Below are positions 1 through 64,000 of a DNA stretch of 64,000 nt, piece after piece (the stretch's first letter is position 1; every line of letters starts with the position of its first letter). The position numbers and the translations under genes are program-made. Source of the stretch: Hyaloraphidium curvatum SAG 235-1 (taxonomy: Eukaryota; Fungi; Monoblepharomycota); NCBI GenBank assembly GCA_025558095.1, contig JAIVFI010000016.1, positions 310,001 to 374,000 on the forward strand. Direction: 5' to 3'. The notes beneath the pieces are model-generated. The model was not told the origin of the DNA. It saw nothing but the letters and a program-made list of their open reading frames with translations, and ran no database searches.

Positions 1-3000
1 TGCTCGTAGAGAGCTTCCTGGTCGGCCGTGTCCACCTGCTCGATTTCAAGGCTGTTAAAGAGTTTCCACAGGGGGATGGGGATGTCCTTGATCTCCCTCT
101 TGGCGTCAGCCATGAGCCGCACATAGCGGTACAGAAGGCCGAGGATGTACTTGACGTAGTCGTATTTGCCTGCCAGACCCTGTCAACAACGGCGGAAAGG
201 GGCGACGCGTCCGGCTTACCCCAGAGCATGTACTGGATAAGGAGCATCGGATGGTGGTCCGGAAGCCTGCCGTTGACTTTGGAAGCCTTCTGGAACACCG
301 TGAGCTCCCGGGAAAGCCCCGTTTCGCCCGCTTTCGAAACTATTGCCCACAATCAGTTCCAGAAAAAAGGGCAAGAGAGCGATCAGGCAACGCACCCATC
401 TTCTCGTCCCGGAGCCACTTTGAGTAGCAGGTGATCTCGTGATCGGTGGCAAAAATCAAGAGGCCGTTGTTCATCCAGGCCAGGCACCGGCCCAGGGCGC
501 CTCGCGGGGTGTTGACGTCGTCCCGGAGGCCGATCTTTGTAATCTGCTTCCAGACGGGCACGTTGAAAATGTTGAAGTGCAAGCCCATGGCCTCCACCCG
601 GTGCGGGCAGTAGACCTTGATCTCCTTCCCGACAGCGACGGCAAGCAGGACCTGAGCATCCGCAGTGAGGTTCCAGTCGAGGTCCACCACCGGATCGCTG
701 AGTGGACCGGCGGACCGCGTGAGTACGGACCAGCCTGTGAAGAGGGCAAACGCAACTTACTCGAACACAATTTCCCCCTCCTCTCTCGCCCTAGTGCCCG
801 TGGCTTCGTAGTCCAAAATCGAGATGACATCTTGCGCACCTCGAGAGTAGACTATGGCAACCTTGCCAAAGGGGCTCGCCTTGACCCGTTTGACGCTCGC
901 AAAGTCTATGCCCGAGCCGACGATCGTCTCGCAAGACGTCTTGAACTTGGTCGCTACGGATTCCCGGCGCAAGACATCCAGCGTCCCCGTCCGAGTCTGC
1001 CAGAAACGAATGACATTGTCGTCCGTGTACGTCAGGAACATGTGCGACCCCAAGGGTGCGGTCGGCGAATACATCGAAACGATGGCGTTGGTAGGCGACG
1101 CGAACTTTAGAGAGGCGCCATGGGGAAGAGACAGCCGATCCTCGTCGACAAGGACGACGTCTGATAGCTCCCGGCCTGGGTTCAACACCGCGTCAGCCTG
1201 GATCCGTGACACACACAAGCACTGGCAACCCACCGCCCTTGAGAACCGCAGTCCAAATCATCACCTGGGCATCCTCGCAGACGGCGACGACGATCGCATG
1301 CATCGTCTGCGGGTCGTCGCCCGCGTGTACCGGCTCTTTTGGCTCCGAGAAGGCCTGAAGCATCAGAAAAGCAGAGTCCGCCCCGTATCCGTCGAACTTG
1401 TGCAGCAGATCGATCGACGACTGGCCTACGGAGAAGGCAAAAAGCCCCGAGTTGTTCTGCACCAGCAGAATCGGAGCTGCGAGATATCAGCAACCGCCGA
1501 CAGTGGTGCACACAGGGGCGCCAACCAGTAGGGAACCAAGCGAGCTTCCGGGGCGCCACATCCTGGGGTAAAGCTGCGACAAAGTCGAGGCCCTCGGAGT
1601 AGCGGATGCCAATCTCGGGAATAGTGACTTTCCACACGTTGAGCTCCCCGTCGCGGCCGATGCTGGCGCAAAAGTCAAGCATAGGATGTCGAACGAACTT
1701 GACCGGGGAGAGCCGGTGGCCGGCAAAGGATCGAAGCAACCGAATGTGTGACGAGTCACGTGTGATGGCAAAAAACTCGTCCAGGTTCTCCATGTAAACG
1801 TTGATCACTCCCGCTTCGTTCTGCGTGAGGAAGTAGATTTCGGACGGAAGAAAGACGCCTGCCGACGATAGAACATAAGGCGTGCGCAGATGCCTGGGCT
1901 TTTGCGCACAGTCTCACCGGAAGAGCGGATAACGTTCGCATTCTGGAACACGTGCGGAGTATCTTTGAAGAAAGCATAGTCATGCGGCAGCAGCGCATTC
2001 TTGGTTTTCATGAGCACGATGACTTTGGGCATCCGGCGAGGTTGCGTCAAGAGGTGCTGCCGTCATTGCCATTAGTGCACGACAAACGGTGTCGAAGCAG
2101 ATCGCCCACCTGAATGCCCCAAAGGACGACGGTGCCGTCCTGCTGGATCTGAATGAGGATGTCCGGATTGTCTTTGACTGTCTCCTTCAGTTTCTTGACT
2201 TTGCGCGTATCGTCGGGCGAGATCCGCCGGCTCTTCCTGATAGCCTTAAGCCCGCGCTCCTCCATTTCAACCCTCATGGCAATTGCTGCATGCAGCTCCT
2301 GTTGGTCGAGCCAATGAATCGCAACCATCTCCGGGCCGCTGACATTGAGAGAGGCTGGTGTCTGCGAAATGTCGATGAGGCAACACATGTAGAACTTGGA
2401 CGGATTCTCCGGTGTTGCTTGGCTCCACAGCCGGCAGATGTTGTCGTGCGACATCGTCAACAGCACGTTCTCCTCGGCATATCTGGGTTCCAAGACGTCA
2501 GCAGCGCAAGCCGCGACCCATTGCTCTGCCCCACCTGACATCTTTCCGCGGCCGTCTCCATTCGGCATACACGATTGCCCGGGAATGAGGCAGATAAGAG
2601 AAGTCGTATGACGTGGTCTGCGAGCCTGAATAACCGCTGTCAGGGTGCGCAATCAAGCGGGAAGGTTGCGCCGGACTGACCGTTTATGGATACGGTCCTC
2701 CGAAACCACAGCTTCACCAAACGGTCATTCTACGGTCCGACAAGAAGCGTTAGAAGGCACGTAGTTGTGTCAAGGCACAGACCCCGCCTTGCCATATGTT
2801 GCGAGAATGGTGCCGTCTGGAGAGAAACGAGCCCGTTGTACGGGGCCCGACACTCTTCGGGGAGGTCAGACGCGCTCGCTGGCCAAGAGAGGTGACAGAC
2901 CTTGAGGAAAAGAGAACCTGCGTGTTCAAAGCGTCTCCTGCGGCGACGAAGGACAGCAAGGCGAGCGAGCCGCCGCCAATAGCCAGTGTGCCCTCGTTTG

Positions 3001-3476
3001 TCCAGTCCATGGTCGTGACGTCGAAATCAGTCGTCACGGTGGTCACGTAGCCCCACAACACGTCGCCAGCGGCGGCTGCGATCGGCTTCCAGATAGAAAT
3101 CTTCATACCCGAGGCGGCCGCAATCTGGCAACATATCCGCCGTCAGAGGCGTTCCTGGCAACGGCGGTCGGCACCCCACAAATCCCATGCCAGGGCACAT
3201 CGCCACCGATGTGATGACGTGCTGGTGCTCCGGCGCGGCGGCCGCAGTGTCGGTTGGAGGGATCCCCTCAAAGGTCTGCACATGGCTAAACTCGTCCGTG
3301 TAGACTACGACGAGCTTGTCCGAGCCATACACCTGGCCGGAAGTCCACCATCACGAGAAGCGCTGGGAGGCTCGGCCGGGAAAGCTCACGATGTACCGCG
3401 ACCCGTTGAACCCTGCGAGCGACACGCACTCCGGCCCATTCGCTTTGCCCGATATGTGCTGCTGCTTGAGGTGCAT
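1..3476 (-). CDS. RAV1: RAVE complex subunit Rav1 / rabconnectin-3 alpha (DMXL-like) WD40 protein; 5' part only, continues off the left edge; multi-exon
   Basis: ATG at 3476 gives MHLKQQHISGKAN, like the DMXL N-terminus. Spliced WD40 segments include RFSPDGTILATYGK/NDRLVKLWF, YDFSYLPHSRAIVYAEWR and ENVLLTMSHDNICRLW. The Rav1p_C-like segment DLDWNLTADAQVLLAVAVG...LAWMNNGLLIFATDHEI...LPVYHP is present. Confidence 0.85.
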
Positions 3477-3652
3477 TCTTTAGTCCAACTCCGGTGAACG
3501 GCAAGGTGGCAAATGTGGTCTATCCCTCCATCGCGGCACCGGCGGAGTGTGTGAAGCTTAGTTCGATCGCGTTTGCGCGTGAAGCGCGCGATCGACGCCG
3601 GCAGGCTCCCCTTTGATTGCGTGCGTATGGAGCTTGTGCCGCGTCTCACGGC

Positions 3653-6600
3653 ATGGCGTGGGCGTTGGATGGAGTGTGGAATGCTCTCTTCACGCCGGTG
3701 GTGGCCGTCGTGACGTCGCCCGATGCCAATGAGATCTTCAAGTGTGACGGGCTCGCGTCGTTCGAGGAGTTCCTAGCCCCTCTCGGAACGCTCCAGACGC
3801 CACGTGAGCACCTACACACACGCGCGATGTTCCGATGTCTGACGTGCGGGATCAGTGGTGGTGCACGATGTGCAGGGGACAGCCACGACGTTGGAATCGT
3901 TTCACATCCGATTCAGGGACCCCAGCGGATTGCGGCCCGCCGAGGCGTCTACGTTGGTCGAGCTCGCCGCGGACACGCTCCGACGTTCGCCACGCCCTTG
4001 GGCCGGCAAAAGGGCGCCGTGGTCGGGAGCTCGTGAGGTTCCCTCATCGCGATCGGCTTCGGAGGACGGACCAACGCGCGAGCCGACCATCGGTCCGGAC
4101 CTTGACGGGTCCGGCCCTGGGACGGCTCTGCCTGCTGGTTTTGACCCCGGCGACACGCCATGGTTCGACGCATTCGCTGAGGAAGCTGCGAGTCGCATCG
4201 GCTCCGTCGAGCAGGAGACCTTCAACCATCCCGTGGCCTGTAGGCATCGCCATGATGCCATGTGGTGGCATTGCTGATATCAGATTGGTGTTTCGTCAGG
4301 TTTCATGGTTGTTTCCACATTGGACAAGGACCCCGTATCCACGCTCGTTCAGCTCTTCAACACCGGTGCGTCAGCCATTCCCGGTCACGACAAGGGCTTC
4401 GTGGATCCCAGCTTCCTGCGCTACTACGTTCTTCTACAGGACCGGCAGCGGACCACGGACGAAGAGTAAGGTGGCTTATCCGGCTCCCGCGGACCCAAAT
4501 TCAAGCCCTTCCTCCAGGGCCGACATGATCTTCCAGACCATACGAAAGTCATTCGGACTTCAGACGGTCCTACTGCGCGTCAACTCGGTTGCCGCACTTT
4601 CCGGCGCCCCTGGTGGTACTGTCGAGGCCGTGCCTTCTACCTTCTGGCCGTCCGCAGGTGTCAACCGTCCCGAAAACGGGGATGTGCAGCGCGTTTGGGA
4701 GACTTTTGTCTCGAAGGACGATTTGGACGGCGCGCGAGCATTTGTCGCGGATTTTGTCACCCAGCATCTCGTGCCTTTCATGGAGAAGACCGTCGCGAAT
4801 CTGAACGAGCAGGTCGCCAGCGCCCGGAGGGGTTTGACCGGCCGCCTCTTTACGGCCGGTCGGCGGTACTTCGGCGTTGGGGCGTCGTCGCGCAGTCCGA
4901 CAACATCTCCATCGCTGTCGGAAGACGGGTTCATGACGTTGGTTTCCCGTGCTCGCGGAGATCCGGGGGCTGATACCCGAAGTGCAGATACGCGTACTCG
5001 ACGCCCGAGGCGCAAATGCGCCGGCTGGCCGACTTTGCCTTCATGTTGAGGGACTGGAAGCTTGCCCTTTCGGTTTATGACACTGTCCGCAAGGACTTCC
5101 AGGTTGAGGAAAAGGCGATAAAGTACTACGCAGCCACCCTGGTGAGCGTCTTCGGCCTGGCGCTTCACTGCTTCGTCTAAAGCCATGGCAGGAAATGTGT
5201 GGCCTCTGCGCGTTGCTCCTTGAAAGCCAACCTGCGTCCGCAATCCGGACTACGCAGTTCGACGCTTGCGTCGACAAGTACAAGGAAACCAAGTCCAAAC
5301 CGCTTTGGCTGCGCGCTGCTCTCGCCTATCTGGCCGTCATGAGGAGTAAAGGGTGGTGGAAGGAGTCGGCTGCCATTTGTCTCAAGATGACGGCCATCGA
5401 GGACTCGGATTTGCTCAGCGCTCTTTGGCTCGAGCAGGCTGCACTCTCCTTCCAGCGTAACGTCCCGCCGCTTACGCGCAAGTATGCCTTCCACATGGTG
5501 CTTGCTGGCCACCGGTATTACAAGTGCGGCGAGGTACGTGGTCCACCAAGTCTGTAGCTGTGGCAACTCACGTTGCTCCTTTCTCCAGCGCGACTTTGCC
5601 GCCCTCTGTTACTACCTCGCATCCACTGTCCTTCACTCGTCGAGATGGTCGCTCGCGGAAGACCACATCAACTTCACCCTCGGCCGTCAATCTTACCATC
5701 TCGGCGACTTGCAGCACGCCATGACCTACTTCGTGCGCTTGGTGCGCGCCAGCAAACAGCCACCGTCGCAGCAAGCCATTTTCTTGAAGGAGTTTCTCCA
5801 CGTCTGCGAGCAGACCGCGTTGGCGGGCGGAGGGAGGCTTGGCCCCATCGATCTTGGAGTCCCCGAGTTCGTCGGTGGCAGCGCAAAGCTGACGTCTTTG
5901 AAGCTGGAGCATGCCAACGGCACCGATGCGCCGACCGGTGACGACGTGTGGGCAAACTTGGAGGAGCTTTTGGTCGACGGCGGACTCGGCAGAAGGGGAA
6001 CCGCGCCTTTGCGATCGATCGGCGGCAAAAGGAGCGGTCTCGATGTCATCGGAGCCGTTGGCGGTGGGTCGCAGGCGGCATGCCTTTCTCTGCTCGGTTT
6101 CTCATGCTGATTTGTCCGAAGAACCTCTGTATCTGTGCACTGACGCTCGCAATCCTCTCGGTGTCCCGATCACTCTGACCGACGTCAGCGTGCGCTGTCA
6201 ATTTGCTGGATCTATTGAGAAAGACATCCCGCGCGAGCAAGAAGCTGCTACCGACTCCGGGTTTGAGCTGAATGTCATCGACTCGATCGAGTTCGCCCCA
6301 GGCGAAACCAAAACGGCAAGTGCCTTCATTGGTTAGCAAGAGCAGGGCGGCTCACTGGCGCACGTTAAGCTGAATCTCGGTATCGTCCCCCGCCGAGAGG
6401 GGCGTGTCGTCGTTCACGGTGTCTCTTACAAGTTTTTCGGAGTTGTGCCGGCGGCTTTTTCTTTCTCCCCCGACGGCACTCCAACGAGGACCAAAGTGTC
6501 ATCGCGGACCTCTGCTTTGCAGGCAGACGTCATGCAACCAATGCCGTTGCTGCAGGCAGTTTTCCAGGACGTTCCAGACCGTCTGGTGTCCGGGGAAGCT

Positions 6601-8188
6601 CGGAGGGCTTCGCTCGAGCTTTTCAACAAGGGGAGCCTCGGCATGGGAAACGTCTTAGTCGGAATCAGTCACCCTGGATTCTTTTGGTTCGGTGAAGACG
6701 GCCCTTCGGACGATCCAATGGCTTTCGGACGTGCCGAAGCGGAATCCGCGGGCCCGGCCGCCGGCCATGCAGCAATCAACAACTCTTTGGAAACGATGGT
6801 CGTGGTTTCGCTGTCGGACATTCTCAAGAGGGAAGGAAAGCATCCGACGCTCGCCCCGGGCCAATCCGTGCGAATCACGACCTGGGTGCGCGGCGATCGG
6901 ATCGGAAAGCACGCTTTCCGCCTTCTGTTCGGGTACCAGTCCGAGGTGGGTAGTGAAACGATTAAGTCTTGCGCGGCCAAGTGTTGATGTGCACGCTCTG
7001 CAGGCCGCGGCGGAGGAATATCGCACCCTGCGCCACTCTCTTTCCATCGCCGTGCTCCCTTCGTTGCGCATTAATGCCTTCACGCGGCCAAGTGCGAAGC
7101 ACTTATCCGAATTTGTTTTGGGACTCGAGATCGAGAACCTGAAGGATTCACCCTTGAATCTCAACAACCTTGTTGCCGTCAGTCCGTCTTGGCGCATGCT
7201 GCCTTTCGGAGAAGCGAGCAGGTGAGCTCCGATGAGCCCTGTTCTCTGATTTTCATGCGAATAACAAGACCACCCAGCCTGCCATCTACGACGCTTTCGC
7301 CGGCGGAAGTTTGCCTCGTCTACTTCAAGCTGACCAGAGATCCTGAGGCATCCCGCACGCCCAGAGCGCCGGCGGAGAAGCTCCCGTTGCTGTTGTCACG
7401 GCACCAATTCGTGAGAGCGGCGCTCCATTGGGAGATTCATACTGATTGGTAATCCAGGGCGTGCATGAAGTTGGGTCTGGGCGGGACGTCTTCTTTCTTC
7501 CAGCCCGCCAGCAGTGGCGGATGCAGAGTCTCGCCGTCCGTCATCCGGAAAACACCCCTGTGGAGCTCCGGTCCCAGTACCCACTCATTCTCTTGGATGA
7601 CGTTGACTTTGTTCTGTCTTGGACCTACCCCGCACTACCAACTTCAGGGACCCATTTCGTCATGGGGATCAACCTCGGGTTGCCAGAGGAACCAGTCATG
7701 CGCAAATCTTCCGACGATAAGCCGACGAGCGCTCCCCGATCAAAGGTGGACAATCCTGTCCGCGTGCTGTTCGAGGCTCCCGAGAGCGTTCGGCACGACT
7801 TTTCCGTCAAGCCAATCTGTGTCGTTCCCATCACGGTCCACCTGGAGAATATCTCTACCGAAACGCCCGCCTCCGTCACCGTTGAGTTCAGCCAAGGGGA
7901 TCTCGACTGGGATGGAGCAAGGTATGCGCGATAGTACGGAGCTCCGCACTTCCGTGCTCAACCACTACGCTTGGCAGCGATGGTGCCGGCTTGTCCGACG
8001 TTTTCTGGGTGGGGACGACGACCGCTCGCTGCATGATAGCAGCAGGGGGATCCAAGGTCTTGAGCTTTCACGCTGCGGTCATGGCTCACGGCGTTTACAA
8101 CGTCGGTCGCTATTCGATGACGGTCGAAATCGACTTTTCGGTCCATCGGCAAGCTTCCGCCAGCTCCTGCCAGATCCTGGTCACCTGA
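3653..8188 (+). CDS. TRS85: TRAPP III subunit Trs85 / TRAPPC8; multi-exon
   Basis: Motifs EQETFNHPVAC, FVTQHLVPFMEKTV..LNEQVASARRGLTGRLF, PEAQMRRLADFAFMLRDWKLA and RKYAFHMVLAGHRYYKCG..WSLAEDHINFTLGRQ. Exons join through GT-AG introns and one GC-AG intron (6316-6369). Confidence 0.9.
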
Positions 8189-11100
8189 CTTTTGCATCAC
8201 GCGACGCGATAGCAGCACGCTGGGCAATGGAAGCGCGAATGGATACGCGATTTCCAATGCGCAGCATTTCCGCAACCAGTGCCCCCCGGTCGGGGGTGGC
8301 GGAAGCTTTGGAGCCCGCGGAGCCCACAACATCCTCACCGGCACGGATGTCGCACGGGAAGGGAATCGACACCCGGAACGGCTGTTCCCGCATGACGCGC
8401 GGATTCCACAGGACCGCAACCAGCTTCGGGTCGTACTTGTTTGCAAAGAACAGCGCGACCTCTCCGTACGCGCGCTGCAAAGGATGTCAGGATCGAGACG
8501 CTGGCGACCGGCGCTGGTACGGCACCTGCAGATCCTGGCAGTAGCGGAAAGCGGGCTTCGGTGCTGCTATGGAAGCCCCGGATTGCTGTCTTGCGAGCTC
8601 GATGTTCTTGAACCGCTTCCCCGAGTCCGGCGATCCAGCGTCGGCACATTCCAAGTGAAGCACAACGTCGTAATCCTTGAGGTCGGGTTGGAATAGAACC
8701 TGCATACGCGTGAGAATGCGGGCGATGAGGACGGGGAAGCGCGGTGATTCACCTTGATGGAAAGCGATTCGCTCTGTGCGAGACTGTCTAGCAACGACAG
8801 CCCCGATCGTGCGAGTTGGCGGACCCGGTCGACGATCACGGGGCTCGGCGCTCCGTAGCTCCGCGACCGACCCGTGCGATCAGCCTCGGTGGCAACAAAC
8901 ATCGCGGCGCGCAACGAATTGGCTGGATTGCTCCGGAACGCCCGGAATTCGCTTTCGATCTCCTGCCTGTCCGACGTTGTCATGCTTCCCTTGTGGAGCT
9001 CGACGATGAGGGGTTCGCTCGGCCAATCCCAGGTCGCCAACACATCCAGTACCCGCACAAAACCGGCGGAACCGCCGCCTGGGGTCGGGGCGGCACGCGG
9101 ATTCGTGAAGACGGAAAGGCAGATGAGGTCCAGCAGCTCGTCCGCAAATTGAAGGGAGAGGAGGTGGCACGCGAGCCAGTACTTGGTGAGTCGTATGGTC
9201 CACGAAAGGCCGGGGAACTCGAGACACCGGTTGTGAAGGTGAAGGGCGTGATAGGGAGCACGCAAATGGAGGGCTTCGAACCGGTCCTTGGCGCTTCGCA
9301 TGACGGCCTTCACCTCCTGGGGAGAAGCAGGGCTTGCAAGGGCGCGCTCAAGTAGATGAAGCTCGTGGTCAACCTTGAGCCGACACCGGAAGGCGATGCC
9401 GTTCCGGACGCTGACGTCCAGATACCCGGCCGGCCACACCTTGCCGAGGTCAAGGCTCTCCTCCAGATCGTCTTCCCCGTATCCACCGACAACTGTCCCC
9501 CATTCGGGATGCTGAACCCGAAGCTGGTCTGCGATCCTCAGCAAGAAAGCCAACTTCATCTTTTGGAGAGCCTCCAGATCGTCGGGCCATCGATTGGAAT
9601 GCTCAAGCTCCAAAACAACCTCCGAAGGCAATTGTCCAGACGGCGGACTCATTTGTAGGGATGGATCGCATCCAAATAGGCCCGTAGAAGCCCGTGCAAC
9701 AGAGAGGATTGACAGGGGAAGGTTCTCGAGAATCCGCAATCGCTTGCTGAGAAGGTCAACGGCCTCGGGGGGCGAGATCGCCTCGTATCTCGACCTGAAG
9801 GCCGCGTCGATCGCCGCCTCATGGCTGACGACATTCTCGAGTCCGAATTGACGCCGTAGGAGGTGCGGTACCGCACGTCGCAAGATCCAACCTTCTCCAC
9901 CCGCGGAACCGCTATCGGGGTGCTTGGGTGCCTCCCAGACGACGCTGTAGCGGATTCGACCGTCTTTGAATCTTCTCAGCTCCGCAAGCTCGCCCCAAAG
10001 ACGGGTGAAAGCTCGAGCATCCTCCTGATCCTCCGGAGCCGGGCCATGGTCGACGAGACCCACGTGCTCGGTTGCCAGCGAGCAGCCGATCACAATGCGC
10101 TGCGCAGCCGGGTCGTTGGTGGAGGTCCACTCCGAATTCGTAGGCCACTGCGCTAGTGCTTTCACCTGTCGCGCAACGATCAACGGCGACCGGTGACGAA
10201 GCGCCTTCAGCAGCACAGACGGCGCGGCGCCGCTCAACGCCCGAGCCTGCTTCGCGGCTTCGACGGCCTCTCCTAGATCGTCTTTGATCTTGGGGGCAGG
10301 GCATGGGAAGCTGAGACGTGCGTGGCACAAGGACGGCCGCGGTTAGCCCTGTCCGTCGAGCCTGACCGTAAACTCCTACCTGAAGACTTCGTCGTACTTG
10401 CCCATCATCGTCGATCCGGAACGTGAGAGAAACAGGTCTCCAAAGTGATCCTTGCTTTCATCTCCGAGCAAACAGACGGCCCACTTGGCTTCCCGCTGAA
10501 GCTCCGCGAGGGAGCTCGCTGTCATGTGCGCCGCCAGATTGACCATTCCCGACGGATCCACCATGACGACCTCGAAGACCTCTAGGAAAGCCGAGCGCGA
10601 AAACTGGCGAGGCAAACGGAGTCTCGTTGGAAATGCCAGCGGGTCCGATCAACAGCAAACAAACCTCGTTGTCGTCCAAGGGCTGGAACCGGTCTGTCAT
10701 GAAGACGGGGTTGCTTCTGAAATCATGTTCCGCCAGAAACTCCAGTCCGACCCGAAAGAGCTGGTAGGCGCTGGCATTCGCCCCAGGCACCTTGCCGTCC
10801 GCCGAGCCGCCGCCGCGCAAAAGAAAGTCCAGAAGCATCGACCACATGAACCCGGTGAAACCCAGAGCGTCATCCGAAAGCCCGCGACTGCTCAGCCAAG
10901 TTCTGCCCATCACCGCGGCGGCGTCCATAGCGGGGCAGGCCTTGCGCTGCAGATGCAGCACATTCAGGTGGGAAACGAGGAACATGTCGGACAGGATCGC
11001 ATTGTTGTAGTGTGAGCTCGCCGCCGGGGAAACCGGGTCCTCGGTGGGACCTTTCCGGAGGTTGCGGCGCCGCGGGCCAAGTGCCGGCAAGCTGAAGGCA

Positions 11101-11982
11101 GTCGGAGCGACGACGGGGTGGAGCCGTATCGTCATTTTCGCCGCCTTGGTGCCCTCGTCCTGCAAGAGCAGTACGGGCTTCTTCATGTCACCGTTGAGAA
11201 CATGGAATGACATTTGCAAGCCGCCGGTCGAGTCCGTGCCCTTAAAGGAGTTCCGGATGTGGGCAGCGAGGCACGCGAGGAAGAAGGCCTTCTTGTGAAA
11301 GTACCGGTTGTTGATGAAGTCCTTCTCTTGGAACATGGTCGGCGGCATCTCGACGGCAACGTCGACGTTGGGCAAGGCAGACGCCCTCGACACTTGGTGA
11401 ATGAGGAAGGAGCCGACGATGGCCACCGTGGCAGGAGAGCCGACGACGAACTGATAGCGAGCAGTTGAGTCCGGAAGGCTATCGGTGAACGGAATGCACA
11501 CTTCGTGGCGAGCAGCCCAGGCTGTGGCCTCCTGAAGCTGGCGAGGAGGGGGGTTAATTCACATTTGCTCAGCACGGCAAGGCCCGGACGAACCGAGAGC
11601 GAAAGAGCCTTCATCGGCTTGTCCAGAATGGTTTTGACCTTCCTCAAGGTCTCTTCCAGACTGCCAAGCTTGCTATAGTTAGGAGTGACGCTCACAAGGA
11701 GCTCGTCCAGCTGCACCAAAAGTCAGCCCAACCGCAGACTCGGTGCCAGGAACAGACCTGGAGCTTGAAGAGAGGGCTCTTGTAGAGTCCTACGGCATCT
11801 CGGTAGGCCTTCAGCTCCGCGTTCGTCGGCAGCCGATGAAGCCCATTCCCGGGTCCCCTGTCTGATCCGCCGGAAACGTCCGAGGCGGCATCAGAGGGCG
11901 AACCGTCACCGATGACGCCGCCCTCTGAAGCATCGTCGTCGCTCTTGGCTTCATGGAAGTCGGAAGCCCGTTTCCGCTTCAT
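8181..11982 (-). CDS. UTP22: U3 snoRNA-associated protein Utp22 / NOL6 (Nrap family); multi-exon, exact 3' end uncertain
   Basis: Motifs LYKSPLFKLQ, VDVAVEMPPTMFQEKDFINNRYFHKKAFFLA, FTRLWGELAELRRFKDGRI, LEHSNRWPDDLEALQKMKLAFL and C-terminal LVAEMLRIG. Confidence 0.92.
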
Positions 11983-12046
11983 TGTGTGTAAATGTTGTCG
12001 ATCGCTCCTGGCGCGTCGTCGAAGCTACTTCTATCCTGCCATCGCT

Positions 12047-14009
12047 ATGGCCACCGCGTTGGGATCCATGGGACGGCGCATCGCGCTCGTAGCAGTTGCG
12101 GGCCGATCTGGCACACTACGGACTCCCTCGGTTGTCTCCCGGGTTACGCGGCGGCTGCAGTCCACCGACGCCACCGCAGCGCCTGGCCAGGCCGCCGCAT
12201 CGCAGCCGGAACCGGACACGCCCACGGAGGCGCCGAAAAAAGCGCGCCTGGGCTTTTTTAGGGGCACATTGGGGCTGATTTTGCTTGCAACTGCCACGTA
12301 CTACGGCACGGCTGTGTACCAGGGGTTGCAATCACCCCGCGGGCCCAAGCGCCCCGTGGAAGCACCAAAGGGTCCATCGACGAATGTCGGGGCCGATAAA
12401 GAGCCTGCGATGCCACGCGGGGCGCCTCTGGAAGCTCGGAAGCAGGCAAAGGAAGCTCCTCTCCCAGCCCCCGCCGCATCGGCGGCACCAGCTACCATCG
12501 AGGACTCTAGGCACCAGCCGACTCGGTCCCTCGGCGCTTCTCCCACTGGATCCGAGACTACAGTGACCAAGGTAGGCTTCGCTCGTGAGAATGATTCCGT
12601 ATTTGCTCTCTGATCGGGCACATCAAGGCGCCGCCTGCCGACTCGAACGCGCGGACCATTCCTCTGCCATCGCCAGAACCGGAAACGCCGCCGCCACCGA
12701 TGGATGCGGACGTACAGGACACCTCAATTGCCCAGGCATTGACACATGCGCGAGAGGCAGCAGCGACAGCTCTCGCCGCGGCAGTCGAGAAGCGACTCGC
12801 AGTGTTCGACGACCTGCCCCCGTTGCAGGCGCTCACACTTCACATCGAGGCCCTGAAGGATCAATTGGAAAACCGGGATGACGGCTTGCCCAAGGAAGTG
12901 CTGCTCAGTTATGTGAAGCGTCTGGCCGACAAGGTGGACGCAATCGAGTCGGCTGAGATGAGCACGCTTAAGGAAGCTTTGGAGGATCAGGTGGGTGTTT
13001 CCCGACGGACGCAGGTGTCTGGTTGTTCACCCTTGGAGGCCACCCAGGCAGAGGCATTTGCGTCAGTCATGGAGCAGGGCACCTCCGACGGGCAGAAGGC
13101 CCTCGAGGAGCAGCGCCTGCGCCTGGAAGCCGAGGCACGGGAGCGCCTCAGCACCTTGGAGACCAAGCTGCAGGAGGCCGAGGAAGCGACCGCCAAGTAC
13201 GCGGATCTCGCCGTGGCGGTGACGCGGTCCGTGGAGGCTCTGAAGCGGGAAGCGGAACAGAATGCCAAGGAGCTGGAGACCTATTTTCAATCTCTCGCCA
13301 AGGAGGCCCTCGATCGCGAACGCAACGAGCGCTTGGCCATCATCCGCGACCTTTCTATGAAGCTGGAGCTCCTGGAGAAGCACCGGATGGAGAACGTGGA
13401 CGGCGCCCGCAAGATTGCCGAGCTGCAGAAGCTGCAGGGCGCCGTGACCGCGTTTGGCATTGCTTTGCGCGATCGCACGGGCGAACCTTTCCAGGAGGAA
13501 GTGGAGCTGCTTGCCAGGGTCGGCAACGGCAATCCCGTGGTGACCTCGTGCGTGGACATGGTTCGGGACGATGCCCCCGCGGGCATCCTGTCGGACTTCG
13601 AATTGGAAAGGTGGTTCATCCAGGGCGTAAAAGGTGCTGCGTCGCGCGCCGGGCGGATGGAGTCTGCGGACGGTGTAGCCGGATATGTCCTTGCTGCGCT
13701 GCCGGCGCTTCCAGCGGTCCTTGGTGGAGGGAGCAAGCGAACGGAGACCGACATCGCTCTGGAGCGGGCCGAGCGCTTGCTTCGCGAGGGAAACATCGAG
13801 GGTGCTGCACGAGAGGTGAATCAGCTCCAAGGGTGGGCCAAAGTGGCTGCGCAAGATTGGCTCGAGGCCGCAAGGCGGAAAGTTCGGGCCAACTATGCTC
13901 TTGACGTAGGTATCAAATCTCTTCGTCGCAGGTCTGATATCTAATCTATCGTTCTGTTTTTCAGCTGCTCCAGGCGGAGCTGACGATGATGTTGTCGGAG
14001 CTGCAGTAA
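12047..14009 (+). CDS. MIC60: MICOS subunit Mic60 / mitofilin; multi-exon
   Basis: Arg-rich presequence, single TM segment (TLGLILLATATYYGTAVY), long coiled coil, and mitofilin C-terminus LERAERLLREGNIEGAAREVNQLQGWAKVAAQDWLEAARRK. The last exon ends at TAA 14009. Confidence 0.88.
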
Positions 14010-14014
14010 CTAGG

Positions 14015-17000
14015 CTATGCCAGAGTCGACCTGCGAATCACGGTTAAATTGTGATCGGAGGCACCAAAGCTTTTGCCGCTACCTTTGTCCAACCGCTGGG
14101 GGCCGTCCCGCGTCGCGTCCCCCCAGGAACTCGTCGTACCTGGCATCGGTGTGAGCACGTTCCGCCTGGTGAAGGTTCCATACCTACACGCGTTCCAAAC
14201 GTTCGCGTTCCTGCCGCGGCACGGACGGTCGGGTCGTCTTGAAAGCCTCGTCAATGTGGTGGTCGCGGACCAGAACCTAGTGGTGTTTGCGTAAGCAAGT
14301 CAGCGAAGGCCTCCAACCCGGCGAAATCGCCGACCGTTTCTCGTGCTGTGCTCGCCACATCGCGGCTCTGAGATCCCTGATCGACGTTCCTGCTAATGGA
14401 GTGAAGCTAAGGCGAACAAGCTGTGAGCACGACTCTAGACACGATCTCGAAATTGCGCACCCTATTCTCCAGGTAGCCGCGTTCCGCTGCCGTCATTCGC
14501 GAGCGTTGACCGTCACTATTGCGGGATGCAATTGCGACCGAGAACTCCAGCTGCTTCTCCGCGGACGGGGAAGCTTCCTTCTTTTCCGCCACGGGTGCGT
14601 CGATTCCTTCGTGGATGGCCAGCAGATGGGCATTGTACAAGAGAGCTTGCAGATCGGCCCCGGAATAGTCGGTCGTTTTTGCGGCCCAAGCGCCGAGATC
14701 GACGTCCGGGGCGAGGGCGAGCTTCGCAGCAACGGCCTGCAGGATCTAAAGGAGAGATGTAGCGCCCTGTCGGCCGGTGATGAATTCTCCCCCACCTCGG
14801 CCCTTTCGCCTTCGTCCGGCATTCCGCAAAGCAGGCTCTTGTCTAGACGGCCCGGCCGGAGCAATGCGGGGTCGATGAGGTCTGGACGGCTCGTTGCGGC
14901 CAAAACGTAGACTCCCTCGACCTTTTCGGCTCCATCCATTTGTGTCAACAGCTGGTTGACGACCCTGTCTGTGACGCCAGTGTTGTCGTGCCCACTGGGA
15001 CCGGGACGTTGGGATCATTGCAACAGGTATCACGCGATCACTGCCCACCGGCGAGGCGCGATGGCATCGAACTCGTCAAAAAAGAGAACGCATGGCTTTG
15101 CGGCCTGCGCTCGCTCGAAAAGATCGCGCACCTGATTGCGTGGTCAGCTCTTCCCCTCGTTGGAGGCGGGTCGTGGCTCACCCCGGCTTCACTTGCACCA
15201 ATGTACTTGTTCAAAATCTCCGGACCCTTCACGCTGATGAAGTTGAGCCCGCATTCCTTTGCTACCGCGGACGCAAGCATCGTTTTGCCGCACCCAGGGA
15301 ACCCGTATAGGAGCAAGCTGGCCAAGCGCGTGAGAAAGGTTGAGGTGCCGAACCAAGCAAACGAGGCGCACCCTGACCGCAACCGCAAAGGGCAGTTGGC
15401 AAAGATGGCCGCATACTTCGTGGGCCACTCAAACGTCTCCTTCAGCGCCCGCCGGGTCTCCGTGAGCCCTGATCGAAAGAACGTCACTAAAGACTCCCTC
15501 GTCGGGGGCAGCAAACCCAGCCCACCACCAATGTCGGACCATGATACGTCGGAAGTTTGCAGCTTGACTCCTCGCAACGAGGACGGCACGTAACCTTCTT
15601 GCGCCGCGCGGAAGTCTTCCTGCTGCAGCATGAGTTGCCCTGCCTCGAGCTCTTCCACCGTAGAATTGGACAGCTGGAGCAGCTGGCGCATCGTGGCTGC
15701 CTGCAGAGCCCGTTCCACGAGGGTTCGGAGGTCGCTGGCGAGATAGCCTTCCGTGGATGAACAGATGTCTACCAGGTCGAGATGCGGAAGGCTCTGCGAA
15801 AGGACCTTGGTTCCCGAGGAAAGGACAGCCTCCAAAATCTGCGAAGAGTTAGGCTTAACCAGCCCATGGTCAGGGCGATAGCAGCGGAACTGACCTCACG
15901 TCGCTGCTTCTTCGACGGCGGCAACAGATGGACGACCTCGTCGAAGACGCGGTTCTCGGCAAGCGTTGCGTTCAGTGACGCCTGGCTCTGCGCTGTGGCG
16001 ATCACCACAAGCTCGTACTTCTCCATGGCTTCCCGCGCCATGTCGCAAAACAGCTCGGATGCCTGCCGATACCGGCTCGAATCCATGTGCTGCGGCTGCG
16101 TGAGCGGGAGGGGTCGGCGCGTAGTGGAACGTAACATACCTCTTGCTCCGCCATTAGAAGCCGGTCCAAATTGTCGAACGCCACTATCGACGGCGCCCGG
16201 AAACTGGCCTCCTGCAAGATCTCCCGGAGCGTCTCTTTGAGGTTCGACACTGGTTCGTCCGCAAAGGCTCCGCATTCGACCAGGCGGCAATCTTCAGAAA
16301 ATGAGGAAGGCGACTTGCCGTGCAGTGCTTGGGCACTCACTCGCAAGCACTTGCCGGGATCGACTCATTTCGTAGAAGAGTGCCTCCAACAACGCCGTCT
16401 TGCCAGACCCGTGTGCCCCGTACAAAAGCACCCCGCCGATTCCTGCAAATACCCTACTGTCAGACGCAGGGAGCCGTTGCCGCCGCCTTCCTCACCTGGC
16501 GCCTTCAGCTGGCTTCGCAGCTCTCTGCAGCCGAGTCGGATGCGGATGTAGTCCCGGAGCTGTTGCCTCAACGTTTCGACACCACCCAGAATGGGTTCGA
16601 CGTCAACGTCGGGCCTGCTCAATCAAAGCTGTTAGGCGCCTTTAGCTGGGGGGAGGAAAGAGCAAAGCACGCACGGGTTCTGCTCCTCCTCAGCCATGTG
16701 CATGTCCGCACCAAGGTCCAGGGGTATTCGCGTTGCAGAGGCGCCATCGACCACGGTGTATAGCGCAACATCGTCCTGAACATTCGCCTTCGCCGCCTGC
16801 GGGAGCTTGCCCTCCAACAGGAACACGTACGACGACAAACGTCCGTCCCTCGCCGGATCCGGAAGACTAATCCTTTGGCCGTCGTTCAAAACCGTGCCCA
16901 GAGAGGCGGAAGCAAATGCGTCACGCGCGCTTCCAACAAAGCGTTTGGCCTGCTCTTCGGCCAGTTTGGCTCCTTTCCCACTAAAAATAGCAAGAAAGCC

Positions 17001-18424
17001 TTTGAGAACAGAGCGCAGGACCAACACAGCTGCATCTCACCTCAGGACGATGGATCTGGACGATCCCTTCGATATCCGGCGGGCCACCAGCTTGGAGACC
17101 TTTAGCGGCTGGCCAACGGGAAAAGACAGGCTGGACGGCGAAGTAAGAACGGGTTTAAGCACCAGGTCGGTAGGGGCAAGCAACTAACCGCAGCCGATCA
17201 AAGCTCCCGATGCCGAGCTGCACCCGTGCCTCCCGTGATACACCGACGTGATCCCTCGGGACGTCGGCCGAGGGTCGTACCCTCACATGCAGTCCAGGTA
17301 GCCTTGGAGGCTTCGCTCCTTCGTCCTCTTTGCGCCTTTCTCCCGTGGATCCTTCGGCGGCGCTCTTTTGGCGCTCGGTCGCGTCCAGCTCGTCCAAAGC
17401 ATCCCGCTCCGGGGCAACGGCAGGAGACAGGTAGAACACAGTGCTCGGTTCCCAGGATCCGCAGAGCTGTTGCAGATTCGCCGGATGGCACGAGATCACC
17501 ACGCTGGGTCCGTCCAAGGGCCGCGCATCCAAGTCTCGCAGGTACTCTCTAGGGAACGAACGCAGCTCCAGCGCTACCCCGTCCGCAGCGGATCCGTTCG
17601 CAGAGTCCGACACTCCGGCGCCAAAAACTTCCTTTGGAGCGCTCGATGAGGAAGCGCGCTGCTTTGGTGCCACGATGACCTCCACATCGTTGTCCAGACG
17701 GACGCAGCGCGCAACGGGGTCGGTCTCGACTGAGGGGAGTTTAAGCACGCTCACTGGCCAGCGGCCGCGCGGATTCCCACCGACTCTCAACGTGATCGGG
17801 GTCTGCCCTCGGCCCCAGACCGACATGAGCTGTCCCGCTGACACGACACGGACCTGGCTCAGCAGCTGCTCTTCCAAATACCCCGCCTGGAGCTCCAGTA
17901 TCTCCCAGTCGTCCTCCGTTGCGGGCTCCACATGTACGCGGCTGCCCCGAACGGCGTTCTTGACAAACTCCACGGATACCTGCGAGGAGCTCGTTGGGGG
18001 CCGATGTGGAACCTCCGAAGGCGCTAACGTGCCTTCTGGCCGTCCTGAAGCCCCAGGCCCTTCCCAAAGAATGAATCGAGCTCAATGAGTTGGTGCGTCA
18101 CGTTGGTTGGGCCCCCGCTGGCCTCAGACTTGAGAATGGGAGGCAGGGTTCCGGCTCCGGAGGATCCCCCGGCCCAGCCGACGTAGGCCGTGTTCCGCTT
18201 CGCTTCCTTCCCATCGGCCGAGGGAGTGCTCCACGAGAGCTCCAGCACCACATCGTTTGAGCGGAGGTCCTGTCGCGTTCGGGCTGCGAGCTAAGCGGTG
18301 ACCAGAGTCTCCCAACCAGAGAAGGCACCTTTCTCGTGTCCCACAGGGCATTGACCCAAGCCGGCGGCAGGTTCGCGAACCCGCTCTTGATGCTCGGCGA
18401 GAATCGGACCTGCGCGATCGGCAT
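14015..18424 (-). CDS. PEX1: Peroxisomal AAA ATPase Pex1; multi-exon
   Basis: N-domain [30 protein letters not shown]; D1 Walker A GAHGSGKT; D2 [73 protein letters not shown]; spliced C-terminus QRSTLA*. Confidence 0.95.
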
Positions 18425-18693
18425 GGTCTTGGCTTCGCACGCGTTTTGTTGAGGGGCGCTGATCGGGCCGGCGCGGCGCACGCGCGCGCGGCTTTGCGGT
18501 GGAGGAAGCGAACCCTGACCACAAACAAGAATCGTCGCGCCGATTCCAAGCACCGATTCGCTTCGGAGGGGCCCGGAGATTTGATTGCGGTGTTTGCATT
18601 TCTCGACGCACCCGCGAGCCGGCCGGCCAACTTGGCGGACGCGTCCTGCTGCCGAGCACACCTCCGCCACCGCCCGAGTCGCGCCACGCTCCA

Positions 18694-21080
<2,387 letters not shown>

Positions 21081-21181
21081 TGGACGGAATCCTTGAAGCT
21101 GCAATCACTTGCTTGTATTTTTGGCTTATACATCGGTCCCCTTGGGCGATCGGAACTCGATGCCATCTTGGGACCGACATT

Positions 21182-22498
21182 CTACTTCAGCTCGCCGCTC
21201 GCGGAGATCACGATGCGCTTCTTGGTCTTGCCCGACTGGGAACCAAGGGCCTCGATCTTGTTGACCACGTCCATGCCCTCGGTGACGCTGCCGCTGTGTG
21301 CCAAAAACGGTCAGCACGACGACACCATTGCCATCTCGGGACATACAAAACGACGTGCTTGCCATCTAGTTTACGAGGCAGCGTTAGTATAGTCTGGTTC
21401 GATGCTCCGACAAGTGCCCAAATACCCACCAAGCCAGGGAGTAGACACGGTGCAAATAAAGAACTGTGACCCGTTCGTGTTGGGCCCCGCGTTGGCCATC
21501 GAAAGGATGCCGGGCCCGGTGTGCTTCAGAGTGAAGTTCTGTTGCGGAAGCTGTGAGCATGGACCGAACAGCATCTCCCGTTCGTGCTCGAACCTCGTCG
21601 GCGAACTGCAGACTGAGTCAGAATGATGTCAGCAAACTTAAAGAACGCGGACCCACCTTGTTACCGTAGATGCTCTAAGCCACCACGGGGTGCTATGAGT
21701 AACCCAAACAGCCAACCAGAGTAGATGAGACAAACCTTTCCGCCGGTTCTAGTAAGGGACGGATTGGTTCAAACGGCGGTAAACCCCTCGTGACAGACTC
21801 ACTCACCCGTTGTGGTTCGTGAAATCACCTCCCTGTAGAAGCGCTTTCGGGTCAACGGGACCTCCCGAAAGCACGCCTAGATCCAACCTGAAGCATGAAC
21901 TGCGGGATCACACGGTGGAAGGTCGACCCCTGGTATCCGAAGCCCTTCTCGCCGGTGCAGAGGGCGCGCTGGCTCTTCACATCAGACTCGTCGCAGCAAG
22001 AGAAGACGCGATACTCACGAAGCTGGAACGTCAACGATGCCACGGAGTTATGACTCGTCAACATAACGGTCAACGGATGACCCTGGATCACGTACTCTGC
22101 ACAGGGATCGATCGTAGATTAGATGGGAAGGGGGCGATTGACCCGAATAACTCACTCTCCGCCGTCTTCGGGGTGACATCGGAGCGCAGCTTGAGGAGAG
22201 ACGCGTTCAGACGACCTCAGCAAGACGTCCGCCACGCGCATCCTGACCTCCATCACGATGCGACCGAGCGGAGCTCCATCGGCAGTCACGTCAAAGAACA
22301 CTGATCGCGTGATGGCGAGGCGAGGTCACCGAAGGTGGTCCGGTTCAGACGAACAGGGTCCATCGCATCAAAACCGCGGAGAAGCAGTCAGAGCGCGCAG
22401 GACAGTTGAGGCAAAGATTCAAATCCACCCTTGGGCTTGGACATGGCGGCGGAATAAGCGCGGACGAAAGGGGCGACGCGAGTGGAAGCGCGGAACAT
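21182..22498 (-). CDS. Cyclophilin A/D-type peptidyl-prolyl isomerase with an 18-aa mitochondrial-type presequence and a second in-frame ATG at 22444; 12 introns with microexons of 1, 4, 12, 13, 18 and 19 nt
   Basis: Spliced product: [183 protein letters not shown]. Confidence 0.95.
22096..22096 (-). other. Single-nucleotide exon (A) of the cyclophilin gene
   Basis: The minus strand reads ...tgtgcag|A|gtacgt... between introns 22155-22097 and 22095-22023. It is required to build AAC (Asn) in KTAENFRAL. Confidence 0.85.
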
Positions 22499-22575
22499 CA
22501 AACAGCCAAGGGCTTTCGAGTTCGTGCTCTCGGTCGTCTCGCGGCGTTCGGGGGATCTTCCAAAGGGTCGCGAGG

Positions 22576-25500
22576 CTACACCGCGGCGAGCAGGGCTACT
22601 CCTCGCTCTACCCAATGGTCCGGCGGCATCGACGTGCGCAGCTCGACCTCCATCACGAAGTTCTGATCCGTTCTGCGCGGGCTGGCACCAATCGACGTGT
22701 CAGAGCAGACATCACGAGGCTTGTTGGAGGACTCACCGCTTGTACACCGGGCACCTGTAGACTTTGGGATCGGGTTCCGCGGTCGACACGGTGCAACCGA
22801 CCAGCACAACAGGCAAGGCGGTGTGTATGACCTTTGGAAGGCTTTCGCACAGGCTGGCGGGGTTTTCAGTCCGGCTGCCATCCTGCACAGGCAGCGCGAC
22901 ACTTACCGGCCGGATCGCTTGTCGAAGCCTGCACCTTCCAGCTGCAAACCGCACACGTACACGCCCTCGGGCGGGGGTCCCGTGATCTCTTCCTTCATCT
23001 GCTTGGTCACTTCGGTGGTGAGCTGGGGAACTGGTCAGCTCAATCCCGTGCACGTTTTGCCGCCGACGAACCTTCACCAAGTCGAGCGCCCATCCGTCAT
23101 GCTGCCGAGTCATCTCCTGCTTCACACCGGTGAGGAAGCCCACGGGATTGAAGAAGAGGCCGATGTTGTAGCAGGCAGGGCGCCCGTCTTGAAGCCAAGC
23201 CTGGAGCTGTGCAGTCCTGTTCGAGCGAAAATTTAGGACAACGAATGAAGGAGAGCCAGGCAATGGGACTACCTCTGGGTGAGCTCCATGAACCACGATC
23301 CCAGTCCAGCGCTCTCCCAAGACACGCGGAGCCAGCTCGGCGGTGTTTTGGCATCAAAAAGGGCGTCAAGGACCTGCTGGATGGGTGTGCTGAGCACGAT
23401 GACACCCTCGATGGCGAGCTTCAGGTCTTTCAAGCTTGAGCGGACCAGCGAAAGGACAGCTTGCAACCGGCTGATTTCTTGAGAAAGGAATATCGTAAGG
23501 GGCTTGGTGGCCCCTTGTTTCTGCAATCCAGTCTTCACTGCAGCTGGCTGGAAGTCATTGGGCAGCTTGGATACCAGATCATTGAGAATGTCCAAGACTG
23601 CCTCCTCTCGGGTCTTGCCAGACGATCCTACGTTGTCTTTTGGCTGAATCTCCCTGTGCAGCCGAAAAGGGTGAGCCGGAGATCCGCTCCGCACCTGACA
23701 TGCACCCTACAAGACTTTCCCGAGAAGATCATTGCTCTCCTTCAGTGAGAAGGCCATATCAGCATTGGAATGCAGACCAAACACTTCCGTGGAGTCCAAC
23801 AGTGGCATGGCCTCGATGTTCTTGCGGAAGGTCAATATCTCCCTGCAGTCCAGGTCAGTGCTCAATCCATATGTACCACCGACCGCCATGGATGCATACT
23901 CTGCAGATGATGAGATCTGGTAGCCTGGTGCAACTGCATAGCTCGTGGCCATGGTGAAGTCTCCAAAGAGCTTGGTGCCATAGGTGTTGAGCAACCGCCT
24001 GTCATAATCATCTGTCACCCTGCCTCCATAGAACACCTCACAGATCATGTAACGGATGGTCTGAAGGGAGCAAGTAAGAGGTTACTCATATGAACAGGTG
24101 TGCCTGTGCTGCAGTAGAGGAACCTACGGCCCAATCAACAGTTCCCTTGGGTGGAAGTTCATCGAAGTGCGTCTGAACAAAAAGGATGCTAGCTGCAAGA
24201 TCAGCCTGGTTGAACTCGTACTGGTGGAAGCGGGAAGGAACAGATCCAGCTCACTGTGTACAAACTTTCACTGGGAGCTTTGCTTACTGGAATAGCCCAT
24301 CCAAGTGGTCCAAACTTCCTCCGTTCCTGGATAATGGAATGCAGGAATGCAACAGAGCACAGCGTTGGCTTGTACTGGGGCCTGGGGCTAATGTCCAGAG
24401 CATCTTGAGTCAGAGTCTGGAAAGTCCTCTGCAGACCAGCCCGGAGGCCCTGGGGTGCTTCACAAGTAAACTTGAGGGATCTATGCAGCAAGTCCGCCGG
24501 GAAGGCTGGGTTGGCTTCTGTTGTGATCCAAAGACGGAAGTTCTCGTTGACAGGGCTTGCAGTAGCAAGCAAGGGGCCGATCTCCTGCATGAACTGGATT
24601 CCAAGGTGGCAATTCTGTAAGAGAACCCAACCACCTGATTGCATCATGGCAGAAAGGATCCTGCGTGCGTGAATCTAGTGCAGATGTTTGCAGGGAAGGG
24701 AAGGAGTGAGATACTTGAAAGGGTGTTCCTGAGATCCAACTCACCTCCTGTCCTTGACCCATGGAGATGGCTTTGATCTCCATTCTCATCCTTTTGCTGA
24801 GTGCCTCGATGTCGGATGATGGATCTGCTCCGGGTGAAAGCAAGCCAATCAAAGGTGTCTCGGGCCTGGACTCCCCAAGTAGAGCCTCCAGTTCAAGCAC
24901 TTGAGATGTAATGTAGTGTGAACCCTGGGCAAAAACTTTAGCTCGGGCCAGACCTCTGCAGCCGGAAGTCTGACCATGGAAGACTCGACGTACTGCTTTG
25001 CTGCAGCTATGGTCCTGTCTGGAGAGAACGACCGAACAAGCACAAACTTTTGAAAGGGCGTGAGAGCTGCAAGGGCAGAGCCAGGAAATGCATCGCTTTC
25101 TGGAGAGTCACGCTCAAGCCACATGCGCCATGACTTCTCGTTCTTGATGACGAGTCCAAGAAGGTCCGCAAACTGAGGCAGCTTGCTCAAAGCAACCAAG
25201 TTCAGCCAGGTAACGTCTGAAGGATCATGAGCTTAACACAACGCTATGCAAGCAGTCCCTCTCACCCTGAATCCAGGTATAGGGTTTCTTCACCACGGCA
25301 TTGATGTCCAGTGCGGCTCCTCCCCGGAGCAGCAAGTAGAACTCTTCAAAGGAGACGGTTCCCATAGCAAGATCCCGCTTGATTGCAAGTAGAAATGTGA
25401 AGAGCAGCTTGTCACGTTCGTAAAGCCCTCTGAGAATATATCTGTGTGTGCTCCGTGTAAGGTCGTCCAAAATGCCAGCAACCCGCTTTGTGGTGACTGG

Positions 25501-28500
25501 TGAAGCTGCACTGTGATCCATAGAGCCGTCAAAGAGTTGCATGAATTGGTGCAGCGAGACCTGGTACATTGGATTGATCCCAGCCATGTCCGCAATGATG
25601 GAGAACAGAATGCTACCCTGGGTTGCAACAGGTCTGTAGTCTTCTCGAGCTTCAGTAATCTTGACCTGAGTTTGCACAGCCGTTTTCAGCTTCTCCTGCA
25701 CATCCTCGGATGCTGTCTTGGATTTTGCAAGCACGTCAACCAAAGATGAATCATCAACCAGGGATCCTTGGGTGCTGGAAAGACGTTCAAGGAGGTTGTC
25801 TTCGAGGTCCTTCAGCATCTGCTTATTCCTGCTGATCTCCTCAAGAAGTTTCGTCCGTTCTGTCTCCAACTCTTGCCTCTCATGCAAAATGACACGTCCA
25901 AGAAGCTGTTCTTCCAATCCCTTCGTGGTTACTGCAAAATCAACAACCAGGCACCTGGCAAAAGACTCTGGTGGAAGCTGCGGATTGGGCAGCTTCGTCA
26001 GCAGCACCACAGTAGCACCACCTTGAGGCCATTCCAGTTGCTTGTCACAGAAGTTGACAACGAATCCTCGTCCAACTTTGATCAGGTTTCTGTCCAAAAT
26101 GTCGTTCAGGGACGAATCAATGTCATCGGTGCAATCCTCAATGATCAGAGGAGTATTGGCAGCCAGTGCCGCTTCAACGTCCAGTCTGAACGTCTTTGCC
26201 ACAGTGGTTGTCCATCTAGCAGCTGGGAGATGCTTCAACATCCACCTCTTGGCCTGCCCTTGCGGGTCAATTATGAAAGGGAACTTCGGGCCGTAAGAAA
26301 CAAGTGCCCCGTTCTGGAGAGAAAGATCGTCTGTTGGGAGCCCTTCCAGAGTCCACTGACTGATTGTGCTTTTGTTCACCAGGAAATCAAGAACTGGAAA
26401 CGGTTTGGCGGGACTGCAAGGAATTCCTGATGCACTCAGATCGTTCTGCCATCTTTCCAGCACTTTTGCTCGGAAAGCCTGGTTGTAGGGCCCGCTGTAA
26501 ACCAAGAATGATGCTGCAAGCAGTGCATCTCCAGCTAGCTTGGTGATGGCATCTTCCAGCGCTTTGTGCTCCTGGATCCAACGGGACTGTTCTCCAGAAA
26601 GGCCACTGATGAGCAAAGATGCGGTGTTCATCTTTGTTTTGCAGACGTCGGCCTCCTGTTGCAATGTTTGCTTGGAGGAAATCGCCTCCATGTACTTGGC
26701 ATTTAGCATGTCAACCTCCGCTTGCTTCTCATCCAGTGTTTGCTGCGCTTTGTTCAAATCCGCAGATGCCTGTGCAAGTCTGTGCTCCTGAACTGCCAGG
26801 TTTGCTTTCAATGGGACCACTTTCTTGTTGATCCAATAGTAGTAGGACATTGCCTTGACCCACGTCGCAAGACCTGCCACGTCAGATGACACCTTTTTGG
26901 CCCCTTCAAGGCTGAAGTCGGGCATGTCAAGGTAGGGTTGAATGAGTTCGATTGTTTCCTCGTTCATTTCGTCCTTGGCAAAGTTCAGCAGTGAAGACAA
27001 GAAATCCGCCTGGCTCATGATTTTCAGTGATTCCCCCCACGAGGGTTTCGGGCAAGGCCTCTCAGGATCCTGTGTCACAGGATCTATCCTCTTGCCCTGC
27101 AGGATGAGGACGCAGTCCATGATCCGCATGATGAGATGGGGTGGCTTTGCCAGCTTCTTTATCGTGGATATGTGTGCAGGCTGGATGGAGTTCAAGGCCA
27201 TGGTTGCCTCTTCCAGGGCCGGTCCTGCAGCAAGCAGCTGCTCCTCAGCAATTTGCTTATCTGCCCGGATGCCGTTGGCAATCTCCTCTGCTACCTTTTT
27301 GACCTGCATCACAGAGTCCTTGACGCTTTCTGCAGCAGCAGTCTTCTGGGTGACATCATTGAGCACCAGGTCTGCCCGTCTTGAAGCTTTGCTGATCTCC
27401 ACTTCCTTCACCGAAAGCTCCACTTGCAGCCCATTGATTGATTCGGAAGCTTCAACAAGCTTTCTCAGGCCGCTGCTCATTCTATCTGCAGCTTGCCGCA
27501 GCTCGGCATGCTTCCTTCCGTAGACAGCCAAGTAGCTTTGGAGGAAGGTGATGAACATTTTTGGTGTGACATGTGTTTTTCTCCGGTATTGTTGGTGATA
27601 GAGTTGTGAGCATTCAACCACGACATCGTGGATGTGGGCAGCATGATGGGCAACGGTCGCCACTGGAATGGAGTCTGCAAGAATAGGGAGCTCCCTCAGA
27701 TAGGTAGATGCAACTGCTTCAAGTGCTGTCATAAAGCGGACTGTCAGGGGCAGAACGGAAGTCACGCTGCAACGTGCTGTACTTGCCTTGTTTTGGCCAT
27801 GCGCTGAGCCATATGAGGTTGCACACGCTGAATAAAGCAGGAAACTTGAGGGAGCGAGTCCTAAATGCAGAATTAACGGGTGAAAAACAGAGCACAATGT
27901 GCAGGTTGCTCTTCACTCGTTCCACAAAGAACTTCCAGACTTGCTCAGGAGAATCCGGAATCGTGGGCTTCTCTTGTTGCATCAAGGGCCTGAGCTCGGA
28001 AATGATTGCAAGCACCTCATCCTTGGGATACAACCCCGGAATGTCACCGGATGTGAGCAGCGCATTTACGAGACCAAGGAAACTCTCCTCCTTGATGTCC
28101 CCATCAGTCATCAAGAATGTGACGCCTTTTCCCTCCAACCCTGTCACCCGGCAGAGGATCTTCAGGTCATCCATCAGATTGGTCAGATTGTAGGTTCGTG
28201 TGACGGCAAGTTGAAACAGTTGGTTTCCAGAGATAAAGCTAGCAAGCTTAGCCAATGATTTCTTTCCAGAGCCTCCAACGCCAACAAGCATTGCACTGGC
28301 ACCGGGGTCGCTAAGAATCCTCGTCAGCTTGCAGATGTTCAAGATGGCATCGTCAAAGAACACCAATTTGAGGCCCGGACCTCTGATGGATGCATTGTAC
28401 TTTTCGAGAAGATCCATTAGCCGTGCCCGTAGGATCTCCATACTTTTTGCTGGCCTGTACAGAACTGGGTCAGCACTTGGTGGTTCGTCCCGTGCCTCAG

Positions 28501-31500
28501 TATCGCCTGATGCTGCATCGTTGGCTGCTGGGAGTGAAGCTTCATTGTTTGTCATGGAAGCTTGGAATGTGCACCAGAGATTTTCCACAGCAAGGCTCTC
28601 CAATGGCAGGTGTTCATTGCTGGCCTCATTCATGCAGGCATGCCATGTGACTGAAAGCTGGCGATCAAACCAGTTTGCATCATCAATCGTCACGAATCTG
28701 TCGCACAGCACCCTTTTGCTCTCATGTGCCCAAAGTTTGAACAGTGTGAGCGGATCAGTTACCACTTCCGAGTTTGCCCGGAGCAAACCCTTCATGATTT
28801 GCCCAAGGTCACGGAGGTTGAATGAGTAGTGGAATTTTGCTGGGGTTGGAAGCATCTTGTCCTTTGTTGCCTGCCACAAATGCTGTGCAAGCTTGGAAAT
28901 GCTGCTGCTTGCTGCCACAACTTCCTCTGCGAATCCATTCGCTGCACTGAAATGTCTAGACATCAAGGTGCTGCAAATTCGATCAAGTGATGCCGGTGCC
29001 GGAATGGGACAGTTGATGACCACGAAATGTCTCTTCAGACGTTCGGGAATGTCGTTTTTGCCACCCCCAGGGAGGGCCATGGCACAGACGAAAGACAGGT
29101 CTTGAATTGCTGTCCATTCCCCTTCAGAGGCTGGGTAAGAGAATGCACAACTTGAACCAGACACCAACATACCTGGTCGATCAAGTGAGAAGAAACCCTG
29201 GTATTCAATGAGCTGCCTCATGATCTCTAGGGTTGGCTGGTCTCCCCACTGGTTGATGTCAGGGATACTGAAGTCATCCAAGAAAATGCACATCCGTTTG
29301 CCATTGGGGGGTCCAAAAGTGTTCCCCATCTTCTTCTCCAAGCTGCTTTCAATCATCTTTTGGAATCCTGATGTGCTTGTTGTCGATGACAATGCAAGCT
29401 GCTTGGAAACGTATTTCTCCGATGTAAGGCCTTCCACGAAGGAATGCAGCATGGTGGTTTTTGCCGTTCCCATCTCTCCAGTGAGAAGAACTGGTTTGTT
29501 CTGTTTGACTAGAATGTCCAGAAGGTACGTCACATTGAGGCTCTCAATGGTTGGCACCAAAGTGCTGTTGCCCAGTGGTGCCTTCAGCTGAGTTCCCCAG
29601 TGTTCCCAGTTGCCGGAGCTGTCCACAAAGTACTCAAAAAGAGTTTGAGAACTCCTGTCCGACATTGTGGGGAAAGGGAGGTGCTCTGCAAAGCTTGTAA
29701 ACAGGAAATCCTGCAGTCGGATCCTCTCTGCATTGTCCAGCATGGATCCAAAAGTCCATGATAGGGCAAACACCAAAACCCGTTCCAAATGATCCCTGTT
29801 GGATGTGGAACCTGTGAGTAGACCGCTCAGAAGCGTTGATAGAGTGTCGAAATAGGCATTGGGTGTCAGGTCCATTTGAGGGTGAAGGGTTTGGACAAGG
29901 TAGCTATGGGTCTTGTCGAAGGTGAGGTTGATGCCTGCTTCCAAGACCTTGGCCTCATCCCTGGTGCGTCCTTTGAGCCACGACTGGAGCAATGCGCCCC
30001 ATGGGAGAACTTGAAGACCAATGTAGATCATTCCGCAGCGAGAGACAGTTGCTGGGCTGGCATTCTTCAAGCTGTGGACCTCAAAAACGAGCTTGCAATT
30101 CTGGGGCAAAGAAAGGCGATCTCCATTTGCCAGGGTCAAGCACTTGTTGTCATCCAGCACACTGTTGAGTGATTCAATCCAGACTGCATCCACAGGACCA
30201 TCCAGCACAATCCAGGTGTACTCGCCCTTGCGCTTCATTGCTCTGCGCCATATTGCCGAGAAAATGCCATCTGTCCAGTCATTGGTTGCAACGTCCAGTT
30301 TTCCAAACATTTGGTAGTCAGTGATGGCTTTGGGGTTCATTCTGATTTCCCTGTGGACTTCTCCACATGCCATCCGCGCTTTAATCAGCACCTGCAAGCA
30401 TGTGGTCTGCAACGGGACCATTGCATCAGAGACAGAGGAGCCACATTTACCACAAGCTTTACCTTGCCAACCCCAGGTGGACCGAGGATCATGAGGCCAT
30501 GGCGAACCAGGGAGCTTTCATGAAACTGCAGAACTTTGCTTGTCCAGGGAGGGTGATCCGTCAAGTTTCGTGCCACAAGCTCCTCTCGGATTTTGCTTTC
30601 CAAGAGATCGTGGGAGGCTCTCTTGCTCTCCACCCCGGGGAACAAGTCATTCAAAAGCGACAAGAATACTTCCGTGTCCTGGTCCACCAGCTTGGACACG
30701 TTCATGTCTCTCAGGACGCGCATGAGGATGGCAACTTCACTCTCTGCTGGGCTTGCACGTTTTGCTGCACCACACGTCCGCAAAACTGACAGAATGTTGC
30801 GGAGGCCAAAGTCATAGTGAACCTGCTTTGAAAGTTGCTCCTCACAGAGTTTGTACAGCATGGAAAACTTCCGTGCAAGCACAATGTTGTTGAGAAAGCC
30901 AGAACCGGCGAGCTTGACACGCATGATAATCTGCCTGTCTGGCACCTGACAAAGGCACGTTGCATGTTGGATCTCTGGAGATCAAAAGCAGAACGTTCAC
31001 CTACCATCATGGCAACGTAGCGGAAGTTGGTCTTGAGATTCTCCGGCAACTCCACACGACCAGCGTAGCCCGGATTCATAGTGATGAAGATGCCAAAGTC
31101 TGGATTGAGCTCCACAGTCTCCCCATCAGTGAAAGTAAAGGCCTTCTTTCGTTCCCTCCGTGCCGAAAGCACACATGCAATCTGCTGGGCAGCAACAGAG
31201 AGAACTGGAAGCTCAATGCGGTTGAATTCGTCAAAGTCACCCCAGCATCCGCTTTGCGCAAGGCCCTTGAAGATTCGCCCCAAGCCTCTGTAGTCCATTT
31301 GATCTGAGCAATTGAAGACAACAACCCATTTTCCAAGTGCCTTGCCCATGTCCTTCACAGTCTCCGTCTTGCCTGTGCCAGCTGGTCCAGCAGGTGACCC
31401 ACCAAGAGACATCCCCAAGGCCTGAGCCAGAGTGATGTAACAACGATCCGTCAGAGGTGTGATGGCAAGACGGTCACTGCAACCAAGGTATTCACAACCG

Positions 31501-34500
31501 TACTTGAAGTCGAAATTGGTGATCTGGGCAAAGCAACAGCTCTTGGTGGGGTCCCAGTAAAAGCGGCATTGCTTGAGCCAGTCAAAGCTCCCTGGAGATT
31601 TGCACTGCGACTTGATCAGGTTTTCACACACATCCCTGTGGTGCACCTGGATGGTGATGAATGTCTCGTATTTTGTCCTTTCCATGGGCATCAGCTCTTT
31701 TGTGGTGATTTCAATGAGCGAATTCAACAGATCTGTCACTCCTTGGAGAGATGCAGTGAGTTTCTTCCTGTCCCCTTTCGAACTGACGAGGGCATCTTCC
31801 ACCAGAGCAGTGAAGAAGATTTGAAGGATGACAATTCCAACTTGGGCTGGGTAAGCAGCCAGAATTTCAAGCAATGGCACCATTGAAAGCTTCATGACTG
31901 CTTCCCCAATAATGTGATTGACCGTAGTTTGGACTGCTTCCAAGAGCTTTCCAAGCCATAACTCAACGTTACCAACTGCCTGGCAAGGTTGGCTGAGGGG
32001 TACCTTTTCCCCTTCACCTGACTCCATTGCTACAATTTGGTTGTAGTCCTTATCATGGAACTGAACCGAGAACACATTGTCAAAAACGTTGCGAAGGTGC
32101 GGCTGGATGGTGTGTGAGTCACTTGCTTGGCCCAGAATCTCAAGGAGAGTAGGGTCGGAAACAAAGTAGAAGCGAGGAAATATGCTCCTCTTTGATTCAA
32201 GGTATCCGCTGAGTGACTTCTGGCAGATTTCCAGCTGTTCCATGAGCTGAGGGATCAGGGTGCGTATCGTTTCACTGGCAGCACAGCAAGCCAGAACATT
32301 TGGGTTCTCTGCCACTGTGGCCATGATCTTACACCATGATTTGTCCACCCCCGCAAACCTCTTGGCCTCCTTTGGGAGCTGTTTTGCAATGTCACCGCCC
32401 ACAAAGACCGCCTCAAGATAGATCCACAAATTTTGCAGTGCAACCCATTGCTCAACTGTCTCGGAAGTAATTGACAGCTGATGCACCCATTGTGCTATTT
32501 CGTCCTTGAACGGCCCATTGTATCTGTTGGAAGATAGAGAGCTGAGGAGCATCAAGCTGTCTTCCATGTCCGTCATCATCAGCACAATGACAGATGACTT
32601 GAGGATGATGTCCCCTCGTGTCTTGAAGGGGGCAAGGCTGAAGCTGCGTGAGTTCCACATGTTTGCCAGTGATTCGAGCTTGCTCTGAATGTCAGCCTCC
32701 TTCACAGCGGCATTACAGACGTCCTCAACATCCTCTGCCTGATTGACCAACGATTCGCAAATCAAGGACCGGAGCTCTACCTTCTCACCAGCAGCCACTT
32801 TCTCGCGGATTCCGGGCACCACTGTGGAGAGCCTGTCCCAGTGCCGTTTCTTCACCGATTTGTTGCACAAGAGTTCCAGAAGCGGAACAGCATGGCAGAA
32901 CAAGTCCACTCGCTCCTTCAGGACATTGAAAACCGACCATCCTTGAATGGAGCTTGGAAGCTTTTCAAATCGGTCCTTGAACGATTCTATGTCCTTTGAA
33001 AGGCTCGTTAGATCTGTGTCATCCAGTGAAGCCGTCAAGCTGTTGTGTCTGGCTGTGATGTCCACGAAAAGTGCGTAAGCTGTTTGAAGATGCTTCAGGT
33101 CCGTCTTGATAGCAGCCATGCGTGGCAGGTGAAGAGGCGGAAGAGCAAAGAGAGCAAGGGCAGCACTGTAGCTCTGGCTCTTTTGGTCCAAGTCGTTGAA
33201 CTGCAATTGAACTGTCTTCAGCACTTCAATGTGTGCTTTCCACACTGATTCGTCAGATTCAGCAGCACCACCCTGCAGGGGTGACATCAGGTTCCGATAG
33301 CTTGTGGCAAAGTCCGTTGCGCCTTTCACAAAGTGCTCCACAGCCTGGACCAGCTCCGCCTTGAATTTTGGTTGAACACGGTGCAGCTTTCCTTGAAGCT
33401 CCGATGCCGATGCCCGCAGCTTCTGCAAAGAGTATTGAACTGAATCCACCAACTCGCTTTCTTCCTTGGTCACTTTGATGCCATGCTTCACTAAGCTGGA
33501 GTAGATGTCCTCAATTGGTGCCAACTGGAATTCCATGTCAATCTCCTGGTCCCTGATTTCATTGAGAATTGACACTGCATAGTGGAGTTCCTCAATGCCA
33601 GAGACGTCGTGTTGCATGGCATCCTGTTTGTTGCGAATGAATGCCGTCAGTCCTTGCAAAGCATCCCGTACGTGGTGCTTGAGCTTCTGCCCTATTGCGT
33701 TGAGCTGGTTCTGTGCTCTTTCCAAGACAGCAGATCTTGCGGAACTCAAATCAAGCATAAAAGCACCAGCACTGACAGACAAAGGCATTGATTGCGCAAT
33801 GTGTTGCTTCACCTCACTCAACAGCGAGAGTTCTTCGAGGAGGGCTTCCGGTCTGCTGGTGCTGATGTCTGCATTCCTAGAACTGACCAAGGAGTCCCAG
33901 CGCCTTGCTGAAATAAGCTGATGCTCAAGGTTTTTTGCAGAGTGAGCCAGTGATTCTGCAATCAATGTCACAAGCTTTGCAAGCTCTCGATTGGACGAGG
34001 TTTCTTCCAGATGCTGCTCCAATGTAGTCAAAACACTGGAACTGCCGACAGACTGTTCCTCTCCTGTTGATTCAGTCTGCTGACTGGTATGATTCTTCTC
34101 TGAAAGCAACGAGCTCTGCAACGTGCGCTGCAAATCTGCCCATGGCTTTTGCGATTGAACCACCCCACAAATTCCAATGACTTTGGAGCACAAATCTGAC
34201 ACACATCTTTGGAAGTCCCAAAGTGGCGGTTCAAATGCAAGTACTCCTTGCCCACCAAACAGAAGTTGGCATTGAAAAACTGGCTTACCCATGTCTCCGG
34301 TATTGGGTCCGTCAGGCACACCCCCAAGACCCAGAGAAGTGCGCAGTTGCTCCAAAGCATTTCGGAGGCACATGAGCAAGTTCCGCCCCAGATGGCTGGC
34401 TACTTCCTCATAGTAGACCCTGAAAACCTCCACACCGTCGGCCATTCTCTCCCTCGGCATGGCGTCTTGTACGGACTGTAAAAAGCTCATGAGATGTGCC

Positions 34501-37500
34501 TCAATTGCTTGGCAGGTTTCGGCAATATCCTTAGTTCCAGCCTCAATCATGTGGCTTGCATCCTCTACCATCTGCTGCAAAGTGCGAGGAACAATTGCTT
34601 GCTGTTGCATAGGCAACAGGGCGATTGAAGCAATTCTGTCACTAAGTGGAAGGAGGTGTCGAGCTGCAATGCCTTGCAGGTGGTTTGCATGCAGCTCAGC
34701 AGCATGACAAGAATGTTCCATAGTTTGCAGGAAAGGCTCGAGGTTCAGGGAGGACCTTGCAGATGCAAGTGGTTAGCAAACAGCTACCTATATGAGACAG
34801 CAGCTGGCTTACCACGTGAGGACACTGAAGGCAGGGTGAAGGTGGCGATCCACTGTGGATGCCAGTAAAGCAACTACAGAGCCCATCCCAGTGCCGTTGA
34901 TGCCTTCATTCAACAGGCCCTCTCTTCTGGCAAGAATGGCCTGCAGGCGACTCTGAATCGGCTTTATGCGATGGCACTTGCTTGCAACAAAGACTGCATC
35001 TGGTGGGACAATCATTCCCAGCTTGTCCATCCAAGTCACCTCGAGAACCATGTTGTCAAACTCGGCACTCAGGTTGATGCACACATGTCCTTGTGCATCC
35101 CTGGCAAGAAGGGGCACATGCAATGCTTGGCCAACACGCTTCACAGATTGCACCCAATGATCGTGCCACAAGAGCTGGTACTCCAACAGTGCACGTGTAA
35201 GGATATTGTAGTGTTGCAGCTTCATTGCATTGTCTGGGTGATCAAGAAGAGCAGGCACAGAGGCAAAGAACTTCATGGGTTCCTCAACTGAATGCAGCAG
35301 CTGACCGGCCCAAGCAATAGCACCCGATGCCTCAGGCATGTGCCAAGGAATTGGGGGACTGTCCTTTGCCCTCTGATACAGGCGTCTTGTTGCTTCAAGA
35401 TCATTTGCAATGAAGTGTGAGAACAAACCAGCAGCCAAAGCATCAATGCCGAGGTTCAGCTTGGGAATTGAGGCAAACCGTTCAAGGACTTCTATGCCGG
35501 CTTGAGTGTTGGTGCAAGACGCAAGTGTTGTAGCCAGAAGGCCTCTAGCCTGATCTTCTGCCTGCCTGGCAGCTTCCAGCAACTTGTTGTGCGATTCCTC
35601 GAATCCCTAATGCAAGATTCAGCACAGCATCCATGAACTAGGGAGTGTGGCTTACATGGTCATCAGTATTGAGGGGATCCAGGTGCAGCTGCTGGACGGA
35701 AGATAGAGCACTGTCGAATGCCTTGCAAACCATGGGCAATCGCGGATCGGCATCCTTCAGCTGCTGGAAAGCCTCTTTCCAGTCCAGAATGACCAAAAGT
35801 GCATTCAGCCGGCGACAGAAAGCATCAAGCTTTCCAAAGACGTGCTTGGTGCTAATCTCTGGTGGTTGTGCAATGAATGACTGGATTTTCAGCTGATGAT
35901 TTGGCATTAGCCCAAGCCCCTAGGCTTCGCAACAAAGAAGCGTGCCTTCATTTCTTCAAAGGTACTTTGGAAGGAGTCCCTTAGCCTAAGGCACACTTGG
36001 AGCTTGCCTCTAGCTTCATCAGAATCCAGGGTCCAAAAGCTGTGGTCTACACCCTGCTGGTGTTGGTGGTCAGTGAGCATTATTAGCTAGAACCTGATTG
36101 TCAAAAATCCTTGCCTTTAGGACATGTCCATGGCAGCAGCGAACCATCTGGTTTGCAATCTTGACAAGCAGTGATGTGATGCGTTCAGAAGCATGTGTCC
36201 CGGTTGAGAGCCTGTGAACAGACGCTCAGAGTGGGCCCTGCCAAACCGACAAGAAGGACACAAACATCATGAGCATCTTCACAGCCTCAACAATGCCTGG
36301 AATGTAGTCCATGACTATCTCAGGATCAGTCTGGTATAGGCACTGGATGTTGCTCTCCATGGCCAGAAGGTATCGCAGGTTTTCCTGGCAATGGCAAGTC
36401 TTAGCATGATTCAAGGCAACAGAATTGGGACCCACATTTGCAATCTTTGACTCCTCCCCGATACGATCTATGAGGTGCTGAAGTGGCGCGCACTTTGCAG
36501 AGCCGCAAGCCTTGAGAATGCTGATGACCAGGGAAACCTCCTTGATGCTCAGTGCCTGGACGAGCTGGCTGTACTTGACCATTTGGAACTTCCAGTGCTG
36601 CAGCTCTGCATTTGGTCCCACATCCCCCACATCCTTCCGGATTTGATCGCACTGTGTCAGGACCTGTTTTGCCTGGTGGTGCCACTCTGTGCATTTCTCT
36701 GGGTCGAGTGGTTGGCAGACTCAGGAGAAGCAACAGGATTGACACCCACTCTCTAGGTCACTCAGCAGAACTGGGTTCTTCAGCACTTCTTGGTGGCAGC
36801 TGGGATTGCTAAGCCCCGACAGATCTATGGTGCACGGTGCGAGCCGGAACTGCTCTTCTTCGATGCCAAGGAAAGTGAGATTGCTGGAAAAAGCAGCCAG
36901 ATTTGTCGCAAAGGTGGTAGATGCGGCATCGGAGGGAACCGGCCGGATCTGCGGGAGGAAGACATCAGGGACAGGCAAAACGAAGAAAGCCAAAAAAGGA
37001 ACTGCCTTTGCTTGGACAGACGGGCATATGACTTCCGTCAGGTGCATTGTGAGAGCCGGAACTGGGTTGCTGTTGAGGGATCCGTAGCTGAGGCTAGTCT
37101 GAAGGTTCTGGGCGGTTACGCCGGTGCCAGGCATGCGAAGGAAGAAGCACCCCGGGCCAAGCATTGCGCTGGAAAAGGATGCGGTGACAAGCATCACGTT
37201 TTTGTTGAACGCGCCCTTCAATGTGACAAGCTCCTCCTGCCAGCATGGTTAGGTCAGCCGCCATCGCATCCCGCCACGCCAACATGCCTTTGTCGGGGGT
37301 TGCCATAGCAGGAAAAGGCGCTGCGGTCCTTCCTCGCTAAAGAACTCGTTCATTGTTTCGAGCCTCGAGCCGTGCAGGAGCTGGTTCTCAAGCACATCCT
37401 CCCGCTCCTGCACCACGGCCGCGAAGGCCGCCAGTAGGAACCTGTGCCTCGAGTCAAGGGTCTGCCTCCTTTTCTCCAGCAAGCTTGAGTAGCTGGAGGT

Positions 37501-37599
37501 GCCCCCGAGCCCCTTCTTCTTGTCCGCGTCCCACGGGTTCAGCGAGGCCGTCGACCGCAGGTTCTGGAAGCTAGTGCGCAGATTCGCGATGCTGCTCAT
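22576..37599 (-). CDS. Axonemal outer-arm dynein heavy chain, gamma type (DNAH5/DNAH8-like); about 4,500 aa and ~24 introns, apparently intact
   Basis: AAA1 [66 protein letters not shown], typical of the DNAH5/8 subclass. Also AAA2 GPPGVGKT, AAA3 [11 protein letters not shown]4 GVGGSGKKS, stalk [15 protein letters not shown] and C-terminus [18 protein letters not shown]. Every frame change I traced is explained by a GT-AG or GC-AG intron. Confidence 0.93.
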
Positions 37600-37786
37600 C
37601 GTGGCCGGCGCCGGCGCCCGCCGAATGAAAGCGACGGATCTCGAACGGCCCCCGGGGTTCGCGGTCGACGCGGCGCCGAGGCGGAATTGGGCGTGACAGG
37701 GGTGGTTTGCGCAGTCGTGCGTCGCGACGGCTGGCGGCTCGCCCATGCCTTTTCCTCGGCCCCTTGGTCGCCCGCCGCTGCCAGAA

Positions 37787-39014
37787 ATGACGATCCCGCT
37801 GCCGGATGAGGTCAATGCTCTGAGCCTCGACTTTGCCGCCCTGGAGGAGACCCTTCAGAACACGTCCCAGACGCACCCGCTGGGCGCACGGTTTCGCGCG
37901 CTGTTCGGCCTACGGTCGTTCCGGGATAAGCGCGCCGTCGATGCCATTGCCAAAGGTGCGCTCATAGGCGCCCGACGATGGGATCGGTGGTTCAAGCGGT
38001 TCGCCGGGCCCGCACAGCTTTCTCGGACTCGTCAGTCCTGCTGAAGCACGAGCTGGCCTACGTCTTGGGCCAGATGCGGAACCCGGCCGCGATTCCCCCC
38101 CTGTGCAGCGTGCTTAAGGACGTGACCGAGGACCCGATGGTTCGGCACGAAGTGGGTGGCACGTCTTGTCCTGATCGGGCTGCTGCCGACAACCGATCTT
38201 GGCGCAGGCCGCGGAAGCTCTCGGTGCCATCGGGGATCCCAGCGCACTCGAGACCCTGAAGCACTACCTGTCGGACTCCTCGGACGTCGTGGCACAGACC
38301 TGCGAGCTGGCGATCCGAAAGATCGAATACGAGGCGAAGAATCCGGGCAGCTCCACCGCGGACTCGGACCAGTGGGCGCTATCGCGAGAGCGTCCCGTTT
38401 CCGGACTGAAACTGGGGCTCGCGCGCAGGAGCCCATATCTGTCCGAGGATCCGGCGCCCGCCTTTGAGGGCACGCGAGAGGTTCCCGAACTGCGCTCTAT
38501 CCTGCTCGACACCAGTCAACCATTGTTCGAGAGGTACAGAGCCATGTTTTCGCTTCGCAACATGGGCGGCGAGGAGGCCGTGCTGGTGGGTAGAGGCGGC
38601 GCCGCTCTCGTCCTCGTATTCACCTGGGTCCCAGGCCCTAGCAGCGGGTCTAAACGACTCCAGCGCATTGTTCCGGCACGAGATCGGTGCGTTTCGGAAC
38701 GTCGTCTTTGCAATGATTCCGCCTCAATATGCCGTTGCAGCGTACATATTCGGCCAGATGCAGCATCCGGCCAGCGTTCCGGCGCTGATCGAGGTGAGAG
38801 ACCGGCAGGCGCCTCCGAAACCGCAGTTCTGAGCGAGCTTCCGTGACAGAGGCTGTCCGATACCGCGGAGGTAGCCATGGTTCGTCACGAGTGTGCCGAG
38901 GCTCTGGGGTCGATTGCCACGGACGAATGCCGCCCTGTGCTGGCCAAGTTTGCCGCAGACGGCGAGCGCGTGGTCCGCGAAAGCTGCATAGTCGGTATCG
39001 ATATGATGGAGTAG
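37787..39014 (+). CDS. LIA1: Deoxyhypusine hydroxylase (DOHH/Lia1); multi-exon, 3' end slightly uncertain
   Basis: HEAT repeats with four HE motifs: [39 protein letters not shown] and [13 protein letters not shown]. Also RFRALFGLR and [10 protein letters not shown]. Confidence 0.95.
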
Positions 39015-39120
39015 AAGCGATGCTTTGGCTTCCCGACGTGCTAGCCGATCACTCGAGGCAAGTCGCCGTCCGTAGAGCGAGCAGATCCCCAGCGGCAGTT
39101 CTTGTCGCAAATGGCGAGCA

Positions 39121-39485
39121 TCACTGCCCCGTCTTTGGCTCTCCCGCTTTGGCTTTCAGTTCCTCCACGCGCGACTTGACCTCTTCCATGTCCGTCGGCA
39201 TCACCTTCACTAGCGCGTGAATTGACGCCCGTGGGGGCCCCGATGCCACCTACGCGATGGCCCTCAGCCCGGCGCAGAGGCGATGCCACGGTCCGGTTCC
39301 AGTACTTGTCGAAAAACTCGGCAGTCTCGGGTATGTTGGACACCCACATCGCGAAGATCGGGGCGCCGATGTATATCACCCACTTGGCGCCCAAGACGGC
39401 CATCAGCTAGCATCCTGGACAACAGAGACTCACGGAGGCTCACGCGGAACATCTCCATCTTGCTTGCGGCAGCTTTACGGCTCAT
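39121..39485 (-). CDS. PET100: Cytochrome c oxidase assembly factor Pet100-like small membrane protein; 2 introns
   Basis: Spliced product MSRKAAASKMEMFR/WVIYIGAPIFAMWVSNIPETAEFFDKYW...MPTDMEEVKSRVEELKAK matches the Pet100 pattern (ExFR..Y...P TM segment followed by a C-terminal helix). The boundaries of intron 2 are ambiguous. Confidence 0.72.
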
Positions 39486-39692
39486 CCTTGGGGAGAATGT
39501 CCCAGTTGCCTGCCTGGCTTGCACGTCGTCGAAGAGGAGATCCCTCGTAGCCCGCAAGGCTCTTTCTGGGCGGGACAAATGCCTTGGCGCTCCTCGCTGC
39601 CACCGCGAGATAGATGGCGGGGCTGGCCAGGGTGGGGATGCACAGTTTGATCAAGCGTCGATCACCGTTCACATCACGTCTCCGGGTCCGCC

Positions 39693-39958
39693 ATGGGCCG
39701 TGTCCTGGGATTCGCCGTGATCCTGGGCGGCATGTTCACGGGTAAGCCGACGAAAGGAGAGCTCGGTTCGCCCTCTCTAACGTCCTGATGCGCAGGCAGC
39801 GTCATCGTCCATCGGTAATCGCCATCCACTTCCATCACCACCGAATACAAGACTGACTACGCAAAATTAACAGGCTCATCGCCCCTCCAATGGAGATACC
39901 CATTCCGCCACCGAAACCCCATGCCCAAAGCGATGCTGCTACTCCGGCAAAAGGTTGA
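39693..39958 (+). CDS. 50-aa BRAWNIN/UQCC6 (C12orf73, DUF4516)-like mitochondrial microprotein; exons 39693-39741, 39796-39814 and 39874-39958
   Basis: Two canonical introns (gtaagc..cag and gtaatc..ctgac..cag) give MGRVLGFAVILGGMFTGSVIVHRLIAPPMEIPIPPPKPHAQSDAATPAKG*. This resembles the BRAWNIN core LLAMCAGAEVVHRYYRPDLTIPEIPPK. Confidence 0.72.
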
Positions 39959-42900
39959 TCAGCTCTTTGACCTGTGATGCGCTTTAGCTCGGACCGTCGC
40001 GGCGCGGCTGCGCGAACCCCCACCTGTTTGGCAACCTCGTAGCTTGCCGATGCCAGCTTCTGCTTGACGCTCTTTGCCTGCGTCTGCGGCGTGTTCACGA
40101 TGGAGTCCCCGAGCTCCTGCAGCTTGTCGTTGCTGCGCGGGCGTTAGCAAGGGCATGCTGGGCCGACTCCTGGGTCGGTTCGCACCTGGTTCGTAGAGAC
40201 TTGAGGATCTCCTCTCCCTGCGACCGCAAATGAGACGCCGATGGCTGCGTGAAGGCCGACTGGGTCGTGTCCACGAGCTCGTCCACGATGTTCGTGATGC
40301 CGCTGACGGTGTCGCGGAAGTCCTGCCCATAGGTGGTGGACTGCCGCATCGCATAGAGGAGCTGCTGGATCGCCTTGACGATCTGGTCCGTCTGCTTCTC
40401 CAGGTAGATCTGCGGCCGCGCGGAATAAGTAGCCACCAGAATCGACCCTGCAGACCACCAACTTTGAGCTCGTCGAGCTCCACGATCTCCTCCGCGCCGC
40501 TCGCAGCCGGCGGCTCGGCCGGAGACGGTTCCTGGTACTGGGAAGGGGGAGTAGGGACGACATCCGCCTGCACTGGGGGAGGCCCCCGTGCGCTGGTCGA
40601 GGAAGGAGGCCTGCGCTCCACCACTTCCGGCGGCTCGTAGGCCGCGGGGGCAGCCGACGTCGCCGGCGGCGGGCTGTACCCAGACGGTGCAGCCAGAGTC
40701 TGGTCGGTGGTAGGGGGCGGGTAGGAGGATGGCGCAGGTTGAGGCGATCGGCTGGGCGGCGGCTGAGGCGACACGGAAGGGGCGGGGTACTGGGGGCCGG
40801 CGCTCTGAGCAAGCTCCGGCTCCGGCCGCTGGTTTCCCGCGGCGCGAACCAAGTCATTGACGGCCGAAGTTAGGGCGTTTGTGGCCGAAACGAGCGCGTC
40901 TGGGCCCCAACTCGTGCCGGCCGCATGAGCCTTGGCGACACTCATCAGCCCAGACAAAGCGTTCGACAAAAGTCCCTTGGCGTTGGCCAAAACCGCGCGC
41001 TCGTGGTCAGAAACGGACGGAGACGCCTCCGCCGCCTCCACGTCCTCCGTTATGGTTTTGCACGCGATAACCACCGACTTCATGGCCACCAACACCATGG
41101 TCGGTTGATCGCCCCTGGGTAATCACCCGTTACAATCACGTGCACACGGCCATATGTGCCTGCACTCACTGCGATGCCTTGACCAGATCCTGAGAAGACG
41201 TTCTGTACGCTGCCAGGCGCGATTGTGCGACGACGGCGTCGGAGGAAACGGCGATGACAGGATCCAGTTCGAGGCTTTGCGCCGCACCAGGAACGAAGGC
41301 AGGGTTCGGCGGCGGCGGAATCGCCTGCACCGTCATCTGCGCTGTTGCTGCGGCAGCTGCTGCCGCGGCGGCAGCGGTTGCTGGGGAACGCGTAAAGAGC
41401 CCGCCGGTTGACGTGGAGACGCAAAAGTGCCCACCTCGAGCACGGGCTTCCTCCAACTGCGTCTGCAAAATCCGGTTCTGGCGCAGCCCATGAGCGAACG
41501 AAGGAGCCGACCTCCCCAGGGAAACTCACGTCGTCGGCCAAGCGCTGAATAGTTAGCAGATCACCGTCCCTCGCCGCGATGATCTCGTCGTTCTTCCTCG
41601 TCGCGAGGCGAAGTTCCTCCTGCATCATTGCAAACTCCTTCCGTGCCTTGTCCATTTCCATCTTGGAAGCATTCAGCTGCGAAACGGCGTCGTTGAACCG
41701 CCGCACGAGCTCCGCCTGCTGGGCAGCATTCTCGTTGTATCGACGGGTCGTCTCCGTCAACTGGTTCAGGTTGTCGTTATGGCGGCGAGTGGTTTCCTGG
41801 CATCGGCAGCACGTCAGCACCTGTCGGTACGGATAGCGCAGAACGCACGTTGAGGTTCGCGTTCAGGGCGTCGAGCTGCCTCTGCATAAGGTCGATCTTC
41901 GCCTCGTAATCCGTCCTCAACGTCCGAGCCTCCTGTGCTATGTTGACCATCTTGGCCTCGTACTCCCCCTTGAGTCTGGCCGACTCCTGGGCAACAGCCT
42001 GCGTTCTCCGATCAGCCTCCGCCATCTTCAGCTCGTAGTCCTGGATGCGCCGCTCGTAATCGGCCCTCATCTTGCCCACGTCCTCCGTTACCCTCTGTAT
42101 CCGCAACTCATATTCTTGCCGCACCCGCGCAACCTCCTGCCGTTGGGTGGATCAACAATCAGCGCCGACGTTTGTGCGGCCGCCAGAAGCTCCCACGGCA
42201 GCCGAAACCGCGGCAGAAGGCGCGGAGTAACCCGAAGGGGAGCCGATAGCCTGGCTGGGCCTGCCGCCGTCGAGACCGGCCATGAGGTTGTCCAGAGATG
42301 CGAAGTCCAATTGGTCCTTCCCGTTGGCCAACGGCGAAACAGCAGACAGGTTTTGGTCTTGCCTGTAGAGAGCCCCGGTCCCATCGCCCAACAGCGACTT
42401 GACGTGGATCAGTCAGGCCGAAAAGGGCCCAACGGCCGGGAGCAACTCACCCTGTTTGCACCATAGTCGGCCCCGAGCATCGATCCCCCTGCGCCTTGGC
42501 TCCCGTATCCATAGCCACCCGCAGACAAGCCAGCCGATACCCCGGCCGACATCCCCCCCAACGCTGCGTCGCGCGAGACCCACGGAAACCTGCGCTCGAT
42601 CTCGAAAAGAACGTCGCTGGCGAGGTCCTAAGAGGTGGGCACACGGCGTGAAGATATGGCAGTCCGGCACTCCACGCTCGCCTCACTCTGAAGCGCGAAG
42701 CTGGCAGCGTCGCCAGCTTCTGTCGAGCCTGGTTCCGTTTGGGGTGGAAGTCGTCGCGCACGGGCAGGAACGGAACTGGCGGCCAATGAGACTCCCCTCC
42801 AACCGCTCCCAAGAGCTGGTGCCACCTTCTGCTGCGTCCAGCTGTCTCCGCTTCATCTCATCGAAGACGTCCGTAGAGAGCTCTTGGAACTGCTGCTTGG

Positions 42901-43021
42901 TGAGCCGCGTCAACTTCTCCCGCGCCGACTGCCGCTGGGGGCTGGTCGAGGCCGCGCTCATCAAGTCCTTGGGAAGGTAGGCCCGGAGGGCCGAGTACTG
43001 GGCCTGCATCGCGGAGTCCAT
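39939..43021 (-). CDS. SPA2: Polarisome scaffold Spa2 (two SHD/GIT repeats, coiled coil, GIT1-like C-terminal domain); multi-exon
   Basis: Motifs AREKLTRLTKQQFQELSTDVFDEMKRR and PFLPVRDDFHPKRNQARQKLATL..FRDLASDVLFEIERR; C-terminus YLEKQTDQIVKAIQQLL..KQKLASASYEVAKQVKELINLLPE*. Confidence 0.88.
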
Positions 43022-43312
43022 TGTGGCCGCGAGCACGGAGTCGACAGGAGCCCGTCGCGCTCGGGGGTGGCCAGGCACCCGGGGATTCGCCGAACGCGAC
43101 GAGCGTCCAGCTGCCGGGCTTCCCCAGGGCCACCGTCACACTTTGCCAATAGAGGGGGGAGCCCGGGCGTGAAAGTCGCCGCGGAGGAGGAGGAACTGAA
43201 GGGGGACACCTGCTGCGGCCTCGGCCTCTCTGAGTGACTTACGCCTCCTCTCTCCTCTCCCTCTTTTCCCCCGCCCACCCCCAATGTTCTTCGTTTGTCT
43301 GGCGCGACCACC

Positions 43313-45821
43313 CTACGTGAATGTATTCTTCGATGGCGATAAAAGCCAATCATTCGCCCGTTCTGTTCCCACGATCCGCTCGAGCTTCAGCCGATCGAGC
43401 TTGCAGAACATCGCGACGCTGGAACCCCCGCCCGAGGGTGGTATCAGGCGGAGCATGTCCGAGTAGAAGGATGGATGCTCCGGAAGCGAGTAAAAGAGGA
43501 CGCGGTTCACTCCTTTGATGCGATATCTGCGGTTTCGTCGGTGATGGCTCGGGCGGCAAGCGCTAATCGAGCGTACCTGCGGAAGAAGTGGACCCGTTCG
43601 GTGACCAAGAGCACGCGAAAGTCCCCTTTGGCAAACTTTGCTCGATTCCGGTTAACGTCCGCTGGTTCGGTGTACCTGTCGTCGATCGGTCAACTCGTGC
43701 AGCACATAATCGGCGGCTTCCGCCTCACTCCGAAAGTGACGTGAAGCTGAAATCCCCCTTGGCAAGGTGATTCCGCAGCCGCACGAACTCAAAATACGAG
43801 GAAACAAAGACGAGGAGCCCGGGCAGCGAAGCGATCTGCAGTGACGGCAGCAACTGTACGGCGGACATCAGCGCAGCCCCTCCCGGTGGGTGCGGAAGAC
43901 GGCACATTTTCGATGAAGAATCGGAAACGCATCTCCGCCTCCTCCGCAGGTTTCCCGCAATCAAACCGCCGAAAGATCTTCGGGGGACGCGTTGACACGG
44001 CTGCACAGGGGCCCGCAACTCTTTACCTACTTGCGAAACGGTCGCGAAGCTGCGATCCACCCCAGCGTAAGTCCGGGCCGTCCGAACCAGTCCGCTAATG
44101 TTGTGGCAGCTTTTCTTCACCAGCGCGTTGATGTCGGGGGAATTGAGGGAGCTGACGATCACCGTCTGCCGCACGAAGCGCGCCCTGGCGAACCAGGTAA
44201 GACTGCAGAAGGGGCGCCCGATCACGAAACCTCACTTCCCGTCTAAACACCATTGCTTCACGCGCGAGAAATCGCAGCCATGCGGATCCTTCGGTATCAA
44301 ATTCAAGTTCTTGAAGACGTGCTGCGAACCGTGTCAAGCGCTGGGCCAGGAGATCAGACGGCCCACCAACCTGCACATGCTCCCAGTTCTGCATCAGGAA
44401 GACGTCGCACTGATCGAGGAACGCGACCTGGATCGACGAAAGGAAGTCGCCGATGTCGTCCTTCCCTCTGGATGTGGATGAAGGTGGCTCCGCGGGCGAT
44501 CGCGGGCCGCTCACCTCGCCTTTTCGCTGACCGTGCGGAGGCCTAGAGGAGATGCCACAATTATGTCCGACGAGAAAAAGTCGGTGAAGAGCTTGACTGC
44601 CTTCCGCGTGATCTTGAGCCCGATCTTGAAGTTGTCGTCCGTGTTGCCGGCGAAAAGACGCCTGAACTCCTCTGCGGCCTGCGATGAGCGAGGCGGGGGG
44701 GGGGGGGGGGGGGGGCTCGAAGACGTACCCGGTTTCGACTGGTCAAAGTGCTTGGCTTCGCCACCATCCCCGTACTCGTCCTCGAAACGCGCCTTGTTTT
44801 CCTGTACCGCAAATCAGCGCCCCGGCAAGGTATTCAGGAGGGCTACCTCACCTGCTGCGACGAGCCAGACAGGGCGATCAAACTGCGCACAAAGAGGTGG
44901 GCAGAGCTCCGAAACGGCAAGAGGACCAGGACCGTCGGCCTGGCAAAGGTCTGATCCCGAACATCCCTGAAACAACTGTCACAAATGACGCCTCGGGAAC
45001 CAGACCAGCGGCTTCTCACAGGGCGTTCGTCGTTCCTGAGGCGGCGGCGGCGTTGATCCGCTCGGTGTTTGCCAGGATTCTATCGCGGGTCCTGAGGCGA
45101 ACCGATCGGCAACGCGACAAGTGCATGACCATAAACTCCTCACTTGAGAACATGGTTGAGAGTGTGCAGGGCCATGAGGTCGTGCAGTTCTCCGCTGGTC
45201 AGTCCGCCCCGGTCCCCGATGACGATGTCCGAATAAGAGGAAACCCAAGGCCAGGCCTCGCTCTGGCTTTTGGAGAAGGCGAGCCCGTTCTCATCCTCAG
45301 GAAGCAGAGGGCGGTCGGCCGCTCTCGCCGCCGACTGTGCCCGCTTTTGCCACGGCTCGACGAGCTTCTTCTTGACCTGGCAGCGGAGCCTCGTGAGGTC
45401 CCGGACGCGAAGCCCGTTCCGACCAGGCCCACCAAGCATTTGCTACTCCATCCACGACCGTACTGGCGCCGGACAACGGATCCAAAGGTGTCCGAGTGGC
45501 TGGTTTGAACTTCACCCCGCCCGCTCTTGGCCTCTTGCGAGAACCGGTCGATGGCCTCGGATACCGAGTTCGCAAACTGCCAGTCATAGGCATCGTCTCC
45601 CTGTTCAGCGTCCACTGCGTCGAAGCTCTCGCCCTCGTGTTCCTTTCGCGGCAAGACCGGGGGTCGGGCAACGACGTCCGTTGCACCGACTTTGCCTGCA
45701 GCCCATGAACACGGCAACAACGACCGAAGCCCGACAGTGTCCCACCATCGCGGTCCTTCTTCTTACCCGTGCGATTGGTCTGCCCCGGCTCCCCAGTCTC
45801 CGTTTCTCGCCGGCGTTTCAT
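43313..45821 (-). CDS. UTP25: U3 snoRNA-associated protein Utp25 / Def; multi-exon
   Basis: Motifs [54 protein letters not shown] and [35 protein letters not shown]. Confidence 0.9.
44695..44715. repeat. G21 homopolymer (poly-C on the transcribed strand) inside a UTP25 intron
   Basis: Read directly; it lies within a gtacgt...cag intron on the minus strand. Confidence 0.9.
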
Positions 45822-45887
45822 TGTTGTCGGTGAACGACCCGCCCGCGCGGCGCTGATCCCCACCCCGATACCCGCGCATGGCGACCT

Positions 45888-46689
45888 ATGGCGACGCTCC
45901 ATGTCCTGAGCGCCAATGCAACGCGCCAGCTCGACCAACTGGAGAATGATCTGCAGAGACTCGAGGGGCCCGGTGCTCCGCCGTCGCTGCAAGGTAGCAT
46001 GCCGAACCGTCTGCGACGCCGCCTCTGACCGGGCCGTCAGGGGAGATTTCGGCGTCCCTGGGCAACGCTTCGCGGCTATCCGACGAAATAGAGGCCATGG
46101 CAAAACGGGAGATTTCCATGCCGAAGCGGGAAAAAACCCTCTCGTGAGTCTGCCGAAACGGGCAGAGAGGCACACGTCTGAGGACGGACAGGCGGGCGGC
46201 GGAGATCCGGGACCGGGTCAGCGACTGCAGGCGGCGCTTGGACGCATGGAAGGCCAGGCAGCAGAAGCTCCTGCAGGAGCAGCAGGAGCGCCTGCGCTCG
46301 GAGCTGCTCGGGCCGGACAACCAGTCGATGGGAAGCGATTCCACCACGATACCCATGGGCGACTACTTTATTCGCGAAGGAGAGTCGCTGAAGAACGCAG
46401 GCATGCGCATAGACGAGTACATCAGCTCGGGCCGGAACGCCCTTCAGGAGCTGTTTGAGCAGCGGAGCATCATGAAGGTGAGGGCAGCGAGTGCTGGGGC
46501 GCGCCGGCTACCTTACCGGGACGCCAGAATGCTCAACGGAGGATTCTGGACATTGCAAATACCCTCGGGTTGTCGACGTCGGTGCTGAGGTACATAGAGC
46601 GAAGAGGGCAGCAAGACAAGTGGATCCTGTACGGCGGGATGCTGGTGACCCTTGTCATTCTTGGTCTGATAATCTGGTACCTGGCCTGA
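45888..46689 (+). CDS. BOS1: Qb-SNARE Bos1 / membrin (GOSR2); 3 introns
   Basis: Habc-like N-terminus, SNARE motif IDEYISSGRNALQELFEQRSIMK/NAQRRILDIANTLGLSTSVLRYIERR..QDKWILYGG, and a C-terminal TM segment ending at TGA 46689. Confidence 0.9.
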
Positions 46690-46943
46690 TGTCGCCGGCG
46701 GCCCAAAGAGCACCCCCAACGTCAATCGAGTCATTGTAGAGGGAACGACCGATTCCCGCGGCATCTCTGATGCTCGCCGCGTTCTCACTGACGCTCAGTG
46801 CCGCTCCGCGGGCGCGCTCGGCGCGATGCACAGCGGAGGGGTTCACTTGGAATCACTGCGGCGGCAACGCGAGTCAAGACTTCCGCGGCATGCAGTTACT
46901 CAGTGCCCGTTCGCGCACCGATGTAGAGGCACTGCGGTGCCAG

Positions 46944-47759
46944 CTACAAGAAGGAAGATACGGCCCGCAGCAACGTGAACGCCGAGTGCAGGTCCGAGTT
47001 TTCTGTCGCCGACAGTCCGCAAGCCTCGAAGGCTGGCTTCGCGAGCTGCGCCTTGATCCTGTCCGCAGACGTGCCCCGTAGCGAGCCTAGCAGAGACGTA
47101 GCAAGGGCCGTGGCGGCATCCCATCCGACGTCGAGCGAATGGGACGAGCTGGTGGATTCCACCTGGACACCGTCCCGTTACAACCACGGCAGCCCGTTAC
47201 AACCCGGCAGCACCACGGAGGCGACCTCTGAAGCCCACCTCCAAAACGATGCCGCGGTTCTCGCTCGCAATAACGACGACGCCGAGCCGCACGAGGAACT
47301 TGTCCATCTCGAAAACGGAGCCCTTGTGCGGCAAGATGTTGGAATTAGGGTAACAGCCTGTCAGTGGGCCGTACCTGGATCATCAAGCCGATCCTCGGCG
47401 CCCAGCTCGTCTTGGCGCGGGAAACGATCGCCTCGAAGGCCGGTTCGGTTTCCACGACCACGGTGCCGTCGACCATGGCGTACATGCGGCCGGCGTCGGA
47501 TCCCGACTGCATGACCATGAGGCGGCGACCCTTGCGGACGCCGGAGTCCGCGGGTGCCTCCTCGCCGACGGGCAGGAACACGCGGCAGAGCACGCTCCAT
47601 TTGCCGGCCTGCCTCCCGTCATGAACGTTGGAGATCCGATCCCTGATTGCCGTGGCCAGGTCCGCCATCCGACCCTCCCGCAGCGACACGGCACTGCGAA
47701 GCATTTCATCAGCACCAGCGTCGCTTTTTGCAGGGAGCGGCTCACCATGTCACGCCCAT
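46944..47759 (-). CDS. MED20: Mediator subunit Med20; 3 introns
   Basis: Spliced start MGVTC, as in animal MED20. Also GKWSVLCRVF and IQ/GSVFEMDKFLVRLGVVVIASENRGIVLE/VE, matching the Med20 pattern G..YE..DF.V..G.V....GI..EVE. Confidence 0.8.
47174..47210. repeat. Tandem duplication of an 18-19 bp unit in MED20 intron 3
   Basis: cccgttacaaccacggcag followed by cccgttacaacccggcag. Confidence 0.85.
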
Positions 47760-47893
47760 TTCGTGCGGCCCGGACTCAGTCTTTGATGAGACCTCCCAGC
47801 AGCCAGAAGATCGCGCGCCTGTCCGAAGTTCTGCTTTGACGACTCGAGGCTCTGGTCCAGAAAGGTCGACGGGGCAACTCTTACGCTTCAAAG

Positions 47894-48604
47894 ATGGGCA
47901 ACGTGCGTGACTATGTCATCATCGGGCTCGAGGCGATGCTGGGGGGCGCGCCGGACGATGCAATCGTGGATTATATCGCGCATGCTACGCTGGCCGACGA
48001 CGACGAGAGCGAGATTCGCGATGCGATCGGCTCGTTCCTGTCTTCGGTGAAGGAAGACGCGACGGATGGCGAGACGCAGGAGTTCATAGACGGGCTGCTT
48101 TCGGCGAGGGCTGCGTGGCTGCTCAGCAGGGAGCAAAAGGAAGCCTTGAGCAAGTCGCATGCAATCGACCTTCAGCGCGCCGCGGAACGAACTGCTCTTG
48201 AACTCGATCGGGGAGAGCAGGATGCGCGGATGGTGAAACCCGTGCTTTCGGACGACGAAAAGAAGCGGCGGGAGCATCTTTTTTCCCAATACGGAGTCTC
48301 CGCCGTGGAGACGGACGATGCCGCGCTCGAGGACACGTTCTTCGAGCGGGCAAACGCCGGGGATTCGGCACCGGCGCTCGCACGGAACGACAACCGTGCC
48401 ACTGTCAAGGCGGAGGAGGACCGCAAACGCCGCCAGATGTCAATGGAGCACGAGAAAGCAAAAGAGAGGGAGAAGGAGCTGAAGGCGAAGCAGCAGCTCG
48501 AGCTCGAGAAGGAAAAAAAAAGGACGCAAAAGAAGGGTACGCTGGCACAAGCTGCTTCGATGGGCTGCCAATGACATCCGAAGCCAGAGAAGCGACGCAT
48601 GTGA
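47894..48604 (+). CDS. CCDC43: Coiled-coil domain-containing protein 43-like; 1 intron near the 3' end
   Basis: PWI-like N-terminus (DDAIVDYI..DDDESEIRDAIGSFL), EKKRREHLFSQYG, RNDN..VKAEE, and a basic spliced C-terminus KRTQKKEKRRM*. Confidence 0.75.
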
Positions 48605-48617
48605 TGTTGGCCGGTCC

Positions 48618-51535
<2,918 letters not shown>

Positions 51536-51581
51536 GAGAAGGGCGTGTGCAGGAATTGGGGCTGTTATTCGTTTCTCCTTT

Positions 51582-52784
51582 CTACTTCTTCGAGAAGAAG
51601 CTCTCGAGCTTGTTCATCCCTTTGGTGCTCGCTTTCGCCAGGGCTTTGACCCCGGCTGTCGTTCCCGACCTTGCTTTCGCCTGTGCCTGTTTCTGCGGTG
51701 ATGCGGAGCATCCATGAGAAGACCGGACGAGTGCGTCGATCCCGCAACTACCTTGGCTTCACGCGAGTTTTCCGGGTCCAAGGGTTCCGCGGTCCTCTTC
51801 ACAACGCGGATGTCGGCAGGTTCGACATAAGCGTAGACCTCCTCCGGTTCCCGGGACCTGCGGAGGGGCCAGTGAGGCCTTGTCGGACGAAATGCCACCG
51901 AGAGGTCTCACTTGTAACGATCAGTCAGCTCCTTCTCCAGACCCTCGTCGATGTACGCAGAAAGTATCGCGATTGCATCCCGGGCTCGTGATGCTACTGC
52001 CGCGGAAACGTTGGCCAGGGTGCCGGTGAACTCCGGCAAGCAGCATACCTGGAGCAACCGTCGATTCCGGCCCACGCCTTGCGGACCCGCCGACCCCAGA
52101 CGAGTCCAGCTCCCGCAGTATTGCCTCGACCTTTGCCCGATCAGCCTCAAAGGAAGGCCGCCAACTACGGTCAGAGTCCCACCTTGGCCTCCAACCATGC
52201 GACCGTTCTCTTCCTGTTTAGCCGAAAGACGGTCCCGTACCCGGGAACGTCGCGGTGATCGCACACGGCCTTGAGCCTGGTGTCCAAGTCGTGCACGAAT
52301 CCCAGACACTCCAATCCTTCCTGCTGGCCGTCGTCGGGATGCAGGATGTCGTCCAGCGAAACGAAGCGATCCGAGCTCTGCGGGGGTCAACGGTACACGA
52401 TTTCAGGTGAACTGGCGCGTGAGAGGTCCGACAGCTTCACGATTGGCGCCGCCATACCTCGCTCCGAGACAGCAAAAGACCGACGATTACGAAAAGGGGG
52501 TCCAAATCCGAGAGCACAAGCGCGGAACCGTCTGCATCGGTCCAAGCAGCGGTCAGGCCTTCCAGTCCGGCGGCAAAAGACATCGAACGCGTCTCGCCTG
52601 ATTGCACCGAGTCCCCGACAAACCACGAGCCCAGCTCGTCCTGCATGCGCTGGAGCTCGTAGAGGGAGCCGGAAGACGCGCTCGACGCGACGGTCATGTG
52701 CCCACGCGTCCGCGGGTCGGGCACGCGATAGAGACGGAGGTCCTCGGCGCCATCGGCCGGAGTGGGAAGGATCCACACGGTCAT
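51582..52784 (-). CDS. RNH202: Ribonuclease H2 subunit B (Rnh202/RNASEH2B); multi-exon
   Basis: Motif [27 protein letters not shown] and a C-terminal PIP-box-like [13 protein letters not shown]. Confidence 0.82.
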
Positions 52785-52905
52785 CTGCGGTCGTCCGGAA
52801 TTCGGGGGAAGGAGAGATTCGAAGCCGCGGCCCGCGAGTCGGGCTGATGCGGCCGACGCCGAGTCGACCCGGCGGGCTCCACCCCAAAGCGAGGCATTTG
52901 CGGGA

Positions 52906-54726
52906 ATGGCGACGCAGGGTCAGCGAATCGCATGCCGGCCGGGCCGCCGCAGCTCCTAACATGCATTGCCGCAGCCCGGACGTTCACGTGGGCGGACATC
53001 GCGCGGGTCAACGCCACTGGGGCGGAGGGCCCCGCCGCCCAGGCATCGGGTGCGTCCTGCGGCCAGCAGGCCCGCGCCGTCCTAACCCGGCGCAGCAGAC
53101 AAGCAGGTGCTCTTTGTTATCCACGACAAGGTGTACGACATCGGGCAGTTCGCAGCGCAGCACCCGGGCGGCGAGGTCATCCTCACTTATGCTGGCAAGG
53201 ACGCCACGGGTGGGCCCACCGGCTTGGGAATGGCGTCGGCAATGCTGACAGGCAACATGTGTTGCAGATGTGTTCGAGGCGCTCCACAACTCCAGCACGG
53301 AGGAGGTCATGGCCGACCTCTACGTTGGCGATCTCGTGGAGGAGGAACCGAAATCGGAGGAGGAACGGAAGGCCCTCAGTGGGTGGATTCAATGCCGGTG
53401 GACTTTAAGCTCGGGACTGAACGGATTCCGGGGATCAGGGTTCGTCAAGGAGCTCCGGGACCTGAAGCGCAAGTACCAGTCGCTCGGATACTTTGAATCG
53501 AACAAGCTCTACTACGTCTTCAAGATCCTGTCGACCACCGCGCTGGGCTTGGCATCTATTTGGATCGTGGCCAACTATGGTCGCAGCACCGCGGCCGTTT
53601 TCTTCGCCGGTCTCCTCCTCGCCCTCTTTTGGCAGCAATCGGGTGCGTGTTGGCCCGTTCTTGCTCCTGTGCTTGCTGACAGAGCTTTCCGTGCTACCGT
53701 AGGATGGCTCGCCCACGATGTCCTGCACCACCAAGTGTTTGAGAACCGGAACCTGAACAGGGCCATCGGCTACCTCGTCGGGAACGTGTACCAAGGCTTC
53801 TCCGTCTCTTGGTGGACGGACAAGCACACCACCCACCACGCTCTCCCCAACATTCACGACCACGACCCCGACATCGATACGATGCCGCTGCTGGCCTGGA
53901 GCGAGCACGCGCTGTCGCTCTTCAACGACCTGCCGGACAAGGACGCCTCAAAGTTCTTCCTGAGGTTCCAGGCCTTCTATTTCTTCCCTCTGCTGGCACT
54001 CGCTCGCCTCAGCTGGGCCATCCAGGTACCGAGCGCGCTGTTCCGCAGATTGTGTTCCCGGCCAACTCTTTCAACGCTCCGCAGAGCATCACGTTTGTCA
54101 GCCCGATGGAGAGCGGCTCTTTCTTCACCAGCGCGCCCCACAAGCGCGTCGTGCGCAGCCCCAAGATCGAGGCCCTGACGCTGGCGATCCACTGGGCGTG
54201 GTACATTGGCCTCATGGCATACTACCTCACCCTGCCGCGCGCCATCCTGTACTTTGTCACCTCGCAGGCTGGATGTGGCCTGTTCTTGGCGCTCGTCTTT
54301 GCCCTCAACCACAACGGCATGCCGATCTTCACCAAGTCCGAGTTCCAGGAGATGGACTTTTTCAAGCTCCAGATCGTGACTGGGCGGGACGTCAAGCCTT
54401 CGATCTTTGCCAACTGGTTCACCGGCGGCCTGAGTAAGTGCATCCGTGCTGCAGCTGTCTGTGGCGCCTCACGCACGCTCCCCAGACTACCAGATCGAGC
54501 ACCACATCTTCCCCAGCATTCCTCGCCGTGGGTCATCCGCTGTCTCGTTCGTTCTCTGGGATCCTGAACCGCGACCCCGCCAGACAACTTCCACCTCATC
54601 CAGGCGGATGTGCAGCGGCTCTGCAAGGAGTACGGCATCCCGTATCACGCGACCGGCTTTGTCGCCGGGACGCAGGAGGTGCTGGAGCGGCTACAGGCCG
54701 TTGCCGGCACAATCAACAAGGTGTAA
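52906..54726 (+). CDS. Front-end (delta-6-type) fatty acid desaturase with a fused cytochrome b5 domain; 8 introns
   Basis: Cytochrome b5 motif HPGG; His boxes GWLAHDVLHH, WWTDKHTTHH and GGLNYQIEHH (the Q-substituted third box of front-end desaturases). Regiospecificity is inferred. Confidence 0.88.
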
Positions 54727-54860
54727 CGTGTAGAAAGACTCTATATAGAGCTAGAAGCCAGATGAACCGGGTGACGATCACGATAGGAAGTGGCGAGGAA
54801 AGGGGTCATGCAGCAGATCGATCGCCGCGTCGGCGTCGAACGACCACCGGAGCACGAGAC

Positions 54861-56186
54861 ATGGCGGAGAAAGGCCCTTTGGCGTCCTCTTCCTCCGTCG
54901 GCGATGAACAAATCGCAGCCTACCGGCTGCCGAGCCTGCGCATCAGCCGCGTGGGACAGTTGGACGCGAGCCTGCTCGACGATGAGCTCCAGGCGCTGCT
55001 CTCGGACGAGCTCTTCCGGGTTCTGAAGCTGCTGAAGGTCCGTTGGACGCGTATCATCGCCTCAACTAGAAGCAGCGGCTGAGCTGGGGTCTCTGCAGCC
55101 TGGCTTGCGGGACGCGTTCGAGCCGGAGATCATGGCCATCCTCCAGTTCGCCATGTACAGGCTCTCCATCTTCCCGGCGCGAGCAACGTACGGATCTCAG
55201 CTTCAGAACTTGGTCTACCGGAACGAGTACAGGTCGAAGCACTGTTCGTGGACCGTCGGCGGTCGCGGAACGACGGATGCTTACCGCTCCGTCTCCCCGT
55301 TAGCTCTCTCCTATGACTACCCCCCGACCAAGCTCCAGTCTTGGCTCCATGTCATCCTGCACGTCGGCGGTCGCTGGGCGTGGCTTCGGTTCAACCGTGC
55401 AGCTACGGCGCTGGGGTGGGGAGACATGGAGCCGGGACAATGGCAGCACCGGGTCTGGCAGTCGATCGGGATCATTGAGCGTTGGTGGCGTGCAGCGCAC
55501 CTGGCCAACTTTGTCGTCTTTCTCTACGACGGAAAGTGCGTGGCTCTTTCGCCCACCGCTTCGCGGACGCAGGCTGACGTTTGCAATCGTTCCCAGGTAC
55601 CGGAACCTCGTCGACCGCCTCCTGGGCTTGCGGCTGGTGTACGCGCGGAGAGAGACAAGCCGGCAGATCAGCTTCGAGTTCATGAACCGGCAGCTCGTGT
55701 GGACGGCCTTCACGGTAAACTGCTCGTCCCTGCCGATCTTCCGTTCGCCAATGACACCGCTTTCAGGAATTCCTGCTGTTTGTCCTCCCGCTGGTCAACA
55801 TGGCGAGCATTCGGGCGTCGATCGGGCGCCTCTTTTCGCGCGGTTCGACCCAGAAGGATCTGCCGCCGGAGATGTGCGCCATCTGCTACGAGAACCTGGG
55901 TTCGCCCGACCTCTCGCAGCTGTCGCCGGCGACTGTTGCCGTGCGGACCCCGTACGAGACCAACTGCGGGCACGTGTTTTGCTACTATTGCGTAAAGTCG
56001 AACCTTTTGGGCAACAACGGGAGCTTCCCGTGCCCAAGGTGCGGGAAGGCTGTCGTGGAGGCATCGAAAGCAGTGCCCCGCCCCCTGCTGCTGGAAGATC
56101 GCGTGGAAGACCGCGGGGAAGAAGGCGGGGAAGATCTCGCTGACGATGCGGACGATGTGGAAGGTGCCTCGGCAGAGAAACAGTAG
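54861..56186 (+). CDS. PEX2: Peroxisomal RING peroxin Pex2; 4 introns
   Basis: Motifs RVGQLDASLLDDEL, ATYGSQLQNL, NFVVFLYDGK/YRNLVDRLLG..SFEFMNRQLVWTAFT/EFL and RING CAIC..CGHVFCYYC..CPRC. Confidence 0.94.
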
Positions 56187-56219
56187 CATCCCGATTGTGC
56201 CCAACGCGATACAGCGTTC

Positions 56220-56921
56220 TCATTTCGTCTTGTAGAGGCGCAGCTTCCCCGGAACGTAGAGGAAGTTGTCCGAGTAGCTCTTCTTCCTGAACCGGACTTC
56301 CTTGGGAAGGCTGGGAAAGGGTTGAGCACGGCAACGGGACGGTGCCATCTCGCCGCTCACTCGATCCAGTAGTCCCACCCCTGCCTCTCCGCAAACGCAA
56401 TGGCATCCTCCTTTGATGCGAAGCTGACCTTCAACGCCTGCACCGGGTCCGCGGAACTGACCCAGCCCATGAGCTGCGGGCCGGCGTGAGTTCCCCCCCG
56501 CGTCCGCAGCACGACCACCACCGACCGGGTTCTCCCACTTGTCCTGCACGTCAAAGTCGATCACCCATTCGCCCTTCTTCGCCTGGCCCGACTGCATCGC
56601 GGTCCTGGGGGGCGTTGAGACGAGCACGCCACGCCGGCGGGGCCACGCACTTTGCCGGGGAGAAGATGCGCACGCCGCGACGCCTCAAACCGGGCGGTGC
56701 GCCCGAGACGGTGTATGCCTGGCGGGGCATTGGCGGGGCGTTGGCGGGGCGTTGCAGGGGCATTGGCGGGCACGCACCTGCAGCGCGGCGGGCTCCTCCG
56801 GCTTCGTCAGCGCATCGTCGGCGCGCACCCGCGGCGTCGCGGCCGCGAAGCCGCGCGCGGAAAGACGCGCAACAGCCGGCCGCGCGAGCAGCGCCGGCGC
56901 AAGACGCCGAAGCACGGACAT
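56220..56921 (-). CDS. NDUFS4: Complex I accessory subunit NDUFS4 (NUYM); 4 introns
   Basis: Mitochondrial-type presequence followed by [51 protein letters not shown] and KSYSDNF. Confidence 0.95.
56720..56773. repeat. 11-bp minisatellite, about 5 copies, making up most of NDUFS4 intron 1
   Basis: Units tggcggggcat, tggcggggcgt, tggcggggcgt, tgcaggggcat and tggcgggcac. Confidence 0.85.
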
Positions 56922-57002
56922 CTCTGGACCCTCCCGGAGTGCTGTTGGTCGAGTAGGGGATTGGAAGCATCTTTCCCCAACTTGACCGGGCGGCGGGGCC
57001 AA

Positions 57003-58790
57003 ATGCCGCCATCGGGCCCCGCAGCGCCCGGCCGAGCGCTGCTGCGATGGCTGTCGCACTCGGCGGCATCCGCCCGGGGGGTGCGGGGCACCCGGGCCCC
57101 GTGCAGCGCGAGGAACGCGGCGACGGCCGTCCCCGGTCCCGTCTCGGGCACCGACGTCGTCGCGGCGCTGGAGGAGCGCGGCCTGGTGCACGCATGCACG
57201 TCTCACGGACTGCGAGCCGCCGCGAAATCGCGCCGGCTGACCGTCTACGCGGGATTCGACCCCACGGCGCGATCGCTCCATGTCGGCAACCTCCTGACCA
57301 TAATCGGGCTGCTGCACTTCCAACTCGCGGGCCACAACGTCATTGCTCTGGTGGGATCATGATGCGACGGCGGGTTTGCTCACGTGCTGATATCGGGCCG
57401 GTTCTGTCCCTGGCAACCCTCTGCAGCTCGGAGGTGCGACGGCAACGATCGGGGATCCGACGGGTCGTACGACGGAGCGGCCGGTCCTAACGCAGTCGGA
57501 GCTGGCGCTCAACACGGCTTCGATCGATTGGCAGCTCCACAATGTGTTCCAGTCAGCGTGGAGCCATGCTCGGCGGCGATCGAGCGCTCCTCCACCGGAT
57601 CCCGGGTCGGACCCGTCCGGCGGGGAGCCGTCGCAGCAGTTTACGGTGGTGAACAACCTGGACTGGTACGGGGGTATGAGCCTGTTGAGCTTCCTCAAGG
57701 ATGTCGGCCGCCACGCGAGGGTGCCGCAAATGCTGACGAGAGACAGGTGCGCGTGACGGGTGTGCTTGCCGAGCCGAGCCGCAATCCGACCCTCTCCTTG
57801 CCCCTATCATCCGCGCGAAGCGTCAAGTCACGTTTGCAGCCCGATGCCCCCGATGAGGCTGCAGGAGCCCAGGCACACTACGAGGGCCTTTCCTTCACGG
57901 AGTTCTCGTACCAGCTCTTGCAGGCCTTCGACTTTTACTACCTCTCCATGTCACACGGCTGCAACGTCCAGCTGGGCGGGTCGGATCAATGGGGCAACAT
58001 CACGGCGGGCACGGACCTGATCCGGCGAAAGTCCCAGGATGCGGCCGAGGCCTTCGGTCTGACACTGCCCCTCGTTGTGACCGACAAGGGCGAAAAGTTT
58101 GGCAAGAGCGCAGGCAACGCGATCTGGCTGGACGAGGAGATGTGCCCCGTGTTCGACTTTTACCAGGTGCGGTTTCACACGTCCGCGTCAAGACGAGGCG
58201 AGTGACGCATCGTCACCAGTTCTTTCGCCGAACCCCCGACTCCATGTGCCCGACCTACCTCCGCTACTTCACCTTCCTCTCCCCGGCCGAGATCGACCAG
58301 GTCGCCCGCGACCATGCCGACAACCCGTCCAGGCACGTCATGCAGCGCACGCTCGCCGGGGAGGTGACCCGGCTCGTGCACGGCGAGGCCAAGGCGGTCC
58401 GGGCCGAGACACAGGCGTCGGTGCTCTACGACGAGGACGTGGGCGGATCCGTCCCGCTCGACCGCATCCTTGCCGCCTTCCGCGGGGACCAGAGGCTTGT
58501 CACGGTCAAGCGCGATGCCTGCGTCGGATCCGAAGTCTGGAAGCTCGCTGTGGATGTGCAGCTCTTTCCTTCAAAGAGTGCGTGGATGTCCCTTTGCCCG
58601 AGATGATCGTACGACTGACACGCGCTTTCAAGGCCAGGCGCTAAAGCACATCAAGAGCGGGGGCCTGTACCTCAACAAGGTGGCGGTGGAGAGCGACCAG
58701 CGAACGATTGCTGCTTCAGACCTGATACACGGTGCGATATTCACCCTGCGCGCTGGGAAATCGAACTACAAGATCGTACACGTAGACTAG
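57003..58790 (+). CDS. MSY1: Mitochondrial tyrosyl-tRNA synthetase; multi-exon
   Basis: Motifs [16 protein letters not shown] (HIGH), [44 protein letters not shown] (KMSKS) and an S4-like C-terminus. Confidence 0.94.
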
Positions 58791-58820
58791 AGAAAGAATG
58801 AACGGAAAAGACAAAACCCC

Positions 58821-61523
58821 TCACATGGAAGACAGCTTCTCCACGAACGGGAGCAGCACGTCGACGTCCTTTTGCGCCGCCTCCGGAACCACCGAAAGAA
58901 CCCTCAAAAGATGCTTGGCCACCACATCCACGTCCCCGAAAACCGACCCACTGCGCCCACACGAGGCCAAGGAAGCGCACAGGGCAGCTTCGAGCACCGT
59001 CTCTAGCCGACGTGCCAGCTCGGTTGCCGGCACAGCGTGCGAACGCGCCTGGCGGCCGGCGTTGAGCTTGGACAGCGCATCAACGGCCTTGACTGCGGCC
59101 CGGTCCCCGATTTCGGCGAACCCGTGTCGGTAAGCCACGATCGCAACGCAAGCTGGGACGGCAAGAGGGCCGAGTGGAGGTGCCGATGCCTCGCCGCCGA
59201 GCCGCTCGACGGCACCCGCCAGGATGCGTTCCGAGGCGTCCGACCAGGCCAAAGCGAGCAGACCGACCACGTCGAGGTACCACTTGGCATCCGCGTCCCC
59301 TGCAAGCTGCGCGTCGGCAGCGAGGTTGCGGCACATGACGTCCACGTGCGCGAAAGCTGAGCTGCCCGCGGACCTGGCGACCAGTCCAACAATCCTGACC
59401 AGCGCACGGTAGCCCATCCAGAGGCGGAACGAGTTCCCCATTTTGGCGACGGTCGTCGAAACGGCAGTGCCGTCTGCAGGAGCCGCCGACGCCAGGACGG
59501 CGTCGAACCACGCCTCGGAGCGCCAAAACTCGAGCACTTCGTCCGCGTCGCGGGTCATCCAGCCGAGATCCTCGCCACCGGCGGGCAGCTTCTTGGCGAG
59601 ATCGAGCGCCCGCAAAAAGACGGAAGACGCGGCCTTGCGATCGCCGGCGACCGCCAGGTGCACAGCAGCCACGACCATGGCACGGGCAGCGGCATGCGAG
59701 CCGGCAGACGCACAGCTCGCGACCCGCAGGGCGCGAAGGTGGGCAATCTTGGCCGTGATGAGGGAGCCGTCCGGAAAGGGCATGTCCGGCCCGGCCGCGC
59801 CGTCCGGAACGGTCCCAGCCCTGCGTTCCGAGCCCTGCGGATCCCCGCGGACCGCATGCACGGCCGTGGAGACGGCCAAAGCCAGCGAATCGTTGATGAC
59901 CTGCCCCGACTGGCCGACCACGTCCGCCGCGGTTTTCGAGGTCGCGCGAGCCGACTTGCGGGGAAACACAAACACTGAAAGGGCGATGTGCAAGAGGCAA
60001 TAGAAGCCGACGAGAACCTTGAGCAGCGAGCTTCGCGGCCAGAGTCAGAACAACCGGCAATGGCAACATCGAGAACCACCAACCTGATCCAGGCAAAGGG
60101 ACCATCATCAGGGAACGAAAGCGGCTGGGCCGCCGAAAACGCCGCGGTCGCGTTGGACCCGAGCACCATGCCGACATCGACGTGCCCTCCGCCCGGCGAC
60201 GAGGCCGCACCGGCAAACGAAGACCAGTCCGAAACCCCTCCGCTGCCGCCAAAGAGCAGCATCCCGGCCAGGATGAGCACCGAAAACGGCGCCGCCGATG
60301 CAGTCCCGGGAAGCATCGTCCCGTCAGCCGTCTGCACCGGCGCCGCGTGCCATCCCGAGAGCGGCAGAGGGTTGACGCCGGTCAGCAGAGCCCGGAGGCC
60401 GTCCAGTTCCAGGCGCAGCTGCGCGTTCTCCGCCGTCAGGTGGCGGATGTGGTCGGTGGCACCCTTGAGGATGGCGGCCTTGTGGAGCTTCTTGCCCGCC
60501 GGAGCCTTGCCGTTGTCGGTGCCGGGCCCTTCGTCGTCGTCCGCACCCTCCATCTCTGCCGCCGCAGCCGCCAGGGCGGGCACGACGTCCCTGAGCTCGC
60601 GCATCCGCTCGTTGATGTTTTCGCGGTACCGCTTCTCGATCTCGTTGTGCGACGACCGGGGCTTCTTGGCCGCGCGGCCGACGTCCGTGGGAACCGCAGA
60701 GTCCGGCGGTGCAGCGGCCTTGGGGAAAACGACGTGCGGGTGGAACGACATTGGTGGCGGCGGCGGGGTGGCCGAGGGCGTCATGATGAGCTGAGGAAAG
60801 ACTGGAGGGACGGGGGGGGGGCCTCAGAGCATGGCAGGTGCGAAAGTCGGGTTGGAACGCACCGAACGCGGGCTGGCCGAGCGCGCCCGGGTTGACCATC
60901 AGGCCGGTGCCGTCGCCCAGCATGGGCATCCGCAGATCGAAGGGCCCAGAGACGGTCACGGGGGGTGCCGGGACCGGGGCGACGACCTCGGGGACCGACT
61001 TCCGCGGCCGGCCGCGCTTGCGCTTGCCCAGGGGCGGGCCCGCATCGCCGGGAGCGGGATCCGCGGCGGCAGGGGCGTCGGAGGGCGCGGGCGCCTGCTG
61101 GATGGGCAGCACTGCGTTCGGTTGCAGCAGCGCGTTCGGCGGCAGGAAGCCCACGCCGCCGGCCAGCATGTCCAGCGGCGGGAACACGAAGACTGGGTGC
61201 GGCGGGGCGTGCGGCGGGGGGTGAGGGAGGTCGGGCGTGTCGGCGGGGTCGGTGCGCGGCGAGAGGTCGGCGGGCGGCGAGCCGCGCAGCGTGCCGTCGT
61301 CGTCAGCGCGCGGCGCGCCGAGGAACGGGTCGTCGCGCACCGACGCCGTCGCCGCCGAGTGCGCCGAGTGCGCCGAGGAAGCGGGCGACGCGGGCGGCGG
61401 CGGCGACGCCGACTCGCGCAGCGGCACAACGCGCGCGCGCACCCGCCGCGCCGGCGACGGCTTGTGGTGCGTCAGCTCGAGCAGCAGCGACTGCAGCAGC
61501 TCGCTCTCGGCGTCGGCTGCCAT
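58821..61523 (-). CDS. SREBP-family membrane-tethered bHLH-zip transcription factor with an N-terminal AT-hook; at least 2 introns
   Basis: bHLH HNEIEKRYRENINERMRELRDVVP with the SREBP-diagnostic Tyr, then KLHKAAILKGATDHIRHL. Two TM segments (FSVLILAGMLLF and LLKVLVGFYCLLHIALSVFVF) flank a short loop, followed by a long C-terminal domain. AT-hook KRKRGRPRK. Confidence 0.85.
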
Positions 61524-61714
61524 CGCGGAGGTGCAGCGCACGCGCGAAACAGCTTTCCGGGTCTGGCCGGCCGCCCGACCCCGCCACTCATCACACGCCC
61601 CAAAGGCTTTCATCACACCATGTGAAAGATTACAGCTCGCGCTAAACGGCACACCGCAGCAGGAGAGAGCTCCTCCGGTCCGCAGCTGCACCAACCTAGC
61701 CTCCCAGCATCCCC

Positions 61715-64000
61715 TCACCGCACGCCGCCGTAGTACGACGCCCCGCCGGCCTGCGCCTGCTGCGGCCGCATGGCCGACATCCCTGCCCCATAGGGTGTCA
61801 TCCCAATGGGCATCATCGGCCCCCCGTACGTCGACGGCGCCGGCGCGTAGTACGATTGTCCGCCAGGGCGCACCGCTGGCCGCGCAGTGGCGTACCCGGT
61901 CGCGTGTCCCGGCACCTGCTGCGGCGGCGGGTGCGGGTTCCGCTTGAAGTGGAGGATCAGCTCGTCGACCGTCTTGTACCGCTCCTTGCGGAAGGAAAAG
62001 TACCCCGGGGCAAGGAAGATGCGCTGCAGACCGCAGAGATCAGTCGCGGGTCCAGCCCGCGCACAGCAACCACGCCCACCTCGTGCGAGGAGCCCGTCGC
62101 GCCCGGGAACTGGTACACGAGGTAGTAGCAGTTGGGCCCGTCCTGCCCCGCGGGGCACAGCGCGTACGCCGCCTGGCGCGGGTTGTTGAGCACCACCTGC
62201 CGCACCCACTGCTCCGTCTCGGGCAGCGTCTTGCCCTGCCGGTACTTGGGGTGGCGGTTCATCTCCTTGGCCTTCTCGCGGATCGGATCCACGTAGACCG
62301 TGAGGAGATGGTCCAGGTCCTCGAACGGCGAAGCCGACTTCATGTCCCGGATCTGCCACTTGGGGACGCCGCCCTGCACCACCTTGCTGATGGCTGGGGA
62401 AGCCGGGGCGAACAAAGTCAGCCGGAACCCACCACGGAGCAGGAATGCAACGCACGGATGTGCCAGAAGATGTTCTCGTCCGTCTTCATCACCACCACGA
62501 GGTCCCCGATCTTGGCCGACGGCCGCAAGAGCATCTCGCCGACCGCCTTGCCCGCGAGCTCCTTCTGGCTCAGGTCGGCCGTGAGGTCCTTGCGGTAGAG
62601 CGGGTGGTTGACGTTCTCCATCGCCTGGCTGGCCACGCGACGCCGCTGCTCGTCCTCGCGCTTCTTGGCCTCTTCTTTCTCCCTGTACGGGTTGAAGAAC
62701 TCGTCCCGCCTGGCCGCCGCGTCCTGCTGCCACCTTGCCAGCGTGTCGACGTTGACCTCGAACTTCGGAGCCTCGGTCATCACGCTGACGTCGAAGCCCT
62801 CCTTCTTCCAGTCCAGCGCCAGGATGTCGCGCACGACGACGCGGGCCGTGTGACCCTCCTGGACGTCCTTGAGGTTCTCGTCGGCGGGATCAAAGACTTC
62901 GATGACGCCCTCGACGCCGCCGGGGAGCTCGACGTAGATGCGCTTCTCGAGCTTCTTGCGCACCGTGGCCAGGAGCGGGCAGTTGGGGAAGAACTTGGAG
63001 ACCGGCTCCTTGGTCAGCATGAAGAACAGCTCTGAGATGTTGGGGTACAGCTGGGTGAGCGTCCGCGAGTCGCCGTAGGGGCTCTGGAGCTCGGCCTTGA
63101 TGTCCACGAGCGTCTGCTTCTTGAGCTCGTTGTTGCGCTTCTCGAGCTCGTCCGCGTAGCCGTCGAGGTCGAGCTCGTTGAGCTTGCTCGTGATGTCCTT
63201 GGACGCCATCAGCTCCTCGACGTACTGCGACGGCTGTTCGTCGTCCTCGGCCAGATCGTCCGCATCCACCGCGTCGGCAGCCATCTGCCGCGCGAGCGCG
63301 TAGTCCTTGACGTGTATGCGCGTGTCGTCCAGGACGTCGATGTGCGCATTCCGCCGGCCAAAGTGGTACTTGCGGATCCGGATGAAGCTGTTGCAGTTGA
63401 AAAAGACGTTGGGTCCCACGACCTTCTCCGTGACCAGGTCCTGCCGGCTCTCGAGGCCCGGCAGCTGCTTCTCCTCCACGATCCTCGCCAGCTTGGCCAG
63501 GATGGCGCCGGCTTTGCGCGGCCCGAGGCCGCTGACGTACTGCAGCGTGTGAGCCCTGTGCCGGTGCTTGATGGCTGCGTTGATGTCCACGCCGACCCTT
63601 CCCACCGCGTTGATGATGGCGCGCTCCAAGTTGCGCACGAGCAGGTCCGCGGGAGCCGAGGACTGGCGCTCGTACAGCTTCACCTTGGTGATGTCCTGGT
63701 TCTGGTTGAAGAGCGAGGCGTAGGCCATGACGGGGTCCTGCGCCTTGCGCGCCAGGCCGATGCAGTACCGGAGAGTCTCGTTGTACTCCCGGAACTCCGC
63801 CTTGGCCTCGGCCGAATTCTTCCAGATTTGCGCCGTATCGTCCGTGACCCAGTGGATCTCCAGGTGCTGCAAGAAGGTGTGGCTCTTGCGGACCTTATCC
63901 ACCTGGTCCTGCACGTCCTGGAAGAGCCGCATGGCACCGACCGTCGACGCAGCCATGACCACCACATCCGGCCGCGAGCTGACCAAGAACTCGGCCAGGC
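61715..64000 (-). CDS. SPT6: Transcription elongation factor Spt6; 3' part only, continues off the right edge
   Basis: YqgF/HhH motifs LQYVSGLGPRKA, FFNCNSFIRI and VLDDTRIH; S1 domain; tandem SH2 region (LRPSAK..FEDLDHLL..YV..P). Confidence 0.95.

Follow-up and report, generated by a model that had tools for sequence, protein, structure and literature searches.

The cyclophilin locus

The window (the whole 64,000-nt stretch of Hyaloraphidium curvatum DNA that was analysed) carries fungal-type genes with short introns and an axonemal-type dynein heavy chain gene, and the nearest named match of its PEX1 gene was from the chytrid Kappamyces. The dynein heavy chain gene (about 22577-37700, minus strand) has a GC content of about 0.51 versus 0.60 around it and is syntenic in both of the relatives described below; about 130 nt separate its stop from the start of a cyclophilin gene. 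The latter encodes a cyclophilin A-type PPIase of 165 aa in 13 exons, and all of its 12 introns are GT-AG (Table 1).

The gene model was derived from spliced alignment, exon-by-exon Pfam and structure searches, and RNA joints. Three exons matched Pfam PF00160 in order in the exon-wise search, and the best match of exon 11 was to CypD/CypA structure chains. PF00160 extends over the whole protein with no extra domains, as in the single-domain CypA type. Exon 13 had a single match in the genome (31.9-Mb, 55-contig assembly), so an assembled intron-less copy is not the source of the RNA described below; no second or intron-less copy of the gene was found in the assembly. Elsewhere in the genome, two near-identical cyclophilin-domain genes with an intron-less domain lie 22 kb apart (L004 and L005, G000:C15), and a PPIL3-like cyclophilin gene (L011, G000:C5) has a putative 3-nt exon in spliced alignment to a distant reference.

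Table 1. Positions of the cyclophilin and UGPase features in the window.
Feature	Position	Strand	Description	Basis
Cyclophilin gene	22444-21182	-	exons 1-13 of 16, 53, 34, 1, 4, 81, 26, 13, 18, 12, 109, 19 and 112 nt
Exon 3	22156-22189	-	34 nt; ends in GAG (Glu) + A, first base of Asn codon
Intron 3	22097-22155	-	59 nt; GTGAGT..CAG; phase 1
Exon 4	22096	-	single nucleotide A; middle base of Asn codon	RNA joint and unique decomposition
Intron 4	22023-22095	-	73 nt; GTACGT..CAG; phase 2; longest of introns 3-5
Exon 5	22022-22019	-	CTTC; last base of Asn codon + Phe codon	RNA joint and unique decomposition
Intron 5	21969-22018	-	50 nt; GTGAGTAT..CAG; phase 0
Exon 6	21888-21968	-	81 nt; first residue is Arg of the motif	RNA and Pfam
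UGPase (UDP-glucose pyrophosphorylase) gene	18694-21081	+	adjoins the cyclophilin gene
Predicted UGPase 1-nt exon	20717	+	A; introns of 55 and 49 nt on either side	model and spliced alignment

An earlier reading of the sequence alone (the sequence-only reading) had proposed that the Asn-Phe codons of the conserved ENF motif are assembled from a one-base exon and a four-base exon, and the positions of both exons and of the three introns around them were as described there. At 22096 the genomic sequence reads cag-A-gtacgt, a single base between an AG acceptor and a GT donor. Introns 3-5 have complete GT..YAG ends in the unspliced sequence, each with a candidate branch site: CTAAT 26 nt before the 3' end of intron 3, TTGAC at -51, -39 and -12 in intron 4, and CTGAT at about -17 in intron 5. 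Their lengths had been called normal, and they fall within the range that is typical locally, the introns of the cyclophilin and neighbouring UGPase genes measuring 47-73 nt, with one of 128 nt and a median of 55 nt. Among the 28 introns scored, the donors of introns 3-5 were among the better intronic matches to U1; the donor of intron 5 was the best, and intron 4 had the weakest U1 pairing of the three.

RNA across the one- and four-base exons

In a spliced contig of run X1, position 22156 was joined to 21968 with five letters between them. These were GAAGT on the plus strand, that is, A + CTTC on the gene strand, and the mRNA junction encoding ENF that the sequence-only reading had predicted was found. 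The contig had a depth of 16397, and the depth bins at 21988-22115 were empty. The remaining small exons (13, 18, 12 and 19 nt) were joined at the predicted places in the same run. The RNA evidence comes from the assembled contigs of the one public run that contained the region, from one study, an assembly in which rare forms are dropped; the run was labelled as RNA by guess, and its GT-AG joints show that the molecules were spliced.

Nowhere in the skipped 187 nt do the five letters form an uninterrupted string. When GT, GC, AT and GA donors and AG and AC acceptors were allowed, exactly one decomposition reproduced the RNA; a contiguous 5-nt exon or non-canonical donors gave no solution in this search. 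Of 780 in-frame, stop-free splice paths through the region, one gave the exact motif, and this path was also the top-scoring one. The mature mRNA contains both exons, and their sole possible sources are 22096 and 22022-22019. Exon A and the first donor base after it form a second AG, 2 bases past the true acceptor (22096-22095, and likewise 20717-20718 in UGPase); in the cyclophilin RNA the proximal AG of the two at 22096-22095 was used.

The alternative acceptors skipping the A that the sequence-only reading had tried were all said to shift the frame. This needs a small correction, since two alternatives would on paper stay in frame: use of GTTATT at 22151, a weak donor, would give ESDF, and inclusion of the G at 22082 as a 1-nt exon, again before a weak donor, would give ESF. 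The RNA shows ENF. Because such weaker in-frame alternatives exist, the sequence by itself does not prove the exon structure. Skipping of the A, of CTTC or of both leads to a premature stop and a protein ending at 54-63 aa, so both tiny exons are needed for the conserved reading frame. In the contigs of the one run, from which rare variants are dropped, the form including both exons was the only one seen across this region.

A single base is unmappable by its sequence alone, and a collapsed second allele is hard to exclude fully, which leaves room for an untemplated A: a product of non-canonical splicing with base editing, a base from an intron-less copy or allele missing from the assembly, or an assembly error. 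This explanation is hardly credible. The A lies between a CAG with a branch candidate and GTACGT, the introns on both sides are of normal length, and GC, AT and GA donors yielded no other solution. There is one gene copy, and the RNA exons match the locus with no other letters listed. An assembly indel could not account for two extra full introns.

Intron crowding, relatives and other one-base exons

Two syntenic relatives were obtained by walking Logan contigs (SRR26194948 and SRR23967301), and are mutually closer than either is to the H. curvatum window (dynein, 85% versus 76%). Gene order was conserved almost completely over the stretches read; introns in the relatives were mostly longer, and there were fewer of them in cyclophilin and UGPase. 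The two relatives should be useful for studies of intron gain and loss. The cyclophilin comparison used one orthologue, as the copy of the second relative falls between two contigs. This orthologue encodes the same ENF motif contiguously with introns 3-5 all absent, so the protein motif is independent of the split; a conserved ag-A-gt, which had been put forward as a check, was not present in the one orthologue read. It has 7 introns, and 4 of the 12 H. curvatum positions are common to both genes. The positions absent from the relative form runs of neighbours (3-6 and 8-11), and the relative carries private introns in these stretches or close to them. Among metagenome contigs, 49 matches to the ag-A-gt pattern included 0 cyclophilins, and a homologue search with an intron-less cyclophilin paralogue returned no cyclophilin A orthologues.

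The UGPase gene has 16 introns here versus 9 and 8 in the relatives. Two of its positions are absent from both relatives and present in a distant fungus, so the lineage of the relatives lost old introns there. The position of cyclophilin intron 4 (phase 2 of the same Asn codon) is also used by a PPIH-like paralogue (L020, G000:C31). Because of the UGPase losses and this common position, we lean towards old cyclophilin introns that would have been kept here and lost in the relative; a gain of these introns in the H. curvatum lineage is the less likely course in this comparison with one relative. An origin as sister or copied introns (Introner-like or by tandem duplication) was rejected, as introns 3-5 have no mutual similarity: the scores of pairs 3-4, 4-5 and 3-5 were reached by 68%, 18% and 92% of shuffles. 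No clear match of introns 3-5 to coding sequence was found.

With 24 introns per kb the cyclophilin gene stands far outside the range of the 12 other window genes (roughly 4-8 per kb), and UGPase, with 10 per kb, also exceeds it; most intron positions of these 12 genes are common to a relative. No reliable exon below 19 nt was found in these 12 genes when they were aligned to a relative, three of the models having artefactual ends. When 12 introns were placed uniformly in 498 nt, a 1-nt exon arose in 24% of trials and an adjacent pair of 1 and at most 4 nt in 3.4%. At these odds the microexons look like a by-product of crowding in which tiny exons go unpenalised. The occurrence of 1-nt exons in two adjacent genes is somewhat above uniform placement (0.24 x 0.15), a coincidence that was noticed post hoc.

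Retention of introns 4 and 5 together keeps the frame and would give a protein of 206 aa with a 41-aa insertion in the motif, and every skip leads to a premature stop; skipping or retention might in this way tune the cyclophilin level through stops or produce the longer form. Such regulation is highly improbable. In run X1 the bins at 21988-22115 had no contig coverage and a single joint was listed there, the insertion into the conserved motif would be unlikely to fold, and none of introns 3-5 is present in the relative. The tiny exons are probably no more than a consequence of how densely the introns are packed, and nothing pointed to a role in regulation.

A second one-base exon of the window, predicted in UGPase, lies 1.4 kb from the cyclophilin A. 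The predicted UGPase gene needs the A at 20717 as a 1-nt exon; of the two introns around it, the downstream one alone is present in both relatives. In the APC11 gene of this genome (L022, G000:C39, minus strand, ATG 263834), the best-fitting model has a predicted 1-nt exon (G) after coding base 19, with introns of 77 nt before it and 61 nt after it. Plant APC11 has blocks of 19, 1 and 52 with the exon in phase 1 (PMC8831610, Suppl. Table 5), so the predicted 19|1 microexon position is the same here as in land plants. The match may reflect either a very old one-base exon or convergence. VPS55 of this genome has no 1-nt exon.

A genome-wide search for the intron-A-intron motif gave 22 matches versus 65 for the reversed pattern, that is, no excess, which argues against a large dedicated system of 1-nt exons. 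Among the 22 matches the cyclophilin locus alone was convincing, and two others were ordinary introns. As the pattern is estimated from donor frequencies to catch a few per cent of possible 1-nt exons, tens of such exons are possible genome-wide and hundreds unlikely.

Order of intron removal and comparison with known systems

We consider it likely that A and CTTC form a tandem pair of ordinary spliceosomal microexons, constitutively spliced and arising from crowding in a very intron-dense housekeeping gene. Constitutive here describes the major form seen in the contigs. Introns of this length belong to the regime in which the two splice sites pair with each other over the intron; under such intron definition each of the three short introns would be recognised by itself, and exon size would hardly matter. 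Steric exclusion of neighbouring splice-site factors across a tiny exon is established. U1 on the donor of intron 4 would compete for the same few bases with the factors bound to the intron 3 acceptor, and with overlapping footprints introns 3 and 4 would be removed one after the other. The first removal would fuse the tiny exon to its neighbour, so that the next intron then has normal flanks. Introns 3 and 5 do not overlap and could be removed first, leaving intron 4 with normal flanks. Skipping would be disfavoured, as the intron to be removed would have to be 127-187 nt long (versus the usual 47-73 nt) and the product would in every case contain a premature stop.

The order of removal is probably preferred rather than obligatory. 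Our guess, held at a little under even chances, is that the outer introns (5 and 3) would go before the weaker middle intron 4. A strictly downstream-first removal, as often seen in plants, may also apply and is less probable, and removal with no preference at all is doubtful. Consecutive removal of introns around 1-nt exons is a published model in plants (PMC4674806, PMC8831610), where most microexons showed both kinds of intermediate, with a downstream-first bias (PMC8831610).

The sequence-only reading had gone further and proposed that the flanking introns must be removed in a fixed, recursive-like order. That the introns on the two sides of the A are not assembled simultaneously is a sound inference, but the sequence forces no fixed order. 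A stronger form of the proposal would treat the 187-nt stretch as one complex intervening sequence, similar to recursive splicing or a stwintron, with an obligatory order. The splice-site footprints do overlap over the exons of 1 and 4 nt, the U1 duplex of intron 4 is weak, a hairpin is predicted over the branch candidates of this intron, and 20 of 69 plant microexons showed only one kind of intermediate (PMC8831610). However, no splice signal is interrupted by another intron, and removal of intron 3 brings no improvement to the intron 4 donor, whose U1 duplex is hardly altered (-3.4 versus -3.1 kcal/mol). The intron 4 hairpin was no better than in shuffles (z -1.5), the search for RNA structure gave no significant fold, and both intermediates were seen in 49 of the 69 plant microexons (PMC8831610). 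Taken with these points, an obligatory order is distinctly unlikely. A three-intron cassette removed in an obligatory order set by intron-internal features, in a lineage that keeps very old one-base exons, would also be unlikely.

In recursive splicing the ratchet point has zero length, the AG|GT junction regenerates a 5' splice site, and nothing is retained. In a stwintron the donor, branch or acceptor element of an external intron is split by an internal one and comes into being when the latter is removed. The cyclophilin case resembles both in that back-to-back reactions are impossible at once, and differs in that some bases stay in the mRNA as exons and the earlier reaction generates no splice site. 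A ratchet point was ruled out by the one and four bases kept in the mRNA, and a stwintron by the intact GT..YAG ends of all three introns before splicing. The term recursive-like does not fit for the same reasons: the base is retained, no donor is regenerated at AG|GT, and each intron has its own GT, YAG and branch candidate.

Single-nucleotide exons had also been described as very rare, which was overstated, since fungal cases are published (PMC12940212; 13 in Coprinopsis, PMC12230235). The spread of the Asn codon over three exons, to which the sequence-only reading had drawn attention, is present but is expected of any phase-1 one-base exon. The 1-nt exon A333 of Arabidopsis APC11 was proven by base substitution (PMC4674806), and 1-nt exons are conserved in land-plant APC11 and VPS55 (PMC8831610). 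The cyclophilin exon is like these in its phase 1, its need for frame, its GT-AG introns, and an intron definition that would involve consecutive removal. In plant APC11 the exons on either side are of normal size and the upstream intron is longer, whereas here the CTTC exon comes next and five coding bases are surrounded by three introns of 50-73 nt. Proof in the plant case came from substitution, in the cyclophilin case from the mRNA junction alone.

The one-nucleotide exon of Fusarium CYP621A is supported by RNA reads (PMC12940212). Both it and the cyclophilin A are fungal and RNA-confirmed, lie between short introns, provide the central base of a codon within a conserved motif, and have an intron-less relative as a length marker. 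The Fusarium exon occurs in about 20 orthologues and is rarely expressed, whereas the cyclophilin exon belongs to a housekeeping gene, is paired with a second microexon and was absent from the one orthologue read. In Coprinopsis cinerea 13 microexons of 1 nt, 57 of 2 nt and 27 of 3 nt have been reported (PMC12230235). Both fungi are intron-rich with short introns; Coprinopsis, a basidiomycete, has dozens of genes with exons of 1-3 nt. Adjacent microexons of 5 and 12 nt are known in rice. No report of microexons in a cyclophilin or in a zoosporic or chytrid fungus was found in the literature.

One-base exons are thus a kind already known, and no new mechanism or protein function is revealed; the unusual part is the 1 + 4 packing, with three introns around five coding bases. 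With this locus, an early-diverging fungus joins the cases in which a one-base exon has RNA support. It indicates that exons can be almost arbitrarily small where introns are short and define themselves, and standard pipelines will mis-annotate genes with such exons. The 187-nt unit offers a compact substrate for the order in which overlapping splice sites are used; if the obligatory cassette were true, it would be a minimal natural test of the steric limit of the spliceosome, and, with old exons, one-base exons would be able to persist since the plant-fungus split. The APC11 observation may matter more: if borne out by RNA and by further lineages, it would take the age of a one-base exon back to that split.
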